Origin: a virus
IMG/VR virus record: IMGVR_UViG_3300012943_000029
Location: 92,922 to 156,921 of that record
DNA length: 64,000 nucleotides
Direction: 5' to 3' (one strand)
Below the pieces are notes generated by a model that had not been told where the DNA came from, made no database searches, and saw nothing but the letters and a program-made list of their open reading frames with translations. Positions 1-64,000 of the stretch are shown in pieces. Made by a program: the position numbers and the translations under genes. Within the stretch, counting starts at the first letter, position 1; every line of letters starts with the position of its first letter.

Positions 1-45
1 GCGCTTGTCAATGGCGACCTGAAGGTCTGGATTAACCTTCCTCAT
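1..45 (-). CDS. 5' end of a late gene that runs off the window (MRKVNPDLQVAIDKR...)
   Basis: ATG at 45 preceded by an AAGGA RBS and a TAAATA box at 70-75 on the minus strand. Confidence 0.45.
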   Translation of the reverse strand, partial: MRKVNPDLQVAIDKR

Positions 46-72
46 ATCATATTCCTTATGGAGATGTTCTAT

Positions 73-504
73 TTAGCGTGCGCTGGCGTTCAGGCTTTTC
101 TCGACGGCTCCAAGGCCCTCATACTTGTAACCTTCACTGTGAATGAGCTCGAGCAGCGCCCTCGCCTCATCTGTGTCGCCGTCTTTCAGTAGCTGAAGGA
201 GGCGCGTCATCGTGCCCCTCTCATCATCTAGATCTACATGGTCGCGCTGTAGTATCAGCGCGAGGTAGTAGTCATTCTTAGATATGTCATGTCTCTTGAA
301 CCACTCGGCGTTGCTGTTCCAACCATCATCAGGATCAAATCCGTCTTTGGTCATTCTGTCAATGAGCTCTTTCATCTTTGGGTGATCTCCGCCCAAGATG
401 AATGCCGAGACGGCGCCAAGAGGTGCATCAAAGTCATGAGCCAGCTTCGACACGATACGTGGTGTTCGCGCATGCTCAGCTATGAACTGCTTGAATGTTG
501 TCAT
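73..504 (-). CDS. Putative internal head protein with T4-like capsid-targeting leader (family member)
   Basis: N-terminus MTTFKQFIAE closely resembles T4 IP capsid-targeting sequence MKTYQEFIAE; C-terminus GYKYEGLGAVEKSL shared with the 44-56 kb family. Confidence 0.7.
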   Translation of the reverse strand: MTTFKQFIAEHARTPRIVSKLAHDFDAPLGAVSAFILGGDHPKMKELIDRMTKDGFDPDDGWNSNAEWFKRHDISKNDYYLALILQRDHVDLDDERGTMTRLLQLLKDGDTDEARALLELIHSEGYKYEGLGAVEKSLNASAR

Positions 505-2324
505 TATGGTGCCGTGACGAAGGTTCCAGACTGCGCGACTGATGGCAGCGCGATGCCTGGGAAGTTCGAGTTGAGCGAGTTGGCGAGGTAAGCAGTGATG
601 TTCGATGACAGCGTTCCATCAAGCGAGGTATCGATCGGCTCACCGGTAATATCCTGCAGGTAGAACTCAATGCTGACGTTGAGAACATAGTTCGCCCCCT
701 CGACAGGGTCTACCTTCACAATGACGCCGCCATGGGTTGGTGGGTCTGAAGCGTAGAGGCCACCGCCCGGTGTGTCAAGCACGTCGCGCTCAAACACTCG
801 CTGGTCTGGTGCATCGTTGATTGAGAAGTAGAAGCCGCGAGTGCTTCCACCAGCTGGAATGTATGGCTCGTAATCTGCACCAAGCTTCGTACCGAAGTAG
901 TCGTACTTCAGGCCGGTGAAGGCGGCTAGGAAGTTCTGCCAATCAAGCTCGACATCTGACGGTGATCCAGATGGGGTGAACGACCAGTTAAACTCAAGCT
1001 TGCCGCCCGCGTTGAAGAACGCCTGCGCCTTTGCCTTGTTCAGGAAGGTGAGCTCAACAGTATGAACGTAGGTGCCTAGCGTAGATGGAACACCAAGCGA
1101 CTGACCTGGCGTCGTGCGCGTTGATGTTGCAAGCGAGCTCACCTGCGTCGACGCTACTGCCAAATCGAAGCGAGCTGCCTCGAGAGCATCAAGCGCAAGC
1201 TTAGTGGCGTTGAGATACGTCATCACAGAGCCAATGCCAAGTGGACCAAAGCCTGACGTGATGTTCGCAACTGTACCCTGATTTGGGCTTGGGCCCATAT
1301 CTAGGTTGTTGTAGACGTTTGCAAGCGTGTTGCCAGGAATTAGTGGACGACCATCTGAGATGAAGCCGACAGGTGAAGTGTTGCTCTCATCAATGCCGAC
1401 TTCACGCAGCGCCTTACGAAGGCGCGAGACGAGAATTGACCAGCTCGCATTTGAGAACTGAGCTGGGAAGCTCTGCGAATATGGAAGACCTGCTTCATCA
1501 CTTGCGTTGCTGAGAACACCTGCGCTGTCGTATGTTGGTACAAGGTCAGTCTGACCCCAGCCAAACGCCTGCGTCGTGTCGGCACCAGAATAAATCGGTG
1601 GGCCGATGATGCGGTTGAGCCGCGTTGCCATGCCAGTGAGCGTGCCGCTCTCTTGATAGAGCTCTATGGTGGCGTTGCCCTTCGGTCCATACCACGCCGG
1701 AATATAGAACTGAATGTGATCCACACCGATGATGGCGTCATTGCCGGAAACAATCTCAGTGCCGTAGCCGGCAAGGGTGATGTGAAACGTGAAGGCTGAT
1801 GGGTTTGCATTCACAGCATCGCGAAGATCCTGTGAGTAGAAGTAGATCTCACCATATGTCTGCGCTGAGACCTTCACCATGTCTGGATAGCCGCCCAAGT
1901 TGATGAGCGTTCCAGATGGTGGTGACAGCTCCCAATCGCCGCCAGCGCCAGTGACGGCTTCAAATGGTGTAACGGGCGGGCCTGCATCTGGCGTCATGCC
2001 GTAATCGGCTAGACCGCCAACGACGATGACAGCTGGAGATGACTGCTCCCAGTACGTGCCGTTCCACACGTACATGATGCGCTCATCAAGCTTGTACCAA
2101 TTCTGACCAATCGTTGGGTACAGAGGCGGGATGTCGCGCGCAAAATTTTCCATCAGCTGAATGAAGTTCTGCTGCTGGTAGAGACCGTAGTTGTTGAGCC
2201 CCTTGCCGGTAAGGGTGATGGACGTCGATGCGGTGTCAGCCGTCTGCTGCGCCACCGTGATCGGGTCTTTGCTCGGCGGATGGCCGGGATCTGGCGACGA
2301 TGACCAGTTTACTGTGTAGTCCAT
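504..2324 (-). CDS. Virion structural protein, probable baseplate/tail component (606 aa)
   Basis: N-terminal SITLTGKG..NYG..QNFIQLMENFA..P.GQ.WY motif and C-terminal AFFNAGG motif, as seen in large myophage structural proteins; late box upstream. Confidence 0.65.
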   Translation of the reverse strand: MDYTVNWSSSPDPGHPPSKDPITVAQQTADTASTSITLTGKGLNNYGLYQQQNFIQLMENFARDIPPLYPTIGQNWYKLDERIMYVWNGTYWEQSSPAVIVVGGLADYGMTPDAGPPVTPFEAVTGAGGDWELSPPSGTLINLGGYPDMVKVSAQTYGEIYFYSQDLRDAVNANPSAFTFHITLAGYGTEIVSGNDAIIGVDHIQFYIPAWYGPKGNATIELYQESGTLTGMATRLNRIIGPPIYSGADTTQAFGWGQTDLVPTYDSAGVLSNASDEAGLPYSQSFPAQFSNASWSILVSRLRKALREVGIDESNTSPVGFISDGRPLIPGNTLANVYNNLDMGPSPNQGTVANITSGFGPLGIGSVMTYLNATKLALDALEAARFDLAVASTQVSSLATSTRTTPGQSLGVPSTLGTYVHTVELTFLNKAKAQAFFNAGGKLEFNWSFTPSGSPSDVELDWQNFLAAFTGLKYDYFGTKLGADYEPYIPAGGSTRGFYFSINDAPDQRVFERDVLDTPGGGLYASDPPTHGGVIVKVDPVEGANYVLNVSIEFYLQDITGEPIDTSLDGTLSSNITAYLANSLNSNFPGIALPSVAQSGTFVTAP

Positions 2325-2388
2325 GTTGTCTCCGAGTTGCGCCGGCTCACAAGCACCCGACCTGCCGGTTTAGTTTGGTCGCGCAGTG

Positions 2389-2395
2389 TATTTAT
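2389..2395 (-). promoter_or_regulatory. T4-like late promoter (ATAAATA)
   Basis: TATTTAT on + strand, about 65 nt upstream of the 2324 start. Confidence 0.6.
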
Positions 2396-2410
2396 CGCCT
2401 CGGCAACTAA

Positions 2411-2444
2411 CTGAGGGGCTGTCCACCTCTGTACAGCCCCTCAG
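2411..2444 (-). terminator. Stem-loop downstream of phoH, possible terminator
   Basis: Perfect 12-bp inverted repeat CTGAGGGGCTGT / ACAGCCCCTCAG with 10-nt loop; weak U-tract. Confidence 0.5.
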
Positions 2445-2505
2445 GTCCAGTTGAACTTACGTCATGCTAAGGATGTAGTGCGGCAGTTAAGCCGTCTATG
2501 AAGCC

Positions 2506-3249
2506 CTAGACAGACCCCTTCTTCGGGTCCGGAGCATCGAGCAGCGTTAGGATCTTCTTCACGATCTCGGACCGGACTACGTCCTGGTTTTCGAATGCAA
2601 TGTAGTTGATTTGCTCGTCCCTCCCTGTAAGTTTTCGAATAGCGTACTGAAGCCCATTTTCCCACGGGCCAACATGGTCTCTCGGCTTCTTGAGATCTGA
2701 TTGAGTGACATCACCATTGATCGAGAACGTGCTGCCGTGACCAATGCGGGTCAGGAACATTCTCATCTGCTCTATGGTGGTGTTTTGCGCCTCGTCTAGA
2801 ATGACGAACGCATTGTTGAAGGTTCGACCGCGCATGTATGCCAGCGGGGCGATCTCGATCTTCTGATCCTCAAGCAACAGCTTTGCCTTCATCGGACCTA
2901 CGTGGTCTTGAAGAGCATCAAAAAGCGGGAGGAGATATGGATCGAGCTTTTCCTCTAGCGTTCCAGGCAGGAAGCCGAGGTCTTCACCTGCCTGAACGAC
3001 AGGGCGCGTAACAACAATGCGATTGACTTCGCGTGAGAGCAGTTTTTCTAGAGCTACTGCAGTGACGAGGAACGTTTTGCCTGCACCTGCAGGGCCGCCG
3101 CAGATGGTAAGAGACATGTTCCTCAGACTTTCTAAGTAGAGCTCCTGTCCGAAGTTTCTAGCTTTGATAGGCTGCTTGATGTGTACTGGCTTACCTTCAT
3201 GCTCGACAGCAGCATTAGGTGGGTATTTCTGCTTCTTACGCTTAGGCAT
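2506..3249 (-). CDS. phoH: PhoH-family ATPase
   Basis: GPAGAGKT Walker A, GFLPGTLEEK, YMRGRTF, ILDEAQN, LTRIG, GDVTQSD motifs. Confidence 0.95.
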   Translation of the reverse strand: MPKRKKQKYPPNAAVEHEGKPVHIKQPIKARNFGQELYLESLRNMSLTICGGPAGAGKTFLVTAVALEKLLSREVNRIVVTRPVVQAGEDLGFLPGTLEEKLDPYLLPLFDALQDHVGPMKAKLLLEDQKIEIAPLAYMRGRTFNNAFVILDEAQNTTIEQMRMFLTRIGHGSTFSINGDVTQSDLKKPRDHVGPWENGLQYAIRKLTGRDEQINYIAFENQDVVRSEIVKKILTLLDAPDPKKGSV

Positions 3250-3354
3250 ATGAAGTCCCTTGTGTGGTGGTTAGTGCCAGTCACCGGGTACAATCATCCG
3301 TGAGAGTGGGTCATTCTCCTTTTTGAAGTTGAGCGTGAGGTTACGAACAAGCGC

Positions 3355-3750
3355 TTAGTCTTGCTTCTTGAGAACCAGCTTGACCCACTCGATCGCTGAA
3401 AGCTGTGGGTTGCAAGCATATGGATTTGCCTCGAAGTTTGCTGGACGCTGGAGCTCAGCGAGCAGCCAAGTTGAAACTTGAACTGAGACCTCAGGGGTGA
3501 ACGCCTTTACCTGCTCAATGAGCTCGGCATTCGTCGACATGCTGTATGGAGCAAGCTCGCGTGGCCAGCTGTATGGACCACCGTTTCTGAACATCTCAAT
3601 GAGAGCGGCAACGATGAAGTACTGGACGTTGTTCGTAACGCCACCATCGCGGACTACCTGTTCGAGGGTCATGGTGATGTGGACTGGGATCACGCCTTCC
3701 TTGAGGTCGACTGAACCGGCTACGACTGTCTTGATTTCGTTAAGTCTCAT
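3355..3750 (-). CDS. Late hypothetical protein, possible internal head protein (MRLNEI leader)
   Basis: ORF with RBS and a perfect TATAAATA box 34 nt upstream. Confidence 0.6.
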   Translation of the reverse strand: MRLNEIKTVVAGSVDLKEGVIPVHITMTLEQVVRDGGVTNNVQYFIVAALIEMFRNGGPYSWPRELAPYSMSTNAELIEQVKAFTPEVSVQVSTWLLAELQRPANFEANPYACNPQLSAIEWVKLVLKKQD

Positions 3751-3783
3751 GGTATGTCCTTTGTGCCCTGTAGGCTCTCAAAG

Positions 3784-3815
3784 TATTTATACGTGCCGCC
3801 TGGCAGGCATAAATA
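3784..3815. promoter_or_regulatory. Back-to-back late promoters
   Basis: TATAAATA on minus strand (3784-3791) and ATAAATA on plus strand (3809-3815) between divergent genes. Confidence 0.75.
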
Positions 3816-3843
3816 CCAGGGCACGACATCACCAGGAACATCA

Positions 3844-4266
3844 ATGAAGCTCTCACAACTCAAGCGCCTCAACGAGGCTATCACAGGTTCAACCGTAGAA
3901 GCTGCTGATCTTAAGGACAAGAGGTTTGTCGACAAGCTAGCAAACGAGCTGCATGACAATGGCTTTCCAGATACCTTCAAGCTGGACGTCAAGCTGTCAA
4001 ACGGCCATGTGCTACCGACCACGTGGAAGCTTACGAACAAGTCGATCAACGACAGCCCAACTTGGCACCAACTAACGTTCGCCTACGAACCAGATCATGA
4101 GAGCAGCACGCGCAAGTTTGATTACCTACGCCACGCCGAGAAGGATGACAACGATCCTGAAGGTGAGACATACGATGAGCTTCAGCACGACCTCAACTTC
4201 GACATGCTCGAGGTAATGGCCGAACTCAGATCAGATATTGAGAAGGTGTATGGACACCTCACCTAA
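3844..4266 (+). CDS. Late hypothetical protein with MKLSQLKRLNE leader
   Basis: ATG at 3844 after AGGA RBS and late box; leader ends in L-N-E. Confidence 0.65.
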   Translation: MKLSQLKRLNEAITGSTVEAADLKDKRFVDKLANELHDNGFPDTFKLDVKLSNGHVLPTTWKLTNKSINDSPTWHQLTFAYEPDHESSTRKFDYLRHAEKDDNDPEGETYDELQHDLNFDMLEVMAELRSDIEKVYGHLT

Positions 4267-4495
4267 GGCTGAAGATGCCAAGATCGCGCCGCGCACAGAG
4301 TGGGCGAAGCTGTCTGTTACTCAGCTGTATGACAACCGCAACAAGCTGATGGACCTCTACTACAACATGCGTGGGGCAGGTGCCACATTCGCTGAGCAGT
4401 ACAAGAAGATCATCAGCGACCTTGATATCCTGATCCGTCGGCGTGAGGCTGAGCAGCTAACTGAGCAGCTTGCCGAGCAGGAAACTAATCGATAG
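4250..4495 (+). CDS. Hypothetical helical protein
   Basis: Overlaps previous stop region; likely start MDTSPK after AAGGTG RBS. Confidence 0.55.
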   Translation: MDTSPKAEDAKIAPRTEWAKLSVTQLYDNRNKLMDLYYNMRGAGATFAEQYKKIISDLDILIRRREAEQLTEQLAEQETNR

Positions 4496-4985
4496 GCTTG
4501 CTCTTGAAGTGCGCTTCAAGGCGCGCGTACAGGCCACGCTCTAGCCCGTAGGCCTCAACCTCCCACTTCGACAGATAGTAGTCAACATCTGTTTGCTTCT
4601 CGGGGTATGGGCTTCTCTCTCCACGAAACACCGTGCAGGTGGCTAGGTCCCTTAGCTCTCCGCGAGCGTACTGTTTGACATGAACCAGCTCATGGCACAG
4701 GTCTCGCATGATGTTGCCGAAGCGCTTTTGAAGCTTATCAGAGCGCTTTGAAACTCGCCTGTCATTCAACCATATGCGGGCATACTTGCCAGTTTCCGTC
4801 TCATCATACCCACATTCAGCCTTCGTCTTTTCTCTGCGCTGTTCATCATTAGGTGGGGCAAGTGAGATAATAACGTTGAGGTTCTTTCTGGCCCGTCTAG
4901 GAATTAGAAAGTCGAGCGTATAAACTGTGGCGCGTCGGATGAGAGCGCGCTCCTTTTCTGTCATGTTGCCTTGAATGCGGATCAT
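4485..4985 (-). CDS. Putative zinc metallopeptidase (HExxH)
   Basis: LCHELVHVKQY and WEVEAY motifs; start re-called at MIRIQG. Confidence 0.7.
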   Translation of the reverse strand: MIRIQGNMTEKERALIRRATVYTLDFLIPRRARKNLNVIISLAPPNDEQRREKTKAECGYDETETGKYARIWLNDRRVSKRSDKLQKRFGNIMRDLCHELVHVKQYARGELRDLATCTVFRGERSPYPEKQTDVDYYLSKWEVEAYGLERGLYARLEAHFKSKPID

Positions 4986-4995
4986 TGACCTACCC

Positions 4996-5787
4996 TCATG
5001 TCCATAGGTACTTTCTAATCGCAAGCACACGCTGAAGCATGCGCTCACACATGATGTCGTGTTCGTCTTCAATCTCACGAAGCTCATTCCACGTGATGAG
5101 CTTCTCCTTACCATTCGGTACCATCTTCAGCTCGTTGCCGGTGAACACGTACTTCTCACCGGTCTTCTCATATAGTTTCCAATGATCAATGTCGTACTTC
5201 TCATCCTTGTACCACTCGTACAGACGGAATACTTCAACGTTCTTGCGGTAGTAGATGTTGGCGGTCTTTTCAAGCTCGCACAGCTCGTCAACGCTCATGC
5301 CCTCGTAGGGTGGTTTCAGAAGCTCGAGGCGGGCCTGCTCGATGAACTGTGTCATTGCAGGGCGGTCAGTGTAGCGCTTGCCGCTCCACTTGGTTTCCCA
5401 GTCCTTGAACGGCTGCTCGAGCTCGACAAAGTCTACGAGAATTTGGAACATGGCGTGGAACATGATAGCATCACGATCAGACCACGTTCGAGGGAGGGCG
5501 TGAAGCGTGAGGCGGTTGTGCGGCTTGAAGTAGCAGCGCACGTCGTAGATGGCGCTGTGGAAGTGGTTGTTGAGAGCGCGAGCGCGCCTGATGGTGCTTT
5601 TTACGAGCGCACGGATCGACTGCTTGCTAAAGCCGAACTTGACTTTTGTTTCGACCGTAAAAAGGGTAGGGTTCACGTTCAGTCTCCGGTGCTGCCATTC
5701 GCCGGCACGTGTATTTAGCCGAGACAGCCGATGCGCCGGCCAGAGCCCGACACAAACCCACCGCCGAGAGGCGGTGGAACAGGTCAA
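4996..5787 (-). CDS. Hypothetical phage protein (true start probably near 5675)
   Basis: Long ORF ending in RKYLWT; TAAATA box at 5712-5717 suggests a downstream start. Confidence 0.55.
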   Translation of the reverse strand: MTCSTASRRWVCVGLWPAHRLSRLNTRAGEWQHRRLNVNPTLFTVETKVKFGFSKQSIRALVKSTIRRARALNNHFHSAIYDVRCYFKPHNRLTLHALPRTWSDRDAIMFHAMFQILVDFVELEQPFKDWETKWSGKRYTDRPAMTQFIEQARLELLKPPYEGMSVDELCELEKTANIYYRKNVEVFRLYEWYKDEKYDIDHWKLYEKTGEKYVFTGNELKMVPNGKEKLITWNELREIEDEHDIMCERMLQRVLAIRKYLWT

Positions 5788-5800
5788 CGAGAGATTGAAC

Positions 5801-6241
5801 TTAGGTCAAAGTCAGGAGAGGCTTTGGGCCAAAGAAAATCCAGGAGATGCGAGCGGCTTTCCAGCCCGCGTAGATGGTAAGCACGTGGAAGATGATCAGT
5901 GGGATCGAGGTGAACTTGACCATCAAGAGGTACCACAGCTTGGCGAAATACCAGGCTCCCTCAAACGGAACCAACAGCATCTGCCACAGCTCTCGACCCT
6001 CCAGCTGCAGGCCATTGAGCTGGACAACTGCATCACCGAACGAGTACCAGTAGGTCTCGTCGACGTAGAAGAACATCACGAGGCAGCCCATGATTGCGGC
6101 GAAGGTAAGGAATGCCGGCGTGAGGATGGTCCAGATAGCGAGCAGCCTGGCAGCTGGCGCGCTTGCGAAGATGCGATAGAAGAGGTACAACGCGTAGCAC
6201 GTGACAATCGCGTAGGTAATACCGACAACCATAACAAACAC
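5801..6241 (-). CDS. Membrane protein
   Basis: Several hydrophobic segments; downstream of a TTAACATAA-class promoter. Confidence 0.6.
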   Translation of the reverse strand: MFVMVVGITYAIVTCYALYLFYRIFASAPAARLLAIWTILTPAFLTFAAIMGCLVMFFYVDETYWYSFGDAVVQLNGLQLEGRELWQMLLVPFEGAWYFAKLWYLLMVKFTSIPLIIFHVLTIYAGWKAARISWIFFGPKPLLTLT

Positions 6242-6266
6242 CCTTGTCCAACCTATCCTAGGAAGG

Positions 6267-6313
6267 ATTGTAAGCCAGTCCTAGGAAGAAGTACACAGGT
6301 CAAGTTATGTTAA
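6267..6313 (-). promoter_or_regulatory. Sigma70-like promoter with upstream TTAACATAA box
   Basis: Minus strand TTAACATAA-N9-TGTACT-N17-TACAAT. Confidence 0.65.
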
Positions 6314-6318
6314 ATGGG

Positions 6319-7110
6319 TCAGCGGAAGATGACCTTGAGCTTCTTGAGCTTGAACAACTTCGGTGCTACCTTAGGCGCCTTCACCTCAGCAGCTTCCTTG
6401 ACGCGCTTCCTTGGTGTCGGTGCCACGTCAACAGACTTGAGCAGGCTTCCACCAAGATCCTCAACGACGCTTGAGACGATCTGCTTCACCATCTCCTCGC
6501 GAGTTTGCATGTTGATCTGCACCTTAGGGGTGGGCGCTGGCGCTGGTGCTGCGGTCTTTGCAGCTGCCTTAGGCGCTGGAGCCGCATCATCTTCTGGCTT
6601 GCTGTCGGCAGCCTTATCATCTGCCGCCTGAGTTGTTGCGGCGTTGCTGTCAGCAGCCTTCGTGTCTGCCGCCTTTGCATCAGCAGCCTTCGTGTCTGCA
6701 GCGGTGCTGTCGGCTGGCTTGCTATCAGCAGCCTTCGTATCGGCAGGCTTTGATGTGGCGGCGACTGCCTCGGCGGTTGGAGCTGGTTCAGGCTGTGCGA
6801 CAGGTTCTGGGGCTGGCGTAACAACAGCCTCAGGCAGCGGCTCAATGGTTGCGGCTGACTTGAACGGTGTGAAGATGCGGTTGTTGACGATGACGTGAAT
6901 GCCAAGCTTCACCTCACCCGCGCCAAACACAGCACCAGGGTTGTCGACGCGAGCTACCCAGTCTTCACCGTTTCTGGTGGCTGCGTAGCTAAGCGAGCGT
7001 CCGTCCTTCTCTAGGACGAGCGCGACAGATGATGGCACGGCCTGGGTACCAGCAATTCCCACCTTGAAGGCGAGCTCAACTGGATTAGAATGTGGGAATG
7101 AGAGTAGCAT
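6319..7110 (-). CDS. Hypothetical virion-module protein with low-complexity linker
   Basis: Globular N-terminus, Ala/Pro/Lys-rich linker with pentapeptide repeats, basic C-terminus. Confidence 0.65.
   Translation of the reverse strand: MLLSFPHSNPVELAFKVGIAGTQAVPSSVALVLEKDGRSLSYAATRNGEDWVARVDNPGAVFGAGEVKLGIHVIVNNRIFTPFKSAATIEPLPEAVVTPAPEPVAQPEPAPTAEAVAATSKPADTKAADSKPADSTAADTKAADAKAADTKAADSNAATTQAADDKAADSKPEDDAAPAPKAAAKTAAPAPAPTPKVQINMQTREEMVKQIVSSVVEDLGGSLLKSVDVAPTPRKRVKEAAEVKAPKVAPKLFKLKKLKVIFR
6586..6750 (-). repeat. Degenerate 15-bp tandem repeat encoding about 11 K(A/P)AD(S/T) pentapeptides
   Basis: KPADT KAADS KPADS TAADT KAADA KAADT KAADS NAATT QAADD KAADS KPEDD. Confidence 0.8.
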
Positions 7111-7754
7111 TAACTGCGTCGAACCTCAAAGTAGACCTCAAAATCTTTGCAGCGGTACAGCATGTTCGGGGTGACCTTACCATGCTTCTTCAGCAGCGCC
7201 TCGAAGTTGGCATAGTTCACCTCATAGTTAGGATCCGCCTGCAGTGCGTCCCTAATCAGCTCAATGCACGTCAGCTTGTTGTCCTTGGCAAAGTCAAACA
7301 GCGTGTCGTACTTACGGCCAACATATGTCCTTGACTTGTCCATCACCTGCGTCCATTGTTCAATGGTGAAGGTGCGCGGCTTAAGCAGCGCGACTGAGCT
7401 TACGTTCTTGAACACCAAGTTGAATGGGTCGTATGAGACGCCACGCTTAGGCGTCGCCTCAACAAGACGAAAGTCATCATCGGACATAACCTCGTCTTCC
7501 AGGTTCATAAGACAGTGGGCGTAAAATCCAAACCTGCCAGTCATGACCAGGTCGGTAAGGCCAACAAACCACGCCGAAAGAAGGTTACTCGAGCGAGTGC
7601 AGATCAAGTAGTAATCCTTGGCCAGCATGTCCTTGATGTTCTCGAGCTCTTCCCCAGAAAGCGGGTCCCTCTGCTTCCATCTAACGCAGCTAATCAGTCT
7701 GACCACCAAGGTCGGCAACCAGCCAAGGTACTTCCTGAAGAAGGACTTGACCAT
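7110..7754 (-). CDS. YiiX-like permuted NlpC/P60 papain-fold amidase
   Basis: His (YAH) precedes Cys (GRKYD..F....LTCIELI), the permuted order; TAAATA at 7790-7795. Confidence 0.7.
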   Translation of the reverse strand: MVKSFFRKYLGWLPTLVVRLISCVRWKQRDPLSGEELENIKDMLAKDYYLICTRSSNLLSAWFVGLTDLVMTGRFGFYAHCLMNLEDEVMSDDDFRLVEATPKRGVSYDPFNLVFKNVSSVALLKPRTFTIEQWTQVMDKSRTYVGRKYDTLFDFAKDNKLTCIELIRDALQADPNYEVNYANFEALLKKHGKVTPNMLYRCKDFEVYFEVRRS

Positions 7755-7760
7755 GTGGGC

Positions 7761-8135
7761 TTACCTCTTAATGAGCCGAACGTCAGAGATATTTACAGTT
7801 TCTAGGATTGAATTGGCGATCTTCAGGCCATGGACTGTGATGAGCGGTACCATGGTCTCGTCACCACGCTCCAGCGTATGAAGATAGGTCTGGCCATTGA
7901 ACTCGATGGTGACCGCGATCGCCGGCATCTCCAGCGTGCTGACATCAACCGTATCATCCTCAACCTGACGACGGAAGATGCCGAGGTTCTCATAGTTAGC
8001 ATTGACCTTCTGCTGCTGCCCACCACCAACTGCGGTTGGGATGAACGGTGGCAGGGTCGAGATAATAGCCGCACGACGATACGAGCAGATGTCATCGATC
8101 TGCGAGCAGTTGATTGTGCAGGCGTTGATGGACAT
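7761..8135 (-). CDS. Hypothetical protein in virion module
   Basis: Tightly packed ORF in the fibre operon. Confidence 0.55.
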   Translation of the reverse strand: MSINACTINCSQIDDICSYRRAAIISTLPPFIPTAVGGGQQQKVNANYENLGIFRRQVEDDTVDVSTLEMPAIAVTIEFNGQTYLHTLERGDETMVPLITVHGLKIANSILETVNISDVRLIKR

Positions 8136-8752
8136 TAGCTCTGCTCTACATCAGTCCAAGTGACAGCATTTACATCGGCCACAGATGTCATAGCGAGAAC
8201 AGCATCCTTAACACCGTTGAAGGTGACGAGCACCTGCAGCTTGAACGCTGCGCCGTCATCTAGCACCTGACGAAGCTGGGTGTACGTGTGTGGAAGATAT
8301 GCTTTCACACCAGTGCTTGGATCACGTGAAGCGTAGTACATCGACGTACCTTCAGGATTTGCCACAGATGGTGATGTCGCTAGAATGGAACCGAGCATGT
8401 TGGCCTGGTCTTCTAGCTCGGCATCATAGCGCCGCGATGAACCGATCGCATCAGAGATAACACCTGACGTGATGTTATTTCCGGCAGCCACGCTAAGCTC
8501 AGTAATTTTGGCAACCTTAGCTTCCGTCAGCAGGCTAGCATCGGCGTCCATCTCTTCAGGTGTCATAATGCGAACGTTGTTCTCACCATAGAAGACCCAA
8601 AAGCGTGGGCTTACAAGCTGCGCGGCCTCGAAGTCATCAAACACTGGGTCAATGACGAATTCTTCTGGGCTCTCCAGCGTCTCGATATCCTCGACGCTGT
8701 TCCAGGTGTGCTTTGTTTTGTGGAAGATTACTGACATCTTACATCTTCTCAA
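8135..8752 (-). CDS. Tail fibre assembly protein, DUF4376-like
   Basis: AKVAKITEL...RYDAELEDQANM...HT..QL..V motif; directly downstream of a fibre gene. Confidence 0.65.
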   Translation of the reverse strand: MRRCKMSVIFHKTKHTWNSVEDIETLESPEEFVIDPVFDDFEAAQLVSPRFWVFYGENNVRIMTPEEMDADASLLTEAKVAKITELSVAAGNNITSGVISDAIGSSRRYDAELEDQANMLGSILATSPSVANPEGTSMYYASRDPSTGVKAYLPHTYTQLRQVLDDGAAFKLQVLVTFNGVKDAVLAMTSVADVNAVTWTDVEQS

Positions 8753-11700
8753 TGATGTGGAAGTTCGTTACCCACGTGGTGCCTGTTCCGCTAAATGAAA
8801 CTGCTATCGTGAGCGTCTGCGCTGCACCACTATTTACAGCCGCCGTACCGTTGACTATGGCGAAGGCGTTAATTGAAGCCGTGTTAAGATCACCAGCCGT
8901 ACCCACCGTTACGTTGCCGGTGCCACCAATGCGCACGGTGCCATTCAATATTTGCGCGTTGGCAGAATTGTTCGATGCGAGAATCAGGTCGAGGTCCCAT
9001 GCACCATCGGAGTTTCCGGCCTGGTTCGCTGTAGTATCTGACCACAGCGTAGTGCCACCGTATGAAACAGTGATCGTAACGCTTCTCGCACTGCCAGTTG
9101 TTCTCGCAAATGTTCCACAGGTCCTGATGTGTAGCAAATTCGTTGTTCCAAGCGTACCACCTGGGACTGAATATGAAAGGACGTTACCAGCCGCGTTGGT
9201 CAACGTAGTTGGTATTACGGATTTGGTAATGACGCCAACACGCTGAGCCCAAGCTCCACCACCAACATAATCTTCTGGTGAGCCGATGCTGCTGTTATAG
9301 CGCTCCATACCAACTACCGCGGTTGGGCGCTGAGCAGTTGTGCCACTTGGAATGCGGAGGAACTGTGTGTCCAGCTCCATGATTGGGGCGTTGGCAGTGA
9401 TTAGGGCGCCGGCATCGGTATTAGCGCCGACATACCATGAAAAGCCTGATGCAGCACCAGCCGTTCTGGCAGCATATGTGCCACGCGCGCCGAATACTGA
9501 AACATACAGCGGGTTCGCGTATGTGCCAGTACCAATCGTGTTGAACGTAATATACGGCGCATCATCATCTGCGTCGGTGAGACGTAGGTATGGGGTGCTG
9601 CCGTCATATGCGTATGAAATATATCCTGATGTTCCCGGCACACCAGAATTGAAGTACACTAGCTGTGCGTCTTGGTCTGTATTGCCGGTTTCAATGTACA
9701 TCGTGGCCGGCCCAGCGAGATACTGTGCTGCAAGCCCTGGTGCCGTGTAAGCTGGGCCAACGCGCATCTGGTTCGTAGCTGAAGTGCCAGTAACTGATAC
9801 GTATGGGTTTGCACCAGTAACAAAGTTGAAGTTGTTGCTGCCACCGAGAACGCCGTTGTTATTCCACTGAACGTTCGTATTGGCTCCAGCTGGGACGACA
9901 TTGAGCGTTACTGCACCTGTTGCACCAGAAACCGAGATATTGCTGCCAGCAACCGCGCTTGTTACGCCAGTGTTGGTAATCGTTGGGTTACCAGCAATGC
10001 CATCGCCGTTGCTGATTGAAATTGCCGTGCCTGCTGTAATCGTGCGAACTGTCCACGTGTCAGTTGCTGTGCGGACTGCCATGCCGTTTGCAGCAAGAGC
10101 CTCAACGGCGGCGAGGTCGTTAGCGAGGGCGAGAGTTGGGTTGCCTGCAACACCGTTACCATTCGTGACGGTGATACCCGCAGCTGGACCCGTGAGGGTG
10201 CGACCAGTGAAGGTATCTGCGGCCGTCTGCGTCAAAAGACCGTTGGTGTTAAATGCAGCAAGTGATGTTAGCGTAGCATCGAGCGGCTGCTTACCAGCAA
10301 GATCTGTTACGAGATTCGTGACTGCGCTTTCCGGAATGCCGGTGAAGTTAGCTTCAACGATCGTCAGCGTTGGGTTACCCGAAACGCCATCACCGTTGGC
10401 GACGGTGATCTTGGAGTTGGCTGAGACGATTGAGCGCTGTACCCATGTGTCTGATGCAGAGCGAACTGCGATACCAGTCGAGGCGAGAGCTTCAAGAGCG
10501 GCAAGGTCATTCGCGAGAGCAAATGTTGGTGTGCCCGTAGAAGTTATTGGAGTACCCGATCCAGTGATGGTCAAACCAGCTGCTGGCTGAGTAAGAGTGA
10601 TAGACGTGACAGTGCCACCGCCACCAGTTGCCGAGATCGTTGGATTGCCAGATACACCGTCGCCATTGCTGATGGAGATACCTGCACCGGCTGTAAGTGT
10701 TCTGTTGACAAATGTGCCTGCTGCAGTCTTCACAACAACACCGTTGCCAAGTGCAGCGAGGTTTACAATGAGCGTATTCTGCGTAGCCGTCGTGTGATAG
10801 TATTCGTCAGTCGTACCACCCTGCAAACCACCAAGTTCATTGTGAGAAGTAACAGATCCACCGGTGAACACCACATTGAACGCGCTCTGAACTTCCGTGA
10901 AGTCAGCATCGCTCTTCTTAATGATGATGCGGCCGATCAATGAGGCAGTAAGCAGTGGGTTTGGTGGGGTCGTTGGCGGTTGTGAGGCGGTTGTCGTGTC
11001 CAGGTTCGTGCTGTTCGTTATGCCATACACAACGTGGATCTGCCCGTCAGTTGACAGATAAACCCAATGCGAGCCATATGCCTTGTTGCTGAGCGCGACT
11101 AATCCAGACGATGGATCGTTGTACTGTGTATTGTCGATCTGCGTCTGTGACGCAGCAGAAGCCCATGTTGTCGGCGCAGTGCGATACCAGTACGTGAACG
11201 TATCAGAGCCGCTGGTATCCTTGGCCGTCAACGTGTAGCGGTCAATGCCTTCCCAAAATGCGCCAGCGCTGATAGCAAAGTTGCGAGTGCCAGTTGCCGA
11301 AAGGATTGCGCCGCTCTCACGCTCGAACCCTTGAACCGACTCGAAACGATTGATAATGCCGGCGAGCGAGTTGTCAAGCTTGAGGCGCGTGTAGTTGTTA
11401 AGCGTTAGCACCGTGCCAGCACGGTACACCTGCCCGATGATGACGTGGTCGACAGCGAAATTAGGTGTCGTCGTAGCTATTACAGTTGGCGAGCCGCCGT
11501 TGTAATCAACGAAGATGTAGTTCAGCGCGTTGTTCGTCAGCGCAAGTGATGGAACAGCTGCGAAGTCAAAGAAGTAAAGATGGCTGAGCGTGTTGTCTGT
11601 CGCGTGGATTTGACCGGTGCCACCAGTAACTGCAAGCGTACCATCACCGTTGTCAGTGAACGTGCCGCCACTGAAGGTGCCACGCGAACCGATGATGTCG

Positions 11701-11948
11701 ATGAACGCCTGGATGGTCTTGAACGTGGAGCCTGGCAGGTACAGCGCGTCAGTATAGTTGATCCACGCGCCATCTTGGTATACCTCAACGCGATTGAGGT
11801 CTGTGTTGTAGCGGGCTGAGCCAGCGTCTGCCCCAACAGGGCGCTCTGCCGTAGTTCCATTCGGCAGATCGAGAGCCCCAGTACCACCGATGGTAATCGT
11901 ACCAGTACTTTCGGGGGTAATGGTCTCTGTGTCGTAGTTAAAATCCAT
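8739..11948 (-). CDS. Long tail-fibre-like protein (1069 aa)
   Basis: Thr/Gly/Ala-rich; repeated NGDGVSGNPT and LANDLAA(L/V)EALA modules; GTTA(E/Q)RP motifs. Confidence 0.8.
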   Translation of the reverse strand: MDFNYDTETITPESTGTITIGGTGALDLPNGTTAERPVGADAGSARYNTDLNRVEVYQDGAWINYTDALYLPGSTFKTIQAFIDIIGSRGTFSGGTFTDNGDGTLAVTGGTGQIHATDNTLSHLYFFDFAAVPSLALTNNALNYIFVDYNGGSPTVIATTTPNFAVDHVIIGQVYRAGTVLTLNNYTRLKLDNSLAGIINRFESVQGFERESGAILSATGTRNFAISAGAFWEGIDRYTLTAKDTSGSDTFTYWYRTAPTTWASAASQTQIDNTQYNDPSSGLVALSNKAYGSHWVYLSTDGQIHVVYGITNSTNLDTTTASQPPTTPPNPLLTASLIGRIIIKKSDADFTEVQSAFNVVFTGGSVTSHNELGGLQGGTTDEYYHTTATQNTLIVNLAALGNGVVVKTAAGTFVNRTLTAGAGISISNGDGVSGNPTISATGGGGTVTSITLTQPAAGLTITGSGTPITSTGTPTFALANDLAALEALASTGIAVRSASDTWVQRSIVSANSKITVANGDGVSGNPTLTIVEANFTGIPESAVTNLVTDLAGKQPLDATLTSLAAFNTNGLLTQTAADTFTGRTLTGPAAGITVTNGNGVAGNPTLALANDLAAVEALAANGMAVRTATDTWTVRTITAGTAISISNGDGIAGNPTITNTGVTSAVAGSNISVSGATGAVTLNVVPAGANTNVQWNNNGVLGGSNNFNFVTGANPYVSVTGTSATNQMRVGPAYTAPGLAAQYLAGPATMYIETGNTDQDAQLVYFNSGVPGTSGYISYAYDGSTPYLRLTDADDDAPYITFNTIGTGTYANPLYVSVFGARGTYAARTAGAASGFSWYVGANTDAGALITANAPIMELDTQFLRIPSGTTAQRPTAVVGMERYNSSIGSPEDYVGGGAWAQRVGVITKSVIPTTLTNAAGNVLSYSVPGGTLGTTNLLHIRTCGTFARTTGSARSVTITVSYGGTTLWSDTTANQAGNSDGAWDLDLILASNNSANAQILNGTVRIGGTGNVTVGTAGDLNTASINAFAIVNGTAAVNSGAAQTLTIAVSFSGTGTTWVTNFHIIEKM

Positions 11949-11977
11949 TGCTTACCCTTGTGAGGCAGCGACTTCGG

Positions 11978-14428
11978 TTAGTTCGTAACCTCGGTCGTGC
12001 GAACCGTTGCCACCCAGCGGATGGTCTTAGCAGCTTCACCAGTGACAGTGATGCGAAGATCACCGGTCGTGGCGTTAGCCGTAACGGCGGCATCCCAAGA
12101 AGCATTGGTCTCACCGACGACAGTCTTCGACACAGCGCCGACGAGTGTGTTCGATGCGGCAGTACCATCCTTACGGATAACACCGACGAAGCGGTAACCT
12201 GAACCACCGCCAGTTGCATCAGTGCGGCGGGCTGCGATGAGAATGTCAAACGTAACGACTGAGTTGTTTGAGAACACGAGGCGCTGAGTTGCAGCAGCAC
12301 CGTCAAGGAACAGAGCCGCTGGTGTGGCGTTGTTCGTGATGGCGCGAAGAACGTAGGTTCCTGCCTGTGCATCACCGTCAGTTGCAAACTTGCCGTTGGC
12401 GAATGCCTTGCTACCGAAGATCGATGCGCTTGAACCCTCACCGAACGCCTGAGCGTTGGTGCCAGTTGCTGAAGGTGCTGATGGCGTAACAGCGTTCTCA
12501 GCGTAGAGCTCAAGACCTGCATTTGGCGGCAGATCTGCAGCAACGATGGCGCGGAAGGTTGGCTCATCGCTACCACCACTTGCTGGACCGGCGAACACCG
12601 TGTTCGCGGCCTGTGAAGCGAGTGTGAGTGTGAGAGTGCCGGTCGTTGTGACTGGTGAGCCGCTGATCGTGTAGATCGGAGCGGCTGAAGCATCTGCTAG
12701 GGCGACGCTCGTAACACCCGTGTTGGCGATCGTGATCGTGCCTGCGCCGTTGGTGACGGAGATACCCGCACCTGCGGTGAGAGCCGCAACCGATGGGGCA
12801 CCGCCGGTAGAACCGATGAGGAGCTGACCATTCGTTGGAGCGGCCGACGAAACAACCTGCTTGCTTGCGTTCGAGTAGACGAAGGTGTTCGCCGTGTTCG
12901 AAGCAACTGCGAGGGTGGTCGTAACTTCAACAGAACCCGGAGCGATGAGCGCTGAAGGCAGGCTAAGCGTGACCGAGCCAGTTGATGCCGAGGCGGTGAT
13001 CTGGTTGGTGGTACCAGCGATTGAGGTGACACCATCGTTGGTGATGGTGACGGTGCCAGTTGAAGCATCAACGCTGATGCCATCACCAGCAACTGCTGAC
13101 GTTACGCCAGTGTTGTTGATGGTGATCGTGCCTGCGCCGTTCGTGATACCGATTGCAGTGCCTGCAGTAATGGTGCCAAGCGTGTAGCCGGTGCCGTTAC
13201 CAATCAAAAGCTGACCGTTAGTTGGGGTAGCCGAAAGTGCCGTACCACCGTTGGCGGTAGAAACTGGCGATGAGAGCGCGAACTCTGTACCAGTCAGCGT
13301 CAGACCGTTACCTGCCGTGTAGGTGTTCGTACCAGCAAACTGCGTGAAGCTTACTGGATCAGTGTCAATGTCTGAAACGTCATTGAACTGTACCCATGCG
13401 GTGTCCGCAAACAACGTACCCTGCTCGACGAATACGGCAGCGCCGTTGATTTCGTTGATTGGCGTAGTTGCATCCATGTCTGTGGCGCGAACCCATGCAC
13501 CAGCGTGGGCGACATAGATACCGTTTTCTTCAGGGGCAGCCTGATCCTTGACGAGGACGCGCTGACCGTCGGTCACAGTTACACCGTCAACAGTCAGGAG
13601 ACCGCCGGTGGTGAGATCAATGTCAGCAGTAGTAGCGGCAGTTGCGGTCTGCTTCCATGACAGGCCCGTGGCAATTGCGTCGACGTATGACTTGTTGACA
13701 ACGTCGCTGTCAGCCACTGGGTCTGGAACGCCGGTTACTGTTGCGCCACCGGTGAATACGAGATCACCAGACATCGTGTCGCCGGTGACATTCACGTATG
13801 TGCTGTCGACGAGAGGGGTAATGTCGCCTGCAACAACTGCTGAAGTGGCGGTTACGCGACCCTTTGCATCAGTCGTAATCTTGACGAATGCGCCAGATAC
13901 TGGGGTGCCAGCATCGACGAGGTTGATTGTTGGGTTGCCAGATACACCATCACCGTTCGTGACTGAGATATTACCGGCTGTGCCAGCGATTGAGCGTTCG
14001 ACAAATGTGTCGACGCCTGACTGAACAACAATGCCAGTTCCACCGCCAGCGGCGAGGGTAGCAACAGCCTGGAGACCAGTTGAAATATTGACAGTGAGAG
14101 TACCAGTGCTAGTGACTGGACCTCCACCAACGGTAACACCAGTTGAAGACGTGCCGATGTCTACACTTGTTACAGAACCAGAAGACGTGGAGAGAGTTTC
14201 CCAGGTAGTGCCGTTGTAGTACTCGAGAAGAGTAGTTTCGGCGTTCCAACGGAACATACCGCCAACGCCAGTTGGGCGTTCAGCTGTCGTACCCTGAAGC
14301 AGTGTAAGAGCGCCGGTTCCGAGGAGCGATAGAACTCCAGCAGTTCCACCAAGCGGTGGCAGCTGCGAACAATCCAGGGTTTGAATGGTATCAATCAACC
14401 CGGTGTCAAAATTAAAGTTCATGCTCAA
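11978..14428 (-). CDS. Tail-fibre-like protein (816 aa)
   Basis: GTTAERP, NGDGVSGNPT, RVLVKDQ..ENGIYV domain, NGQLLIG repeats; late box at 14457-14463. Confidence 0.8.
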   Translation of the reverse strand: MSMNFNFDTGLIDTIQTLDCSQLPPLGGTAGVLSLLGTGALTLLQGTTAERPTGVGGMFRWNAETTLLEYYNGTTWETLSTSSGSVTSVDIGTSSTGVTVGGGPVTSTGTLTVNISTGLQAVATLAAGGGTGIVVQSGVDTFVERSIAGTAGNISVTNGDGVSGNPTINLVDAGTPVSGAFVKITTDAKGRVTATSAVVAGDITPLVDSTYVNVTGDTMSGDLVFTGGATVTGVPDPVADSDVVNKSYVDAIATGLSWKQTATAATTADIDLTTGGLLTVDGVTVTDGQRVLVKDQAAPEENGIYVAHAGAWVRATDMDATTPINEINGAAVFVEQGTLFADTAWVQFNDVSDIDTDPVSFTQFAGTNTYTAGNGLTLTGTEFALSSPVSTANGGTALSATPTNGQLLIGNGTGYTLGTITAGTAIGITNGAGTITINNTGVTSAVAGDGISVDASTGTVTITNDGVTSIAGTTNQITASASTGSVTLSLPSALIAPGSVEVTTTLAVASNTANTFVYSNASKQVVSSAAPTNGQLLIGSTGGAPSVAALTAGAGISVTNGAGTITIANTGVTSVALADASAAPIYTISGSPVTTTGTLTLTLASQAANTVFAGPASGGSDEPTFRAIVAADLPPNAGLELYAENAVTPSAPSATGTNAQAFGEGSSASIFGSKAFANGKFATDGDAQAGTYVLRAITNNATPAALFLDGAAATQRLVFSNNSVVTFDILIAARRTDATGGGSGYRFVGVIRKDGTAASNTLVGAVSKTVVGETNASWDAAVTANATTGDLRITVTGEAAKTIRWVATVRTTEVTN

Positions 14429-14456
14429 TCTCCGGAAACGTCTTTGGACCTACTGG

Positions 14457-14463
14457 TATTTAT
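14457..14463 (-). promoter_or_regulatory. Late promoter (ATAAATA)
   Basis: About 30 nt upstream of the fibre gene start. Confidence 0.65.
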
Positions 14464-14514
14464 GCCAAAGGGCATGTGGCGCTGTTATGGGAACAACAGC
14501 GGCTGGAGATTTGA

Positions 14515-15747
14515 TCAGTTTGTAATTTCTACGGTCTCTACAACCGCCAACCAGCGGATTGTCTTTCCGTTCTGACCCTGCACCGTGAGCTTCAGGGCGC
14601 CGGTAGTGGCGTCTGCCGTAGCTACAACGTTCCATGAGGTGTTGCTTCTGGCAATAATTTGGCTGCTTACCTTACCCTGCAACGCTGTAGTGGCTGCACC
14701 GGCACCACGGTAGATGACGCCCTTGAGCTCGAACCCAGCGTGACCATCACCTGCATCCGTGCGATGAGCCGTGACTGTGGCCTTGAATGACCAGGTAGCA
14801 TCATCAGGGAGGGCCAGAGAAATTGAACCACCTGGACCATCAATGAACATCGGCGTTGCGGCACCATTGATTGTGCTAGCGCGCAGCGCGTAACGACCAA
14901 ACTGGGCGTCGCCAGAACTTGCGAAGCGACCATTGGTCCAAGCAAGTTGACCTTCTGTACGAGTAAGTGACTGTGGGCCGAGAGCAATGGAATTTGGAGC
15001 CTGGGCTGCCGATGCTTGACCGATTGCTACAGCATTGGTACCTGTCGCAGAGGGTGCAGAAGGTGTGACAGGGTTCTCAGCATACAGCTCTAGCGCGCTA
15101 CCCCCACCACCTCCACCGGTTGAAGAGATGGTGATCGTGCCGGCCCCGTGCACAACTGAAACGTTGGAGCCGGCGTTGATCGTCTTGTACTCAAGAGCCG
15201 TTCCACCAGCATTCATTCCAAGGATCTGGTTCGCAGTTCCAAGATCAAGTGATATTGTAGGATTTCCGGCTACACCATCGCCATTAGCAATGTTGATGAG
15301 CGGGTTGCTTGAAACTATTGAGCGGGCTGCGCTCGTCGTTGGGCTCGTGATTACATAGATGCCGTTTGCAGCGATGTTGTTGAGAGCGCTAACGTTGCCG
15401 CCATCCTGACCGCCGTAGATGAACGACTGGTGAACGGTCGCGGCGGTGATGCGATGGTCAACGAGGGTATCACCTGCTGGCCATGACTGCGCTGTCGTGC
15501 TTTCCCAACCACGCACGAGGCCGGTGAGAACGTCGCCTGAACGGCCAGTGACCTTGATAATTTCACGGCTAACAGGTGATGCGACATCCTCAAGCGTGAT
15601 GAGGAAGAACTCGCCAGGGTTTGCTGGCTGAGGGAACTTGGCACCAAGACCTGGTTGAACTGTAAGCGTTACATCGCCAGCGCCAATGCTGTTCTGCAGC
15701 AGTGATACGGCGTTGTTGGTCCACAGTTGAAGAATTACTTGGCTCAC
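14515..15747 (-). CDS. Fibre/virion protein (410 aa)
   Basis: N-terminal EIIKVTGRSGD.L...RG.E.T.A motif; C-terminal domain paralogous to that of the 816-aa protein. Confidence 0.75.
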   Translation of the reverse strand: MSQVILQLWTNNAVSLLQNSIGAGDVTLTVQPGLGAKFPQPANPGEFFLITLEDVASPVSREIIKVTGRSGDVLTGLVRGWESTTAQSWPAGDTLVDHRITAATVHQSFIYGGQDGGNVSALNNIAANGIYVITSPTTSAARSIVSSNPLINIANGDGVAGNPTISLDLGTANQILGMNAGGTALEYKTINAGSNVSVVHGAGTITISSTGGGGGGSALELYAENPVTPSAPSATGTNAVAIGQASAAQAPNSIALGPQSLTRTEGQLAWTNGRFASSGDAQFGRYALRASTINGAATPMFIDGPGGSISLALPDDATWSFKATVTAHRTDAGDGHAGFELKGVIYRGAGAATTALQGKVSSQIIARSNTSWNVVATADATTGALKLTVQGQNGKTIRWLAVVETVEITN

Positions 15748-15971
15748 TCGACGATGCCTCCAAACTTCACGGCAATCTCAGTGAGCTGTGTCTTCGTCGT
15801 AGGCTGAGCTGCAGATGTAGCCGCCTCAAACTCGGCAGCCTTTTCTGCTGGGATAGTGCATGTGGCACGTGAAATACCAAGCTCAGCCTCGTACACCTGG
15901 TACTTCCTTTTAGGCGGTGCCTTCTGCTCAGCTTCAATGCCGGTAATAAAGTCGAAGCGCTTCTTCGTCAT
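15744..15971 (-). CDS. Hypothetical protein
   Basis: Translationally coupled ORF. Confidence 0.5.
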   Translation of the reverse strand: MTKKRFDFITGIEAEQKAPPKRKYQVYEAELGISRATCTIPAEKAAEFEAATSAAQPTTKTQLTEIAVKFGGIVE

Positions 15972-15984
15972 TTTTCGTGGTGTC

Positions 15985-16200
15985 TTACTTTAGAATTGCC
16001 ACCACAAGGGCGATCACTGAGATGATGATCGCGACGGTTGTTGACTTGATGTGGAACTTGCGACCAAGCTCAACAGACTTAACGCGGGCCTCAACATCGG
16101 CGGCCTTAGTTTCGAGCTCTCTGATGATGTCATCTTCGAGTTTCTCAATGTCGGCGACGGTGGCAATGTCATGTCCAAGCAGCTTCATTCTTCGCTCCAA
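15985..16200 (-). CDS. Small coiled-coil protein with C-terminal TM helix
   Basis: Hydrophobic C-terminus VAIIISVIALVVAIL. Confidence 0.55.
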   Translation of the reverse strand: MERRMKLLGHDIATVADIEKLEDDIIRELETKAADVEARVKSVELGRKFHIKSTTVAIIISVIALVVAILK

Positions 16201-16265
16201 TAAAGTATGAGGCGAGACCGCATGGTCATCGCCGAAGAAAATGTCCCAATTAGAAAAGCTTACGT

Positions 16266-16451
16266 CTAGTCTAGGTCGTCAAGCTCTTCATCTAGTAGCT
16301 CTTCTTCCAGCTCTTGAACGTAACGCTTGAAGTTGATGCGAGCAGAGCGGTTGTCTCTTGCATCTTCTGAAAATCCGCGGGCGCGGCGCTTTTTCTTATC
16401 AAGTGCACGTGGCTGATGGTGGTTGCTACCATCTGAATTTTGGGTTCCCAT
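16266..16451 (-). CDS. Small protein with basic core and acidic tail
   Basis: Start MGTQNS after AGGAGA RBS; ATAAATA at 16483-16489. Confidence 0.55.
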   Translation of the reverse strand: MGTQNSDGSNHHQPRALDKKKRRARGFSEDARDNRSARINFKRYVQELEEELLDEELDDLD

Positions 16452-16492
16452 CTTCTCCTGTCCTAAACAAATAGGGCCTGTGTATTTATGCC

Positions 16493-17026
16493 CTACGGAA
16501 GTTTGAATGTGCTCAAGTCGTACTTCAGGGCTCTCTTTCCGCATACGTAGTCGCCCAGCTCAATCCCGCCAGCCCGATACGCCTGCTTCCAGTCATCTGC
16601 AAAGCTTGGGTTAGCTGTGATGATGCCTTTCAGGGCTGTGTTCTCTGCCGATGAGGTGTAGTGAACCTGACGGTAGTCGTCTACTATGTCCCTGATGACG
16701 AATGGGCTGACTGAGGAGCTGCTCAAGACGTGTCGGAGCGCTGAGACGCCGCCCTCCTGTCGCCCGCGAAAGTGCTCTTTCGTCTTGTGGAAGCTCTTGC
16801 CTGTCGCCAGAGCGCGCTGCCATGCAAGAACACACTCCTTGCTGATGAGGCCAGAATGGATCGGGCTCATCTCATAGAGGAGGGTTCCAATGATGCGCGC
16901 GTAGGTATTGTGAGTGAGCTTATCCTTGTTGGGATCCGCTAAGAAAGCGGTGCAGCTCTCAAGAATTCTACCAAAGCGAATGTCGTCGGCGCGGTTTTTG
17001 TAGTACGGTTTTCTTGTACCAGCCAT
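16493..17026 (-). CDS. Hypothetical protein, weakly HNH-like
   Basis: EH...(H)YTSSAEN..L...Y..GGIE pattern. Confidence 0.45.
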   Translation of the reverse strand: MAGTRKPYYKNRADDIRFGRILESCTAFLADPNKDKLTHNTYARIIGTLLYEMSPIHSGLISKECVLAWQRALATGKSFHKTKEHFRGRQEGGVSALRHVLSSSSVSPFVIRDIVDDYRQVHYTSSAENTALKGIITANPSFADDWKQAYRAGGIELGDYVCGKRALKYDLSTFKLP

Positions 17027-17056
17027 GCCGTATCTATAGGCATGGCAACCAACAGT

Positions 17057-17548
17057 TTACTGTTCAAAAATCCAGAGGTGATGGTTCACTGTTGGAAAGT
17101 TATCGAATACCGCATCAATGATATCTGATATGACGGCCCAGCTGCCATTGCCTAGCCCAGCACCGATGAGCGGGTAGTGCACGTCAAGCTTGAGATTGTC
17201 AGCAAGCACGGCGACTTGAAAGAAACTGCTGTGAACAGCCTTGTAGCTGACGTACTGCTTCGTCTGGTCCTTACCAAAATTTTCCTGTGTGATTGCGTTT
17301 ACGACCCACAGCTCAGGCCCCTTCAACAGCGAGTTGCTGCCGACGCGCTGCGGTGCGATCTCACCAAGCACTGGTTCGCCAAGTGAACGGCGATGGCGAC
17401 AAAAGTCGGCGTACGTTTGAAAAGCGGCTGGGTATTTTTCCTTGATGGACTTTGCTACACCGCTACCCATCACGCCCTGCGCGTTGCAGCCATGAACGAT
17501 AAGCCCCTCCTGAACGGAGAGCAGATCACCAAATCTAACCCGCTTCAT
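17057..17548 (-). CDS. Macro-domain (ADP-ribose binding/hydrolase) protein
   Basis: GDL..., IVHGCNAQGVMGSGVA..I...YP, PLIGAGLGNGSW motifs. Confidence 0.88.
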   Translation of the reverse strand: MKRVRFGDLLSVQEGLIVHGCNAQGVMGSGVAKSIKEKYPAAFQTYADFCRHRRSLGEPVLGEIAPQRVGSNSLLKGPELWVVNAITQENFGKDQTKQYVSYKAVHSSFFQVAVLADNLKLDVHYPLIGAGLGNGSWAVISDIIDAVFDNFPTVNHHLWIFEQ

Positions 17549-17948
17549 ATGCCTTCCTTGAAGTACCAGCCAGCTCCTTGGCCTCAAGAAGTTTCTTGTT
17601 AGCGTACCCATTGATGATGGTGATTGACAAGAGCTGCTTGCTCGCAGATGATGGCAGCGCCATGTTCTCGTTCACCACGTAGCGGGTCAGCACATCGATG
17701 ATAGGCTCTTCATTGAGAACGACGGTTCCAAATGGGACTGTGCCACGGCCAACCGTATCGCGCAGCGCCTTGACGGCCTGCTTGGCTGAGAATTCTACTT
17801 CCTCTGGGCAGATGTAAACCCAAAAGTCGTATGTTCGTTCCGACTGCGGTCTAAGCAGGAACGATATGCCACCGCGTGAATGGACCGCTAGGCGATGCGC
17901 CCGTCGATCATACCACTGTGGTCTAACGTGTCGAAATATCTCACTCAT
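17535..17948 (-). CDS. Hypothetical protein
   Basis: Coupled ORF in operon. Confidence 0.55.
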   Translation of the reverse strand: MSEIFRHVRPQWYDRRAHRLAVHSRGGISFLLRPQSERTYDFWVYICPEEVEFSAKQAVKALRDTVGRGTVPFGTVVLNEEPIIDVLTRYVVNENMALPSSASKQLLSITIINGYANKKLLEAKELAGTSRKAYEAG

Positions 17949-18445
17949 TCAGCCGATCTTGGTTCCAGCCCGTGCTGCTGGCGAATTTCATTGATGACTG
18001 TATAGCCATCATGGTTCGGCGAGAACTTCGAGCCAGCTCCATGCTTGTAATCGAGCTCACGCTCGAGCAGCGTAAGCTCATCGTAGAACTTTTTCTCGGC
18101 CTCAACGAACACCTCGAGGTCCCTTGCAGCATTGACAAGCGCAAGGTCTGAAGTGCGAAGGTTGTCGAAGTTCTCATCCCACCAGAACTTCACGAAGTCT
18201 GGTTCACAATCATCACCGAATGTGAGGGTGCCTGAGGCGCCAGTAGAGAAACCGATAACAGACAGGCGAATGCGTTGGCCGTCATAGTCGATGGCACTGT
18301 TTCCCTGGTGAAGCAGCGTGACATTGTAGCGCTTCTCCATGGTGCGCAGCCACTCGAGCACCTTGACTGGGATCGACTTGAGCAGCTTCTCTGAGAGCTG
18401 GTCGTCTGCGTAGTATTCGTTGAGTTCGTCCATTGTTGTCTCCAT
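17945..18445 (-). CDS. Hypothetical protein
   Basis: Start METTM overlaps the upstream stop (TGATG). Confidence 0.55.
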   Translation of the reverse strand: METTMDELNEYYADDQLSEKLLKSIPVKVLEWLRTMEKRYNVTLLHQGNSAIDYDGQRIRLSVIGFSTGASGTLTFGDDCEPDFVKFWWDENFDNLRTSDLALVNAARDLEVFVEAEKKFYDELTLLERELDYKHGAGSKFSPNHDGYTVINEIRQQHGLEPRSAE

Positions 18446-18717
18446 CACGCGTTTTTGTCGGCGTGCCATTTCTTGAAGAGCGCAAGTTTCTTTTCTGTGC
18501 GCGTCATTATGTGTTCTTCGTTGAGCCCAAAGGTCTGACATACGAGGCCGATGGCAGCGATCACGTCAGCCACTTCTTCCTCGAGGCGCTGCTTCATTGA
18601 GCCAGCTCCATCTGGATGCACGTCAGTGTGCATGAAGGCGACCTTCTTGGCGGCAATCGCTGTCAGCTCGCCACATTCTTCCATGAGCTTCGTGAGCCCG
18701 TTGTTTGACATCGTCAT
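18445..18717 (-). CDS. MazG-like nucleotide pyrophosphohydrolase
   Basis: KLMEECGEL...LEEEVADV acidic motif. Confidence 0.8.
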   Translation of the reverse strand: MTMSNNGLTKLMEECGELTAIAAKKVAFMHTDVHPDGAGSMKQRLEEEVADVIAAIGLVCQTFGLNEEHIMTRTEKKLALFKKWHADKNA

Positions 18718-18917
18718 GCTGATTTCACCTGCACTTCCTTCAAGTGGTTGCCAGCTGTCAGACAGTCTGGGCAGAAGTCGACGCGCATGCCATTCCACTT
18801 TGAGATGGCGCCAGTCAACCAGCCGTACTTGCTCAGCAGGTGCGTGATGTTCTCACCTGCTGGGAACTCCTCATGGTTCCGGCAGCCATTGCACTTGATG
18901 ACTGTGTGAAGGCTCAT
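18714..18917 (-). CDS. Small zinc-ribbon protein
   Basis: CNGC...GW...DFCPDC. Confidence 0.6.
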   Translation of the reverse strand: MSLHTVIKCNGCRNHEEFPAGENITHLLSKYGWLTGAISKWNGMRVDFCPDCLTAGNHLKEVQVKSA

Positions 18918-19771
18918 ACCGCCATCTCACCCTTGATTGAGCTGTGCGAAACATAGTTCATCAGCTCAATGTCTTCCATCTTGAAGGCATCGATATCAGT
19001 GACGTTTGGGTTCAGCTTCAATGTTGGTGCCGCATATGGTTCACGTGACAGCTGCTCGTTCACCTGATCAAGGTGGTTCAGGTAGATGTGCGCATCGCCA
19101 ATGTTGATGATCAGCTCGCCAGGCTTGTAACCAGTTGCTTGAGCAAGGAGATGCACGAACAGAGCGTACGATGCCATATTGAACGGCAACCCTAGGAACA
19201 AATCGTTCGAGCGAATGTAGACGACACAGTTCAGCTCCTGCTTCTCCATAGAGACGTGGAACTGAGCAAACATGTGGCATGGTGGCAGCGCCATCTGGCT
19301 GAGTTCGCCGGGGTTGAACGCCGTCAACACCATGCGGCGGTCTGCCGGATTTGTCTTCAGTGACTTGACAATGTTGGCAAGCTGGTCAGTTTCAATTTCC
19401 TCTTGACCTGTCTGCCAATGACGCCACTGAACGCCGTACACTCGGCCGAGGTCTCCCTCGAACTTCGCCTTTGGCTTCCAGTAGTCTGCATTTGCATTTG
19501 CCGTCCAGATGGTGGTGCGAGCTGGATCGCGGGTGCCGTAGGTAATCTCGGCAAGACGCCGCTCGTCTGAGCTGCCTTCAATGAACCACAACAACTCGCC
19601 AACTACTGGTTTCCACGCGACCTTCTTTGTCGTTATGAGTGGGAACCCCTCGCTGAGGTGGTGGCGCATCGTGATGCCGAAGAGTGAGAGCGTGCCCACC
19701 CCAGTGCGATCAATTTTCTTCTCGCCCTTGTCGCGAACATAGCCGAGCAGATCTAGGTATTCGTATTCCAT
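18914..19771 (-). CDS. thyA: Thymidylate synthase
   Basis: DRTGVGT, ELLWF, YG.QWR, MALPPCH, RSNDLFLGLPFN, DAHIY motifs. Confidence 0.97.
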   Translation of the reverse strand: MEYEYLDLLGYVRDKGEKKIDRTGVGTLSLFGITMRHHLSEGFPLITTKKVAWKPVVGELLWFIEGSSDERRLAEITYGTRDPARTTIWTANANADYWKPKAKFEGDLGRVYGVQWRHWQTGQEEIETDQLANIVKSLKTNPADRRMVLTAFNPGELSQMALPPCHMFAQFHVSMEKQELNCVVYIRSNDLFLGLPFNMASYALFVHLLAQATGYKPGELIINIGDAHIYLNHLDQVNEQLSREPYAAPTLKLNPNVTDIDAFKMEDIELMNYVSHSSIKGEMAV

Positions 19772-19979
19772 GTTGTATTTCTTATCTGGTGCAGATATTT
19801 ATCGGGTCATCTGATCAACAATAGGATCAGAATTTCATTCCATACTGAAAGCATGAAGTTCTTAATTTTTTGAAGGAGTGAAAGCGGTTCGCGAACGACA
19901 ACAAGGGTTCCCAAATCTGCAGCATCAATGTTTGAGAATGAGATCCGTACGTATCCGTATTTTTCCTGAACAGGATCCA

Positions 19980-20312
19980 TTACTCGTACGTTCTTTCCCA
20001 GTCACGTGGCTGACGTGTTCCGTCGCTATAGATGCTGATCATGCGCTTGTACTTCACCTCTTGGCCAACCATCACAGGTCCGAGGATTTGACCGAACTTT
20101 CCGGTCTCGTACTTCACAACACACTTCACTAGACGCTGGACTGGAACACACTGCCCAACCTCAGCGATCTTCTCAGTCTTGGTCTCCCATTCCCAGGTGC
20201 TTGACAACGCATCGCACCCAGCCATTAAGGCTGCAGCGAGCAGAAGAATTGAAAGCTTAGTCACCAATTGACACCACCTTTCCATACACTCCGTCGGGAC
20301 TAACCCAACCAT
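19980..20312 (-). CDS. Putative lipoprotein (start probably near 20275)
   Basis: Lipobox LMAGC after a hydrophobic stretch. Confidence 0.55.
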   Translation of the reverse strand: MVGLVPTECMERWCQLVTKLSILLLAAALMAGCDALSSTWEWETKTEKIAEVGQCVPVQRLVKCVVKYETGKFGQILGPVMVGQEVKYKRMISIYSDGTRQPRDWERTYE

Positions 20313-20562
20313 TCACAAAACCTGAGGCGTTCGATATCTGATAGCGGTTCGCTGAGGAGACCGCAGAGATGAAGTGCAGGTACTGCCTTCCATTCACCTT
20401 ACAGAGAACGATGTCGCCCTTCTTCAAGAGGAACAAATTCGATGGCTTGACGACAACTGTCTGCCCACTTTCAATGTGGGGGCGCATTGAGTTACCGCGC
20501 GGCTTGAACGTTACCGTCTTTCCCGCCTTCAGCTGTTCAATGTAGGCGGTCGCCCAGCTCAA
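20257..20562 (-). CDS. S24/S26-family peptidase-like protein
   Basis: GNSMRP, GDIVL motifs; likely TTG start. Confidence 0.7.
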   Translation of the reverse strand: MSWATAYIEQLKAGKTVTFKPRGNSMRPHIESGQTVVVKPSNLFLLKKGDIVLCKVNGRQYLHFISAVSSANRYQISNASGFVNGWVSPDGVYGKVVSIGD

Positions 20563-21017
20563 ACGATCTCTACCCTCGCGCAGTACTTGCCCTTCCAGGC
20601 GGCATACGCTTCCTTGATGAACGAAGGTGGCTTCGGTGGTGGCGCAGGAATGCGACCTTCTTCGATTTCCCACTCGCGCCTACGCTTCTTCGCCTTCCAA
20701 CGTTCCCATAGAAAAGCGATGCCAACACATGCGCCGCCGAAAAGTTCAGCGCCAAACATACCAGTGCCGAAGTTGGCCCACTTTTGACCGCCGATGTTGG
20801 CATCGAAGAGGTACCAGCAGAGCGCGTTGATCGGCCCAACGATGGCACCTGCAAAAATCACCGCGCAGATGCTGACAATCAAGGTCCACATGAAGAGCCC
20901 CCATAGCACGCAGCGCGTGTACGCGCAGATGTCACGATGTGAGTGGCGGCTAAAGCCTCCAGTCGATGTCGCGAGGAAGTGGTGCCAGGTTCCGTCTTTG
21001 ATCTTGATTGTGTTCAT
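20559..21017 (-). CDS. Membrane protein (2 TM)
   Basis: Two hydrophobic helices. Confidence 0.65.
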   Translation of the reverse strand: MNTIKIKDGTWHHFLATSTGGFSRHSHRDICAYTRCVLWGLFMWTLIVSICAVIFAGAIVGPINALCWYLFDANIGGQKWANFGTGMFGAELFGGACVGIAFLWERWKAKKRRREWEIEEGRIPAPPPKPPSFIKEAYAAWKGKYCARVEIV

Positions 21018-21021
21018 GAGG

Positions 21022-21546
21022 TCATTCTACCTTCTTGCTAACCTGAAGTAAACCGCGGGTGCTGAGAACGCTGAGAACGTCTGAGACGATTGAGCGGGCC
21101 GTGTTGTGGTGGTACTCAGGTCGAAGGTGGTTGCCGGCCACGTTGAGCACCTCGATTGAATTCGCGGCGATCCAGTCGGCAATCTCTTCACCACACTCGC
21201 CGGTTGGAACCTGAACTATGTGAGAAGGCTTGCCCCACTTCTTGATGAATTTCCTGGTTAGCGCGGTGCCTGGCGAGCTGAGCGCTGAGGCGATGATGAG
21301 AGTTCCATCTCCAAGCTTCACGTTCTCTTCAGTTCGCGGTGGATAGCCTGGAGCCTGGTGCTCAAGCAGCCCAAACTTGTCACGTAGCGTAACGTCTTGC
21401 CCGCGAGCCGTTCTCCACCCGCGTGGGGCCCAACCGCCGGTCCTTACCCCTGCGCTGTGAGCTGCCTCGATGGCGCCACGATCCACTCCATCCTGTCCAC
21501 CTGAGATGACCTGCTTCAGTCCAGCATAGTCCATCTCAAGCAGCAT
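21022..21546 (-). CDS. MoCo-carrier-like (DprA/SLOG fold) protein
   Basis: ISGGQDGVD, GGWAP.G, YPPRT..NV...DGTL, LNVAG motifs. Confidence 0.8.
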   Translation of the reverse strand: MLLEMDYAGLKQVISGGQDGVDRGAIEAAHSAGVRTGGWAPRGWRTARGQDVTLRDKFGLLEHQAPGYPPRTEENVKLGDGTLIIASALSSPGTALTRKFIKKWGKPSHIVQVPTGECGEEIADWIAANSIEVLNVAGNHLRPEYHHNTARSIVSDVLSVLSTRGLLQVSKKVE

Positions 21547-22528
21547 CTGGCGTTTCCTTTTCGGCTCTCTCAGCAATGACGGCGTCGAGCGCCGTTTTCA
21601 TCTCGCTGAGCTCCTTGTCCGTATAGTCCTTGAGCTGCTTGACAACTGGGAAGACGCGCAGCATGCAGTTGCCGCGTCGAACGGCGCGAGGATCAGTCCA
21701 GTACCCCTTCTCCTTCAAGTTGAGGAGGGCCCCGATACCAAGGCCAGCCGGAATGCGCACGTTGAGAACCACGCCATCGATCGTCTTGAACTCGATGAAG
21801 CCGCCAGTGATCATTGTGAGGGCAGACACAGCAATGTTCTTCATGATGTTGCCGCCCTGATAGTCTGACGTTCCATACTGGACGTTGTAGTCAGAGCGCA
21901 CGCGCACGTACACGAGCACGGTTGCATTTGATGTTTCAATCTTCTGAACACGCTCGCCGTCCGAAACGCCGGCAGGTATCTTCACCTGGATCATTCGTCC
22001 TGAGATGGACGCTGGATCAGGTACGCTTATCTGGCGCATGCCGCCGACGAACGCCTCTTCAAGCGTGACATTGACAATGTGCGTCAGCGTTTGAAATTTG
22101 TTGTACTCGTGGTTCTTGGCGCCGGGCCCAGAGGCGCCCCAGTTTGTCTGGTACTCCTCGTTGTTTCCCTCAGGCTTCGGGCGTTCCTTCTTGAACCGGT
22201 CGCTCTCCTCCTTGTACTGCCGCATCATTTCTTCGTACGCCGTCTTCAGCGCGTCGTTGATGTCGGCAACGTCCTCAGCAGTTGCGCCCGACCAGTAGCG
22301 GCGCTCGCCGCGATATTGGTTGCTGCTACTGTTCGAGGAGGTGCCCGCCTTGCCGCTCTCGATGAGCTCAAAGGCCTCCTTGATTTCCTTGAACTTTGCC
22401 TCAGCCCCGGCTTCCTTGTTGCGGTCGGGGTGGTACTTCATCGCTAGGCGACGGTACTGCTTCTTGGCATCCTCCACCGTAGCTGAAGGATCAAGCTCAA
22501 GGATTTGGTAGGCCTCTTGACGGTTCAT
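21536..22528 (-). CDS. dnaJ: DnaJ-family co-chaperone (J-domain plus C-terminal domain, no zinc finger)
   Basis: YRRLAMKYHPDRN...FKEIKEA J-domain; VTLEEAF.G and VKIPAGV motifs. Confidence 0.9.
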   Translation of the reverse strand: MNRQEAYQILELDPSATVEDAKKQYRRLAMKYHPDRNKEAGAEAKFKEIKEAFELIESGKAGTSSNSSSNQYRGERRYWSGATAEDVADINDALKTAYEEMMRQYKEESDRFKKERPKPEGNNEEYQTNWGASGPGAKNHEYNKFQTLTHIVNVTLEEAFVGGMRQISVPDPASISGRMIQVKIPAGVSDGERVQKIETSNATVLVYVRVRSDYNVQYGTSDYQGGNIMKNIAVSALTMITGGFIEFKTIDGVVLNVRIPAGLGIGALLNLKEKGYWTDPRAVRRGNCMLRVFPVVKQLKDYTDKELSEMKTALDAVIAERAEKETPDAA

Positions 22529-22791
22529 AGATACCCGTTGAACCACTTGAGCCGCATTGCATTCAGCAGCTCAGCCGTGAGCGGGTAATCTGGAATGTTG
22601 TCAGGTAGAACCGCGTCAATGCCGCAGTACGGGCAGTTAGCCGTCTGTCCACCATCTGTCCACTCAAGGATGCGAGCTGGTCGAATGCGCTGCGTGCAGG
22701 CGAAGCAACCGCACAGCTCGCTGCGCAGCACCTCATCGCGGTGAAACGACGAGTGCTTGTGGAGAACTGTGAGGTGAAGGTCGTCCGCCAT
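22525..22791 (-). CDS. Zinc-ribbon protein
   Basis: CGCFAC...TANCPYCGIDAV. Confidence 0.7.
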   Translation of the reverse strand: MADDLHLTVLHKHSSFHRDEVLRSELCGCFACTQRIRPARILEWTDGGQTANCPYCGIDAVLPDNIPDYPLTAELLNAMRLKWFNGYL

Positions 22792-22792
22792 G

Positions 22793-23002
22793 TCAGTTGA
22801 TCTGGCTGCCGATCTTCTTCTTGAGATTGGCCACGTCAGTCTGAGCTGTTTCCAGCTTGGCCTCGTAGAGGCGCTTCTGATCGGGGTCCTTCGAGGTGGC
22901 GATCAGGGTGCCATACTCGGCGATGTTTGCCTCACGGCGGACAAGGGCACCTTTGCGACGTGCCTGGGCTTGGACGTTATTGCTCATGCGTTCCTCCAGC
23001 AC
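22793..23002 (-). CDS. Small helical protein
   Basis: ORF downstream of a TAGAAT box, with GGAGG RBS before MSNN. Confidence 0.55.
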   Translation of the reverse strand: MLEERMSNNVQAQARRKGALVRREANIAEYGTLIATSKDPDQKRLYEAKLETAQTDVANLKKKIGSQIN

Positions 23003-23064
23003 GTGATGTGCCTTCGTTGGGTTGTTTGAAGCTACATTCTATCTATCGGCTTTGCGCCGATAAA

Positions 23065-24351
23065 CTACGCGCGATCAGTGACGATCAACTTGTGGATGAT
23101 GCCCTTTTCCTGGCACAGGTTGCACCACGCAATGACCTCGTCCACCGTTCTGAACTTCGGAAGCACCAGCGCCTGGCTGGCCGCGTCGCGTTGATATGAG
23201 ATAGGCATTGTGCGGTGCCACGAGTTGTGGCCAGCTGTGATCGTAAACTTCGCGTCATTGATGTCGAGCGTACCCATGCAGCTCTTGCTCTTATCGTTGA
23301 AGATTGAGCTCTGCTGGTCGAAGTGGCTCGAGAACAGCCTGTCACCTTCCTTGAGGATCAGAAAGTCGGGCCAGTCGTTGAAAAAGTGCATCTGACCGGC
23401 AGACTTCTCGGTGCTAGCCGTGAAGTGGTGACGCATATGGCCAATAGATTTCAGCTGCTTCTCGAATTCCATTCCGGTGATGGGGCGCGTGGTGTACCGC
23501 AGGTGTACCGGCTTCTCCTCACCGACCCAACGAATGTTGCCTTTCTTGGCGGCCGAGGCGAAGCGAAGTTCACCGTCAAGCCACACCTCTCGTTGGTGAG
23601 CCGTCATCTTCTTTCCGGTCGGGCTGATCAGCGGGGCTTTCTTGTAGAAGGTTGCCACCTTGGTCTCAGCGGAGTACACAGCGTCGTAAAGCTCAGGCTC
23701 ACCGATGCCGCGCGAGTACGCCCTTGCCTCGAAGACGTGCTCGTCAATCTTAATGCGAGCATGTTCATTGCCGTGTTCGACATAGTCGTCAGGTGAAACC
23801 CAACGCTTGCCGACGTAGTAGGCCGACGTGCCATCGAGAAGCAGGTACTCAAGACCCTCTTCACCCTTGCCAGTCTTCGGCTTCTTCAGGCTTTCAGCGG
23901 CAAGGATCGCGTTCTTGAACTCTTCACTGCTCTCGTGCAGCAGAATGTTGGTTGAGCCGTCACGACCCCACAGGCACCTGCCTGGTATCTCGCCGCCTGG
24001 CTGGATGCCGCAGACGAGGAGGAGCGCCATCAGGTTCTGCGACTGGATTTCAAGCTCGTACCCATACGGGTCGTACACGCGAAAGACCACGTTGCCGCCA
24101 CCCCAGTAAACGCGCTTGACGTCGTCGGTGATCTTGAAGCCGGTGCGTGGAACATTCTCCACGATCTTGGTATCTGGGGTCTTGCGATCGTAGCCGCGGC
24201 ACCATGTATCGACGGTCTCCTGCCGCTTGCGTCCCTGTGCGTTGTCCTCATATGGCGTGGCGAAGCCGAGCTTCTCAGTACCACGACCTTGCGTCTTCAC
24301 TCCAACGTAGAGCTGAGAGAACACCTTCATCTTTCGATTGACTTCTGTCAT
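23065..24351 (-). CDS. Hypothetical phage protein (428 aa)
   Basis: Long ORF with phage-like codon usage; no motif recognised with confidence. Confidence 0.7.
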   Translation of the reverse strand: MTEVNRKMKVFSQLYVGVKTQGRGTEKLGFATPYEDNAQGRKRQETVDTWCRGYDRKTPDTKIVENVPRTGFKITDDVKRVYWGGGNVVFRVYDPYGYELEIQSQNLMALLLVCGIQPGGEIPGRCLWGRDGSTNILLHESSEEFKNAILAAESLKKPKTGKGEEGLEYLLLDGTSAYYVGKRWVSPDDYVEHGNEHARIKIDEHVFEARAYSRGIGEPELYDAVYSAETKVATFYKKAPLISPTGKKMTAHQREVWLDGELRFASAAKKGNIRWVGEEKPVHLRYTTRPITGMEFEKQLKSIGHMRHHFTASTEKSAGQMHFFNDWPDFLILKEGDRLFSSHFDQQSSIFNDKSKSCMGTLDINDAKFTITAGHNSWHRTMPISYQRDAASQALVLPKFRTVDEVIAWCNLCQEKGIIHKLIVTDRA

Positions 24352-24526
24352 TACTACGCCTCTTCTGCGTTTGCGGTAAGGAAGATCTTCTTGTAGCTGT
24401 CGGCAGAGCCGAGAAACATTTTGTGTGGCACTGGCGGCTGCGGGTTCTTTGGATCCTGCTTGCCAAGCGGCTGCACTACGGCAAGGCGCTCCATGAAGTC
24501 ATCCCACATTTCTTCTGGCGTTTTGA

Positions 24527-25267
24527 TCATATTACCACCGGTCGGCTCTGAAGAACGTGCAGCTTGCCGTCGTGATCTATAGCCCATTCGATTTCCTGTG
24601 GGCGGTGACAGTGCCGCGCAATATCGATGCCTAGCACGCGAAGGTTGTCGAGCTGGCTCTCGCTCAGCAGCTGATCGTCGCAGGCAAGGTATGAGGTTAT
24701 GCACGAGCCGTTCTTCGCCACGTCGTAGTGGTCAGGTGTCAGCTCACCGCTGACGAGGGCGGCGCAGGAACCAGGTACGGCCTCGATGACGACCGTTTCA
24801 TTGTCGCCGTTCATTGGGTTGCACGTCATCATCACGCCGCCGATCTTCGCGTTGATCATGCGCTGGACTATCACGGCCATCTGCGCATCGATAAGCCCAG
24901 CACCCATCCTATAAGCTACCGCCGTTCGGGATAGCAGGCTATCAAGGCACTGACGAGCGAACTCTTCTATGCGCAGCGCCTCGACGTTGAGGTAGGTGTC
25001 GTGCATCCCAGCGCAGCTTGCGGCTGCGCTGTCTTCAATTGTGGCAGATGAGCGAACCGCAAAGAGGGTTGGACCATCGGTCTGCAGCTTCGCGACGGCC
25101 CTGGTCAGCTCGGTGTCCAGCTGATCGGACTTGAACGCACCAACCCTTATGACGAAGCCTGCTGGAACTTGGAACCCCCAGCGCATGAGGGCACCCAGCA
25201 TCGCGGCCTTGCCGCCAACAAACTCACCTTCTTCCAGCGAGACATCCTTGAGGTCGCTGATAAGCAT
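24527..25267 (-). CDS. Stand-alone PPDK_N / PEP-synthase ATP-grasp domain
   Basis: VGGKA, VP.GF, AVRSSA..ED...S.AG..DTYLNV, MAVIVQ.M, IEWA, LQSRP motifs. Confidence 0.88.
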   Translation of the reverse strand: MLISDLKDVSLEEGEFVGGKAAMLGALMRWGFQVPAGFVIRVGAFKSDQLDTELTRAVAKLQTDGPTLFAVRSSATIEDSAAASCAGMHDTYLNVEALRIEEFARQCLDSLLSRTAVAYRMGAGLIDAQMAVIVQRMINAKIGGVMMTCNPMNGDNETVVIEAVPGSCAALVSGELTPDHYDVAKNGSCITSYLACDDQLLSESQLDNLRVLGIDIARHCHRPQEIEWAIDHDGKLHVLQSRPVVI

Positions 25268-25498
25268 CAGTCGATGGCCTTGACAAGAACAGAGATGACG
25301 GCGCACAGCGCCATGATCATGGCGGCAACGCCAGCTGCCACTGCACCAAAGCCAAACACGTCAAGCGACATGGTGACTTCGGCAATTGATGCAAGCTTTT
25401 TCAGCCCGATGCAGATTGCCGAGAAGCCGAGCAGCGTGGCCGCGGCGACGGCAAAGCGAACAGCTGCTGAGATGATCTTGATCTGCATGCGGTTCTCC

Positions 25499-26395
25499 TT
25501 ACTTGTTCAAGTCGTCGTAGAGGGCCTGCACCTTCGCGAGGTGTGAGGCGTCCTGTGGGACGCCGCGGTTCACCTGCAGGAAGAGCTCGAGCATTTCCTT
25601 GCGGTTGACGTTCTCTTCCTCGATCATGCGGTACGAGCACATCATGTTCATGATCGCGTGCTGATCCTTCCAGTTGAGCTGCGAAAACTTGCGTCCCTTG
25701 TATGCCCACTGGTTGGTGATGTACTGGATCAGCGTCGTCAGCCGCTGCTGCCCGTCGATGATCTCGATGGCATAGTTGTTCTTCTTCGGCACGAAGATCG
25801 TGTCACCCTGAAGAGTGATGTACTTGACGGGTGTATCGTCATCCTTGTGGAGATAGCCGTGGTTGCGAACGAAGATGAAGCCGCCGATCGTCGTGCGGTT
25901 GAAGATGGACTCGAGCAGTGCCTCGCGATCGCTCTGCGTCCACACGTACCCGCGCTGGTATTCAGGGTTGCACACAAGACCATCGTTGCCGTACATGTGT
26001 GCAACGGAATCGAAGGAGCAAGTAGTCACTGAGCCGCGCCATTCGGGGCGCGTGAACGCTGGTGCAGTAGCATCGTTCTCACCGCGGAAAGCTTCATACC
26101 ACCACCAAATTCCAAAGTTAAACTCAGGAAGTGGAACAGGATCCGATGTAGCTGAGCGTGGCTTGTTCAGAGGCCGATGCTTGATGAGAAGCGCTTTGCC
26201 ACCCTCGAGCACCTCGTGTACGACGCACTCGTCCAGATTTCCCACCTGAACTTTGTCGCCGACGCTGAACGTCCGGTCTGGAACCGCTATCGCTGATGCG
26301 CTGATCGCCGAGAAATTGTAGAAGTCGGCGTGCGCCCTCGCGATCAGCTCAGCTTCAGTTGGCGGTGCGACAGGGGCTTTGGGCTTACGGGCCAT
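25499..26395 (-). CDS. DUF262 (ParB/GmrS-like) domain protein
   Basis: PEYQRGYVW..., LLESI, IIDGQQRLTT, F..VN.G motifs. Confidence 0.85.
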   Translation of the reverse strand: MARKPKAPVAPPTEAELIARAHADFYNFSAISASAIAVPDRTFSVGDKVQVGNLDECVVHEVLEGGKALLIKHRPLNKPRSATSDPVPLPEFNFGIWWWYEAFRGENDATAPAFTRPEWRGSVTTCSFDSVAHMYGNDGLVCNPEYQRGYVWTQSDREALLESIFNRTTIGGFIFVRNHGYLHKDDDTPVKYITLQGDTIFVPKKNNYAIEIIDGQQRLTTLIQYITNQWAYKGRKFSQLNWKDQHAIMNMMCSYRMIEEENVNRKEMLELFLQVNRGVPQDASHLAKVQALYDDLNK

Positions 26396-26421
26396 GGAAA
26401 AACTCCTCGGTTGAGGGAGCC

Positions 26422-26468
26422 ATTCTATCACGAAGTGCAGGTCGGGTACACCAGCCACATTATGTTAA
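26422..26468 (-). promoter_or_regulatory. Sigma70-like promoter with TTAACATAA box
   Basis: TTAACATAA-N9-TGTACC-N17-TAGAAT. Confidence 0.7.
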
Positions 26469-26516
26469 ATGAGGACCAGGGCCTCCCGGTGGCAGGGCAT
26501 ATGACCCATCATCTCC

Positions 26517-29500
26517 TCAGGTATCTTGTCCCTGGCGTCCTCTGGTTGCCTTTGCTTGAAGCCAGAAGTCAACTACTCCCTGCTGCATCTGCAGGAATTC
26601 CTGCTCGCTTTTCAGCCACGCTGGCTTTGCAGTTGATGCGTTGGCCTCGATGCGGTCCTTGATCCTCTTGTGCAGCGCTTCGGCTGCAGCGAGGCCGCGG
26701 TTGATTTCGTCGATGACGCTCATAACATGATTGCCCTTTCTGGTGGAACACCCATCTTTTCTGCCCAGTCATCGCCGAGAACTGCCCTTACGGACGGGCC
26801 CAGGTACATGCTGCTTCGCCACCTGCTGGCCGTTGCGCGATGGTGGCGCAAAATTGTTTCGAGGCGCGGGTCGTAGTGCTTGAGGCCGGTGAATGACATG
26901 ATGCGACGCTTCAGGCGCCTCCCCTCCATGTCGATGCTCGTCGGTTTCGGGCCTGACATGGAGGCTCGCGCCTTGGCCAGCTTCTGGCGGTTCGACTTGC
27001 TCTTGCGCACTTCCTCTTCAGTCTGACCAGATTTTTGCATCATCTGCGTGAGCAGCTTCCGCTCGGCCTTGTTTGGGATGTGGCGTTCACCGCGCCCGAG
27101 AGGCTTGCCCAACTTTCGAGGGGCGAGGTGGCGGGCTAGTGGCCGATCATTGTAGTCTTCATCGTACATTTGCGAGCGCCTTTTCTAGGATTGCTGTCTC
27201 CGCCTTCATCGCATCTATGCGCGTCTGAAGAGCTTTCTTTCGCGCCTTCACAAACATTGCATCTGCTGCGGCCTTGCTCATCTTGCGCTTGCGCGGACGG
27301 AAGAGCTTCTCAAGCTGTTCCTTCTCGCCTGCCCTGAGGCGGAACGGGGCAGGATTTGGCGGCGTGAGACCCATCTTCTTGAAGCGTGGGTCGCGCGACA
27401 GGTACGACTGACACATGTACCGCATCTCGGCGTCGGTAAGATATACCTCAGCCTGTGGGTTCAACGCAAGCAGCTGCTTCGCGCGCTTCTTGCCAACGTT
27501 CTTCGTGAGGCGTTCGAGGGTGCGGCGCCAGCCGTTGGAGATGCAGATGTGCCGCCCATCGCCGTACGCGTAGGTCAGCGAGAACTCGTCATCCTTCGGC
27601 TCACCCTTGCGGAGATGAAGGTTTGTGCTGCAGCGTATGTAGCTCATGCGTTGAACCTGAACTGCTGATTGAGCTGCTTCTCCACCATGTCGCGCACCTC
27701 ACGAGAAGCTCCGTTGAGCTCCTCCTTTAGGAGGTTTCGCACCTTCGCGGAGATGCTGTTGTAGTGGGCCTCAGCCTTGTTTCCGGGCGACTGATCGGCC
27801 ATGTCGTCGACCTTCAGGCCGTTCCTTTCGAAGAGGTCGTTGCGGAAGGCGTCGACATCGACAACTGCGCCGTGTTCGTTCTTCAGCACCCACTTGCCAG
27901 CATGTGGACCACCTACGGCACGCTTGATGGTCCAGCCATTTGCGGCGGCGTATCCGATTTCACGTACCTCGATCATTTGATCTCCTTCGGCGTAAAGCCA
28001 CTGCAGGTTTCCAGCCACGCCGGGTCGAAGTTTCCGGGCCAGTTGAACCAACCAGAGCGCACGCCGTGCGGGTTGGCGGTGATGTTCAGCTGCCGGGCGG
28101 CCTTGACAGCTCGACCATCCAGCATCGCAACGATGCCATCAAACATGTCGCCGCTCGTTCCTGTTGCTGGGTTGGCGCACGCTGAGTGCGCGTCGCCTGG
28201 CACGCTGCGACGGTGAACGCACTCGTAGCAGTTTGGCTTGCTCATGCTGGGGCATCCGCAACGCTGACCATCTCTGGCGCTGTCTCGACATCTTCATACG
28301 CCTTGACTGGCGGACCCGACGTCTGCAGAACCTGGTACCCGACGATCAGCTTCTCATCAAGAAGCTTCGAGCCGACGACGTACAGCAGGTGCTTGTTCTC
28401 CTCGCTGGCGACGACGATCTTGTCGACGTTGCTGGTCCGTTTGGTCTTCGCAATGCTGACCTCGCCATCCTCCTTCTCGATCATGAGCAGGAAGGCAGGC
28501 TTTCGCTCAGGCTTCTTTCGAAAGAAGTGGTTGATGAGGGGGCGGGCACCGAGGACGATGAGAGCGCCACCGATTGCCGTGATGATGTAAGCTGTGTAGT
28601 TCATGTCTCCACCTTTGCCAGCTCATCGCTGACCCTGTCCAGGAAAACCTTCTTGATGCGAACCTCCGCGTTGCTGAGCTCACCATCGCAGGTGAGGTTC
28701 TCAGGCGAGAGCTCGGCCTCCAGCTTTTCCCGGAGCTGGATCTTGTCGTTGCTCGTAAGCGCTGCAGGGTTGATCTCCCTGCAGTTGAAAACTCTGGCCC
28801 ACTTGTTGTGGTCCTCAATGAAGCGCAGTAGCGCGAGCGAGGTTGTAGGAACTGCGCTCACAGGTCCGCGTCCCGACGCTCGTCCATCAGGCGGTCTGCC
28901 ATCGAGTGAACGTCGTTCTCGATGCCACTGTAGTGGTCAGCCAACCACTGGTGCGGGTCTCCATCGCGCGCCTTCATGGTGCCGTACGGCATGTCCTGAT
29001 AGTGCTTCTCGTACAGCGCGTCGAAGTTGCGCTCGATGAACTCGTCGAGCGGCAGCTTGCCAGCTTCGAACTGATCTTCATCGACGGTGAGCTGCGCTGC
29101 CTGGTTGATTTCGCGCTGCGAGCGGAAGGTTGCAATGTTCGTCATGTTGTTCTCCGTCAAACCGAAAGACCGAAAGCTTTGGCGCGGACCCTCGCCTCAG
29201 CAAGGCTTGGGTCTGGAATGTTGCGACCGCTCGTGTAGTCAGGGCCGTTGTCGCCGTAGCGAGCGATGACCGTCGGCAGCTCCTCCAGCTGGTAGCAGTG
29301 GTAGAGATCGACCTCGCCGCGGTGAAGATCGACGCGACGCCCGAGGAAGGTGCATGCGTGGCAGTCATGCTCGTACCGTGGGTTCTCGGCGGCGAGCTTT
29401 GCGACGCTGATCATCGCGACCGCGTCCTTCGCTCGCTGCACTATCGAGGCAGTGTGGATCGATCCACCGAGTGTGGCGAGCGTCTCCACAAGGAACTGCG

Positions 29501-29986
29501 TCTGCGTGTCGGTGAGCTTGATCATACAGCCGCCAGCTGCTCGCGCAGGCGCTGCGCCTGCTTCTCGGCGTTGGCCAGCTCGGTGGTGAGCTTGTTCCGC
29601 TTCACGACCTTGTCGAGGTCGCGCTGCTGGGCGATCTTGTCCTTGATGAACTGCTTGTAGTCGTCGTACTTTCCGTCGACGAACCACGGGTGGAACTTGA
29701 ACTGACAGAGCTCTTCGTCGCGATCTCCGCAGGTACCGTCCTCCCACATCATGATCGTGCCGTCACTGTCGATCACGAGGCGGTCCATGCGGCGGTAGCT
29801 GTCGAGCTCGTGCCCGAACCGTTCGAAGTCAGATGGCTTGCACTCGCTGATGGCCGTCCGAGCGATGGCGATTTGCTCCTTCGCCAGCGCTTCGACCTGG
29901 GTTTCAGGTGCGCTGCGCTCGAGGATGAGCGCGCTGATCTTGGCGCTGATCTCGTTGAACTTCCCGATGATTTCGATGTTGCTCAT
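26517..29986 (-). other. Array of about 10 small coupled hypothetical genes
   Basis: Abutting ORFs with overlapping start/stop codons (e.g. 26720-27169, 27159-27647, 27973-28245, 28242-28604, 28601-28861, 28858-29160, 29522-29986). Confidence 0.6.
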
Positions 29987-30012
29987 GTCGTTCTCCGTGG
30001 TGTCCGTTGCAG

Positions 30013-30990
30013 TTAGGCGGCCGTCAGCAGGTATTCTGCGCGGCGCTCCCAGTTGTCGCCGCGGCCGGCGACCTTCACGACCTGGATCAGCGTGCGGAGC
30101 GAGAGCTCCTTGGCCTGCGTCTGGAACTTCTCGAGGAAGTCCAGCGCCTGCCGCTTGACCTTCGCGCTGTATTCAGGCAGGAATTCTTCGGCCTTGATCA
30201 GCGTCTCCATGCGGTCGATCTTCTGCTGGGTGGTCATTGAGAGATCGATCGGCAGGGCGCGTGACTTCACGGCCTGGTCGATCTTGTAGAGCTGAAGGTT
30301 TGAGATAAAGATGACGCCGCCCTTGAACTCGAAGCTGCGTGGCAGCTCCTCGTCGCCGCCGAAGCTGCTCTCGGCGTTCCATGAGATGATGCGCTTGTCG
30401 TAGCTGTCGAGCGCACCCTTCAGGAGGTTGAGAGCGACTGGATCGCGGAGGACCGTATCGCAGTCGTCGAAGATGATGATGCGGTTGCGGTTCTCGTAGA
30501 GGGTGCGGTAGAGCCCCTTCGCGGTGGAGTAGCCCTTGACGACCGCGTAGAACTTCTTGTCGTCGATCTTCGTGCCGGCAGCGAGAGCTTCGAGGTCGAG
30601 CATCTCACGGCCTGCCTTGCGCATCGCCTTGTTGACGGTGAAGGTCTTGCCGAGGCCGCCCTCGCCGGTAACCAGCAGAGATGGGCAGGTGCCGTCAGCG
30701 ACCATCAGCACGAAGTCAGTGAGGAAGTCGAAGCGTTCGTTGATGCCGAACTTGTCGACGGCCTGAACAACAGGTGAGAGCGTGCTCGTTTCGACGCTGC
30801 CGCCAACTTCCTGGACATCTACGATGCCCATCATCTTGGCTCGCCGGCAGTGGCCTTCACGAATTCGGATGCAGACGTAGTCCTTCGAAGGTGACTGCGC
30901 CAGCACCTTGCCGGCGTACGTTGCCTGCCACTTGCCGACACCGTTGTTGAAGGAAAGATTTGCGACCTTGCTCATCGTGAAAATCCTCAT
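30013..30990 (-). CDS. AAA/P-loop ATPase
   Basis: GEGGLGKT Walker A, IIIFDDCD Walker B, LLKGALD, IFISN, A..SR. Confidence 0.85.
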   Translation of the reverse strand: MRIFTMSKVANLSFNNGVGKWQATYAGKVLAQSPSKDYVCIRIREGHCRRAKMMGIVDVQEVGGSVETSTLSPVVQAVDKFGINERFDFLTDFVLMVADGTCPSLLVTGEGGLGKTFTVNKAMRKAGREMLDLEALAAGTKIDDKKFYAVVKGYSTAKGLYRTLYENRNRIIIFDDCDTVLRDPVALNLLKGALDSYDKRIISWNAESSFGGDEELPRSFEFKGGVIFISNLQLYKIDQAVKSRALPIDLSMTTQQKIDRMETLIKAEEFLPEYSAKVKRQALDFLEKFQTQAKELSLRTLIQVVKVAGRGDNWERRAEYLLTAA

Positions 30991-31010
30991 CAGGTTTCAG
31001 AACGTAGGGC

Positions 31011-31071
31011 ATTGTAGTCCGCAACCGTCGGGAAGTACACAAAAACCTTCGGAAGGTTCCAGTTAACATAA
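31011..31071 (-). promoter_or_regulatory. Sigma70-like promoter with inverted TTAACATAA box and palindrome
   Basis: TGTACT-N17-TACAAT; palindrome AACCTTCGGAAGGTT at 31044-31058; TTAACATAA on + strand at 31063-31071. Confidence 0.6.
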
Positions 31072-31124
31072 TATCTGGGCCCCGGGACCGAATGGCTGGC
31101 AGCAGGTCGAAGCCTCTGGTACCG

Positions 31125-31130
31125 TAAATA
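31125..31130 (+). promoter_or_regulatory. Late promoter (TAAATA)
   Basis: Upstream of the plus-strand fibre gene. Confidence 0.55.
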
Positions 31131-31208
31131 GTTGTATGCTCTCCTCCTCGAGGGCCATCACATCAGATCAAATAGTACTGACCGACCCCACTTGAGGAGA
31201 CTTCCCAA

Positions 31209-33680
31209 ATGCTTTTCGACAACATCACAATGCTCGAAGGTTCTGAAATTTCGAACCTTACCGTGAGCGTAGGTGCCGATTTTCCAGATGACCCTTCTGT
31301 CGGTGAGCTCTTCTATATTGGCAGCTCAGGACAGGGCAACGACATCGGCCTGTATGTCTACAGCAATGGCGACTGGCAGCTCGTTGCAGATGCTGAAAAT
31401 GGTGGTGGCGGAAGTGGAGAGGTCACGCTCACCGGTGACATCACCGGCACGGGTACTGGATCAGTTGCAACAACGCTCGCGACGGTCAACTCATCTCCTC
31501 AGTCGAACACCTTCAGGAAGGTAACGGTCAACGGTAAGGGTCTCGTTATCGCAACCTCAGCCGTAAGCCCGAGCGATCTCACAACCGCGCTTGGCTATAC
31601 CCCACTCAACAAGGCTGGCGACACAATGTCGTCAGGCTACATCACCCTCAGCGGTGATCCAATTTCAGCGCTGCACGCAGTAACCAAGCAGTACGCTGAC
31701 AGCATCGCGGCCGGCCTGGATCCAAAAGGTTCTGTCCGCGCTGCAACGACAGCCAACATCACCCTCTCTGCGCCACAGACGATTGACAGCATCTCTGTTA
31801 TCGCTGGCGATCGCGTGCTCGTCAAGAACCAGACGACTGGCTCTGAGAACGGCATCTACGTTGTCGCGGCTGGTGCATGGCAGCGCGCTGCCGATTTTGA
31901 TGGCTCACCTTCAAATGAGGTGACCGGCGGTGCGTACACCTTCGTTGAAGAAGGTACGTCAAACGCCGACACCGGCTGGGTGCTCACGACGAACAACCCA
32001 ATTACGATCGGTAGTACCGCCCTCACCTTCACTCAGTTTACAGGCGTAAGTGGTGGCGGCACAGCCTTGACTAACGCGTACATCGCCTACGGTAGCGCAT
32101 CGAACCAGCTGACCGGTACGGCTGACTTCACCTGGACCACTGGTACCCAGACCCTCGCGCTCGGCACCTCTAGCGTCGGTGCGAAGATCGTGGCGGCGGC
32201 TGGTGCTACAAACGGTCTCACAATGACGATTACCGGGAGCGCAGGCACGGGAACAAACGTCAATGGTGGTGGCATCACGCTTACTGGTGGCGCAACTGGT
32301 ACCTCAAACGGTACTGGTGGTAGCATCATCCTTCAGGGCGGCCCACCTCTGACCGGTTCGACGTCATCTGTGGGTGGCAATACAACAATTATTGGTGGCT
32401 TCCTCAACACCTCACAGGGAACCACTGGATCTGTTTGGGTTGGTGGTGGACAAGCGCTTGTAAACTCTGTCGCTACCGCTGGATCGAGCGGCATGACGGT
32501 CATAACCGGTCCGAGTGCTGGCGCAGCCAACTCAAACATGACAATGAACACGTCGCCAGGTCTAACGGTGACGCCGCTCGGCACGAACAACACATCAGCT
32601 TTCATTGTAGATCGCGCACAGGTATTCATCGTGCCTGGAGCGTCAAGAAATGCTGCAATAACACCAGGCAACGTCATCATCTCGGGTGGTCCAATTGCAT
32701 CAACTGGATCTATCACTACTACAGCCGGTATCGCTACAATCATGGGCGGTTCATGGAGCGACAACAACGGTCAGTCGTTCCCTGGAAGCACAAGAATAAA
32801 TGGCGGTGCTGTCAACGTTGTTGGCGGTGTTGGTCAGGCGGACTCGAACCCTGTTACCGGTGGTAACGCTGTTATTCAGGGCGGTTCTGTCTACACACGC
32901 ACGTCTGGTGCAGGTACGGCGGGCAGCGTAGTAATAACTGGTGGCACCAAGAGCGCAAACAGCACCCTTGCTACAGGTATGACGGTGGTTGGCGGCAACG
33001 TCACAATCGCTGGCGGTAACGGCGCAGCTAACGCAGCTGCAATTGGTGGCGGTAACGTCATCATCAACGGTGGTGTAGCAACAACAAGCGTCTCAGGTAT
33101 CGCGAGCGGCGGCTACATCGCAATCTCGACGGCGCCTGACAGCGCATCACCTGGCACCGCCACCCTTGTTGAGCGTCTCCGCATCCTCAGCAACGGTGCA
33201 TGGTCAGTTGGTACTGGCGGTACCGCAACTGGTACATCCGGTCAGGTGCTCACTTCAAACGGCAACACCTCTGCGCCAACATGGCAGACACCAGCGGGTG
33301 GCGCGTCTGATGGATCGTTCACCGGCAACTTCGGTGGTTTGAACCCAACCGGAACTGCAACAGTTTACTACTCGGTTGTTGGTAAGACATGTACGCTGAG
33401 AATTCCATCAATCACTGGCACCAGTTCTGGCACAAACTTCTATATGGAAGCTACCAACGTTCCTGCGGTATGTAAGCCACTTCGCGCACAATACGTGCCA
33501 GCAACCGGCACTAGCGTCTTCAACAGCAGCGGTGGTGCAACGCAGCCGAACCTAATTGCAGCTGTCGATACCGGTGGAAGCATTGACTTCTACATTAATG
33601 GCAGTGGAAGTAACTGGTCTGGTTCAGCTGGCAACAGAGGCTTTGGCCAAGGGTTGACAATTACGTACGGCCTGAACTAA
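31209..33680 (+). CDS. Gly-rich tail fibre / receptor-binding-like protein (823 aa)
   Basis: Shares KQY.D..A.GL...RVLVK.Q...ENGIYV domain with the 816-aa fibre; many G.V.I.GG repeats; GAGGAG RBS. Confidence 0.8.
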   Translation: MLFDNITMLEGSEISNLTVSVGADFPDDPSVGELFYIGSSGQGNDIGLYVYSNGDWQLVADAENGGGGSGEVTLTGDITGTGTGSVATTLATVNSSPQSNTFRKVTVNGKGLVIATSAVSPSDLTTALGYTPLNKAGDTMSSGYITLSGDPISALHAVTKQYADSIAAGLDPKGSVRAATTANITLSAPQTIDSISVIAGDRVLVKNQTTGSENGIYVVAAGAWQRAADFDGSPSNEVTGGAYTFVEEGTSNADTGWVLTTNNPITIGSTALTFTQFTGVSGGGTALTNAYIAYGSASNQLTGTADFTWTTGTQTLALGTSSVGAKIVAAAGATNGLTMTITGSAGTGTNVNGGGITLTGGATGTSNGTGGSIILQGGPPLTGSTSSVGGNTTIIGGFLNTSQGTTGSVWVGGGQALVNSVATAGSSGMTVITGPSAGAANSNMTMNTSPGLTVTPLGTNNTSAFIVDRAQVFIVPGASRNAAITPGNVIISGGPIASTGSITTTAGIATIMGGSWSDNNGQSFPGSTRINGGAVNVVGGVGQADSNPVTGGNAVIQGGSVYTRTSGAGTAGSVVITGGTKSANSTLATGMTVVGGNVTIAGGNGAANAAAIGGGNVIINGGVATTSVSGIASGGYIAISTAPDSASPGTATLVERLRILSNGAWSVGTGGTATGTSGQVLTSNGNTSAPTWQTPAGGASDGSFTGNFGGLNPTGTATVYYSVVGKTCTLRIPSITGTSSGTNFYMEATNVPAVCKPLRAQYVPATGTSVFNSSGGATQPNLIAAVDTGGSIDFYINGSGSNWSGSAGNRGFGQGLTITYGLN

Positions 33681-34240
33681 GGACCGTAGAAAGCGACAGA
33701 CACAAACTTGAGCGGCCGCGTGGCCGCTTGATCTGCAGTTAACCCCTTCGCCGGGTACAGAGCGTGATACTTGTTGGTGTGCAGCAAGATCGCCTCTCCC
33801 TTCTTAGGGGTTCGCAGCTTCCCTCCCTCAGCCCACAGACGGTGGCCCAGTGGGTTGTCGACGATGAACATCACCTGCGATCCAGCAAGACCATTGCCAT
33901 CATTGTGTTCCATCGCCCAGTACCCGCTGAACGAGAACGCTTCCTTTGCTTGGATATCATCGTTCTCGCCGAAGATGCGCCAGAAGATGTCGATGATGTT
34001 CTGCTCTGTAGGGTTCATGTAGCTGCTGAAGTTGGCCCAGTCCTTGATCTCGCGAGCGAGGTAGGTGCTGAGGTCGACACCAAACTTCTTTGACTTGGTC
34101 TTATCGCCACGCTTCAGATGGAACGTTTCGAACCCATCATCACCAAGCTCAGGCTGCTCCCACATTTTACTGAACTGACGTAGGCGGTAGCTTGACAAGC
34201 GAGCCACAACATCAAGGTTCTTGGCGCGTAGAAGGTTCAT
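33677..34240 (-). CDS. Hypothetical protein, possibly cupin/2OG-oxygenase-like
   Basis: H-x-D (EHND) and distal H (KYHAL) with beta-rich pattern. Confidence 0.45.
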   Translation of the reverse strand: MNLLRAKNLDVVARLSSYRLRQFSKMWEQPELGDDGFETFHLKRGDKTKSKKFGVDLSTYLAREIKDWANFSSYMNPTEQNIIDIFWRIFGENDDIQAKEAFSFSGYWAMEHNDGNGLAGSQVMFIVDNPLGHRLWAEGGKLRTPKKGEAILLHTNKYHALYPAKGLTADQAATRPLKFVSVAFYGP

Positions 34241-34590
34241 CGCGTGATGTTGCTGCTCTCTAGCACATACGCATTACTGTCACTGCTCGATGTAGTTGTC
34301 GCTGGGCGAGGTGCAATGCTCGTCAGCTCTTCACCCGGCTTCTTGACGCAGTGCAGTGCCAACCCTGTCGAGCCACGGCTCACAACAGTGCAGTGCTCGC
34401 CGAGCGAGTTGTCGAACTCGGTGATCGTGTAGATGTAGTTCTCTTCGAGGTAAATACTGCGGCCATCGAGGCGCTCGTATTCGCGCTTCGTCTGACCAGT
34501 GGTTGACGCTGGGGCGCAGGCAGATACGACTATGGCTGTGCCGGCCATAAGCGCTGCAGAAAGTAGGCACGTGATTGCAATGCGGTTCAT
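34237..34590 (-). CDS. Putative lipoprotein
   Basis: Signal peptide ending VSAC; AGGAGA RBS. Confidence 0.6.
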   Translation of the reverse strand: MNRIAITCLLSAALMAGTAIVVSACAPASTTGQTKREYERLDGRSIYLEENYIYTITEFDNSLGEHCTVVSRGSTGLALHCVKKPGEELTSIAPRPATTTSSSDSNAYVLESSNITR

Positions 34591-36237
34591 GGTCTCTCCT
34601 TACGAATACGGCTGAGTGTCACGAGTAGCCTTCATGTCCTTCGTCAGGGCCTTGTGCTTCTCGATGAGCTCCTTGTCCACCGTGCCGCAGCCGTCTGACA
34701 CCTGACACCCGTCGACAATGAGCACGGTACCAGGACGCATGACTTGGTTGTACCAGATGTGATGAGCGATGTGCTCAGATGAAACGCCGTTGTCCTGAAT
34801 GGAGCCGTTCGGATAGATGCGACGTGAATGGTGGATCATTTCGACCACCAGTTGTGGTAGCCAGCCACAAAGATGAGGATCGCTAAGACGACGGCCCCAA
34901 TGTTGATGGCGAGAGCGTGGCGCAACAGTCCTTTGAATTGTTCGTGAAGATACGTTGGCGCATTGCCCTGCAGCGACACGATGTAGCAGCGCATGTTCCA
35001 TGCCATGAACGACAGGATCGCTGGTCCAAGACAGATGAGCGAGATGATTATGAAGCGAGTATCCATGTGCCCTCCTCAGGCAGACCAATCAAAAGTAACG
35101 GACTTGATGTGCATGCCTCGATCGGTCAGCGACTTCTTGCGCTCCTCAATGCGAGGGTCGTTTTCGTCGGTGACACCGAAGTTTTCAGTGCCGCCAGACT
35201 GGCTGGTCGGTGACCAGCGATAGACGATGGTGCAGCGCTTGTGGGCGTTCATGCTGGCGCCCTACCAAAGAACAGCCATTCAAGGCGACCGACTGGAATT
35301 GCTCCAGCAGGACCATCCTCGCGGTTCAGGTGCTCGTAGCCTGCCTCGCCGCGCATGATCTTCATGGCGGTTTCGATGGCGGCCGCAACTTCCATCACCT
35401 CATCTGTGATCAGCTGGAACGTTGCCTTCGTGGCGATGGTGCCATTGCGGCTGTCGCCACCAAACTCGGCCTTCGCCTTGCGCTGCTCAAGCTCGAACGC
35501 ATGGGCAGCAGAGAGGTTCTTGGCGCGCGTCAGGAAAATCGTGTTCATGTCGTCTCCAACTTGCCAGCGTGCTTGTCCTCGATGAGGTCAGACAGCGTCT
35601 TGCCCTGCGCGAGGTACTGCTTCACGAACTTCACAGGAACTCCGATGATCGCAGCCGCGTCCAGGTCTGCACGGTCCTCGTGCTCCTGCTTGGTCATACG
35701 GCGAGGTGGGCGCTGCTTCACGCGTTCGGCCCTACGTTGATGATGAGAACGCCAGGGGCCGGCTTGCCGCCGATCTGCACGATTGAGTGGCGCGAGTAGG
35801 CGAGCGCGTTGCCAACCTGCTTCTCGCGGGCGACTTGAGCGATGAGGGCCTGCGCGAGCTCAAGGGCTTCGTCGCTGGTGATTTCAAGGCGGACGTTGTT
35901 GTTGACCTGTTCGATGTTCACTTGCCGTTCTCCTCGTTGAAGGTGAAGGGCTTGAAGCCGAAGGTGTCGACGACGAAGAACTTGCCGTCGTGTTCGAGGA
36001 TGTCGCCCATCGAGGTAGAGCGGCAGCCGTCAGGAGGACCGAGGTAGGTGACGTCGATGCCACGCTTCCACGCGCTGTCGATGTTGTTCGTCAGGCGGTA
36101 GGCGTCCTCGAGATCGTCGGACTTGACCTCTGCAACCAGCACCACTTCGTCGAGAGCGAGCGGCCTCGGGAAGAAGGTGGGGTTCTTGACGTGGTAGACC
36201 TTGATCATCGTAGCGTCCTCATCAGGTTGGTGAGGAC

Positions 36238-36284
36238 ATTCTATCACGACCCCAGCCCAAGTACAACAGGTCAAGTTATGTTAA
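36238..36284 (-). promoter_or_regulatory. Sigma70-like promoter with TTAACATAA box
   Basis: TTAACATAA-N9-TTGTAC-N17-TAGAAT; about 30 nt near-identical to 6290-6318. Confidence 0.7.
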
Positions 36285-37439
36285 ATGGGCCGCCTGCTGG
36301 TTCATAGCGCGACGGAAGCGACGCTCCTGCTTCGTGTACAATTTGGCGTTCATCTCCCAATTGCTGTCGACGAGGTTCGTCCAGTCGCCATCCTTGAAGT
36401 GACAGCGGCCCTTGAGCTTTGGGAACATGTAGTGGAAGAAGCTTTTGCCGTCTGTCTCGCCGCTAGCCTTGTCATAATTGGTCAGATTTCCAGCTGGATC
36501 GGCCTTGACGAACAATGCCATCTGACCTTCAGGCGTTTCGAATGGGTGGACTGTAGCGCCGTGGATCTTTGCGCGATGAACGCCACGGCAGCGCACGGTT
36601 GCCGAACCACCATCTCGCAGGAAAACAGTTGCCTCGACTATCGCGAGGGCTTCTTCACGTTCGTCCATCACATGGCCTTCGCATCGATGCCGGGCTTTCC
36701 AGCCTTCAGCACGACGGTCTTGACAGCGGCGTAAACCTGGTCAATGAACACCCGCGCGTTGCCGAAGCGGCGAATGTAGGGTGTAACCTCGGCTGGCGTG
36801 CCGAACAGGCGCGCCTTGTTGAGGTCGGCCGTGTACTCGATCTTGTCGCGGGTGATAGCCTTGACGTAGCCAGTTCCTAGCACCTCGACGGTGTAGAAGG
36901 GCGGGTCGATTTCCTTCATGCGATCTCCTCAGTAGCCGTTGTCGTCTGCAAACTTTTCGATGTTCTCGATGGTGGGCTCGGGGATCGTAAGAACGGAACC
37001 GTCATCGTGGTTCTCGATGCCGCCGATTTCCTGCGCCAGGCGCAGGCTCGATGCGTACTTACCCTTGGAGATGGTGCAGCTCGACACTGGCTGCCCATCC
37101 TCCATCACAACCTCGACTTCCACGAGGAAGCCGCCAATGGTCTTCGAGGCAGAGCTCATGGCTTACTCCACGACTACCAGGCGCAGGTGTCGGACAGGCG
37201 GCTTGACGACCTGAGGCTTCTCTTCATCGGTCGGCGGCTTGACGGCGCGATCGTTGAACGCAAGCATCTTGCCGATCAGGACGCAGAACGGAAAGCTCAC
37301 AGCGAGATACACGAGACCGTACAGCAGCCACATGCGGGGGGTGAAGTACAGGACTGCGAGCAGGGCGAGAACGATCAGGGCGCGTTCGATGTTCCAGCGA
37401 AGGTTCTTCATGTCAGCTCCAGGTTGAAAGGTCAGGTCA

Positions 37440-37484
37440 ATCTTATCACACTGGTGGTCAGAGTACACTTCTACATTATGTTAA
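37440..37484 (-). promoter_or_regulatory. Sigma70-like promoter with TTAACATAA box
   Basis: TTAACATAA-N7-GTGTAC-N17-TAAGAT. Confidence 0.65.
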
Positions 37485-38943
37485 GTGGGTCACTCGTCAT
37501 CTTGGCTCTCCTGCATATCTTCGAGCAGCTGATTTCGTACCTCAGCGCGAAGGTCTCGCGCACGATCGAAGGCCTCGATTACCTTCTCGTATCGGTTCTG
37601 CTCATCAAGAGAGTGGAAGGAGGTGCAGCACGAACCACGTCCGCAGATGTCACAGCTCATTTGAATGGCTCCAAGTGCTCAGTGGCGATTGCGCGCACGT
37701 ACTTCATCAGGAACTTTATCGTATCCTCCGGCAGCTCGATATCATTGCGCTTGAGGAGCTCAAGAAAGTCCTTCTCGATACCTTCAACAATGACGTTGAT
37801 CTCGTCATCTGTCAGGCTGACGATGCGGATGATGTCCATCAGGCGACGAGCAGCACGTCGATGTGGCTGTCAGCCGCTGGCTTCGCCAGCGTTTCGATCT
37901 TGCACATGAGGCAGTACGGTGAGTAGCCCTCGTAGCGAGCGCTGTGAACGTACCATTCCCAGTTCTTCTGGATCTCTTTCATGTGCTTATCGTCCATCGT
38001 ACATCCTCATCACCGTTCTGGTGAAGTCTGTTGAGTGGAGAGCCTTTCGTTCGTCGCGCTCGGCGAACTCCTTCTTGATGATCGCCTCAGCAGCTTCAGC
38101 AGTATCATACTCATACGAGTGGTAGTAGCGTATGTTCCCGAACTCGCTGGATGTAGAACGCATCTCGGAAACAGGGTCCCAATAAGGAACAACCAGCCAG
38201 CGCTTTATGTCGGGCCTGAAGTAGTGCGTCTTGCCGCTCTTGATCTCAACAACGCGGGCCTTTGCACCGAACAAGCGCAGCTGTGCAAGCAGCCATACAA
38301 CAGCGACGATAAACATTGGATGAAACAGAACGTCAGACATCTGATTTCTTGTTCGGGCAGAACTTCGCGACGATGCGGTCACTGAGAGCGAGAAGCCCGT
38401 TCACTGGATGGGTGATGCCCGCTGCAACATACTTGAAGGCGTACTTGTAGAAAAAGTAGATGATCCAGACGACCCACACGCAGAACCAAAGACAGAGCGT
38501 CAGCGTCTTGTCCGTCTTTGTGAAGGTGTGCCTGTAGTAGCGTTCCTGATCGCCTGGGAATGAACCTTGACCGGCACAGCTGAGAGCGGTTACCGTGGCA
38601 AAGCCAATGAAGAGGTAACCAATGATACAGAGAAGTGCTATCAGCATGTCGTTACTCCCAGGCCCGGGCCTTGTGGGTCTTGCGCTTGCGCTTGACGCAG
38701 GTGCTCGAGAGCCCCTCAGCGATGAACATCGGTCCACGCATGATGAAGCAAATGAGGTGCACGCACAGCAGGAACGGCCACATGCCGATGAACATGCCGC
38801 GATCGACAGGTTCCCACGCTTCATTCATTCCTGGGAAAGCTGGTTGACCGAGGCATTCCCAGATGGCAGCGACGGCAATGCCGACGACAACGTAGGCGAG
38901 GATGCAGAGAAGAACGAGAGCAACTGTTGGCATCGTTGTCTCC

Positions 38944-39336
38944 TTACTGCGTGATCTTCGAGGACTGAAGAACGTACTCTTCTTCGGGTGCCGCAGTAGT
39001 AGCCGCGTACGAAGTTGAGTTACTGTCTGGGTACTTGTGCTTGCTGCCGACCACGCTCTCTGTAGAACTTGACACCGCGCCCACACACTTCGTGAAGTAG
39101 CGGTATCGACCATCATCGAGGAAGCGGTAGACGGTGCAGTCGTCGATGACGAAGAGCTTCTCGACGCGGAACTCACCGATTGGCGTCGTCGTGCCAGTCG
39201 GTGCCTTTGCGCAGGCGGAGATAAAGAGGATGGCGATAATCGCGATTGCAATCGCGATCTTACCAAGGATGCTGGTCAATGATGGGCGCTTGCCCTCACC
39301 GTGGCGATGTCCGCAACAACCGTCATGCTCGTGCAT
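38944..39336 (-). CDS. Putative lipoprotein, DUF4884-like
   Basis: Lipobox ISAC; VEKLF..D.CTVYRF.D.GRY.YF. Confidence 0.65.
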   Translation of the reverse strand: MHEHDGCCGHRHGEGKRPSLTSILGKIAIAIAIIAILFISACAKAPTGTTTPIGEFRVEKLFVIDDCTVYRFLDDGRYRYFTKCVGAVSSSTESVVGSKHKYPDSNSTSYAATTAAPEEEYVLQSSKITQ

Positions 39337-39392
39337 CTTGATCTCCTGATTGTGTGAAGATCATTATAACCTGTCAGCTATCTGCCGGTTCG

Positions 39393-39713
39393 TCAACCTG
39401 TGATTTCGAAGGTTGATGTGTGGCCGGCATGAGCAAGCCGCTCTTCTACCCAATCCACGCTTTCGCCAGGCATCACGAAGAAAACATTGTCGGGGGTGTA
39501 AGCATCGAGCCAGACGTCGCCGGCTTCAAAGAACACGACGAGGTACTTCGCGCCATTCTTGCGACCCAACTCGATGAGGTTGTCAGTGAGAACTGGAGCA
39601 TCGTCATCTGAAAGGAAGCGGCCAGCTATTAGCTCGTCGGCGGTTTGAAGATGTGGGCCGACCATTTTCTCACCTTCGATCGCGGCCCTTATGCCGTCAA
39701 GGCTTGGTGGCAT
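39393..39713 (-). CDS. Hypothetical protein, paralog of 42955-43272
   Basis: Shared I.GRF...D....D.L...G.KN.A...V motif. Confidence 0.6.
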   Translation of the reverse strand: MPPSLDGIRAAIEGEKMVGPHLQTADELIAGRFLSDDDAPVLTDNLIELGRKNGAKYLVVFFEAGDVWLDAYTPDNVFFVMPGESVDWVEERLAHAGHTSTFEITG

Positions 39714-40167
39714 ATGGATCGTGCGTGCGTTCGAGGAGGCCGCGAAGCTGCGTTGCTGCCCAGCCACCACCAGAAAAGTAGCCCTGTTGGCTCTTGCCGA
39801 ACTCGCTCTCACCGTACTTGAGGAACTGCTCGATGGCAGTTCGCTCATGGCCTGTCAAAACGTCTGGCTTGCCGCTCATATGCCGAGATCGAACGCCACG
39901 ACGGCAGCTCGATCTCCTCCGAAGTATTCTTTGGCGCGCTTTGCTATGTTCGTCGGGCGCTCATCCTTTGGGAACTTCAGCGCTGCAACATCGACCGGCA
40001 ATGGGTTGACGTATTCGACCCTCGAGCCGAATGACTTGCCCCTGTCGTAGTAGCATGGCTCCTGTAACGTCTCAACGAACTGATCAAGCTCCTTGCGGTC
40101 TTTCACCGCCACCATGATCTTGGTGAGAACACAGACCTCGTACAGCTTCGTTCGCTTCTTTGTCATG

Positions 40168-40734
40168 TTACACCTTCACAATCTTGTACTTGTAGGCACG
40201 CAGCTCGTCGGCTCGGCGCTGCTGGCTGTCAGCATCATACACATCACCGTCGCCATCATCCCACTTCGCAATGAGGGTGGTATGGGCGCCAATGATTTCG
40301 GCAAGCTTTGCCTCAGCCTCTGCCTTTGTCTTGTAGGTGCTGGCTGACACCGTGGTTTCGACTAGGTTTGTCCAGCTGGCACAGCCGTAGAGCGAGTTAG
40401 GCTCGTACTTCTTGACCTTGTTGGATTTCCAGTAGGCCTTCTTCTGCTTGCCGTTGTAACCCTTCGTTGTCAGCTGAATGGCAAAGCCTGACTTCTTGAC
40501 CTGCAGCTTTGGCTTGATGAGCTCAGGCCCGACAGACAGGCGAACAGGGAGGATGACAGCTCCCTCAACATCGAAGCCCTTGCCTTGCATTTCCTTGAGA
40601 TGCTTCTCAGCGCCCTCAGCTCTGGCGAAGTGAGCCCTCGTTTCGTGCAGCTCCTTGTCAAACCAGTTGCGCTCAAGGTAGAGACCGTCCTTCTCAACAA
40701 CGTAGAAGGCGATAGCAGAAAGTGTGCCGCTCAC
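40168..40734 (-). CDS. Hypothetical protein
   Basis: Coupled ORF. Confidence 0.6.
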   Translation of the reverse strand: MSGTLSAIAFYVVEKDGLYLERNWFDKELHETRAHFARAEGAEKHLKEMQGKGFDVEGAVILPVRLSVGPELIKPKLQVKKSGFAIQLTTKGYNGKQKKAYWKSNKVKKYEPNSLYGCASWTNLVETTVSASTYKTKAEAEAKLAEIIGAHTTLIAKWDDGDGDVYDADSQQRRADELRAYKYKIVKV

Positions 40735-41177
40735 AGGTGCTTCTCCATGAAGACGCTGTAACCATTTTCGAGATACTCACCAAACGGTCCGCGCTCCCTG
40801 TAATTCATGGAACGGTAGAGCCTGATAGATTGTGGCTGCAGCGTTCCAGTCTCGAGGTACGCGACAGAAACCAGCGGCTGCAGGTAATCTTCAAGGGTTG
40901 AGATGATCCAGCGTGCGTAGCCGCGTCCACGGCATTCTGGCAGTGTGAAGACGCGCTTCAGCTCACCGTAACCCGTCATGACCTTGGCAGCGCCGATGGC
41001 GACAAGATCACCGTGCTCCTCAACACCGAGCACGAAGGCCCTATGCTGCTCGAGGTCCTCTGCTGTATCGAGGAAGCAGATCTCTTTCGGGTACAGATTG
41101 AACATCAGCTCGTCAGAGAGCTTGATCAGCTTCTGTGCACCTTCAGACCGTGGGTCGACGTTAACTAGAATGGACAA
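40731..41177 (-). CDS. GNAT acetyltransferase
   Basis: ELKRVFT.PE.RGRGYA (motif A), LETG..Q..SI.LY, PFGEY. Confidence 0.9.
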   Translation of the reverse strand: MSILVNVDPRSEGAQKLIKLSDELMFNLYPKEICFLDTAEDLEQHRAFVLGVEEHGDLVAIGAAKVMTGYGELKRVFTLPECRGRGYARWIISTLEDYLQPLVSVAYLETGTLQPQSIRLYRSMNYRERGPFGEYLENGYSVFMEKHL

Positions 41178-42954
41178 CTTCGGCTTCCCTCTTCCAGCCC
41201 ATCACCTTGTACTTGAAATGGTCGCCCATCATTGCAGCGACCTCACAGTGTTCCTCATTGATGCCGTACGTTGTGCAGTGCTCACCGTGCGGTTCATCAG
41301 GGCCACCAACTCGGCGAGCAATGATAACCACTTGGTCGTAGCCGAACTGCTTAGCAATCTTTTCAGCTGCCGAGATCGGAATTGGCTTCATCTCGCGCTC
41401 GCTCATTCGATGCTCTCAACGACAAGCTCTACATCGTTGCCATGAGAGCGCAGAAGATCGATGAGCCAGTTGACGCGCTCCTCGAGAACCTCAAGAGGAA
41501 TTGCACCTGGGTCATCATAGGCGAGAACGCCAACCTCGATGCCATTCAGCTCAACAAGCGCATCCTCTGGACCTTTGACGATCTTGATTGTGTTCATTTG
41601 CCTATCTGCTTGATCTCGTATTCAGCAACAACGCGGCGACTGTCGATGCGGCCCGGCTCTGAAAGCTTCTTGACGAGAGCTTCAGCATCGGCCAGCGTGC
41701 TGTGCTTGTACTCGGGAGAATAGCGCTTGCCGAAGTGCATGTCAACTGGAAACCAGAACAGCCAGCTCCGACGCTGAACTATCCAGTGCTTGACGCCGCC
41801 AGAATTGAAGTCTTCAATGATGCGTACGTTCATTCGTCATCCTCTTCATCGTCGCTACCGTAGGTCTCGTCCTCTACCAGCTCGATGACGTCTGGGCCAA
41901 GGTGTGAGATGAGATGGGCCATCAGCCCTTGAATGCCGCTCTCGAAGGCCTCAAGCCCTGACCAGCCAGCTTGGTCATAGTCGACGGTCGCCACCTCTGC
42001 GTCGTTGACGAGAAGAGAGACCTCTTCCTCGTTTCGACGGACGAGCTTAACTGTGATCATGACAGGTGCACGGATCGCACCGTGGGCAGACGTCGAAGCC
42101 ATGCTCGCACTCGATTGGTACGGCTCCAGCAACGGCGCGTAGAAATTTGCAGTCAGGTTTGTGAGCTGCGATCGCCTCGCATACGCAGGCGAAATGACCG
42201 CACTTGCTGCATGCGGTAATCGGCCCCTCGACGAAGTCAAGGTTCATGTCGGCCGCCACCTGCTTGATGCAGGTTTTGACGGCCTTGCTGTCCTCATCTT
42301 GAGAACAACCGCGATCATCTAGGATCAGCGCCCCCCTCGCCATGATCACTCGCTCTTGAAACGACGCTGCCACTCGTTGCGGCCCCATGTGCCGACAGCG
42401 ATGAGAACAGCAAACGCCATGAGGACGCAGCCAATGGTAAGAAGGATGTTGTCCAAGAAAATCTCCTATGTTGTGGAGATTTTATTGTATGCTAGTGGAG
42501 GTTGAAGATAAACCGCAACCTGTGTTATGGAAGTTCTGGTGGCTGCTGACCCATGGTGTCGTAGGCCTTGTTGACGATGGCCTTCAGCTTGAGGTGCTTC
42601 TGACGCGTCTCTTCAGCTGCTGCTTCTGCGGCCAGCCACTTCAGGCGAAGTTCGACCATCTCTTCACCTTGGCGCCAGATGATGTCTACCAGCTGGCGAA
42701 CGTGGTGATGATCTTCTTTGGTCATGCCACTCACAGCATCACCGATCGAATGATCTGCTGTTGGCCTTCATAATGAAGGATCATTGTCCAGTCGTGTGGA
42801 ACTACGGCGATGGTACGCCGATCGCTCATCACAAGAACGTGCGACTGTGGAACATCCAGGTGCCCATCGATGACTAGAGCGTCATTCGCTGGAGCGGAGA
42901 TCTGGTAGGTGTTGCCATGCGGTGAGATGACAACGATGCTCTTTATTTTGTCGT

Positions 42955-43272
42955 TCACTTGATCTCCTTCATAAGCACAACACCCTCAGCCGAGAGCCTC
43001 TCTATGAATACGTTGACGTCCTCAAAAGGCAGGATGTAGTAAACGCTGTTCGGTTCGAAGCCGTCTTCCCATACAGTCGCTCCCTCCCTCAGGAGAAGAA
43101 TGACGTGCGTAGCCCGGTTCTTCTTGCCGATCGCTAAGATGTCGTCGATGAGGTAGCAACGATCTTGGTCGATGAAGCGACCCGAGATCATGTCAGTAGC
43201 CTTCACCTGCCCAACAGTGTTAAACCGCTTGACGGCTGTGAAGTACTGACTGAGGTCGATTAGCGAAGACAC
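42955..43272 (-). CDS. Hypothetical protein, paralog of 39393-39713
   Basis: ISGRFIDQD...DDIL.IGKKNRA. Confidence 0.6.
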   Translation of the reverse strand: MSSLIDLSQYFTAVKRFNTVGQVKATDMISGRFIDQDRCYLIDDILAIGKKNRATHVILLLREGATVWEDGFEPNSVYYILPFEDVNVFIERLSAEGVVLMKEIK

Positions 43273-44320
43273 GTTATGCCACAGCTTTTATCTTGCCATC
43301 ACCTTGGCAGGTGTCGCAGACGAACGAGCATTCTTTGTGCTTGCAGTGGGCGCCGGTACCTTTGCAGTCAGGGCAAACTGCGAGCGCATTGTTTACAAGC
43401 TCAATGCCGTGGAACTTTAACAGCTCAACAGCATCCTCACGGTTGATGTAGATGCAGAGCTTGTGGTTCTTCCAGTTCTTGAATGCGGCCTCAAGCTGTG
43501 TGAGAAGCTTCACGTTCTGCCCTCCATTCACGAATTGGATGATGCAGCGCCACGACTATTTCGAGGCGCGTTCTGTACTCAAACACCCCTCCGAAGGCGT
43601 GTCGATCACCAATGTCATAAGCTGCGACAAGCTGATCGTAGACCTCTTTTGTGGCTTCTGCCTCTAGATCGAGGCCCATCATACCAGCAATAAGATCACC
43701 AGTTCGGTACTCGAAAAGATCTCTTGATGGCCAGAAAATGTTCTGTGGTGCCTCACCAATGTGCAGCTCGTAAATCTGCCATGGCAGCTGAGGCTTTGAA
43801 TTGCGCCTGAAGTTGATCACAGCGTTGGCCTTGCGAAGCTGTCCTTGAACCGCTCGCTGCTCTCACCGAGCCGCTCAACGCTGCGTTCGGCGGCGCACAC
43901 TGCTGAGCGGACCTTGTCGCGCGTTGATGGCGACAGGACGCCGTGCCAGATGATGCCGACAACCGGGGGTGTGACGATGATCGCCAAAGCTGCAATAGCA
44001 GGGCTCATGATGGTTCCTTGTCTTTGATGGCGTTGACGATGGCAAACATGCATTCAGTCGAGCCGTGAATGCCAGCCGAATAGTCTGCTGCGGCAGATGC
44101 GCAGAGCGCTACCTTTGCAGCAAGCTCGTCGCGCTCTTTGGCAACAGCTAGCAGCAAGCTTGCGCAGTTGTGCTGGAAGCCACGCTCCTGCGTGAATGGG
44201 AACGTGATGTTCTTCATCGCGCTGGCGTAACGAATTGCAGCGTCAGTCGAAGTGTCGACTGGTCTGTCTGTCTCGGTCTTCATGCGTCAATCATAAACAG
44301 GTTGACAGCAGATGAAAACT

Positions 44321-44746
44321 TCAACCTGCTGCGGACATTTCCTTCAGTCGATTGATGCCGATGGCGACCGACTTCTTGGCGGATGCGATGTGGTCGGCCT
44401 GAGCGAGGTCATTCTTTGAGAGCCAATCAAGGAAGAGAACAAGGTCTACGCCGTGGAGCCGCATCTTGTCAACATCATTCCATGGGTGTCCATCACCGGC
44501 GCTTCCGATCTGAACGAGGAACTGCTTCACCCACTTCAGGGTGAACTTGAAGATGTTGTTGGTGATCTCAGGGTTTGTCCTTGCGAGCTCTTTGAACTCG
44601 GCCGCGCCGCCGCGAAGGCGGTCAGCGAGCTCATCGAAGCGCCACAGCGCATGCTCATCAACGCTAGCTAGAAAATTTGTCCAGCGTGCCAGGTTGGTGA
44701 CCTCGGTGCTCGATAGCTCTTCATTAATGAGTTCAGCGATCTTCAC
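44321..44746 (-). CDS. Putative internal head protein (family member, KFTLxW domain)
   Basis: MKIAELINE leader; IFKFTLKWVK...FLDWL...AKKSV. Confidence 0.7.
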   Translation of the reverse strand: MKIAELINEELSSTEVTNLARWTNFLASVDEHALWRFDELADRLRGGAAEFKELARTNPEITNNIFKFTLKWVKQFLVQIGSAGDGHPWNDVDKMRLHGVDLVLFLDWLSKNDLAQADHIASAKKSVAIGINRLKEMSAAG

Positions 44747-44747
44747 T

Positions 44748-45254
44748 TCAATCCTTCAAGTGCGGGTGCTTCTCGAGGTGCGCGTTAAGATCTGCAACTG
44801 CTCGCGCATGATCTGCTGTAGCATTTGCCAGCGCCTCTCGCGCATTGCTGACGCGACCTTGTAGGTGCTGCTTGTGATCGGCTGGTGTGTAGGTGCTCTT
44901 CTGAATTACTTTCAGCTCAGCCTTTGTTGGAGCAAGATTTTCTGGCAGCTCATCAACAATGACGCTGTCGAGGATATCGCTGAACGCATTCTTCTGCGCA
45001 GGTGTATCGGCTATGTCCTTGATCGCCAGCATGATGACGCGCATAACATCCTGCTTGGTCAGCCCGTGCTCTACAGCTAAAGAGAGCTCGTTGCGAAGAT
45101 CTGTCTGAGCATCTTCCATCTCGTCAAACAACGTATCACCATCACCAGCGCCAGTGTCATGGTCAACTGTTGCTGCTATGCAGTTCTCGATGGCATCGAG
45201 GATCTTGTCCTCGCTGAAGCCCTTCTCATTCTCTAGAAGCTCTTTGATATTCAT
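44748..45254 (-). CDS. Putative internal head protein (family member)
   Basis: MNIKELLE leader; L.KQDVMR.I...IK motif; TAAATA at 45286-45291. Confidence 0.65.
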   Translation of the reverse strand: MNIKELLENEKGFSEDKILDAIENCIAATVDHDTGAGDGDTLFDEMEDAQTDLRNELSLAVEHGLTKQDVMRVIMLAIKDIADTPAQKNAFSDILDSVIVDELPENLAPTKAELKVIQKSTYTPADHKQHLQGRVSNAREALANATADHARAVADLNAHLEKHPHLKD

Positions 45255-45326
45255 TAACCTGCGCCCTAATCATTGCTGAACCTACTATTTACGCCGCCAG
45301 GTTTGAGGCGTGTTAGAATGCCGGTC

Positions 45327-45566
45327 ATGGATCAAGAAAAACCGATAACGATGGTCGTGAACAAGCGGGCCCTAGAGAGTGTCGTCATCAATGAAGACCT
45401 GATGAAACACGCTGTTCGCCTGCTCACCCAGCAGCTTGACGACCTCGTCGGTGACTGCCTCGACGAGAGCGGCAACCTGAAGGCGCCATCGAAGAAAGTA
45501 ATCATGAAGTCGAAGCGTTGCCTACCATCATGGTGCAAGAATACCTTTGAGGAAAAGACAAAATGA
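45327..45566 (+). CDS. Hypothetical protein, possibly leaderless
   Basis: TAGAAT ends 7 nt before ATG. Confidence 0.55.
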   Translation: MDQEKPITMVVNKRALESVVINEDLMKHAVRLLTQQLDDLVGDCLDESGNLKAPSKKVIMKSKRCLPSWCKNTFEEKTK

Positions 45567-45838
45567 TCATCGACCTTTACCCGACAATCAAGAAAGCGAC
45601 CATCGAGATAGCCTACGATAACGGTGCCGTTCACCGTGGTCGGACAGAGCAGGACGTTCTCAACGCAGTTGAACCTGTGCTGCGGTGCCGAACCATCACC
45701 GAGCTTGAGGCAGCCGAGGTTGAGCTGGCCGGCTTGACGTTTGAAGACCTCGAGACCCTCTGCTGCGGCGAGCAGGGGCTGGTTGAGGCAACACCGGCCA
45801 CCGAGCTGCTACTTACTGACATTTTCGAGAACATCTAA
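45563..45838 (+). CDS. Hypothetical protein
   Basis: ATGA-coupled ORF. Confidence 0.55.
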   Translation: MIIDLYPTIKKATIEIAYDNGAVHRGRTEQDVLNAVEPVLRCRTITELEAAEVELAGLTFEDLETLCCGEQGLVEATPATELLLTDIFENI

Positions 45839-45850
45839 GCTCATCAGGTC

Positions 45851-45857
45851 ATAAATA
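45851..45857 (+). promoter_or_regulatory. Late promoter (ATAAATA)
   Basis: Upstream of clpS and the two large family genes. Confidence 0.7.
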
Positions 45858-45880
45858 CCCCATCACCAGTGGGGTATGGC

Positions 45881-46261
45881 ATGACGACACAATTTCCTCT
45901 CCTCGAAGAGATCGTTGACATCGAAAAGAAGTCGAAGGTCAGCGATGCCCCTGTTGAGAAGCCACCAGGCTGGAACGTCGTCATCCTCAATGATGACACA
46001 ACCCCTGCCGAGGTAGTCGTCGAGGCCATCGTCGACAGCACCGATCTGACACCGCACCAGGCGATCGAGCGCATGATGACGGCGCATAGCGGCGGTTGGG
46101 CGGTCATCAAGTCATATCACTCAGCCGACGTTGCTGAGCAGGTGGCGCACAACATCCAGGTGCACGCCGAGAACAACACCAAGTACGATCACTACAAAGA
46201 GCACCTCGGCCACAAGGGCCCGTGGCCGCTGACGACCGACATTCAGGAAATTAGCAAGTGA
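45881..46261 (+). CDS. clpS: ClpS N-degron adaptor
   Basis: P..WNVVILNDDTTP.E.VV...A...M..AH..G.AV. Confidence 0.88.
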   Translation: MTTQFPLLEEIVDIEKKSKVSDAPVEKPPGWNVVILNDDTTPAEVVVEAIVDSTDLTPHQAIERMMTAHSGGWAVIKSYHSADVAEQVAHNIQVHAENNTKYDHYKEHLGHKGPWPLTTDIQEISK

Positions 46262-47028
46262 AATTTAGCGAGCTCCTTGAAGCGCGTGAGGTTGTTGCTC
46301 CTGACAGCGGTCAGGCAAAGTTCGCTGAGCTGAAGAAGGCGCTTCTCGCTGGCCTACCCGACAGCGTAAAGACTAAGGGCGTTGTTAAAAGCTTTGACCT
46401 TGGTGGCCTGACATTCAAATTCTCATGGGGTAATGAGGACGGCCACCCGTACTTCTGCTACCAGTCGAATGACCCTCGTGGCTTCGCCATCATCATCAAG
46501 TTTCACAGGGATGGAAAGAAGCTGACGCCAATGACGGCCGACGTAAGTTGGAGCGGTCAGGTGAAGCGCCCTGGTTATGACGACAGCTTTGTTGACCGCA
46601 ACTTTGAACGCACAATCAATCTCCACCCTGCCGCCGACAAGCACGCTGACGGTATCAAGCTGACGGCAAAGGACCTTGCTGGCGACGTATCAACGGATGA
46701 TGAGGGTATTTTGGCCGCCATTGAGAGCGAGACAGACAACAACGCAGAGTACAGTGTCGTGCTCGGTGACATAGTGAAGAAGCTGCGCAAGCTGAAGGAT
46801 CTAAACAAAGAGCGCCTTGAAGGGCCGCTCATGCGCGCCACGCTGCAGACGCTGAAGACAATGCTGACCGACAACGACGGCTACACTCGCGGTGAGGGTG
46901 CCTTCATTATTAAGTGGATCAACACGCTGCGCCATCTTGGCTACAACTATCCAGCGCTGGAGGGCGTTGAGAGAAAGTTGCACGCTGAGGCTGTTAAGCA
47001 CCTCAAGCATGATGAGACGATCAAGTGA
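46258..47028 (+). CDS. Putative internal head protein, two-domain, paralog of 55309-55983
   Basis: MKFSELLE leader; FH..GKKL.PM.A and LHPA..KH..G..LT; C-terminal W...L..LGY.YP.L..VE.KL. Confidence 0.7.
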   Translation: MKFSELLEAREVVAPDSGQAKFAELKKALLAGLPDSVKTKGVVKSFDLGGLTFKFSWGNEDGHPYFCYQSNDPRGFAIIIKFHRDGKKLTPMTADVSWSGQVKRPGYDDSFVDRNFERTINLHPAADKHADGIKLTAKDLAGDVSTDDEGILAAIESETDNNAEYSVVLGDIVKKLRKLKDLNKERLEGPLMRATLQTLKTMLTDNDGYTRGEGAFIIKWINTLRHLGYNYPALEGVERKLHAEAVKHLKHDETIK

Positions 47029-48968
47029 AAGTTCATGACCTACTTGAGAACGTGGCGCTTGGTGATATCGACGATGAGCTCGTCGACTACATGTGGCGGC
47101 GCGGTGATCACCTCAACAATGTTTTCTATGAGCTGCGTCGGCACAAGCTGAACCGCCGTGAGGTGCTCGTCTTCCTGCGCGATGTAATCAAGCGCTTCAC
47201 ATCACCAACAAAGCGCTTCAATCTCCGCCTCTATGCGATGGTAGTTGCCGCGCACCATGAGCTGGGCTCCAGCGGTCCAACTGAGGAAGACCTCAACACC
47301 TTCAAGCAGCAGCTTCTACCTAAGGTGGATGAGGCGGTGAAGACACCGAACTGGAAGGTCAGGGTCGATCACGTAGTCGACAATGGCAATCATGCCCACA
47401 CCACAGTGCTTGAGCTGCTCTACGCCATCAATGCGTGGCGCAAGCGCCCAGACTTCAACAAGGAATGGGCCACGAAGCAGCTCATGAAGTACACCCTCAA
47501 CTGGTTGAAGTCGATGCACGAGGTGGAGCCACGACTTAGCCAGTCGATTGGGTTCCCAGACAAGTGGGCCACAGCATCGCTCAACAAGCTGCTCGGCAAG
47601 CTGACGCAGCTTGGTGTCCCAGCAACCCAGGTCGATGGCATTCGCAAGAGCTTCAACTCGCTGGGCAAGCTGAAGTCAACCAAGATCAACGAGATCATTG
47701 GCACCGCCACGGCCGACGCGGCCATCGAGAGGGACCTGAACGCTGAGCTTGGTCACTTCGTCTACAATGGGGGTGCACACCCGCCAACTAGCGAGATCAT
47801 CGAGATCATCAACAGGAACCAGCTGCCAAAATCATTCGTCATGCGCTGGCTGCTGAAGGCAGTGCAGCACTACGCTGGCGCCAACAGCACGGTTCGCGGT
47901 AGGCTACGAAACCTCGCGTACACCATTGTCTACCACACCAATGTTGGACCAACTAGAGATGAGTTCGAGACGATCGCCAAGAGCCTGTCCGCGGTAGGTG
48001 AGAGCGCTGGCGATGGGGCAATCAGCCTAGAGAAGCTCCTCAACGCCGAGCTTGGGCACATCCTCCACTCTCAGAAGGGGAAGGCATCTGACGCGCTCAT
48101 CGACATCATCTCTCAGAGCGGAATGGACCGCCAGGCCGTCATGCGCTGGTTCCTTGGCCATGTCAAGAGCCAGGGTGGTCGCTTCAACCTTGTTGACGAG
48201 CGCCTCTTCGGTCTTGCCGGCGATCTTAGAAACCTGACCCGCGTCGGTCCTAACAAAGAAGAGCTCAACGCTATTGAGAAGAGCCTGCTGAAGAGGGGCG
48301 TCAGCGAGGCGAATGAAGAGCAGTACACCGCGTCAGACCTAGAGGACGAGCTTGACAGCTACCTCTTTGACGACAAGGACACCTACCTCAGCACCCACAT
48401 AAAGTACAGCCAGCTCAGCCGTGAAGAGGTGATGCACGCCCTCCTCAACTCGGTTAAGAAGGTGCATCAGCTCGGTGGTCGCAATGAGTTCAGGTACGTC
48501 AGCGGCCGCCTCAGTGGCCTGTGCTCGTTCCTAGCCCGCGAGCTGAAGGACAAGGGACCGACGGCGGCTGAGATCAGCGCCATCAAAAGAAGCCTTGATA
48601 ACGTCAACAAGTTCGTCAATGAGGAGAATGTGAATTGGGAAGGCCACCTTAGCCTTCAGTTGAAGATCCCACACAAGTCGTCAAACGATTTCCAGCGCAC
48701 CGCTTACATGGTTCATGTGGCAGAAGCAGATCACCCAGAGCTAGACCTCGTCAACAAGTTCAAGGACGAGCTCATGAAGTTTACGCTCAGCTGGCACAGG
48801 TACATCGCCAGCAATGAGCACCTCATCGACATAGCCCCTAATGCCCTGCCAGCACACTACTACCGCGAATGGCTGAACTTCCTCGATCAGCGCGGCTGGC
48901 CAGAGGTGAAGCACCTCAAGGCATCATTCGCTGACCTCGCCAGGCAGTTCACACCGAAAGAAGACTGA
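47025..48968 (+). CDS. Six-domain putative internal-head polyprotein (647 aa)
   Basis: MKVHDLLE leader; four GP(T/N)..E...I.KSL repeats and two MK(Y/F)TL.W domains separated by [VI]-x-E linkers. Confidence 0.75.
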   Translation: MKVHDLLENVALGDIDDELVDYMWRRGDHLNNVFYELRRHKLNRREVLVFLRDVIKRFTSPTKRFNLRLYAMVVAAHHELGSSGPTEEDLNTFKQQLLPKVDEAVKTPNWKVRVDHVVDNGNHAHTTVLELLYAINAWRKRPDFNKEWATKQLMKYTLNWLKSMHEVEPRLSQSIGFPDKWATASLNKLLGKLTQLGVPATQVDGIRKSFNSLGKLKSTKINEIIGTATADAAIERDLNAELGHFVYNGGAHPPTSEIIEIINRNQLPKSFVMRWLLKAVQHYAGANSTVRGRLRNLAYTIVYHTNVGPTRDEFETIAKSLSAVGESAGDGAISLEKLLNAELGHILHSQKGKASDALIDIISQSGMDRQAVMRWFLGHVKSQGGRFNLVDERLFGLAGDLRNLTRVGPNKEELNAIEKSLLKRGVSEANEEQYTASDLEDELDSYLFDDKDTYLSTHIKYSQLSREEVMHALLNSVKKVHQLGGRNEFRYVSGRLSGLCSFLARELKDKGPTAAEISAIKRSLDNVNKFVNEENVNWEGHLSLQLKIPHKSSNDFQRTAYMVHVAEADHPELDLVNKFKDELMKFTLSWHRYIASNEHLIDIAPNALPAHYYREWLNFLDQRGWPEVKHLKASFADLARQFTPKED

Positions 48969-49030
48969 TAGGTCACCGTAGATTGCGCATGTGATAGAAT
49001 AGCTCAGGTCCCACAACCTGAGAACCGTCC

Positions 49031-50691
49031 ATGAACCCATCTCTTGCCTACCTCGCCAGTGCCTTCGAGCGCATGGAACAGGTAGATGTACTCGCTGCTC
49101 CAGGCTTCCGCTTCATGAAGGCGCTGCGCACCAAGCTGCTCAGCAAGGTTGGCTGCACCTTATCTGAGCAGGCCATCGATGAGATCATCGCCAACATGAC
49201 GATCGAGCTTGGTAACCCTGGTAGCGATGGCGATGATGACGAGTTCATCGATCGCGTGTCCACGTCAATGACCAACCTCATTGTGAAGCTCCACGATGGC
49301 TACAAGGCCGTTGGCTTCATTGATCCCGACAAGGCGCTCATCACGCTGGCCAGGCAGCTCTCAATCAAGGTGGGCTAGCATGAAGCCGATCCATATTCGC
49401 CGGCTGCGCAGCGTTATCACCGCCCTGAGGGAAGCGCCCAACCCGCTCGCCTTCGACATGGGCCAGTACGTCTATGATGGTGATGATGGCTTTGACTGTG
49501 GCACGCCAGCCTGCGCTCTAGGCCACTACGCCGCGCGCACAGACCTACAAAAGACCTTCAAGATCAGGGCGAACGCGCAGCACCAGGTTGCCGACATCAT
49601 GGCTGATGAGCAAACCATTCAAGCACCATCAGAAGAGCCGGCGGTTCAAGAGCACTTCGGCATGACCTCTGAGGAGGTTGAAGATATTTTCGGAGCTGAG
49701 GGCTGCGGTGGTGCCAAGACCACGAAGGCCGCCATAAGGTACATCGAGAGGTTCATCGCCAAGAGGGTGTCTGATGCCCGCGCGATCGTCAACGAGTTCG
49801 ACACATGAAGAAGTTCCTTGCCATCGCCATGCTCCTGACCGGCTGCGCCGATCCGAACCACGTTGCGCCAAAGCCACCGACCAAGGAAGAGCACCTTGCT
49901 GCCAAGATCTACTACCTCAAGGACAAGGTTGGACTGTGTTACGCCGCCATTGACAGTCTGTCCTCGAACAGCTACGTGATTACCTCCATCACCGAGGTGG
50001 ACTGCGAGAAGGTCGGGCTATGAACCTCGACGACTACAGCTTCACGCCAACCGCCAAGCTCTACGATCGCTGGACAAATGATCGCGAGGCCCTCATCAAG
50101 GACATCAGCGAGAAGAGCGGCATCACCAAGGAGCAGGCGACGGCGTTCATCTGCGCCCTCATTCAACCAGAAGGTGGCAGCGCATGAACCTACGAGACGC
50201 CAAGCGGCTGGCCGGCTACAACAAGACCAAGCTGAAGCGCTTCCTCGGTCGCGACCATGATTGGTATGACTTCGATCGGATCGGCGACATCGACATTCAC
50301 CAGAACCGCGTTGAGTACACCCTGTTGCGGGATGAGGGGCACGCTACCGCGCTCGCCACCGTCTCCCTGTACCTCGTGACAATCGGTAAGCGGCTGCAGG
50401 TCTGCGCCACGATGGATGACATGGACCACCCAGCGTTCGGAAGATAGCATGACCGCGCAGTCCACCTGGATCCCTCATGACCCGCCCATGAAGGTTGGCG
50501 ATCAAGCCAGGATCCTCTGCGACTGGCACCCAAACAACGGACAGGTTGGCACGATCACAGCCATCCTCGATCACACTCAGTCGAGGTGGTGCCGCACCGA
50601 CCGCTGGAGGTCTGACTGGTACGTGCTGCACATCGATGGCGCCGACCCTGAGCGGCTTGGCTTCCTTGAGGATGAGCTGCAGCCATGCTGA
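49031..50691 (+). other. Plus-strand cluster of small genes behind a GTGATAGAAT promoter (about 48991-49000), including lipoprotein 49805-50023
   Basis: Coupled ORFs 49031-49378, 49380-49808, 49805-50023 (LLTGC lipobox), 50184-50447, 50448-50691. Confidence 0.6.
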
Positions 50692-51077
50692 CCCGTCAGG
50701 AGTTCATCGACAACGCCATTGCTAGAATAGAGATGGCCGCAGGCCTTCGACCAGATGATTGCGTCTTCATGAGCGATGGCTCCCTGCTCGACACCTACGT
50801 CAGGGCAAATGGGTACGCCAATGAAATGTTCTACGAGCACCTACCCACCCTTCGCTACGCTGGTCCAACACCGACGCTGGCCGACCCGTTCCCGCTGATC
50901 AATGAAGTGAAGCCAGCCCTGCTGAAGTTCACCCTCAGCTGGCTGCGCGCAACCGTCGCCCAGCCGCGCGAGGCAAGGTTGGAACCTAAGATCGGCATCA
51001 TCGAATGGCTGGACGCGCTTGCCTTCACAGGCTGGCCCGAGCTGCCGACGATCCGCGCAACCGCCATCACCGCCTAA
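50685..51077 (+). CDS. KFTLxW-domain family member lacking the leader
   Basis: LLKFTLSWLR...EWLDAL...GWPEL..IR. Confidence 0.7.
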   Translation: MLTRQEFIDNAIARIEMAAGLRPDDCVFMSDGSLLDTYVRANGYANEMFYEHLPTLRYAGPTPTLADPFPLINEVKPALLKFTLSWLRATVAQPREARLEPKIGIIEWLDALAFTGWPELPTIRATAITA

Positions 51078-51783
51078 AGGAACCACACATGCAGCTCTTC
51101 GTCGCCGTTCACCTGACAGCCGACAACCACGTTACCCTCCTCGCTGAGGGCTCACGAGAGGACTGCACGCAGCACCTCCAGCACGTCGGCCCTAGGTGGG
51201 ACTTCCAGCAGCTGCACGTCATGTTGAAGTCAGAGGCAGCGAAGCTTCCAGGCTACCATGACCCAGTGAGAGCGGAGTAAAGCATGGGCACCCTGAAGAC
51301 CGTCACGTGCGATGACTTCAACACCCTGGTGCTGGCAGTCCAGCCCTTCAAGGACTGGATCCTCATCGGCAAGGCACCATCACCGAACGACCCGCCCCCG
51401 TACCGCGTGTCCTTCCGCAGCCCTGATAACCAGGACGACCTCTACCTCAGCGACGTGGCGGAGAACCCAGCCCTGCTGGCCGCCGTGAGGGAGGACAAGG
51501 TTGAGCAACCAGCCGAGCCTGACTTCGCCGCCGAGGGAGCCGCCATCGAGGAGCACCCCGTCCCATCAGCTGGTATCCGCCGGTGCTGACCCTCCTGCTC
51601 CATAAGACCGACGACGCGCTGATCATCCACGCCGATGGTCAACCCCTCCTCAGCCTCGAGTACAAGCAGTACGGCTGGCAGGCCGACGATGTGGCGTTCA
51701 AGTTCGCCACCGCCATAGCCAAGCGGTACGGGGTAGAGCTCGTCCTCAAGGACAGCCAGTACCAGGTGCCCTTCGGATAACCT

Positions 51784-52062
51784 GTGAACCTCGAAGCGCA
51801 CCTGACAACGTACCTGCATACCAGCGCGGTGTTCTCCCCCACCCAGCACATTCGCCGGGCAATACAGGACGCTCACTACGACCATGACACCCTTATTCGC
51901 TGGCTGCTAGAGCAGATCAGGGATAGGTACGACCAAGGTGAAACTATCCGCAACAGGCTTGCCAAGCTGGCAGGCGCCCTTCACCGCGAGCTACCTGGCA
52001 CCGGCCCAACCAAGGAAGAGCTGACAGCAATACTGAAGTGCCTCCGCTCACAGCACGCCTAA
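51784..52062 (+). CDS. GPT-type domain family member lacking a clear leader
   Basis: LIRWLL.QI...RL..LA..L...GPTKEEL.AI.K.L matches repeats in the 647-aa protein. Confidence 0.7.
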   Translation: MNLEAHLTTYLHTSAVFSPTQHIRRAIQDAHYDHDTLIRWLLEQIRDRYDQGETIRNRLAKLAGALHRELPGTGPTKEELTAILKCLRSQHA

Positions 52063-52070
52063 ATAGGTGC

Positions 52071-52427
52071 ATGAAACTAGCCGACCTTCATGAAAGCACT
52101 ACCTCAAGATGGGAACCTGTCGTCAGGGAACTTACCGATCCTCGGCACCCTGTTGGGCTGAACCTAGACCAGCTTATCTACGCTGTTCGCCAGTGGCGTA
52201 AAGAAAAAGACTACGATGCAACCAAAGCCAAGCCGATGGTTCATGGGTTTGTTCTGCGCTGGCTGAGGTCGCTACTTGAAAGATTTGAGAACACGCAGAT
52301 ACATTACCATCTTGCCCACACCCTTGAATACCTGAAGGGTTGGTTGAATGAGCTCAACCTTGATGAAGCTGAAGTGAACCTGATGGTGCGCTACATAGAC
52401 AAGCTGCTCGCCTACAGAGAATACTAA
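52071..52427 (+). CDS. Putative internal head protein (family member)
   Basis: MKLADLHE leader; LIYAVRQWRK.KDY resembles domain 2 of the polyprotein (LLYAINAWRKRPDF); TAAATA at 52060-52065. Confidence 0.7.
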   Translation: MKLADLHESTTSRWEPVVRELTDPRHPVGLNLDQLIYAVRQWRKEKDYDATKAKPMVHGFVLRWLRSLLERFENTQIHYHLAHTLEYLKGWLNELNLDEAEVNLMVRYIDKLLAYREY

Positions 52428-52439
52428 AAGGATCAGCAG

Positions 52440-53270
52440 ATGAAGGTTCACCAGCTCCTAGAAACACATGCTAACATCCTGAGTTGGCTGGACCAACCGG
52501 TCAGGCGTAACCTAGGCATCTTCGGCTTCGCTGACCATGCAAAGCGTATCTATGATGGTGATATGGGTAGCGAGATAGCCAGTAACCTGACCATCCCTGA
52601 GGTGAGGACCGCCCTCATCAAGTTCACCGTTGCTTGGATGAAACAGTTCATTCAGCAGGCAGATGACGCCAAGAGGGGCAGTGACGCTCAGGCTATAGCA
52701 GATCCGGTCTACGCCACGATTAACAACGACAAGGTCGGTAAAATGATGATCGCCTTCCAGTGGCGAGAGAATAGAAAGAACATGCTCAAGCTCATTGCTT
52801 GGTTGCGTGATCACGGTGTAGATGATCCTGCATTTGACAGGGTAGCAGCCTTCACCAAGAAGTACTCAGTGCTTGAGGCTGCCAGTGCAGATCTACTAGC
52901 ACAGGTAGAGAAGGTGGTGGATCACGTCGTAGAGAACCCAGAGCATCGCGTCCTTGGCAGCAGTGGTCTTAATGTCTTCCCATGGCACGCCTATGGTGGG
53001 ATACCGAACCCTTCTGATCATGCACTCAAGAGCATCCTGATTGCGAACAAAGATCAACTCGCAGCCAACAGGTCAAAGCTTGAAGCACCAATCATGCGCT
53101 TCACTCTAGCCTGGCTGAAACACTACCTGACCCATGCTCCGATTATCCAGTACGGTACTGGCACCATCCGTCGATGGATAGAATTCCTACGCTCTAATGA
53201 TTTGGACTTCAGTGGGTTGCAGCATGTAGAGAAGAGCCTGCCACCAGAAGAGCCGCAAGAAGAAGAGTAG
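52440..53270 (+). CDS. Two-domain putative internal-head polyprotein
   Basis: MKVHQLLE leader; LIKFTVAWMK and IMRFTLAWLK domains separated by V-L-E; ends L.HVEKSL. Confidence 0.72.
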   Translation: MKVHQLLETHANILSWLDQPVRRNLGIFGFADHAKRIYDGDMGSEIASNLTIPEVRTALIKFTVAWMKQFIQQADDAKRGSDAQAIADPVYATINNDKVGKMMIAFQWRENRKNMLKLIAWLRDHGVDDPAFDRVAAFTKKYSVLEAASADLLAQVEKVVDHVVENPEHRVLGSSGLNVFPWHAYGGIPNPSDHALKSILIANKDQLAANRSKLEAPIMRFTLAWLKHYLTHAPIIQYGTGTIRRWIEFLRSNDLDFSGLQHVEKSLPPEEPQEEE

Positions 53271-53309
53271 CAGCCTTCTGACAGGACCAAAGTAAGACCC
53301 CAAGAAGAC

Positions 53310-53929
53310 CCCTATGGCGGGTGCAGGCCAGGGTAGCCCTCCGGAGGCCCTATAAGGCCTTTTTCCTTTCCCTGCAGCACCCCGGTGCATACCGGGCAGC
53401 ACCAGAGCGCCTGCATACACCCATACACTACCCGGCCAGCTCGGGAGGCACCCACCCTGCGCTTATTCTACTAGATGGAAGAACTTTGCGCAGCAGGCGC
53501 ACCTCTCCCTCGAAACGGTTGCACAGTTCCTTACACGCACTACCCATCGGTCGTCTCTCACGCTTCTCCCAGCGACGGCGCGCCTCAGCCCTTGGTGTAG
53601 TGAGCACGCACAGCTCCACCTCCCCTCTCTCGAGGAGGTAGCGCAGCAGCTCTCTGTTGATGGTGCACCCCTCATAGATGATCAGGTCAACCTCGATGGT
53701 TGACAGGCGCCTGATGAGGGTCCTAGTCGGTCTGTGATCGCCTTGAATAGGTAGCACACGCAGGTTGTTGATGGTGTAGGTGCCGCCTTGCTTCCTCAGG
53801 TTCTTGAAGAGGTTGCATATCAGCGTGGTCTTGCCGGCACCTGGATAGCCGGTGATTAGGTACACCTTAGCCATCGAGTATTTACCCTATGGCGGGTGGA
53901 GGGCAGGTGTGGGGTCAGAAGGCCCTATA
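53310..53929 (+). repeat. Bipartite direct repeat flanking the kinase gene
   Basis: CCCTATGGCGGGTG at 53310 and 53885, each followed 35 nt from its start by AGGCCCTATA (53345, 53920). Confidence 0.75.
53428..53874 (-). CDS. Small P-loop kinase
   Basis: YLITGYPGAGKTT, IIYEG, R...R lid; TAAATA 4 nt before ATG. Confidence 0.75.
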   Translation of the reverse strand: MAKVYLITGYPGAGKTTLICNLFKNLRKQGGTYTINNLRVLPIQGDHRPTRTLIRRLSTIEVDLIIYEGCTINRELLRYLLERGEVELCVLTTPRAEARRRWEKRERRPMGSACKELCNRFEGEVRLLRKVLPSSRISAGWVPPELAG

Positions 53930-53945
53930 GGGGCCGTTCACTTTC

Positions 53946-54044
53946 TCAGCGAGGGAGTGTGCAGTCTGATATTGCAGAGATGCTGAGAAGAATGATCGTG
54001 AAGATCACGTTAGTGGCCAGCAGGGTTGTGAGAAGAAAATCCAT
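53946..54044 (-). CDS. 32-aa hydrophobic peptide (MDFLLTTLLATNVIFTIILLSISAISDCTLPR)
   Basis: AGGAG RBS and TAAATA at 54067-54072; below the ORF-track cutoff. Confidence 0.55.
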   Translation of the reverse strand: MDFLLTTLLATNVIFTIILLSISAISDCTLPR

Positions 54045-54144
54045 ATGTGCTCCTATTGTCTAGGAGTATTTACCAGGCACCTGGAGGATACCGGGAATAG
54101 CCGTCACCCGTCATCCACGTTCTTGAATGCTTCTTGAAATATGT

Positions 54145-54525
54145 TCAGCGAGCTGTGATGGACCTGCGGATTACGCTTAGCTCTTCCCACTCTTGAGGGA
54201 GGGTGTCCAACCATTCTTCAAGGTAGAAGGAACCGATGGGTTCGCCAGTGTGGAACCGTCTCAGCCACTGAAGGCTGAAGCGCAGCAGGTAGTCCTTCAC
54301 CCCATCAGTCTCATCGATAGCCTGAAGGGTCTGAACCCATGGGCGCAGGTTGTGGGCAGTGGTGTGGTAGCCACGGTTGGTCAGGTTGTTCTCATGCTCA
54401 CGACAGTAGCTGATCACCCTTGACCAGGTATGGTGCAGCGCCTCAAGCTGAGTGGCACCACGTGGCCATTTCGAGGGGATGGTGTAGATGCGGGGGTCCA
54501 GCGCAGGTTGTGTTCTTGAAACCAT
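54145..54525 (-). CDS. KFTLxW-domain family member lacking the leader
   Basis: LLRFSLQWLR...EEWLDTL..EW.EL..IRRSI; TATAAT 7 nt before ATG. Confidence 0.7.
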   Translation of the reverse strand: MVSRTQPALDPRIYTIPSKWPRGATQLEALHHTWSRVISYCREHENNLTNRGYHTTAHNLRPWVQTLQAIDETDGVKDYLLRFSLQWLRRFHTGEPIGSFYLEEWLDTLPQEWEELSVIRRSITAR

Positions 54526-55245
54526 TTGGGCTATTATACACTGCCCCTAATCTTCCCAGCGAAAGAGGAAGGTAACGCAGATGCGCTGGTACCCCTCATC
54601 AATCAGGGCGGTCCTCCACCCTCTGACGATCAGCACCTTGGTGTCAGGCTTCAACCTGTGCTTCCATCCCCAAGCGAATACCTTTCGAGGGAAAGACCGG
54701 TGCCCTATAGCGCGCCACAGCCACCTCATTCCCCAGGTTCTCCTATAGGGCCGCGAGCTTTCTCCTGCTCTGCTATCAGCGTATTGCATATCTCTACACA
54801 CTCGCAGCATATGAATACGCACGGCCCAGCTACCAGGGTCTTAACTTCAGCATCAGATTTGCCACAGAAGGAACAGTAGAGTGTAGCCATAGTGAGTTAC
54901 CTTTCGAGGGAGAGCATCAGCGGATGTTCATCATGGGTGGTGGGGGTCTAGAGGGCGCGGTCTCGGGGTTCGGCACGCTTAAGGACTGCACCGCCCCCAC
55001 CCCTTTCGAGGGAGAGGGCGAGGTGAGCGATGCCAAGATGGCGTCCACAGTTGGGGAGGGAGGGGACTTCGCCTCGTTTAGCAAGAGGTTGAAAAGTGCG
55101 ACATTCACCCGTCTTATGTAGTTGCCAACAAGCTGTTCATCAGCCCTCCGGTGTGCACCCTTCCTTAACGAAGCGATATGTTCCTCGCTGAACGCGCACT
55201 TTTGAGGCTTTTCCATGGGTCAGCGCCGGGTGGTGTATACACTTC

Positions 55246-55285
55246 TATTTACCCTTCGACCTCTGGCAGGTCGCTGCCCTAAATA
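55246..55285. promoter_or_regulatory. Back-to-back late promoters
   Basis: TAAATA on minus strand (55246-55251) and plus strand (55280-55285). Confidence 0.65.
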
Positions 55286-55308
55286 GGTGGTACCCTGGAG
55301 ATTGTCTA

Positions 55309-55983
55309 ATGAAGGTCAAGCAGCTGCTCGAAGCCGTATCCCTCAGCCCTGAGTTCAAGGCTGACCTGAAGAACCTCAAGCTAACAGGTCAACTGCCCCC
55401 TGAGCGGCTCTTGATCGGTGGTCTGGTGTTCCAGCGTCGCACCCCTCTAACCAAGGACAACTACTCGGCCAACGGCGGGGTCGGCTATGAGTACAACTGC
55501 CTCACCGATGATGAGGTCTACCTGACCATCTACTTCCATCAGACACCAGGCGGTAAGCTCATCCCTATGTCGGCCAATTCTGGTATCTGGCACAGCTCTG
55601 AGGAGTACTCGGTCGACCTGCACCCAGCCGGTACCAAGCACTCAGCTGGCTACCATCTCACCGATGCGAACCTGAAGGGTGACATGACTGAGGACAGGGC
55701 TGTTGAGAAGTTGCTGAAGCAGCTTGAGCACGATGCGGTCATCTCTGATACGTTCAGCATCATGAGGGTACGGCACCTGTTGAAGGCGGCCGGCTATGAC
55801 CCACGGTTGGTGCGGCCCATCATTCACTGGCTGCTCAGGTTGGTGAAGAAGCTCCATACAGAGGAGTATGCAACGATGAGCATGTCAAGGGTAGATGACA
55901 TCGTGCAGACGGCAAAGGAGCTGGGGTACCCGAAGGCGGAGCTGGCTACCATTGAGAAGGCACTTGCCGCCGTGGGGAAGTGA
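55309..55983 (+). CDS. Putative internal head protein, paralog of 46258-47028
   Basis: MKVKQLLE leader; FH..GGKLIPMSA, LHPAGTKHSAG..LT; C-terminal IHWLL...LGYP..EL..IEK.L. Confidence 0.72.
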   Translation: MKVKQLLEAVSLSPEFKADLKNLKLTGQLPPERLLIGGLVFQRRTPLTKDNYSANGGVGYEYNCLTDDEVYLTIYFHQTPGGKLIPMSANSGIWHSSEEYSVDLHPAGTKHSAGYHLTDANLKGDMTEDRAVEKLLKQLEHDAVISDTFSIMRVRHLLKAAGYDPRLVRPIIHWLLRLVKKLHTEEYATMSMSRVDDIVQTAKELGYPKAELATIEKALAAVGK

Positions 55984-56057
55984 GCTTGGTGCGGGAATTT
56001 ACCAGTCTTTGATGACCAGGTTGGGGCGTTAACCCGCTGGGTGGGGGACCCGACTGT

Positions 56058-57757
56058 CTAGATGATCTCGAACTCTTGATCGCTGCAGCCGAACTTGTTA
56101 GGCCAACGGTCCCACGTGACCCAGTACCCTTCCTTTGTTCCATGACCTACGATCGTGCCGAGCTCGCCCTTGACGGCGAAGAGCTTGGACGGTGAGTGGT
56201 CGTCAGGCCCTTCCTCGAGGGTCTTGGTGAACCTGATGCGGGTGCCGGCGGGGTGGGCTACCATTGGGTGGAGGTGATCCTCTTCACGGCGTGGGTTGGG
56301 TAGTGGACGGTGCTCCAGCTCTTGGCGTTCCAGACGCTGTCGTCACCATCAAAGATGGGGCGCTTTGGTGGCTCACGCGCCTCTTGAACAACCTTCCATC
56401 CCTGCGGTCCCTCTTGCAGAGAGACGTGGGACTGAGGGTATTCAGCTTCATACACTTCCTCGGTTCCGTCCATGAGCTGGACGGTGACCTTGGTCTTCAT
56501 GCCCAGTCCTCAATCACCTCGCTCCAGGAATGTGGGGCGTGGTGGGTGGTCTTGCGCTTGTCAATCTCTCGCTTGCTGTCGGGGGACGGGCGCGAGAAGG
56601 TTGTGTAGCTGATGCGAAGGATGCCGCTGTCGTAGTAGGCCAGGTCGTGCTCGATGGTGTCGGTGTCGACGAGGGTGAGCTTGGTGCCGTTGACGAAGTA
56701 GACGAGGTAGGTTCTGTGGGCCATGTTGGGTTCCTAGAGGGTGCCGAAGACGCTGGTCAGGATGGTGCTGTCGCGCTCAGGGTCAGACTTCAGGTTCAGT
56801 GAGGTGGACTCACCGTAGGCGAGCCAGCCACCGCTGCCATCACCGTTGGGGTGGCAGAAGCCGGCCGAGGTAGGGGTCCCAAGACCGTGAGCTACCTCGC
56901 TGTGGTTGAAGTACTCGCCGAACATGATCGGCAGGGTGCGGTTGATGATGACGTACTTGAGCTTCATAGCGGGTAGTGGTCGCTGACGTCGTTGATGGTG
57001 ATGTCGATCGGGACATGCTCGACCTTGATCTTCTCGCAGTGGCGGGTCAGGAAGCCGTCTGGCTCTCCAGTCAGGCCAAGGTGGTCAAGGTCGCTCATCA
57101 CGTGGTGGTAGAGGGACGTGTCAGCCATCTTGGCCGGGTCCTCGTCACCCCATACAAGCGGGTGACGGCGGGCGATCTCGAGCACATCCTCGCGGAGCTG
57201 GGCTAGCTCGCCTTTGCTCGGCTCATAGAGGTTGCCGAACTTGCCACCAAAGTACGTTGAACGACACGCACGACAAAGGTCAACGTAATAGAGGAGCGTG
57301 TGTTGAAGCAGACCCTCGAGAACCTTATCCTCGTGATGGTCGCTGTCGTTCTCCCATGAGTGAACAGTCAGGCGATAACCGGCTGGGATGACGGTCTGCT
57401 TGTTCATGGGTTCTCGGCGCGCTGCATGGCAGCGATCAGTGAGTTGTAGTCGGTGACTGGAATGGTGTACGCTACCCAACCGCTGGTGCGGAGGGCCGTA
57501 AGGTGCTTCTGCGTCTCGCGCACCGGCTCCTCGTAGTACCAGCGGGCCATGTGGCGGTCGCCCTCGTCAGGCTGCCACCACGTTGAGGGGCGGTACCAGC
57601 GGTACGCGGCCTTCCGCTCAGCGTACTCCTGCTCCCTCTTCTTGGCCTCTGCCTCGCAGGCCGCCTTTTGGAACTTCAGCAGGTTTTCCAGCCGTGAGAT
57701 GAACCCAAGGCGGTTGCCGAAGTCGATGGTGATGGTTGGTTTTGTGGTGCCGTACAT
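56058..57757 (-). other. Cluster of small minus-strand hypothetical genes
   Basis: Coupled ORFs 56058-56264, 56258-56500, 56497-56724, 56734-56967, 56964-57407, 57404-57757. Confidence 0.6.
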
Positions 57758-57798
57758 GTGATGATTATAGCCTGAAGGTCAGTGATCAAAAACTTCAA

Positions 57799-58704
57799 TC
57801 AGGGCTGGTGCAGCTTGACCTCACCACGGTCGGCCTTCTCGAAGAAGCGGGCAGCGTACTCGTCATCGTACAGCGTGGCGACGGAGTGGTAGTTCTCCCA
57901 TGCGAACTCCCTGAACCAACCTGACGTGATGGACGTGCAGACCTTCATGAGCGCGATGTTGAAGCTCAGCTCGGGCTCAAGCTTCTTGTCCCTGAACGGT
58001 ACCTGTGAGCGCTCGAGGGCGAGCACGTACGCCTCCTCAAGCACGCCGTAGAGCTGTGCCTCTCGCGGCAGCTCATCAAACTTCTTCTTTGACGACAACA
58101 CCTCCTCACCACCAACCTCGTACAGGCGGTAGGCGGGCACGTCAAGGTGCTTCACCGCCTCGTGGATGGCGTCATGATCGTAGAAGTACTGGATGCCGTC
58201 ATCACTGAAGAAGTCCTTCTTGCTCTGCTTCAGCTTTGGGTGCAGGTACCTGTAGGTCTCCACCTCACGGCGGCTGATGAGGTCCTCAAGGCCGACCGCG
58301 CTGGCACCCGCAGCGCGCAGCGCGCGGATGTCGCTCATCGTCTTGAAGAAGTGCGGTGAGTTCTTGTAGTAGCGGTGCGACAGCTTGAGCGCAAGCAGCA
58401 CGTTCAGGGGTGCCACGGCCACGCTGATGCCGCCATCTCCCACCATGACGCGCTCGTTGGCTGGACCACAGAGGTTGATGAGCTCCTCACCTGTCGAGCC
58501 AGGCCAGGCCACCTCTAGCTCGAGGATGGTGTTGTTCAGCCTGATGGCGCAGTGGTTGTCGTCGATGATGAGCAGCTGCTTGGCGGCGAGGAAGCGCTCA
58601 AGGGCCATGATGGCCTGCGGCGGCACGATGAGGTCGACGTCCGGCGGCTCGCGTCGTAGGTCAAGACCGCCCCGCTTGGCGGCATGGCTGCCGATGAGCA
58701 GCAC
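57799..58704 (-). CDS. Phage nucleotidyltransferase-fold protein
   Basis: LLIGS.A...R...D.D N-terminal Pol-beta-like motif; LK.SH, YDHD.IH, EE.YV.A.ER. Confidence 0.65.
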   Translation of the reverse strand: MLLIGSHAAKRGGLDLRREPPDVDLIVPPQAIMALERFLAAKQLLIIDDNHCAIRLNNTILELEVAWPGSTGEELINLCGPANERVMVGDGGISVAVAPLNVLLALKLSHRYYKNSPHFFKTMSDIRALRAAGASAVGLEDLISRREVETYRYLHPKLKQSKKDFFSDDGIQYFYDHDAIHEAVKHLDVPAYRLYEVGGEEVLSSKKKFDELPREAQLYGVLEEAYVLALERSQVPFRDKKLEPELSFNIALMKVCTSITSGWFREFAWENYHSVATLYDDEYAARFFEKADRGEVKLHQP

Positions 58705-58705
58705 G

Positions 58706-61700
58706 CTACGCTGGCTCGGGCAGCGAGTGGGCCTTGTTGAAGTCGCTCGCCTCTTGGCTCGACCACGCGTCGGTGTACGCCTGTCCTTCGATGAGCCACT
58801 TCATGCGCTGATCGTAGTAGTCGTACTTGTCCTTGTCCTCGAGCGTGCGAGTTATTTCAGGCAGCTCGAGCTCAGGGAAGGCGGCCCAGTGGGTGATGAG
58901 GTCCACGTCGCTGAACACCTGGTACCAGTAGTGGTACTTGGCATGGGGGCGGACGGTGAAGCAGTCAGGGTACCGGTCGTGGACGTAGCCGTCCTTGATC
59001 TTCACCAGCGTGGGGTCGACGGGCTTGAAGATCTCGATGTACTCGCGGACGGTGCGCGTGCCGTCAGGGTAACGGTTGTAGGAGATGGGGATGCCGATGT
59101 CAGCAGCGTTCATTGAGGCGAGCGCGTCGTTCCACAGCTTGTTGCGCGTCTCCTGCGGCGAGCCACGGTAGTCAACGACGTAGTAGATGCGCTGGTTGAC
59201 CAGCGGCAGCTCACAGCCTGGCTTCAGCTCGATCCACTTGATCATCTTTTTATCCTCATCACGTCGGTAGGAAAGCTCTCGATCTTCCACAGCAGCACCA
59301 GCCTGGTTGCGACTGAGAGGGCAAAGGCGAACATGAGCGGCTTGAAGCCGATCAGCAGCACCATGTAGCCGACGGCCGCCGAGTAGGTGAGGTAGGAGAG
59401 CTGGTTGATGCGCTTGTTGGTCTGCCGCCGGGTTGCGAGCAGCTTGGCGATGAACGGGCTGAATGGTGCGCGCGCGAGGGCACCGAGCGCCGAGATGATT
59501 GCCACCTCAAACAGCGAGACAATGATGATGCAGATCGTCAGCACCGCCGGCACCCATGAGACTGGCTGCCACATGTGAAGCAGCAGGCAGATCGGCAGCC
59601 ACAGCGAGATGATGAAGCTCTTCAACAGCGAGGTGAAGGTGGACATTAGTTTGCCTTGCCGCCTTCAGAGCCGCGGCCAGCAAACTTGCCGACAGGCGCG
59701 TTGAGCGTCATGATGATCGGCTTCTCACCAACAGGCATGGGCTCGGCCACCGTCGTGGCGGCGTAGACCATCATGCCCTCTACCTCACGATCGGTGATGT
59801 AGCCAGCCGCGAGCAGCATGCGCAGCAGGTGAGCTGACCGCATGAGAAGGCTGGCGGCGAGCAGCTTGCTGTCGTACTGCGTGGTCAGCTCGTTGAGCTT
59901 CTCATTGAGCTCGTCAAGCGTTTTGTCGACGTGGGCTTCAGACATGGTGAGCTCCTTAGCGGTTGACCTTGACTTTCCAGACCATGAAGAGGAGAACGCC
60001 AAGGCCGACGATCAGCACCCCAGCGGATATCGGCTTGAGGATGGCCTGAGCGGCATGGTTGCCAACGGTCATGAGACCGAGGATGCAGACCACCACGTAG
60101 ATGGCGGCGACGGTGATGAAGGTCTTCAGCATGGTTTCCATTGTTACTCCTCGGCGTAGCAGCGCCAAACGTTCAGGTAGACGGCGCTCTTCGCTCCTTG
60201 AGCCTTGAGCGCGTTGTAGGCAGCGTCAGCGTCCTCGATGGCGTCGTACGACAGCACCTGCGACGTGATCGCGGGCTGCCGCAGGCCATTGTCGCCCTGC
60301 ATGGTGGCCGTGACAATCAACTTGTATTCGTCCATCGTTAACTCCAGAGCTTGCGAATGGTAGGGTAGAGGATGATGAAGTAGACGAGGAAGAGCGCGGA
60401 GTAGATGATTAGCCACACCCACTCACCCTTCTCACTGCGCTTCTTCCATATCGTTCGCAGCATGTACGCTGAGAAGACAAGGAACGCAACGTTGATCAGC
60501 AGCTTCAGCGCCTCATTCATGCTCAGCTTCCTTCGTACTGTTTGTTGAGCATGTCGAGATACGACACGATGGCGTTCTGCTGGCGGCGCAGCAGGTCCAT
60601 CTGCTTCTGGATGATGGCGGTTGGCGGTACCTCGTTGCGATAGAAGTCGAGGTGATAGCGCTCAGCATGGATGGCCCAGGTCTCAGCGATGTGGAGGATG
60701 TGGTCTCGCACTGTCTCGTCACCGTCTTCTGCCTCTGATGGGCAGAAGATCCAGCGGTCTTCGTTGGCGCCACTGCCGCTCTTGTCCCAGATGCGGTAGC
60801 GGATCCAGCCAGTCGGTACCTTCGAGATGGCGTCTTCGGCAAGCTTGAATGAGCGGATGTGGTTTAACGTGACCAGCTTCGTCGAGGCCGGGAACGTGAG
60901 GTCGGGGTGGCGCAGGTCCTTGATGTACTTCATCCACACCTCGCAGCTGCTGCCGCTTGCCTCGATACCGAGGAGGTTGAAGAAGTTCCACTTCTCGGTG
61001 TCTGCTGCAGCCCACTCGATGAAGATGTCCTGCCCGATGAGGGCGACGAGGGACTTACCCTTGTCGCTGTGAGCGGCGAAGATTGGCGACCAGCCGCGAG
61101 GGCGTGATCCTGGTTCCAGTGTAGACTGCATCAGTAGTACCTAACCTCGTGGATGGTGACTTCGCCTGCTGGCGTGATAACGACGCGAGCCTTGTCGAAC
61201 AGCGGCTTCTCCTCGTTCTCGAAGCGACCGTCCATCTCGCGCAGCACGTAGACGTCCTCTTCAAGGGCGGCGGCCAGCTTCTTCAGCTTGTCCTCGCTCT
61301 TCGTGGCGTCGATGTCGCCGTGCCACAGCTTGCCGTGGCCCTTCGTGCAAACGTTGCCGTTGAAGACGACAACGTTGTTTGGAAACCGGCGGGAATAGTC
61401 AGACTTTGACTGGCTGATCATCGCACCAGCATGGCCAAGAATGCCAGCAATGGTCTCGTAGTTGGTATCAACGCCCATAACGCTTTGTCCTCCGTTCATC
61501 TATGCCTTTGATCCACGCGTCGATGCCGAACATCTTGACTGGACGCTCGACCAACTCGATCTCAACAATGGTGGCGCCAACCTTGTCGTACAGCTGACGA
61601 TCGCCGTGTGAGAGGGCGCTGATGTGGTTTGACAGCGCCGATGACGTTGAGAAGTTTCGCGGAACTCGACCGCCAAACTTACCTGGGCCCCACGAGGTCT

Positions 61701-62712
61701 TCCTCAAGTAGGAGCCATCGGCGGCTTGGATGCGGAAGATCGTCTTCATATGAGGCACAGCGCGCAGATGCCGGTCATGAAGTAGCAGAAGCAGGCAGTC
61801 GAGTGGCCGCGCTTCTGGTATTCCCAGCGCGAACCGACCAACAGGCAGATACCGACTGTGACGAGCAGCCAAGTTGGCATCATGATACCAACCTCGCTTC
61901 ATCTTCGACGGTGAACCGGTACTCGGGATATTCGTACCAGCCGCCATCGTACCAATCCTGCTCGAAGCGGATCTTGCGACGGATCCAATGGAGCCACACG
62001 CAGCGGTTTCCGATGCGGCGTGGCCACAAGCAGTAGAATGCATGCCATTGGCTGAGGCGCGTTTTTCTGTCTGCCGTGCGGGCTTCGAAGCGCTCACCGA
62101 TGCTTGGACCACAGTCAACGATCATATCAGCTCCCCATTCCAAATGTGATGGTCTTCTTCTTGCGATCGATGTGGATGGCCTCGAAGACGAGGTCCTCGA
62201 TGACGTGGCCCCAGATACCGTGTGAGCCGTTTGACTGCTGACGGTTCAGCATGCCAGGGATCATGCCTGTCTTGTGACCAACCGAGTGGTCCTCTTCCTG
62301 GTAGATGCATACGTAGTCGGCGTGGCCAAGAGCGAGCAGCTCCTTCGCGTCCATCTCCTCGGTGAGGTCATGGCGGAACTTGGCCGTGTGGGACAGCGGG
62401 TAGTCGTACTCGAAGGTGTACTTGCCGCTCAAGCCGAGTGGGCCGGCTGTTGGCAGCTCGGCGCCGTCGATGATCAGCTCACGTTCATTGTTGAGGTAGT
62501 CGCGCGTGGCTTCGGAAACATACACGCTGCACTGCAGCGAGGTGCGCGGCAGGTGGTGAACGCTACCCATGAGCCACAACCGCGTAGATGTTGAAGGCGG
62601 CTGCCGCGAGGAACAACCAGAACCATTTCGTGGTTCTCTTGTTGCGGAAGACTTCGCGAAGCGCCATGCAGATCATGACGATGATGACAAGGTATGAGAG
62701 CGTGTGGTTCAT
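58706..62712 (-). other. Array of small hypothetical and membrane genes
   Basis: Abutting ORFs (58706-59290, 59242-59646, 59646-59945, 60523-61131, 61131-61499, 62127-62579 and others). Confidence 0.55.
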
Positions 62713-63998
62713 GAGTACTTGAACTCCTTCAGTTCGCGGCGGTACATCTCGTCGGCGGTGTCTGCCTTCAGGCTGGCGAGGTACACCTTGAACTCGCCGA
62801 TCTCCTTCTTCAGCTCGTCGATCTTGTCCTTCGTGAGGGTCCAGATCGCCATCTGCAGCAGGCGGTCGTAGTCGTCAAACTTGTTCTTGAGCAGCAGCTC
62901 GATGAGGTCGTCCTTCTTCTTGTTGCGGAACTTCTCGACGTTGTCGAGGTAGAAGAGAACGAAGCGCAGCTTCTCGCTGAGCCAGCGGATGCTCTCGCTT
63001 GTATCGCCGATCAGCTTCTGCCGACGGTCCTCGTAGCGAGCTACCCGCCAGGTGGTGAACTGCTCGATGATCTGCTCAACGCTGTCGAAGCGGCGGAGGT
63101 GGCCGTCGATGTCCCACAGCGTGTAGTTCTCGGTGTCGCGCGCGACCAGCTTGAACTTGCGATACAGTTCCTCGATCTCGAGGGCCGTTGTGCTGCGCGG
63201 GACGGTGATGGTGAAGTCGAACCGCGTTTCATCGGTCTTGCCGATGTCGTAGTCCTTGACGAACCCATTTTCCTCGAGCTTGTGGAGCGTGTCCTTGAAG
63301 TCGTCGAGGTAGACGCCAACCGGAAGTTCGGTCACCTTGATGGTGGTCGAGTTGACGACCTCCAACTTTCCGGTGATCATGACCTGTCCAGTTTCTGGGT
63401 TGCGCTCGATCGTACCGCTGAAACCCTTGTACCACGGCGTCAGCGAGCCGGCCTTCAGCTTCTTGCCATCGAGAACCTTGATGACGGCGTCTCGCACCTG
63501 CAGTGGGTGGTAGGCCATGATCAGCGAGGCGTGACCCGTGCCGGTGCCGATCGAGCCGTTGATGAGCGTGATTGGCAGCAGCGGCATGTACGTCTTCGGC
63601 TCGATCTTCTCGCCGTCAGTCTCGTTGTGCTCGAGGATGGCGTCATCGGCCTTGGGGAAGAGCGCGCGGAAGTAGGGTGAGAGCTTCGTTTCGATGTACC
63701 TTGCGGCGGCAGGCTCTGCTGTCAGGCGGCTACCGAACTGACCCTCAGGCAGGAAGAGGTTCATGTTGTTGGCACCCGCGTAGTTCGTCGCGAGACCAAC
63801 GATCGTGCTCTGCATTGAGCCAATGCCGTGGTGGTAGTCAGTCGATGCGGCGATGGCGGCGGCGAGGCGCTCGACCTGGATCAGGCCCGCATTTTCACCG
63901 CGAAGGAAGGTACCGTAGAGCGCCTTGCGCTGCGATGGCTTGAGGCCGTCGGTCAGGAATGGGATTGAGCGAACGTTGTCGTACAGCGAGAACTCCTT
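62709..63998 (-). CDS. DNA topoisomerase II, GyrA/ParC-like subunit (T4 gp52-like), 5' end outside the window
   Basis: Open frame to the window edge with RSIP..DGLKPSQRK, YHHG, GQFGSR, catalytic AAARYI, NG..G.GTG, V.ELP. Confidence 0.93.
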   Translation of the reverse strand, partial: KEFSLYDNVRSIPFLTDGLKPSQRKALYGTFLRGENAGLIQVERLAAAIAASTDYHHGIGSMQSTIVGLATNYAGANNMNLFLPEGQFGSRLTAEPAAARYIETKLSPYFRALFPKADDAILEHNETDGEKIEPKTYMPLLPITLINGSIGTGTGHASLIMAYHPLQVRDAVIKVLDGKKLKAGSLTPWYKGFSGTIERNPETGQVMITGKLEVVNSTTIKVTELPVGVYLDDFKDTLHKLEENGFVKDYDIGKTDETRFDFTITVPRSTTALEIEELYRKFKLVARDTENYTLWDIDGHLRRFDSVEQIIEQFTTWRVARYEDRRQKLIGDTSESIRWLSEKLRFVLFYLDNVEKFRNKKKDDLIELLLKNKFDDYDRLLQMAIWTLTKDKIDELKKEIGEFKVYLASLKADTADEMYRRELKEFKYS

Positions 63999-64000
63999 GA

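Follow-up and report, generated by a model that had tools for sequence, protein, structure and literature searches.

A tagged two-type helical module family as candidate capsid-delivered proteins of a T4-related soil jumbo phage

Do the short, stereotyped N-termini of a gene island in a soil jumbo phage mark proteins that enter the host from inside the capsid? The phage is T4-related and belongs to the XacN1/RsoM2USA clade; it is known from soil metagenome assemblies alone, and the sequencing runs that contain its sequence comprise one soil-metagenome DNA run, probably from the source sample, and no RNA run. Its contig, which represents ~44% of the phage genome and carries 233 called genes, includes the 64,000-nucleotide window analyzed here (positions 92,922 to 156,921 of IMG/VR record IMGVR_UViG_3300012943_000029; coordinates below refer to the window unless marked as genome). 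A sequence-only reading of this window had listed ten ORFs that begin with a basic-hydrophobic leader ending in (I/L)-x-E, most of them sharing a helical domain, and had proposed that they are packaged like the internal proteins of T4. All ten ORFs are present with these leaders (Table 1); the leader has a single Lys and can hardly be called basic.

HMM analysis confirmed the shared helical domain and separated it into two related types, A and B. The leader genes at 504, 3750 and 3844 proved to lack it, and three genes that do carry it (50685, 51784 and, on the minus strand, 54145) had been missing from the list. Altogether at least 16 modules were found in 10 island genes, with eight significant copies plus one weak copy of A and seven copies of B. 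Profile comparison linked A with B (probability 62%, E 7.5e-5). The island is best explained as a lineage-specific expansion of a single small, all-helical module that comes in two sub-types. BLASTP connected the protein encoded by 44321..44746 to the first module of that encoded by 52440-53270 (E 5e-4), and identified the 46258 and 55309 genes as full-length paralogs (E 6e-10, 32% identity in the alignment).

Table 1. Genes and sequence elements of the window, with their module content.
Feature	Position	Strand	Product (aa)	Remarks
MTTFKQFIAE gene	73..504	-	143	T4-like leader, without A/B module; ATG overlaps stop of 606-aa gene
MRLNE gene	3355..3750	-	131	short leader, without A/B module; TAAATA at -39
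MKLSQLKRLNE gene	3844..4266	+	140	without A/B module; TAAATA at -34
MKIAELINE gene	44321..44746	-	141	GTG start; weak A module (FKFTLKWVKQF), A-HMM full E 0.0013
MNIKELLE gene	44748..45254	-	168	one B module (B-HMM E 9e-23); first of two-gene minus-strand unit
TAAATA box	~45286-45291	-		-37 before 45254
TAAATA box	45852..45857	+		29 nt before ClpS-like gene; heads operon 45881-53270
ClpS-like adaptor gene	45881..46261	+	126	PF02617, E 1.6e-14; outside A/B family
MKFSELLE gene	46258..47028	+	256	GTG start; unique strand-rich N-terminal region and one A module (A-HMM E 5e-29)
MKVHDLLE gene	47025..48968	+	647	GTG start; six modules by HMM
MLTRQEFIDN gene	50685..51077	+	130	one A module (A-HMM E 6e-15); N-terminus T4-like minus Glu
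Stand-alone B gene	51784..52062	+	92	no leader; B-HMM E 6e-36
TAAATA box	52060..52065	+		5 nt before ATG of 52071 (-11)
MKLADLHE gene	52071..52427	+	118	one A module (A-HMM E 5e-33)
MKVHQLLE gene	52440..53270	+	276	two A modules
Terminator-like hairpin and T run	53343..53362	+		likely end of plus-strand operon
Leaderless A gene	54145..54525	-	126	one A module (A-HMM E 3e-15)
ClpX zinc-finger mini-gene	54726-54890			PF06689
TAAATA box	55280..55285	+		29 nt before 55309
MKVKQLLE gene	55309..55983	+	224	N-terminal region common with 46258; C-terminal B module (B-HMM E 4e-16)

The sequence-only reading had not recognised the domain, and family and structure searches gave it no known relative. Scans of all members against Pfam, PHROGs and NCBIfam returned no family, including the PF12699 inner-head profile, and the module B profile retrieved only designed helical repeats from PDB sequences. 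The 647-aa and 256-aa proteins had no tblastn match in 50,697 phage records, in which the 143-aa (73..504) and 131-aa (3355..3750) leader proteins likewise found no relatives; when the 647-aa protein was compared with 5.8 billion proteins by a word-indexed search, only its self-match came back, the ESM Atlas yielded no usable match, and an Rfam scan of 43-57 kb returned nothing. The 118-aa member (52071) was modeled by AlphaFold as a six-helix bundle (pLDDT 76.6), and the 256-aa protein (46258) reached a pLDDT of 46. Comparison of the module-A model by Foldseek (PDB, BFVD) and by VIA-align wide returned generic helical bundles only (E ≥0.24, Z ≤8.5), within the noise of helical models.

Outside this phage the A/B family comprises only four members among 1.84 billion proteins (P0007-P0010), all from other samples. 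Each keeps a φ-x-E leader (MRVNELLE, MMKALELLE, (V)LIKELLE and the T4-like MIPTKEQLIE), after which the residues diverge; the last belongs to P0009, the homolog of the 50685 product, and the B-A linker of P0007 contains VKE. Loci related to P0007 were sought in viral contigs and none was found. The module profile, which worked on the phage's own contig as positive control, detected nothing in RsoM2USA; of ten related IMG/VR records, nine were likewise negative. G002 encodes a fusion of a B module with an SLT transglycosylase (PF01464, E 6e-14), in a TAAATA-headed operon whose genes start MKLFDIFE, MNLSEIF, MKLFEIH and MSLIQQLLE.

The tag itself is of the (L/I)-x-E type and occurs on seven island genes (MKIAELINE, MNIKELLE, MKFSELLE, MKVHDLLE, MKLADLHE, MKVHQLLE and MKVKQLLE), and seven, perhaps eight, A/B genes carry 8-10 residues of the form M-K-φ-x-x-L-φ-E. 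In its strict form, M[KN][LIVF]xxL[LHI]E, the tag opens 7 of the 233 genes, whereas the rate at which the seven-residue pattern turns up within proteins predicts ~0.04, and none of the internal Met residues matches. These seven are six island genes, MKIAELINE being a nine-residue variant outside the strict count, and one gene in the head module. Three of the tagged starts, at 44746, 46258 and 47025, use GTG; the latter two overlap the upstream stop as GTGA (at 46258 that of the ClpS-like gene, whose product itself has a tag-like N-terminus, MTTQFPLLE), and the first abuts the upstream stop.

Possession of the tag does not depend on A/B modules. The head-module gene (genome 5675-6160) lies between the protease and scaffold genes and encodes a highly charged product starting MKLTDLHE; its ortholog in G001, the closest complete relative, starts MKIKELVE and thus keeps the pattern. 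G001 bears the tag on 11-13 unrelated, scattered genes, 11 of which lie in TAAATA-headed units. In RsoM2USA, ORF89, listed by the authors among the virion proteins (PMC8504454), starts MKTFKQFLSE and its neighbours MKLHEISE and MSFKTFLE. The tag was also looked for on the virion-detected chitinase and lipase of XacN1 and is absent from both. An assignment of three tagged RsoM2USA paralogs as Alt-like ADP-ribosyltransferases was dropped, as Pfam gave no match.

The premise of the packaging idea, a T4-type head machinery, holds. By Pfam, the phage encodes a prohead protease of the gp21 family (PF03420 Peptidase_S77, E 9e-26, genome 8125-8739), a Gp23-type capsid protein (PF07068) and a Gp20-type portal (PF07230); the A/B proteins, with pI values of 4.7-8.0, range from acidic to near-neutral and are not highly basic like IPI-III. 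The capsid propeptide ends at a φ-x-E↓T/A site (L-x-E↓T in this phage) that is conserved in ~40 relatives, which suggests that the S77 protease cuts after Glu. TAAATA boxes precede the tagged units, at -29 to -39 before 45254, 45881 (the operon with 46258 and 47025), 55309, 3750 and 3844, and at -11 before 52071; the 504 gene runs in the direction of the 606-aa gene, which has its box at -70. Genome-wide, 26 of 48 copies of this late-promoter-like box fall in the sense window from -60 to -5 before gene starts (1.9 expected, ~14-fold enriched); one box also precedes the DNA polymerase gene.

On these grounds, well motivated and circumstantial, we lean towards the island proteins being capsid-targeted and delivered together with the DNA. 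Tagged proteins would be made late in infection from TAAATA units and dock through the tag on the prohead scaffolding core, where Peptidase_S77 would clip it off behind the L-x-E Glu, in the way that it appears to process the capsid L-x-E↓T; the mature modules would then remain inside the filled head until they pass into the cell together with the DNA. The T4 capsid-injected class includes anti-restriction and host-takeover factors, and by analogy a counter-defence or host-takeover role for the A/B proteins is at most a possibility.

A different reading of the same N-termini would keep the tagged proteins in the cytoplasm as late products that are never packaged, the shared start being an inherited first helix or an initiation-friendly start with Lys as second codon, and L-x-E being incidental. 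Since the seven tagged island genes are members of a single superfamily, some of their N-terminal similarity may be inherited rather than selected, and residues 3-9 are helical in the 118-aa model. Two A/B members lack the tag (51784 and 54145) and in a third it is degenerate (50685, MLTRQEFIDN, with the Glu lost), and the module evidently also works untagged. A loose pattern, M-x(2-9)-φ-x-E, is unspecific and matches 46 of the 233 genes, and in RsoM2USA dozens of paralogs open with MKLNEI or MRLSEI, so that N-termini of this kind may be no more than a common trait of the clade's multigene families. However, the tag also sits on non-homologous proteins, namely the head-core gene and the 11-13 genes of G001, a phage that lacks the family; distant homologs retain it although their sequences diverge immediately behind the Glu; and the Leu and Glu codons of the tags differ synonymously between genes, which argues for constraint on the protein rather than on the DNA. 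We therefore regard a purely cytoplasmic role as unlikely.

The 647-aa protein has the order leader-B-A-B-B-B-A. Each of its five inter-module linkers holds one V/I-x-E (P ~6e-4, with linker boundaries taken from HMM edges and set after the fact, and with linkers that may be Glu-rich), and its start is ambiguous in that one public gene call begins at Val10. The protease would probably also cut these five sites to release six pieces of ~10-12 kDa. Such repetitive helical modules with a regularly placed site per linker could instead be accessory scaffold or 'inner body'-like fillers, loaded by the tag, that shape or fill a very large capsid and are cut repeatedly like T4 gp22/gp67/gp68 without acting as effectors. 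The multiple φ-x-E sites at regular intervals and the tagged gene in the head module resemble those T4 proteins, and giant phages have variable head paralog families (PMC5694885). On the other hand, the island lies outside the head module and >130 kb away from it, and the A/B family is missing entirely from G001, whose capsid protein is 96% identical, so that relatives can do without it and head assembly cannot depend on it; the island is accessory and lineage-specific. Moreover, the predicted ~10 kDa pieces are folded domains, not short peptides able to leave the shell, and a filler role is accordingly improbable. A role as modulators of host proteolysis in concert with the island's Clp-related genes, suggested by the translational coupling of the ClpS-like gene to 46258 and 47025 and by the ClpX-zinc-finger-like mini-gene nearby, is very improbable, as A/B modules have no similarity to any Clp partner and G001, which has neither the family nor the ClpS-like gene, keeps the ClpX-finger gene, so that the linkage is not conserved.

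The capsid-delivery reading can be carried further, though tentatively and with more doubt than assent: the tag may be a clade-wide address label of an injected proteome of ~10-40 genes per genome, and the polyprotein may be diced into six modules, in which case a library of at least 16 modules of an unseen fold family would be delivered.

Among known systems, the closest parallel is T4, where the head protease makes a single cut at the targeting sequence MKTYQEFIAE and the internal proteins are strongly basic (PMC8442874). T-even internal proteins are described as very diverse, with the tag alone in common (PMC3012670, PMC8442874). As in IPI, IPII, IPIII and Alt, a short N-terminal φ-x-E tag here precedes non-essential proteins that evolve fast and have nothing else in common, each phage encodes a prohead protease of the gp21 family, late expression signals are known in T4 and putative here, and the T4 tag is nearly reproduced by the 73-504 gene and by RsoM2USA ORF89. 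In contrast to T4, the mature parts are unrelated in sequence, the main tag is a shorter 8-mer (MKφxxLφE), and the cargo would be a non-basic, tandemly expanded family of two module types, including a six-module protein. The phiKZ/SPN3US head paralogs, some with identical N-termini holding protease motifs and the remainder diverged (PMC5694885), offer a second parallel: their families A and B, and the PF12699 inner-head proteins, are head or ejection proteins whose paralogs vary in number, as the putative cargo family of the island does. They show no homology to the A/B modules (Pfam negative), and their motifs are A/S/G-x-E, mostly after propeptides of >100 residues, whereas this clade is T4-like in both motif and tag length. 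A/B is a new domain family, probably employed in a known strategy.

Should the tag have no address function, what is left is a family of orphan paralogs confined to a single uncultured phage lineage. If it is a capsid address, it would supply a sequence rule listing the proteins that these poorly studied giant phages inject before their genes are expressed, and one that can be applied to RsoM2USA and XacN1 as cultured relatives; A/B would then be a new, fast-expanding cargo family, and the six-module protein a rare phage polyprotein matured inside the head.

All ten leader-bearing ORFs claimed by the sequence-only reading were found at the positions it gave, with their leaders, short N-terminal peptides ending in φ-x-E. 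Of 233 genes, 46 match the loose pattern M-x(2-9)-φ-x-E, which is unspecific; the strict 8-mer M[KN][LIVF]xxL[LHI]E is specific, starting seven genes against ~0.04 expected from how often it occurs inside proteins, with zero matches at an internal Met. Six of these genes belong to the island (window 44.3-56.0 kb), the exception being a gene of the head module, genome 5675-6160, which starts MKLTDLHE; island gene 44321-44746 carries a 9-residue variant, MKIAELINE, outside this count. From tag to tag, synonymous codons are exchanged at Leu and Glu, indicating that the peptide is what is constrained. Three tags start with GTG; the GTG tags at 46258 and 47025 overlap the preceding stop, and the tag at 44746 abuts one. 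The 647-aa gene (47025-48968, +) begins at Val10 in one public annotation, but the longer form is favoured because the homolog P0007 carries the tag.

Iterated HMMs run on the six-frame translation defined two helical modules, A (..LMKFTLxWLK....W-L..L..G.P.L..I..; eight significant copies and one weak) and B (..VMRWLL..VK....RL..L......GPT..EL..I.KSL). The earlier claim of a domain common to most leader ORFs was thereby confirmed, except that genes 73-504, 3355-3750 and 3844-4266 have a leader but neither module. Compared with hhalign, the A and B profiles give a colinear alignment (probability 62%, E 7.5e-5), suggesting that they are probably one fold. The 118-aa member 52071 is predicted as a six-helix bundle (pLDDT 76.6), and structure searches with this model gave no informative neighbour. 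The 647-aa protein has the architecture tag-B-A-B-B-B-A and, besides the leader, 11 [LIVMF]-x-E sites. Each of its five linkers, which together make up 15% of the chain, holds one (VDE103, INE223, VGE326, VSE428 and VNE533; P ~6e-4 by random placement, with linker boundaries taken as HMM edges and linkers possibly Glu-rich). All B modules followed by another module end in ..KSL(4-9 residues)V-x-E; VKE stands at the matching place in P0007. This pattern is at most suggestive of a polyprotein cut between modules.

Features of the island, the head module and related loci (window positions unless marked otherwise)
Feature	Position	Match or remark
Module A	46258, 47025 (two), 50685, 52071, 52440 (two), 54145(-); weak: 44321
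Module B (n=7)	47025 (four), 51784, 44748, 55309
ClpS-like adaptor	45881-46261 (+)	PF02617, E 1.6e-14; tag-like start MTTQFPLLE
ClpX-type C4 zinc finger, 54 aa	54726-54890 (-)	PF06689, E 1.7e-14; no other domain
P-loop NTPase	53428-53874 (-)
66-nt element	53310-53375, 53885-53950	copies 73% identical
Terminator-like hairpin	53343-53362
CCTTTCGAGGGAGAG motif	53.5-55.0 kb	three direct, two inverted
TAAATA at start codon	52060-52071 (gene 52071, +); 53874-53886 (gene 53874, -)	4-5 nt before start
Major capsid protein	within genome 3,037-13,493	PF07068, E 2e-93
Scaffold-like protein	within genome 3,037-13,493
Small charged proteins, several	within genome 3,037-13,493
Prohead protease	within genome 3,037-13,493	PF03420 Peptidase_S77, E 9e-26
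Portal	within genome 3,037-13,493	PF07230
Prohead-protease paralog, 123 aa	genome 17505-17876 (outside window)	BLASTP E 3e-9 vs genome 8125-8739
G002 fusion protein, 328 aa	L078 (G002:C1:183000-199000) 11728-12714	B-type module + SLT transglycosylase, PF01464, E 6e-14

The contig carrying the window, at bases 92,922-156,921, is a single virus contig (156,921 bp, G+C 54.7%, CheckV completeness 44%), and the stretch was present in one sequencing run only, a soil metagenome that is probably the source sample. It encodes a T4-type head module, whose capsid protein has its best cultured matches in the jumbo phages RsoM2USA (64%) and XacN1 (55%). Related uncultured phages of 340-370 kb are numerous in IMG/VR, the nearest being G001 (capsid identity 96%, 358 kb, with terminal repeats).

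The A/B family is nearly confined to this phage. When 1.84 billion representative proteins were searched in full with HMMER, 10 matched, six on its own contig and four (P0007-P0010) on short Logan or JGI contigs. The starts of these four are MRVNELLE, MMKALELLE and (V)LIKELLE in three cases and MIPTKEQLIE in the remaining one, which is orthologous to 50685; divergence begins straight after the leader Glu. The small genes flanking the island are kept in G001 at 45-80% identity, and the corresponding region is shorter, with no A/B module and no ClpS-like gene. Among ten related records searched (with the contig under study recovered as a positive control), only G002 matched, its modules lying within a TAAATA-headed operon with gene starts MKLFDIFE, MNLSEIF, MKLFEIH, MKLEEL, MSLIQQLLE and MLVSELLYE. 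One G002 protein is a fusion (table); its 623-aa neighbour starts with MKLFDIFE and has the phage zinc-binding domain PF24623 and a P-loop.

TAAATA occurs 48 times without overall over-representation; 26 sense-strand copies lie 5-60 nt upstream of gene starts versus 1.9 expected, with the extended consensus (A)TAAATA(C/T). As the sequence-only reading held, a box precedes every tagged unit; boxes also lie upstream of the protease operon and of baseplate and fibre genes. The DNA polymerase gene has one too, so that the lateness of these units is something we still infer from the T4 late-promoter consensus. If the boxes at 52071(+) and 53874(-) are promoters, their mRNAs would have little or no 5' leader. 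The ClpS-like gene, with homologs in just 3 of 50,697 phage records, is the first of a late-type plus-strand operon, is translationally coupled to family genes, and the operon ends at the terminator-like hairpin. The ClpX-finger gene is kept in G001 at 67% identity. The 66-nt elements, each with a hairpin GGCCCTATA(A/G)GG(C/G)CC inside, flank the NTPase gene, and with the CCTTTCGAGGGAGAG region may form a small cassette or regulatory-site set.

The proposal of a virion-delivered set with T4-like leaders drew partial support from the protease, a conserved capsid site and tags on unrelated genes. In T4, the targeting sequence MKTYQEFIAE is removed after its Glu by a protease of this family (PMC8442874, PMC5694885). 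The capsid propeptide of ~43 residues ends L-Q-E|T-A-A, and the φ-x-E|T/A site is conserved in ~40 relatives while adjacent residues vary. The small proteins between protease and scaffold each start with at least one φ-x-E motif, and one, with an acidic tail, has exactly the island's tag; in the G001 ortholog of the tagged head-module protein, 4 of 8 tag residues are changed with the pattern kept. G001, without the A/B family, has 11-13 genes of other families starting MKφxxLφE or MxxFKxFLxE, 11 of them in TAAATA units. RsoM2USA ORF89, placed by its authors among virion proteins with the aid of mass spectrometry (PMC8504454), starts with MKTFKQFLSE beside neighbours starting MKLHEISE and MSFKTFLE, and window gene 73-504 starts with MTTFKQFIAE. 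Together, these similarities are most economically read as a modular N-terminal capsid address, which would direct the island proteins to the capsid and be trimmed by the protease.

Against this, seven tagged island genes are paralogs, so tag likeness comes partly from descent; members 51784 and 54145 lack the tag, the T4-like start of 50685 has lost its Glu, the island proteins are not basic, and the virion-detected chitinase and lipase of XacN1 are untagged. In RsoM2USA, dozens of paralogs start with MKLNEI or MRLSEI, and MKLxEI/MRLxEI is near-universal in two long arrays of ~190-aa paralogs (ORFs 274-284 and 301-319; L098, 150000-199999), a short form shared with window genes 3355-3750 (MRLNEI) and 3844-4266. 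Either these paralogs are a very large packaged set, as has precedent in SPN3US (PMC5694885), or such starts are simply common in its multigene families. Weighing both sides, the explanation we favour, by a small margin, is that the tag would target these proteins to the capsid and be trimmed by the protease; an anti-defence role of the island proteins is no more than a possibility, by analogy with T4.

T-even internal proteins have been described as diverse, with only the tag in common (PMC3012670), and the strategy is already known from T-even phages and giant-phage head paralog families. The novelty lies in the family of A and B modules, in its growth by tandem copies, with one protein holding six, and in a T4-like tag that reaches into the XacN1/RsoM2USA-like clade; a literature search, not aimed at the clade's tags, found no paper on the family, its expansion or the clade tag. 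The A/B family itself is restricted to one uncultured lineage, and cultured relatives offer a way to test the idea.

What the first reader, a model, noticed from the sequence alone, without database searches (positions are those of the whole stretch)
47025..48968. 647-aa ORF looks like a protease-processed polyprotein of six small domains
Seen: the protein parses into six 95-120 aa units. Units 1, 3, 4 and 5 end in GP(T/N)..E/D...(I/F).(K/R/Q)(S/Q)L; units 2 and 6 contain LMK(Y/F)TL.W. Every boundary carries [VIL]-x-E: LLE8, VDE103, INE223, VGE326, VSE428, VNE533. Free-standing homologs of each type lie nearby (51784 for the GPT type; 52071, 50685, 54145 and 44321 for the other). Known: T4-type prohead proteases cut after (I/L)-x-E. 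Inference: one targeting leader loads six domains into the capsid and the head protease releases them, an arrangement unusual for phage cargo.
Basis: partly seen in the sequence, partly recalled or inferred. Interest (0 to 1): 0.9.

Follow-up and report, generated by a model that had tools for sequence, protein, structure and literature searches.

The report
Leader-tagged six-domain phage cargo candidate
An uncultured T4-type giant phage encodes a 647-residue chain of six related small helical domains. It begins with the same 8-residue tag as a dozen neighbouring paralogs and the phage's own head protease, so it is probably loaded into the capsid. Whether it is then cut into six pieces is plausible but unproven.

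Summary
The ORF at 47025-48968 (GTG start, 647 aa) consists of six ~100-120-aa helical units in the order A-B-A-A-A-B. Free-standing and fused paralogs cluster at 44.3-56 kb.

- **Protease.** The contig is 157 kb, about 44% of a T4-like jumbo phage, and encodes a gp21-type (Peptidase_S77) prohead protease.
- **Leader.** P0001, its only outside homolog with both domain types (P0002, 219 aa, A-B) and 10 paralogs start with M-K/R/N-x-x-x-L/I-L/I/H-E/N (one ends LINE). The codons vary synonymously. The protease itself (MKQQILIE) and a small acidic protein in the head module (MKLTDLHE) start the same way.
- **T4-like tags.** Two further proteins, one of them in the family, carry look-alikes of the T4 capsid-targeting sequence MKTYQEFIAE.
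- **Junctions.** All six junction windows tested, defined by conserved anchors, hold one [VI]-x-E. That is about 5-fold enrichment.

Against cutting: position P3 is Val at most junctions but Leu in the leaders, and the Val belongs to the terminal helix. There are no virion data, and the family is almost unique in the databases.

I put capsid loading at about 0.55 and release of six domains at about 0.3. The scan's earlier AI notes describe similar tag-plus-junction polyproteins in other T4-like phages.

The parts
47025..48968 (+). P0001, 647 aa: an 8-residue leader (MKVHDLLE) followed by six helical units in the order A-B-A-A-A-B. Units span residues 9-103, 104-223, 224-326, 327-428, 429-533 and 534-647.
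47025..47048 (+). Leader codons for M-K-V-H-D-L-L-E. This is the candidate capsid-targeting and propeptide segment, ending in L-L-E (Glu8).
   Evidence: P0002 has the same leader (MRVNELLE).
47325..47333 (+). Junction u1/u2: V-D-E (residues 101-103).
47685..47693 (+). Junction u2/u3: I-N-E (residues 221-223).
47994..48002 (+). Junction u3/u4: V-G-E (residues 324-326).
48300..48308 (+). Junction u4/u5: V-S-E (residues 426-428).
48615..48623 (+). Junction u5/u6: V-N-E (residues 531-533). It lies at the end of the last helix of the A domain in the model, just before the low-confidence linker.
45851..45857 (+). ATAAATA box (GTCATAAATACCC), resembling a T4 late promoter. It lies 23 nt upstream of the ATG of the ClpS-like gene and so heads the three-gene operon.
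45881..46261 (+). ClpS-like gene, the first gene of the operon. Its stop overlaps the GTG start of the next gene. N-terminus MTTQFPLLEE.
46258..47028 (+). p256: leader MKFSELLE, then a domain of unknown type (C), then a B-type domain. It is translationally coupled to P0001 through a GTGA overlap.
44748..45254 (-). p168: leader MNIKELLE followed by an A-type domain.
44321..44746 (-). p141: leader MKIAELINE followed by a weak B-type domain.
50685..51077 (+). p130: B-type domain. Its N-terminus MLTRQEFIDN is 6/10 identical to the T4 capsid-targeting sequence.
51784..52062 (+). p92: free-standing A-type domain without the leader. It ends 5 residues after the K-x-L motif.
52071..52427 (+). p118: leader MKLADLHE followed by a B-type domain. 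The Glu-to-Trp spacing equals that at the A/B junctions.
52440..53270 (+). p276: leader MKVHQLLE followed by two B-type domains joined at S-V-L-E(146).
54145..54525 (-). p126: B-type domain without the leader.
55309..55983 (+). p224: leader MKVKQLLE, then a C-type domain, then an A-type C-terminal half. It ends AAVGK*.

Best explanation
P0001 is the largest member of a lineage-restricted, locally expanded family of small helical-domain proteins in a T4-type jumbo phage. The family most likely serves as capsid-internal (packaged and ejected) proteins.

Proposed mechanism:
1. An 8-residue N-terminal leader, M-K-(V/I/F/L)-x-(E/D/Q)-L-(L/I/H)-E, acts like the T4 capsid-targeting sequence and docks the protein onto the prohead core.
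2. The phage's gp21-type protease removes the leader after Glu8. The protease's own N-terminus has the same pattern.
3. The mature protein stays in the head with the DNA.

P0001 arose by fusion and duplication of family genes into A-B-A-A-A-B. Each junction kept or acquired a (V/I)-x-E, which the same protease may cut to release six 11-14 kDa domains.

Shown here: the repeats, the family, the leader, the junction motif and the protease gene. Inferred: loading, leader removal and, more weakly, junction cutting. I put loading at about 0.55 and six-fold cutting at about 0.3 overall. The biochemical activity of the domains is unknown; I found no fold or sequence relative.
For: **T4-type head module.**
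- The contig encodes portal, Peptidase_S77 protease (E 7e-27 against Pfam, 5e-56 against PHROG) and major capsid protein in T4 order.

**The leader is a shared, peptide-level signal.**
- It occurs on P0001, P0002 and 10 paralogs with A, B, C+B, C+A and B+B architectures.
- Codons differ synonymously and the upstream DNA is not conserved, so selection acts on the peptide.
- The protease starts MKQQILIE. In T4 gp21 the first nine residues (LIE-9) block the active site and are self-cleaved (PMC9958956, PMC9026906).
- Head-module protein p161, which is acidic-tailed and lies between the protease and the capsid protein gene, starts MKLTDLHE.

**T4-like capsid-targeting sequences.**
- Of 4282 candidate starts, the two best matches to the T4 sequence MKTYQEFIAE (PMC8442874) are P0006 (MTTFKQFIAE) and family member 50685 (MLTRQEFIDN).

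**Operon and promoter.**
- ClpS, p256 and P0001 are coupled by GTGA overlaps.
- The operon is headed by ATAAATAC. This motif occurs 24 times against 9.6 expected. It also precedes the protease, a baseplate-wedge gene and a tail-fibre-like gene.

**Junctions.**
- All 6 of 6 anchor-defined windows carry [VI]xE, as does VLE146 in p276.
- Four of the five free-standing A domains stop 4-10 residues after K-S-L and carry no V-x-E; p168 has a ~45-residue C-terminal extension, also without the motif.
- In p118 the leader Glu sits at the same distance from the conserved Trp as the junction Glu does in the fusions.
- The model shows two helical bundles with a low-confidence linker at 533/534.

**Published precedents.**
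- T-even internal proteins are diverse and share only the capsid-targeting sequence (PMC3012670).
- SPN3US has head paralog families of up to 20 members, including processed paralogs with identical N-termini (PMC5694885).
Against: - There are no virion, proteomic or expression data. The phage is known only as a metagenomic contig.
- The family is nearly unique. In 1.84 billion representative proteins only P0002 and P0003 match. The leader pattern is at chance level in the closest isolates, RsoM2USA, BUDD and XacN1. No relative with a virion proteome can therefore vouch for it.
- The locus sits among small unknown ORFs on both strands, not in a structural module.
- The ATAAATA box also precedes thymidylate synthase and a cytidyltransferase-like gene, so it is not proven to be late-specific or virion-specific.
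- Three family members (51784, 54145 and P0003) have no leader of either kind.
- At five of the seven junctions P3 is Val, whereas the leaders and the head-module N-termini use Leu or Ile.
- The Val lies in the terminal helix, and p224 ends AAVGK*. V-x-E may therefore be a helix-end feature inherited through duplication.
- The fragments are not basic like T4 IPII/IPIII: four have pI 5.4-7.1, and the others 8.1 and 10.0.
Confidence: 0.55

Rival explanations
1. P0001 is a cytoplasmic, non-virion accessory protein. The family would be an expanded set of host-takeover or counter-defence helical domains made inside the infected cell. P0001 would be an ordinary uncut multi-domain protein produced by tandem duplication and gene fusion. 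The shared N-terminus would be a conserved first helix or interaction peptide, possibly linked to the co-transcribed ClpS-like adaptor, and would have nothing to do with the capsid.
For: - The locus lies among many small unknown ORFs on both strands, the typical look of accessory regions. The related contigs L007 and L008 look the same.
- Several members lack the leader.
- The total count of [VIL]xE sites equals chance.
- No member matches any virion family in PHROGs or Pfam.
- The ATAAATA box also precedes nucleotide-metabolism genes.
Against: - This reading does not explain why the same 8-residue pattern ending L-x-E opens the prohead protease and a head-module protein.
- It does not explain why the two best T4 targeting-sequence look-alikes in the contig include a family member.
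- It does not explain why every junction between family domains has a hydrophobic-x-Glu.
- The leader is attached to unrelated domain types (C+B, C+A), as a portable signal would be.
Confidence: 0.33
2. P0001 is loaded into the prohead through its leader and loses only that leader, as the T4 internal proteins are cut once. It then stays as a single ~73 kDa six-domain internal protein. The junction V-x-E would be a structural helix end, not a cut site.
For: [quoted passage not shown]
- Junction P3 is Val, not the Leu or Ile of the leaders.
- The model's helix runs through V-N-E, and pTM 0.69 suggests that A and B may pack together.
- p224 ends AAVGK*, so the Val is part of the domain.
- The T4 system can load fusions as large as beta-galactosidase (PMC9026906).
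Against: - The junction Glu is kept in 7 of 7 family junctions, including P0002 and p276, at 25-40% overall identity.
- Four of the five free-standing A domains end within 10 residues of K-S-L, and none of the five carries the motif.
- gp21-family proteases differ at P3: A-x-E in SPN3US, S/A/G-x-E in phiKZ (PMC5694885). Val is therefore not excluded.
Confidence: 0.25
3. The family proteins, P0001 included, are auxiliary scaffold or core components. They would co-assemble with the prohead core and be degraded and expelled during maturation. On this reading they are assembly parts, not delivered cargo.
For: - In T4, gp22, gp67 and gp68 carry multiple sites and are digested to peptides (PMC9958956).
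- The head-module proteins p161, p224 and p338 have N-terminal [LI]xE sites.
Against: - Each P0001 unit has only 0-1 internal [VIL]xE. Cutting would therefore leave folded 11-14 kDa domains, too large to leave through shell pores.
- A confident compact helical fold (pLDDT 87) differs from the extended, highly charged scaffold proteins.
- Scaffold genes are normally single-copy and lie in the head module.
Confidence: 0.07

Closest known systems
Phage T4 internal proteins IPI, IPII, IPIII and Alt (capsid-targeting sequence plus gp21 processing)
   Same: - Both have a short N-terminal leader ending in hydrophobic-x-Glu on otherwise diverse small proteins.
- In both, the phage encodes a gp21-type protease whose own N-terminus has the same motif.
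- In both, the genes lie outside the head module.
- Two proteins here even resemble the T4 sequence MKTYQEFIAE at 6 of 10 positions (PMC8442874, PMC3012670, PMC9026906).
   Different: - The leader here is 8 residues (MKVxELLE), not 10-19.
- The proteins are homologous to one another, forming one domain superfamily expanded to about 12 genes, and are not basic.
- One member concatenates six domains with candidate internal sites. T4 internal proteins are cut only once.
- Packaging has not been shown.
Head paralog families and processed inner-body or ejection proteins of phiKZ-like giant phages (SPN3US gp53/gp54 and family B; phiKZ gp93-95)
   Same: - Both are large families of paralogous proteins.
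- Conserved N-terminal propeptides carry the protease motif even where the rest has diverged.
- Both phage groups have a gp21-related protease that cuts after Glu (PMC5694885).
   Different: - There is no sequence relationship: no PF12699 hit and no PHROG hit.
- The phage lineage is different. It is T4-like, nearest to RsoM2USA, BUDD and XacN1.
- The motif has hydrophobic L, I or V at P3 rather than A, S or G.
- Those families have proteomic proof. This one has none.
Polyvalent proteins of phages and conjugative elements (Iyer et al. 2017, PMC5512222)
   Same: Both are many domains on one polypeptide, proposed to travel with the DNA and to be released by proteolysis.
   Different: - Polyvalent proteins combine unrelated enzymatic and anti-defence domains with embedded peptidases and anchors such as MuF or portal.
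- P0001 has six copies of one small helical superfamily and no recognisable enzyme or peptidase domain.
- Any cutting would have to be done in trans by the prohead protease.

Membership tests
T4-type capsid-targeted internal proteins (capsid-targeting sequence plus gp21 processing) | The phage encodes a gp21-type (Peptidase_S77) prohead protease. | tested here: met
   PF03420 at 90.7 bits, above its cut-off, at contig 8257-8673(-). phrog_207 E 5e-56. The gene lies between the portal and major capsid protein genes.
T4-type capsid-targeted internal proteins (capsid-targeting sequence plus gp21 processing) | A short N-terminal propeptide (about 10-19 aa in T4) ends in (L/I)-x-E. | tested here: met
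   MKVHDLLE has L-L-E at residues 6-8, so it is 8 residues, slightly shorter than in T4.
T4-type capsid-targeted internal proteins (capsid-targeting sequence plus gp21 processing) | The leader is shared among otherwise diverged proteins of the same phage. | tested here: met
   P0001, P0002 and 10 paralogs with five different architectures share it. The conservation is at peptide level.
T4-type capsid-targeted internal proteins (capsid-targeting sequence plus gp21 processing) | The protein is present in the prohead core or virion and the leader is removed by the protease. | not testable with these tools
   This needs virion proteomics or an in vitro cleavage assay. The phage is known only as a contig.
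T4-type capsid-targeted internal proteins (capsid-targeting sequence plus gp21 processing) | The gene is expressed late, together with the head genes. | tested here: inconclusive
   An ATAAATAC box heads the operon and also precedes the protease, a baseplate-wedge gene and a fibre-like gene. It also precedes thyA and a cytidyltransferase-like gene.
Protease-processed polyprotein | A cleavage motif for the cognate protease lies at every domain boundary. | tested here: inconclusive
   All 6 of 6 junction windows have [VI]-x-E, plus p276. But P3 is Val at five of seven junctions, against Leu or Ile in the leaders. The specificity of this protease is unknown.
Protease-processed polyprotein | The domains fold independently and are separated by accessible linkers. 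| tested here: inconclusive
   The units 5-6 model shows two helical bundles, and structural matches split at 105/106. The linker block has pLDDT 67. However, pTM is 0.69 and no PAE was available. The full-length single-sequence model was poor, with pLDDT 47.
Protease-processed polyprotein | Separate mature products are observed. | not testable with these tools
   This needs N-terminomics or SDS-PAGE of virions.
Polyvalent proteins (Iyer et al. 2017) | Several unrelated effector or enzyme domains occur together with an embedded peptidase or a virion anchor such as MuF or portal. | tested here: not met
   No Pfam, PHROG or NCBIfam domain was found in P0001. All six units belong to one superfamily.
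phiKZ/SPN3US inner-body paralog family A (PF12699) | Sequence membership in PF12699. | tested here: not met
   Pfam scan at E <= 1 gave only a chance hit to PF24408.

The most novel reading that the evidence does not exclude
A T4-type jumbo phage loads a homotypic polyprotein into its prohead with one short address tag. Its head-maturation protease then cuts the chain at (V/I)-x-E joints into six folded 11-14 kDa paralogous domains, which are injected with the DNA. This would be a stoichiometric 'string of effectors' built by fusing leader-tagged neighbouring genes. The joints would be the fossil cleavage sites of the lost leaders.
Probability: 0.3. Interest if true: 0.8.

Novelty: new variant of a known kind. 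Interest (0 to 1): 0.62.

Why it matters
If the leader is a working capsid address, three things follow.
- The T4 capsid-targeting principle would extend to a distant jumbo-phage lineage, with a shorter, easily recognised tag. Genome annotators could use that tag to predict packaged and ejected proteins.
- It would show how such cargo families grow, by local duplication and by fusion of tagged genes.
- Cutting at the joints would be a mode of cargo delivery not described in the phage literature I searched: one tag, six released domains. The short tag and joint would also be candidate parts for loading foreign proteins into phage heads.

The domains have no detectable relatives, so they are also candidates for new host-directed activities.

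Tried and rejected
**Sequence and family searches that gave nothing**
- Pfam, PHROGs and NCBIfam on P0001 and its neighbours gave nothing except ClpS.
- blastn and tblastn against 50,697 phage records found no match for P0001 or P0006.
- The word-indexed search of 5.8 billion proteins found only P0001 itself. With the A-domain profile it found only known members.
- Exhaustive phmmer over 1.84 billion representatives found only P0002 and P0003.
- An IMG/VR scan found no relative. The family alignment was too diverse to seed a scan.
- A PDB sequence profile search found nothing significant.
- The ESM Atlas feature search on p256 gave no usable hit.

**Structure**
- The single-sequence AlphaFold model of the whole protein was unusable (pLDDT 47).
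- Fold searches with the good two-domain model gave only generic helical-bundle or repeat matches. This covers Foldseek against PDB and BFVD, VIA-align wide and the Atlas.
- The best match was Z 10.2 to the Smaug PHAT domain, below the tool's stated ~13 noise level for helical proteins.
- No function can be read from the fold.

**Other ideas tested and dropped**
- P0006 could not be placed in the family (HMM E 4.5), despite its K-S-L-like tail.
- There are no DNA-level tandem repeats in the ORF, so the duplications are old.
- Sigma-70-like promoter matches in the locus are at chance level.
- I rejected 'TAAATAGGTG' as a promoter. It is a stop codon followed by a Shine-Dalgarno-like sequence.
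- The leader pattern is at chance level in RsoM2USA, BUDD and XacN1.
- Head-module protein p161 has no informative homolog in isolates.

**Not run**
- I did not run complex prediction. An enzyme-substrate pair is a poor use of it.
Full report
**What the window is.** The window is the last 64 kb of a 156,921-base IMG/VR virus contig that CheckV rates about 44% complete. That implies a jumbo phage of roughly 350 kb. Its topoisomerase II is closest (about 49% identity) to those of Xanthomonas phages BUDD and X1 and Ralstonia phage RsoM2USA. The contig carries a T4-order head module on the minus strand:
- portal (8853-10514);
- a Peptidase_S77 (gp21-type) prohead protease (8125-8739);
- four small charged proteins of 338, 224, 161 and 302 aa;
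- the major capsid protein (3037-4311).

The premise that a T4-type protease is available is therefore correct.

**The observation.** The ORF at 47025-48968 is real. It has a GTG start that overlaps the stop of the preceding gene and encodes 647 aa.
The B-type pair u2-u6 is weaker (27%, E 0.016).
- HMMs built from the units and iterated over all 2110 ORFs of the contig, plus ORFs of related metagenomic contigs, converge on a closed set.
- The A type also occurs at 51784-52062, at 44748-45254(-) and in the C-terminus of 55309-55983.
- The B type also occurs at 46258-47028, 50685-51077, 52071-52427, 52440-53270 (twice) and 54145-54525(-), and weakly at 44321-44746(-).
- A profile-profile comparison aligns A and B in one register (VMRWLL..VK with LMKFTL.WLK, and GPT.EEL.AI.KSL with GWPE...I..S). 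The P value is 6e-4. The six units are therefore probably one superfamily.
- There is no DNA-level repeat, so the duplications are old.

**Rarity.**
- Pfam, PHROGs and NCBIfam give nothing.
- No phage record matches.
- An exhaustive phmmer search of 1.84 billion representative proteins finds two others. P0002 is a 219-aa A-B protein. P0003 is a 91-aa A protein. Both come from one set of Logan runs.
- Those contigs, L007 and L008, are again strings of small genes that include single A and B genes in tandem.

**Structure.**
- The single-sequence model was useless (pLDDT 47).
- With an 18-row family alignment, units 5-6 fold confidently (pLDDT 87, pTM 0.69) into two all-helical bundles. Confidence dips at fragment residues 101-110.
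- All matches are generic helical bundles or repeats below the noise level the tool states for helical proteins. The fold says nothing about function.

**The leader, the strongest new evidence.** Printing the family members shows that most begin with the same peptide:
- in the window: MKVHDLLE (P0001), MKFSELLE, MNIKELLE, MKIAELINE, MKLADLHE, MKVHQLLE, MKVKQLLE;
- in the related contigs: MRVNELLE (P0002), MKALELLE, MKLHQLLE, MRVVELLE, MKFNELLE, MRISDLLE.

Several points bear on what this peptide is.
- It heads proteins with five different architectures: A, B, C+B, C+A and B+B, as well as the A-B and A-B-A-A-A-B fusions.
- Codons differ synonymously and the upstream DNA is unrelated, so the peptide itself is under selection.
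- The same pattern opens the phage's own protease (MKQQILIE).
- It also opens a 161-aa acidic-tailed protein between the protease and the capsid protein gene (MKLTDLHE).
- In T4 the first nine residues of gp21 (LIE-9) occupy the active site and are self-cleaved (PMC9958956, PMC9026906).
- The T4 internal proteins are loaded through a 10-residue capsid-targeting sequence, MKTYQEFIAE, which is cut off after Glu10 (PMC8442874).
- Across T-even phages the internal proteins are diverse and share only that sequence (PMC3012670).
- Of 4282 candidate starts in the contig, the two most similar to MKTYQEFIAE (6/10 each) are P0006 at 73-504(-), MTTFKQFIAE, and the B-type family member at 50685, MLTRQEFIDN. 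About 0.3 such matches are expected by chance.
- P0006 keeps T4 positions 7, 8 and 10 and has Phe for Tyr at position 4. In T4, positions 4 and 7 matter for targeting and positions 8 and 10 for processing (PMC9026906).

**Operon and promoter.** ClpS-like, p256 and P0001 are linked by GTGA overlaps. They are preceded by GTCATAAATACCC. ATAAATA occurs 24 times against about 9.6 expected, and 22 copies lie 10-75 nt upstream of an ORF. These ORFs include the protease (which has the full T4 late box TATAAATA), a baseplate-wedge gene and a tail-fibre-like gene. They also include thymidylate synthase and a cytidyltransferase-like gene. This is consistent with late expression but does not prove it.

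**The junctions.**
- The total count of [VIL]xE in P0001 is 10, which equals chance. The motif count alone therefore means nothing.
- Placement does mean something. Using windows bounded by family-conserved anchors, all six junctions (five in P0001, one in P0002) contain one site. Elsewhere there are 9 sites in 754 residues. The joint P is 1.5e-5 if the junctions are independent.
- The B-B paralog p276 is joined at SVLE146.
- Four of the five free-standing A domains end 4-10 residues after K-S-L, and none of the five carries V-x-E; p168 has a ~45-residue C-terminal extension.
- In the single B protein p118 the leader's Glu sits at the same distance from the conserved Trp (LHE-STTSR-W) as the junction Glu does in the fusions (VDE-AVKTPN-W, VNE-ENVN-W, VKE-SSG-W). 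This fits an origin by fusion of tagged genes.

Three points argue against cutting.
- Position P3 is Val at five of seven junctions, but Leu or Ile in every leader and in the head-module N-termini.
- The Val is inside the last helix of the model.
- p224 ends AAVGK*, where unit 3 has SAVGE. V-x-E could therefore be a helix-end feature.

gp21-family proteases do differ at P3: A-x-E in SPN3US and S/A/G-x-E in phiKZ (PMC5694885). Val is therefore not excluded.

**Verdict.**
- I put about 0.55 on the family, P0001 included, being capsid-targeted internal proteins whose leader is removed by the prohead protease.
- I put about 0.3 overall on P0001 being further cut into six domains.
- The main rival, at about 0.33, is a cytoplasmic accessory family with an unrelated conserved N-terminus.
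- Predicted fragments would be 11-14 kDa with pI 5.4-10.

**Comparison with what is known.**
- The closest known system is the T4 internal-protein and Alt system. The SPN3US and phiKZ head paralog families are a published precedent for expanded, leader-sharing head protein families (PMC5694885).
- The 'polyvalent protein' concept (PMC5512222) is an operational analogue, but its defining features are not met.
- The scan's own earlier AI notes describe tag-plus-junction polyproteins in other T4-like phages. They are not independent evidence. They do mean this is a recurring pattern in the scan and not a one-off.
- I rate it a new variant of a known kind.

Noticed in passing
window 45881-46261 (+), alternative GTG start at 45869: A ClpS-like adaptor gene (Pfam PF02617, E 1.7e-14) is the first gene of the operon that ends with P0001. 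It sits directly behind the ATAAATAC box. Its N-terminus, MTTQFPLLEE, also contains L-L-E. Why a phage would couple an N-degron adaptor to candidate protease-processed proteins is unexplained.
   Followed up: partly
window 73-504 (-): P0006 (143 aa) starts MTTFKQFIAE, 6/10 identical to the T4 capsid-targeting sequence MKTYQEFIAE, with the key positions kept. It has a weak PPR-repeat hit (TIGR00756, E 2e-5) and ends ...GAVEKSLNASAR. It lies just downstream of a 606-aa gene that has an ATAAATAC box. It is not significantly matched by the A or B HMMs.
   Followed up: partly
window 46258-47028 (+) and 55309-55983 (+): This paralog pair shares a ~120-aa non-helical-looking domain ('C': GGL.F ... 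LHPA..KH..G..LT) placed between the leader and a B- or A-type domain. I found no match in Pfam, PHROGs, NCBIfam or the Atlas.
   Followed up: partly
contig G000 17505-17894 (-), locus L006 (outside the window): There is a second, weak Peptidase_S77-like match (E 3e-5, below the cut-off) in a 129-aa ORF about 9 kb from the protease gene. It may be a diverged or truncated protease paralog, like the one reported for SPN3US.
   Followed up: no
whole contig; in the window at 2394, 3789, 3809, 14463, 16489, 19802 and 45851: The motif (G/C)ATAAATA(C/T) occurs 24 times against about 9.6 expected, and 22 copies lie 10-75 nt upstream of an ORF start. It is a candidate T4-type late promoter. It also precedes thymidylate synthase and a cytidyltransferase-like gene.
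   Followed up: partly
window 48990-49022: Just after the stop of P0001 there is TGTGATAGAAT, which resembles an extended -10 element. A perfect 8-bp hairpin (CTCAGGTC..ACCTGAG) follows, before the next gene at 49031. This suggests a separate transcription unit for the downstream small genes.
   Followed up: no
contig G000 5675-8122 (-), locus L012: Three head-module proteins between the protease and the capsid protein gene have clustered N-terminal [LI]xE sites. p338 has LVE6, IAE12 and LDE18. p224 has LNE4 and LTE19. p161 has LHE8. The capsid protein has LFE18, LLE29, VLE44 and LQE52 ahead of its conserved core. These are candidate maturation sites of this phage's protease.
   Followed up: partly
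L007 2693-5527 and L008 1-4626 (Logan runs SRR25375774 and SRR25375777): Related metagenomic contigs carry single A and B genes in tandem, each with its own leader. They also carry the A-B fusion P0002, preceded by GTAAATACC. This looks like the unfused state of the same family.
   Followed up: partly
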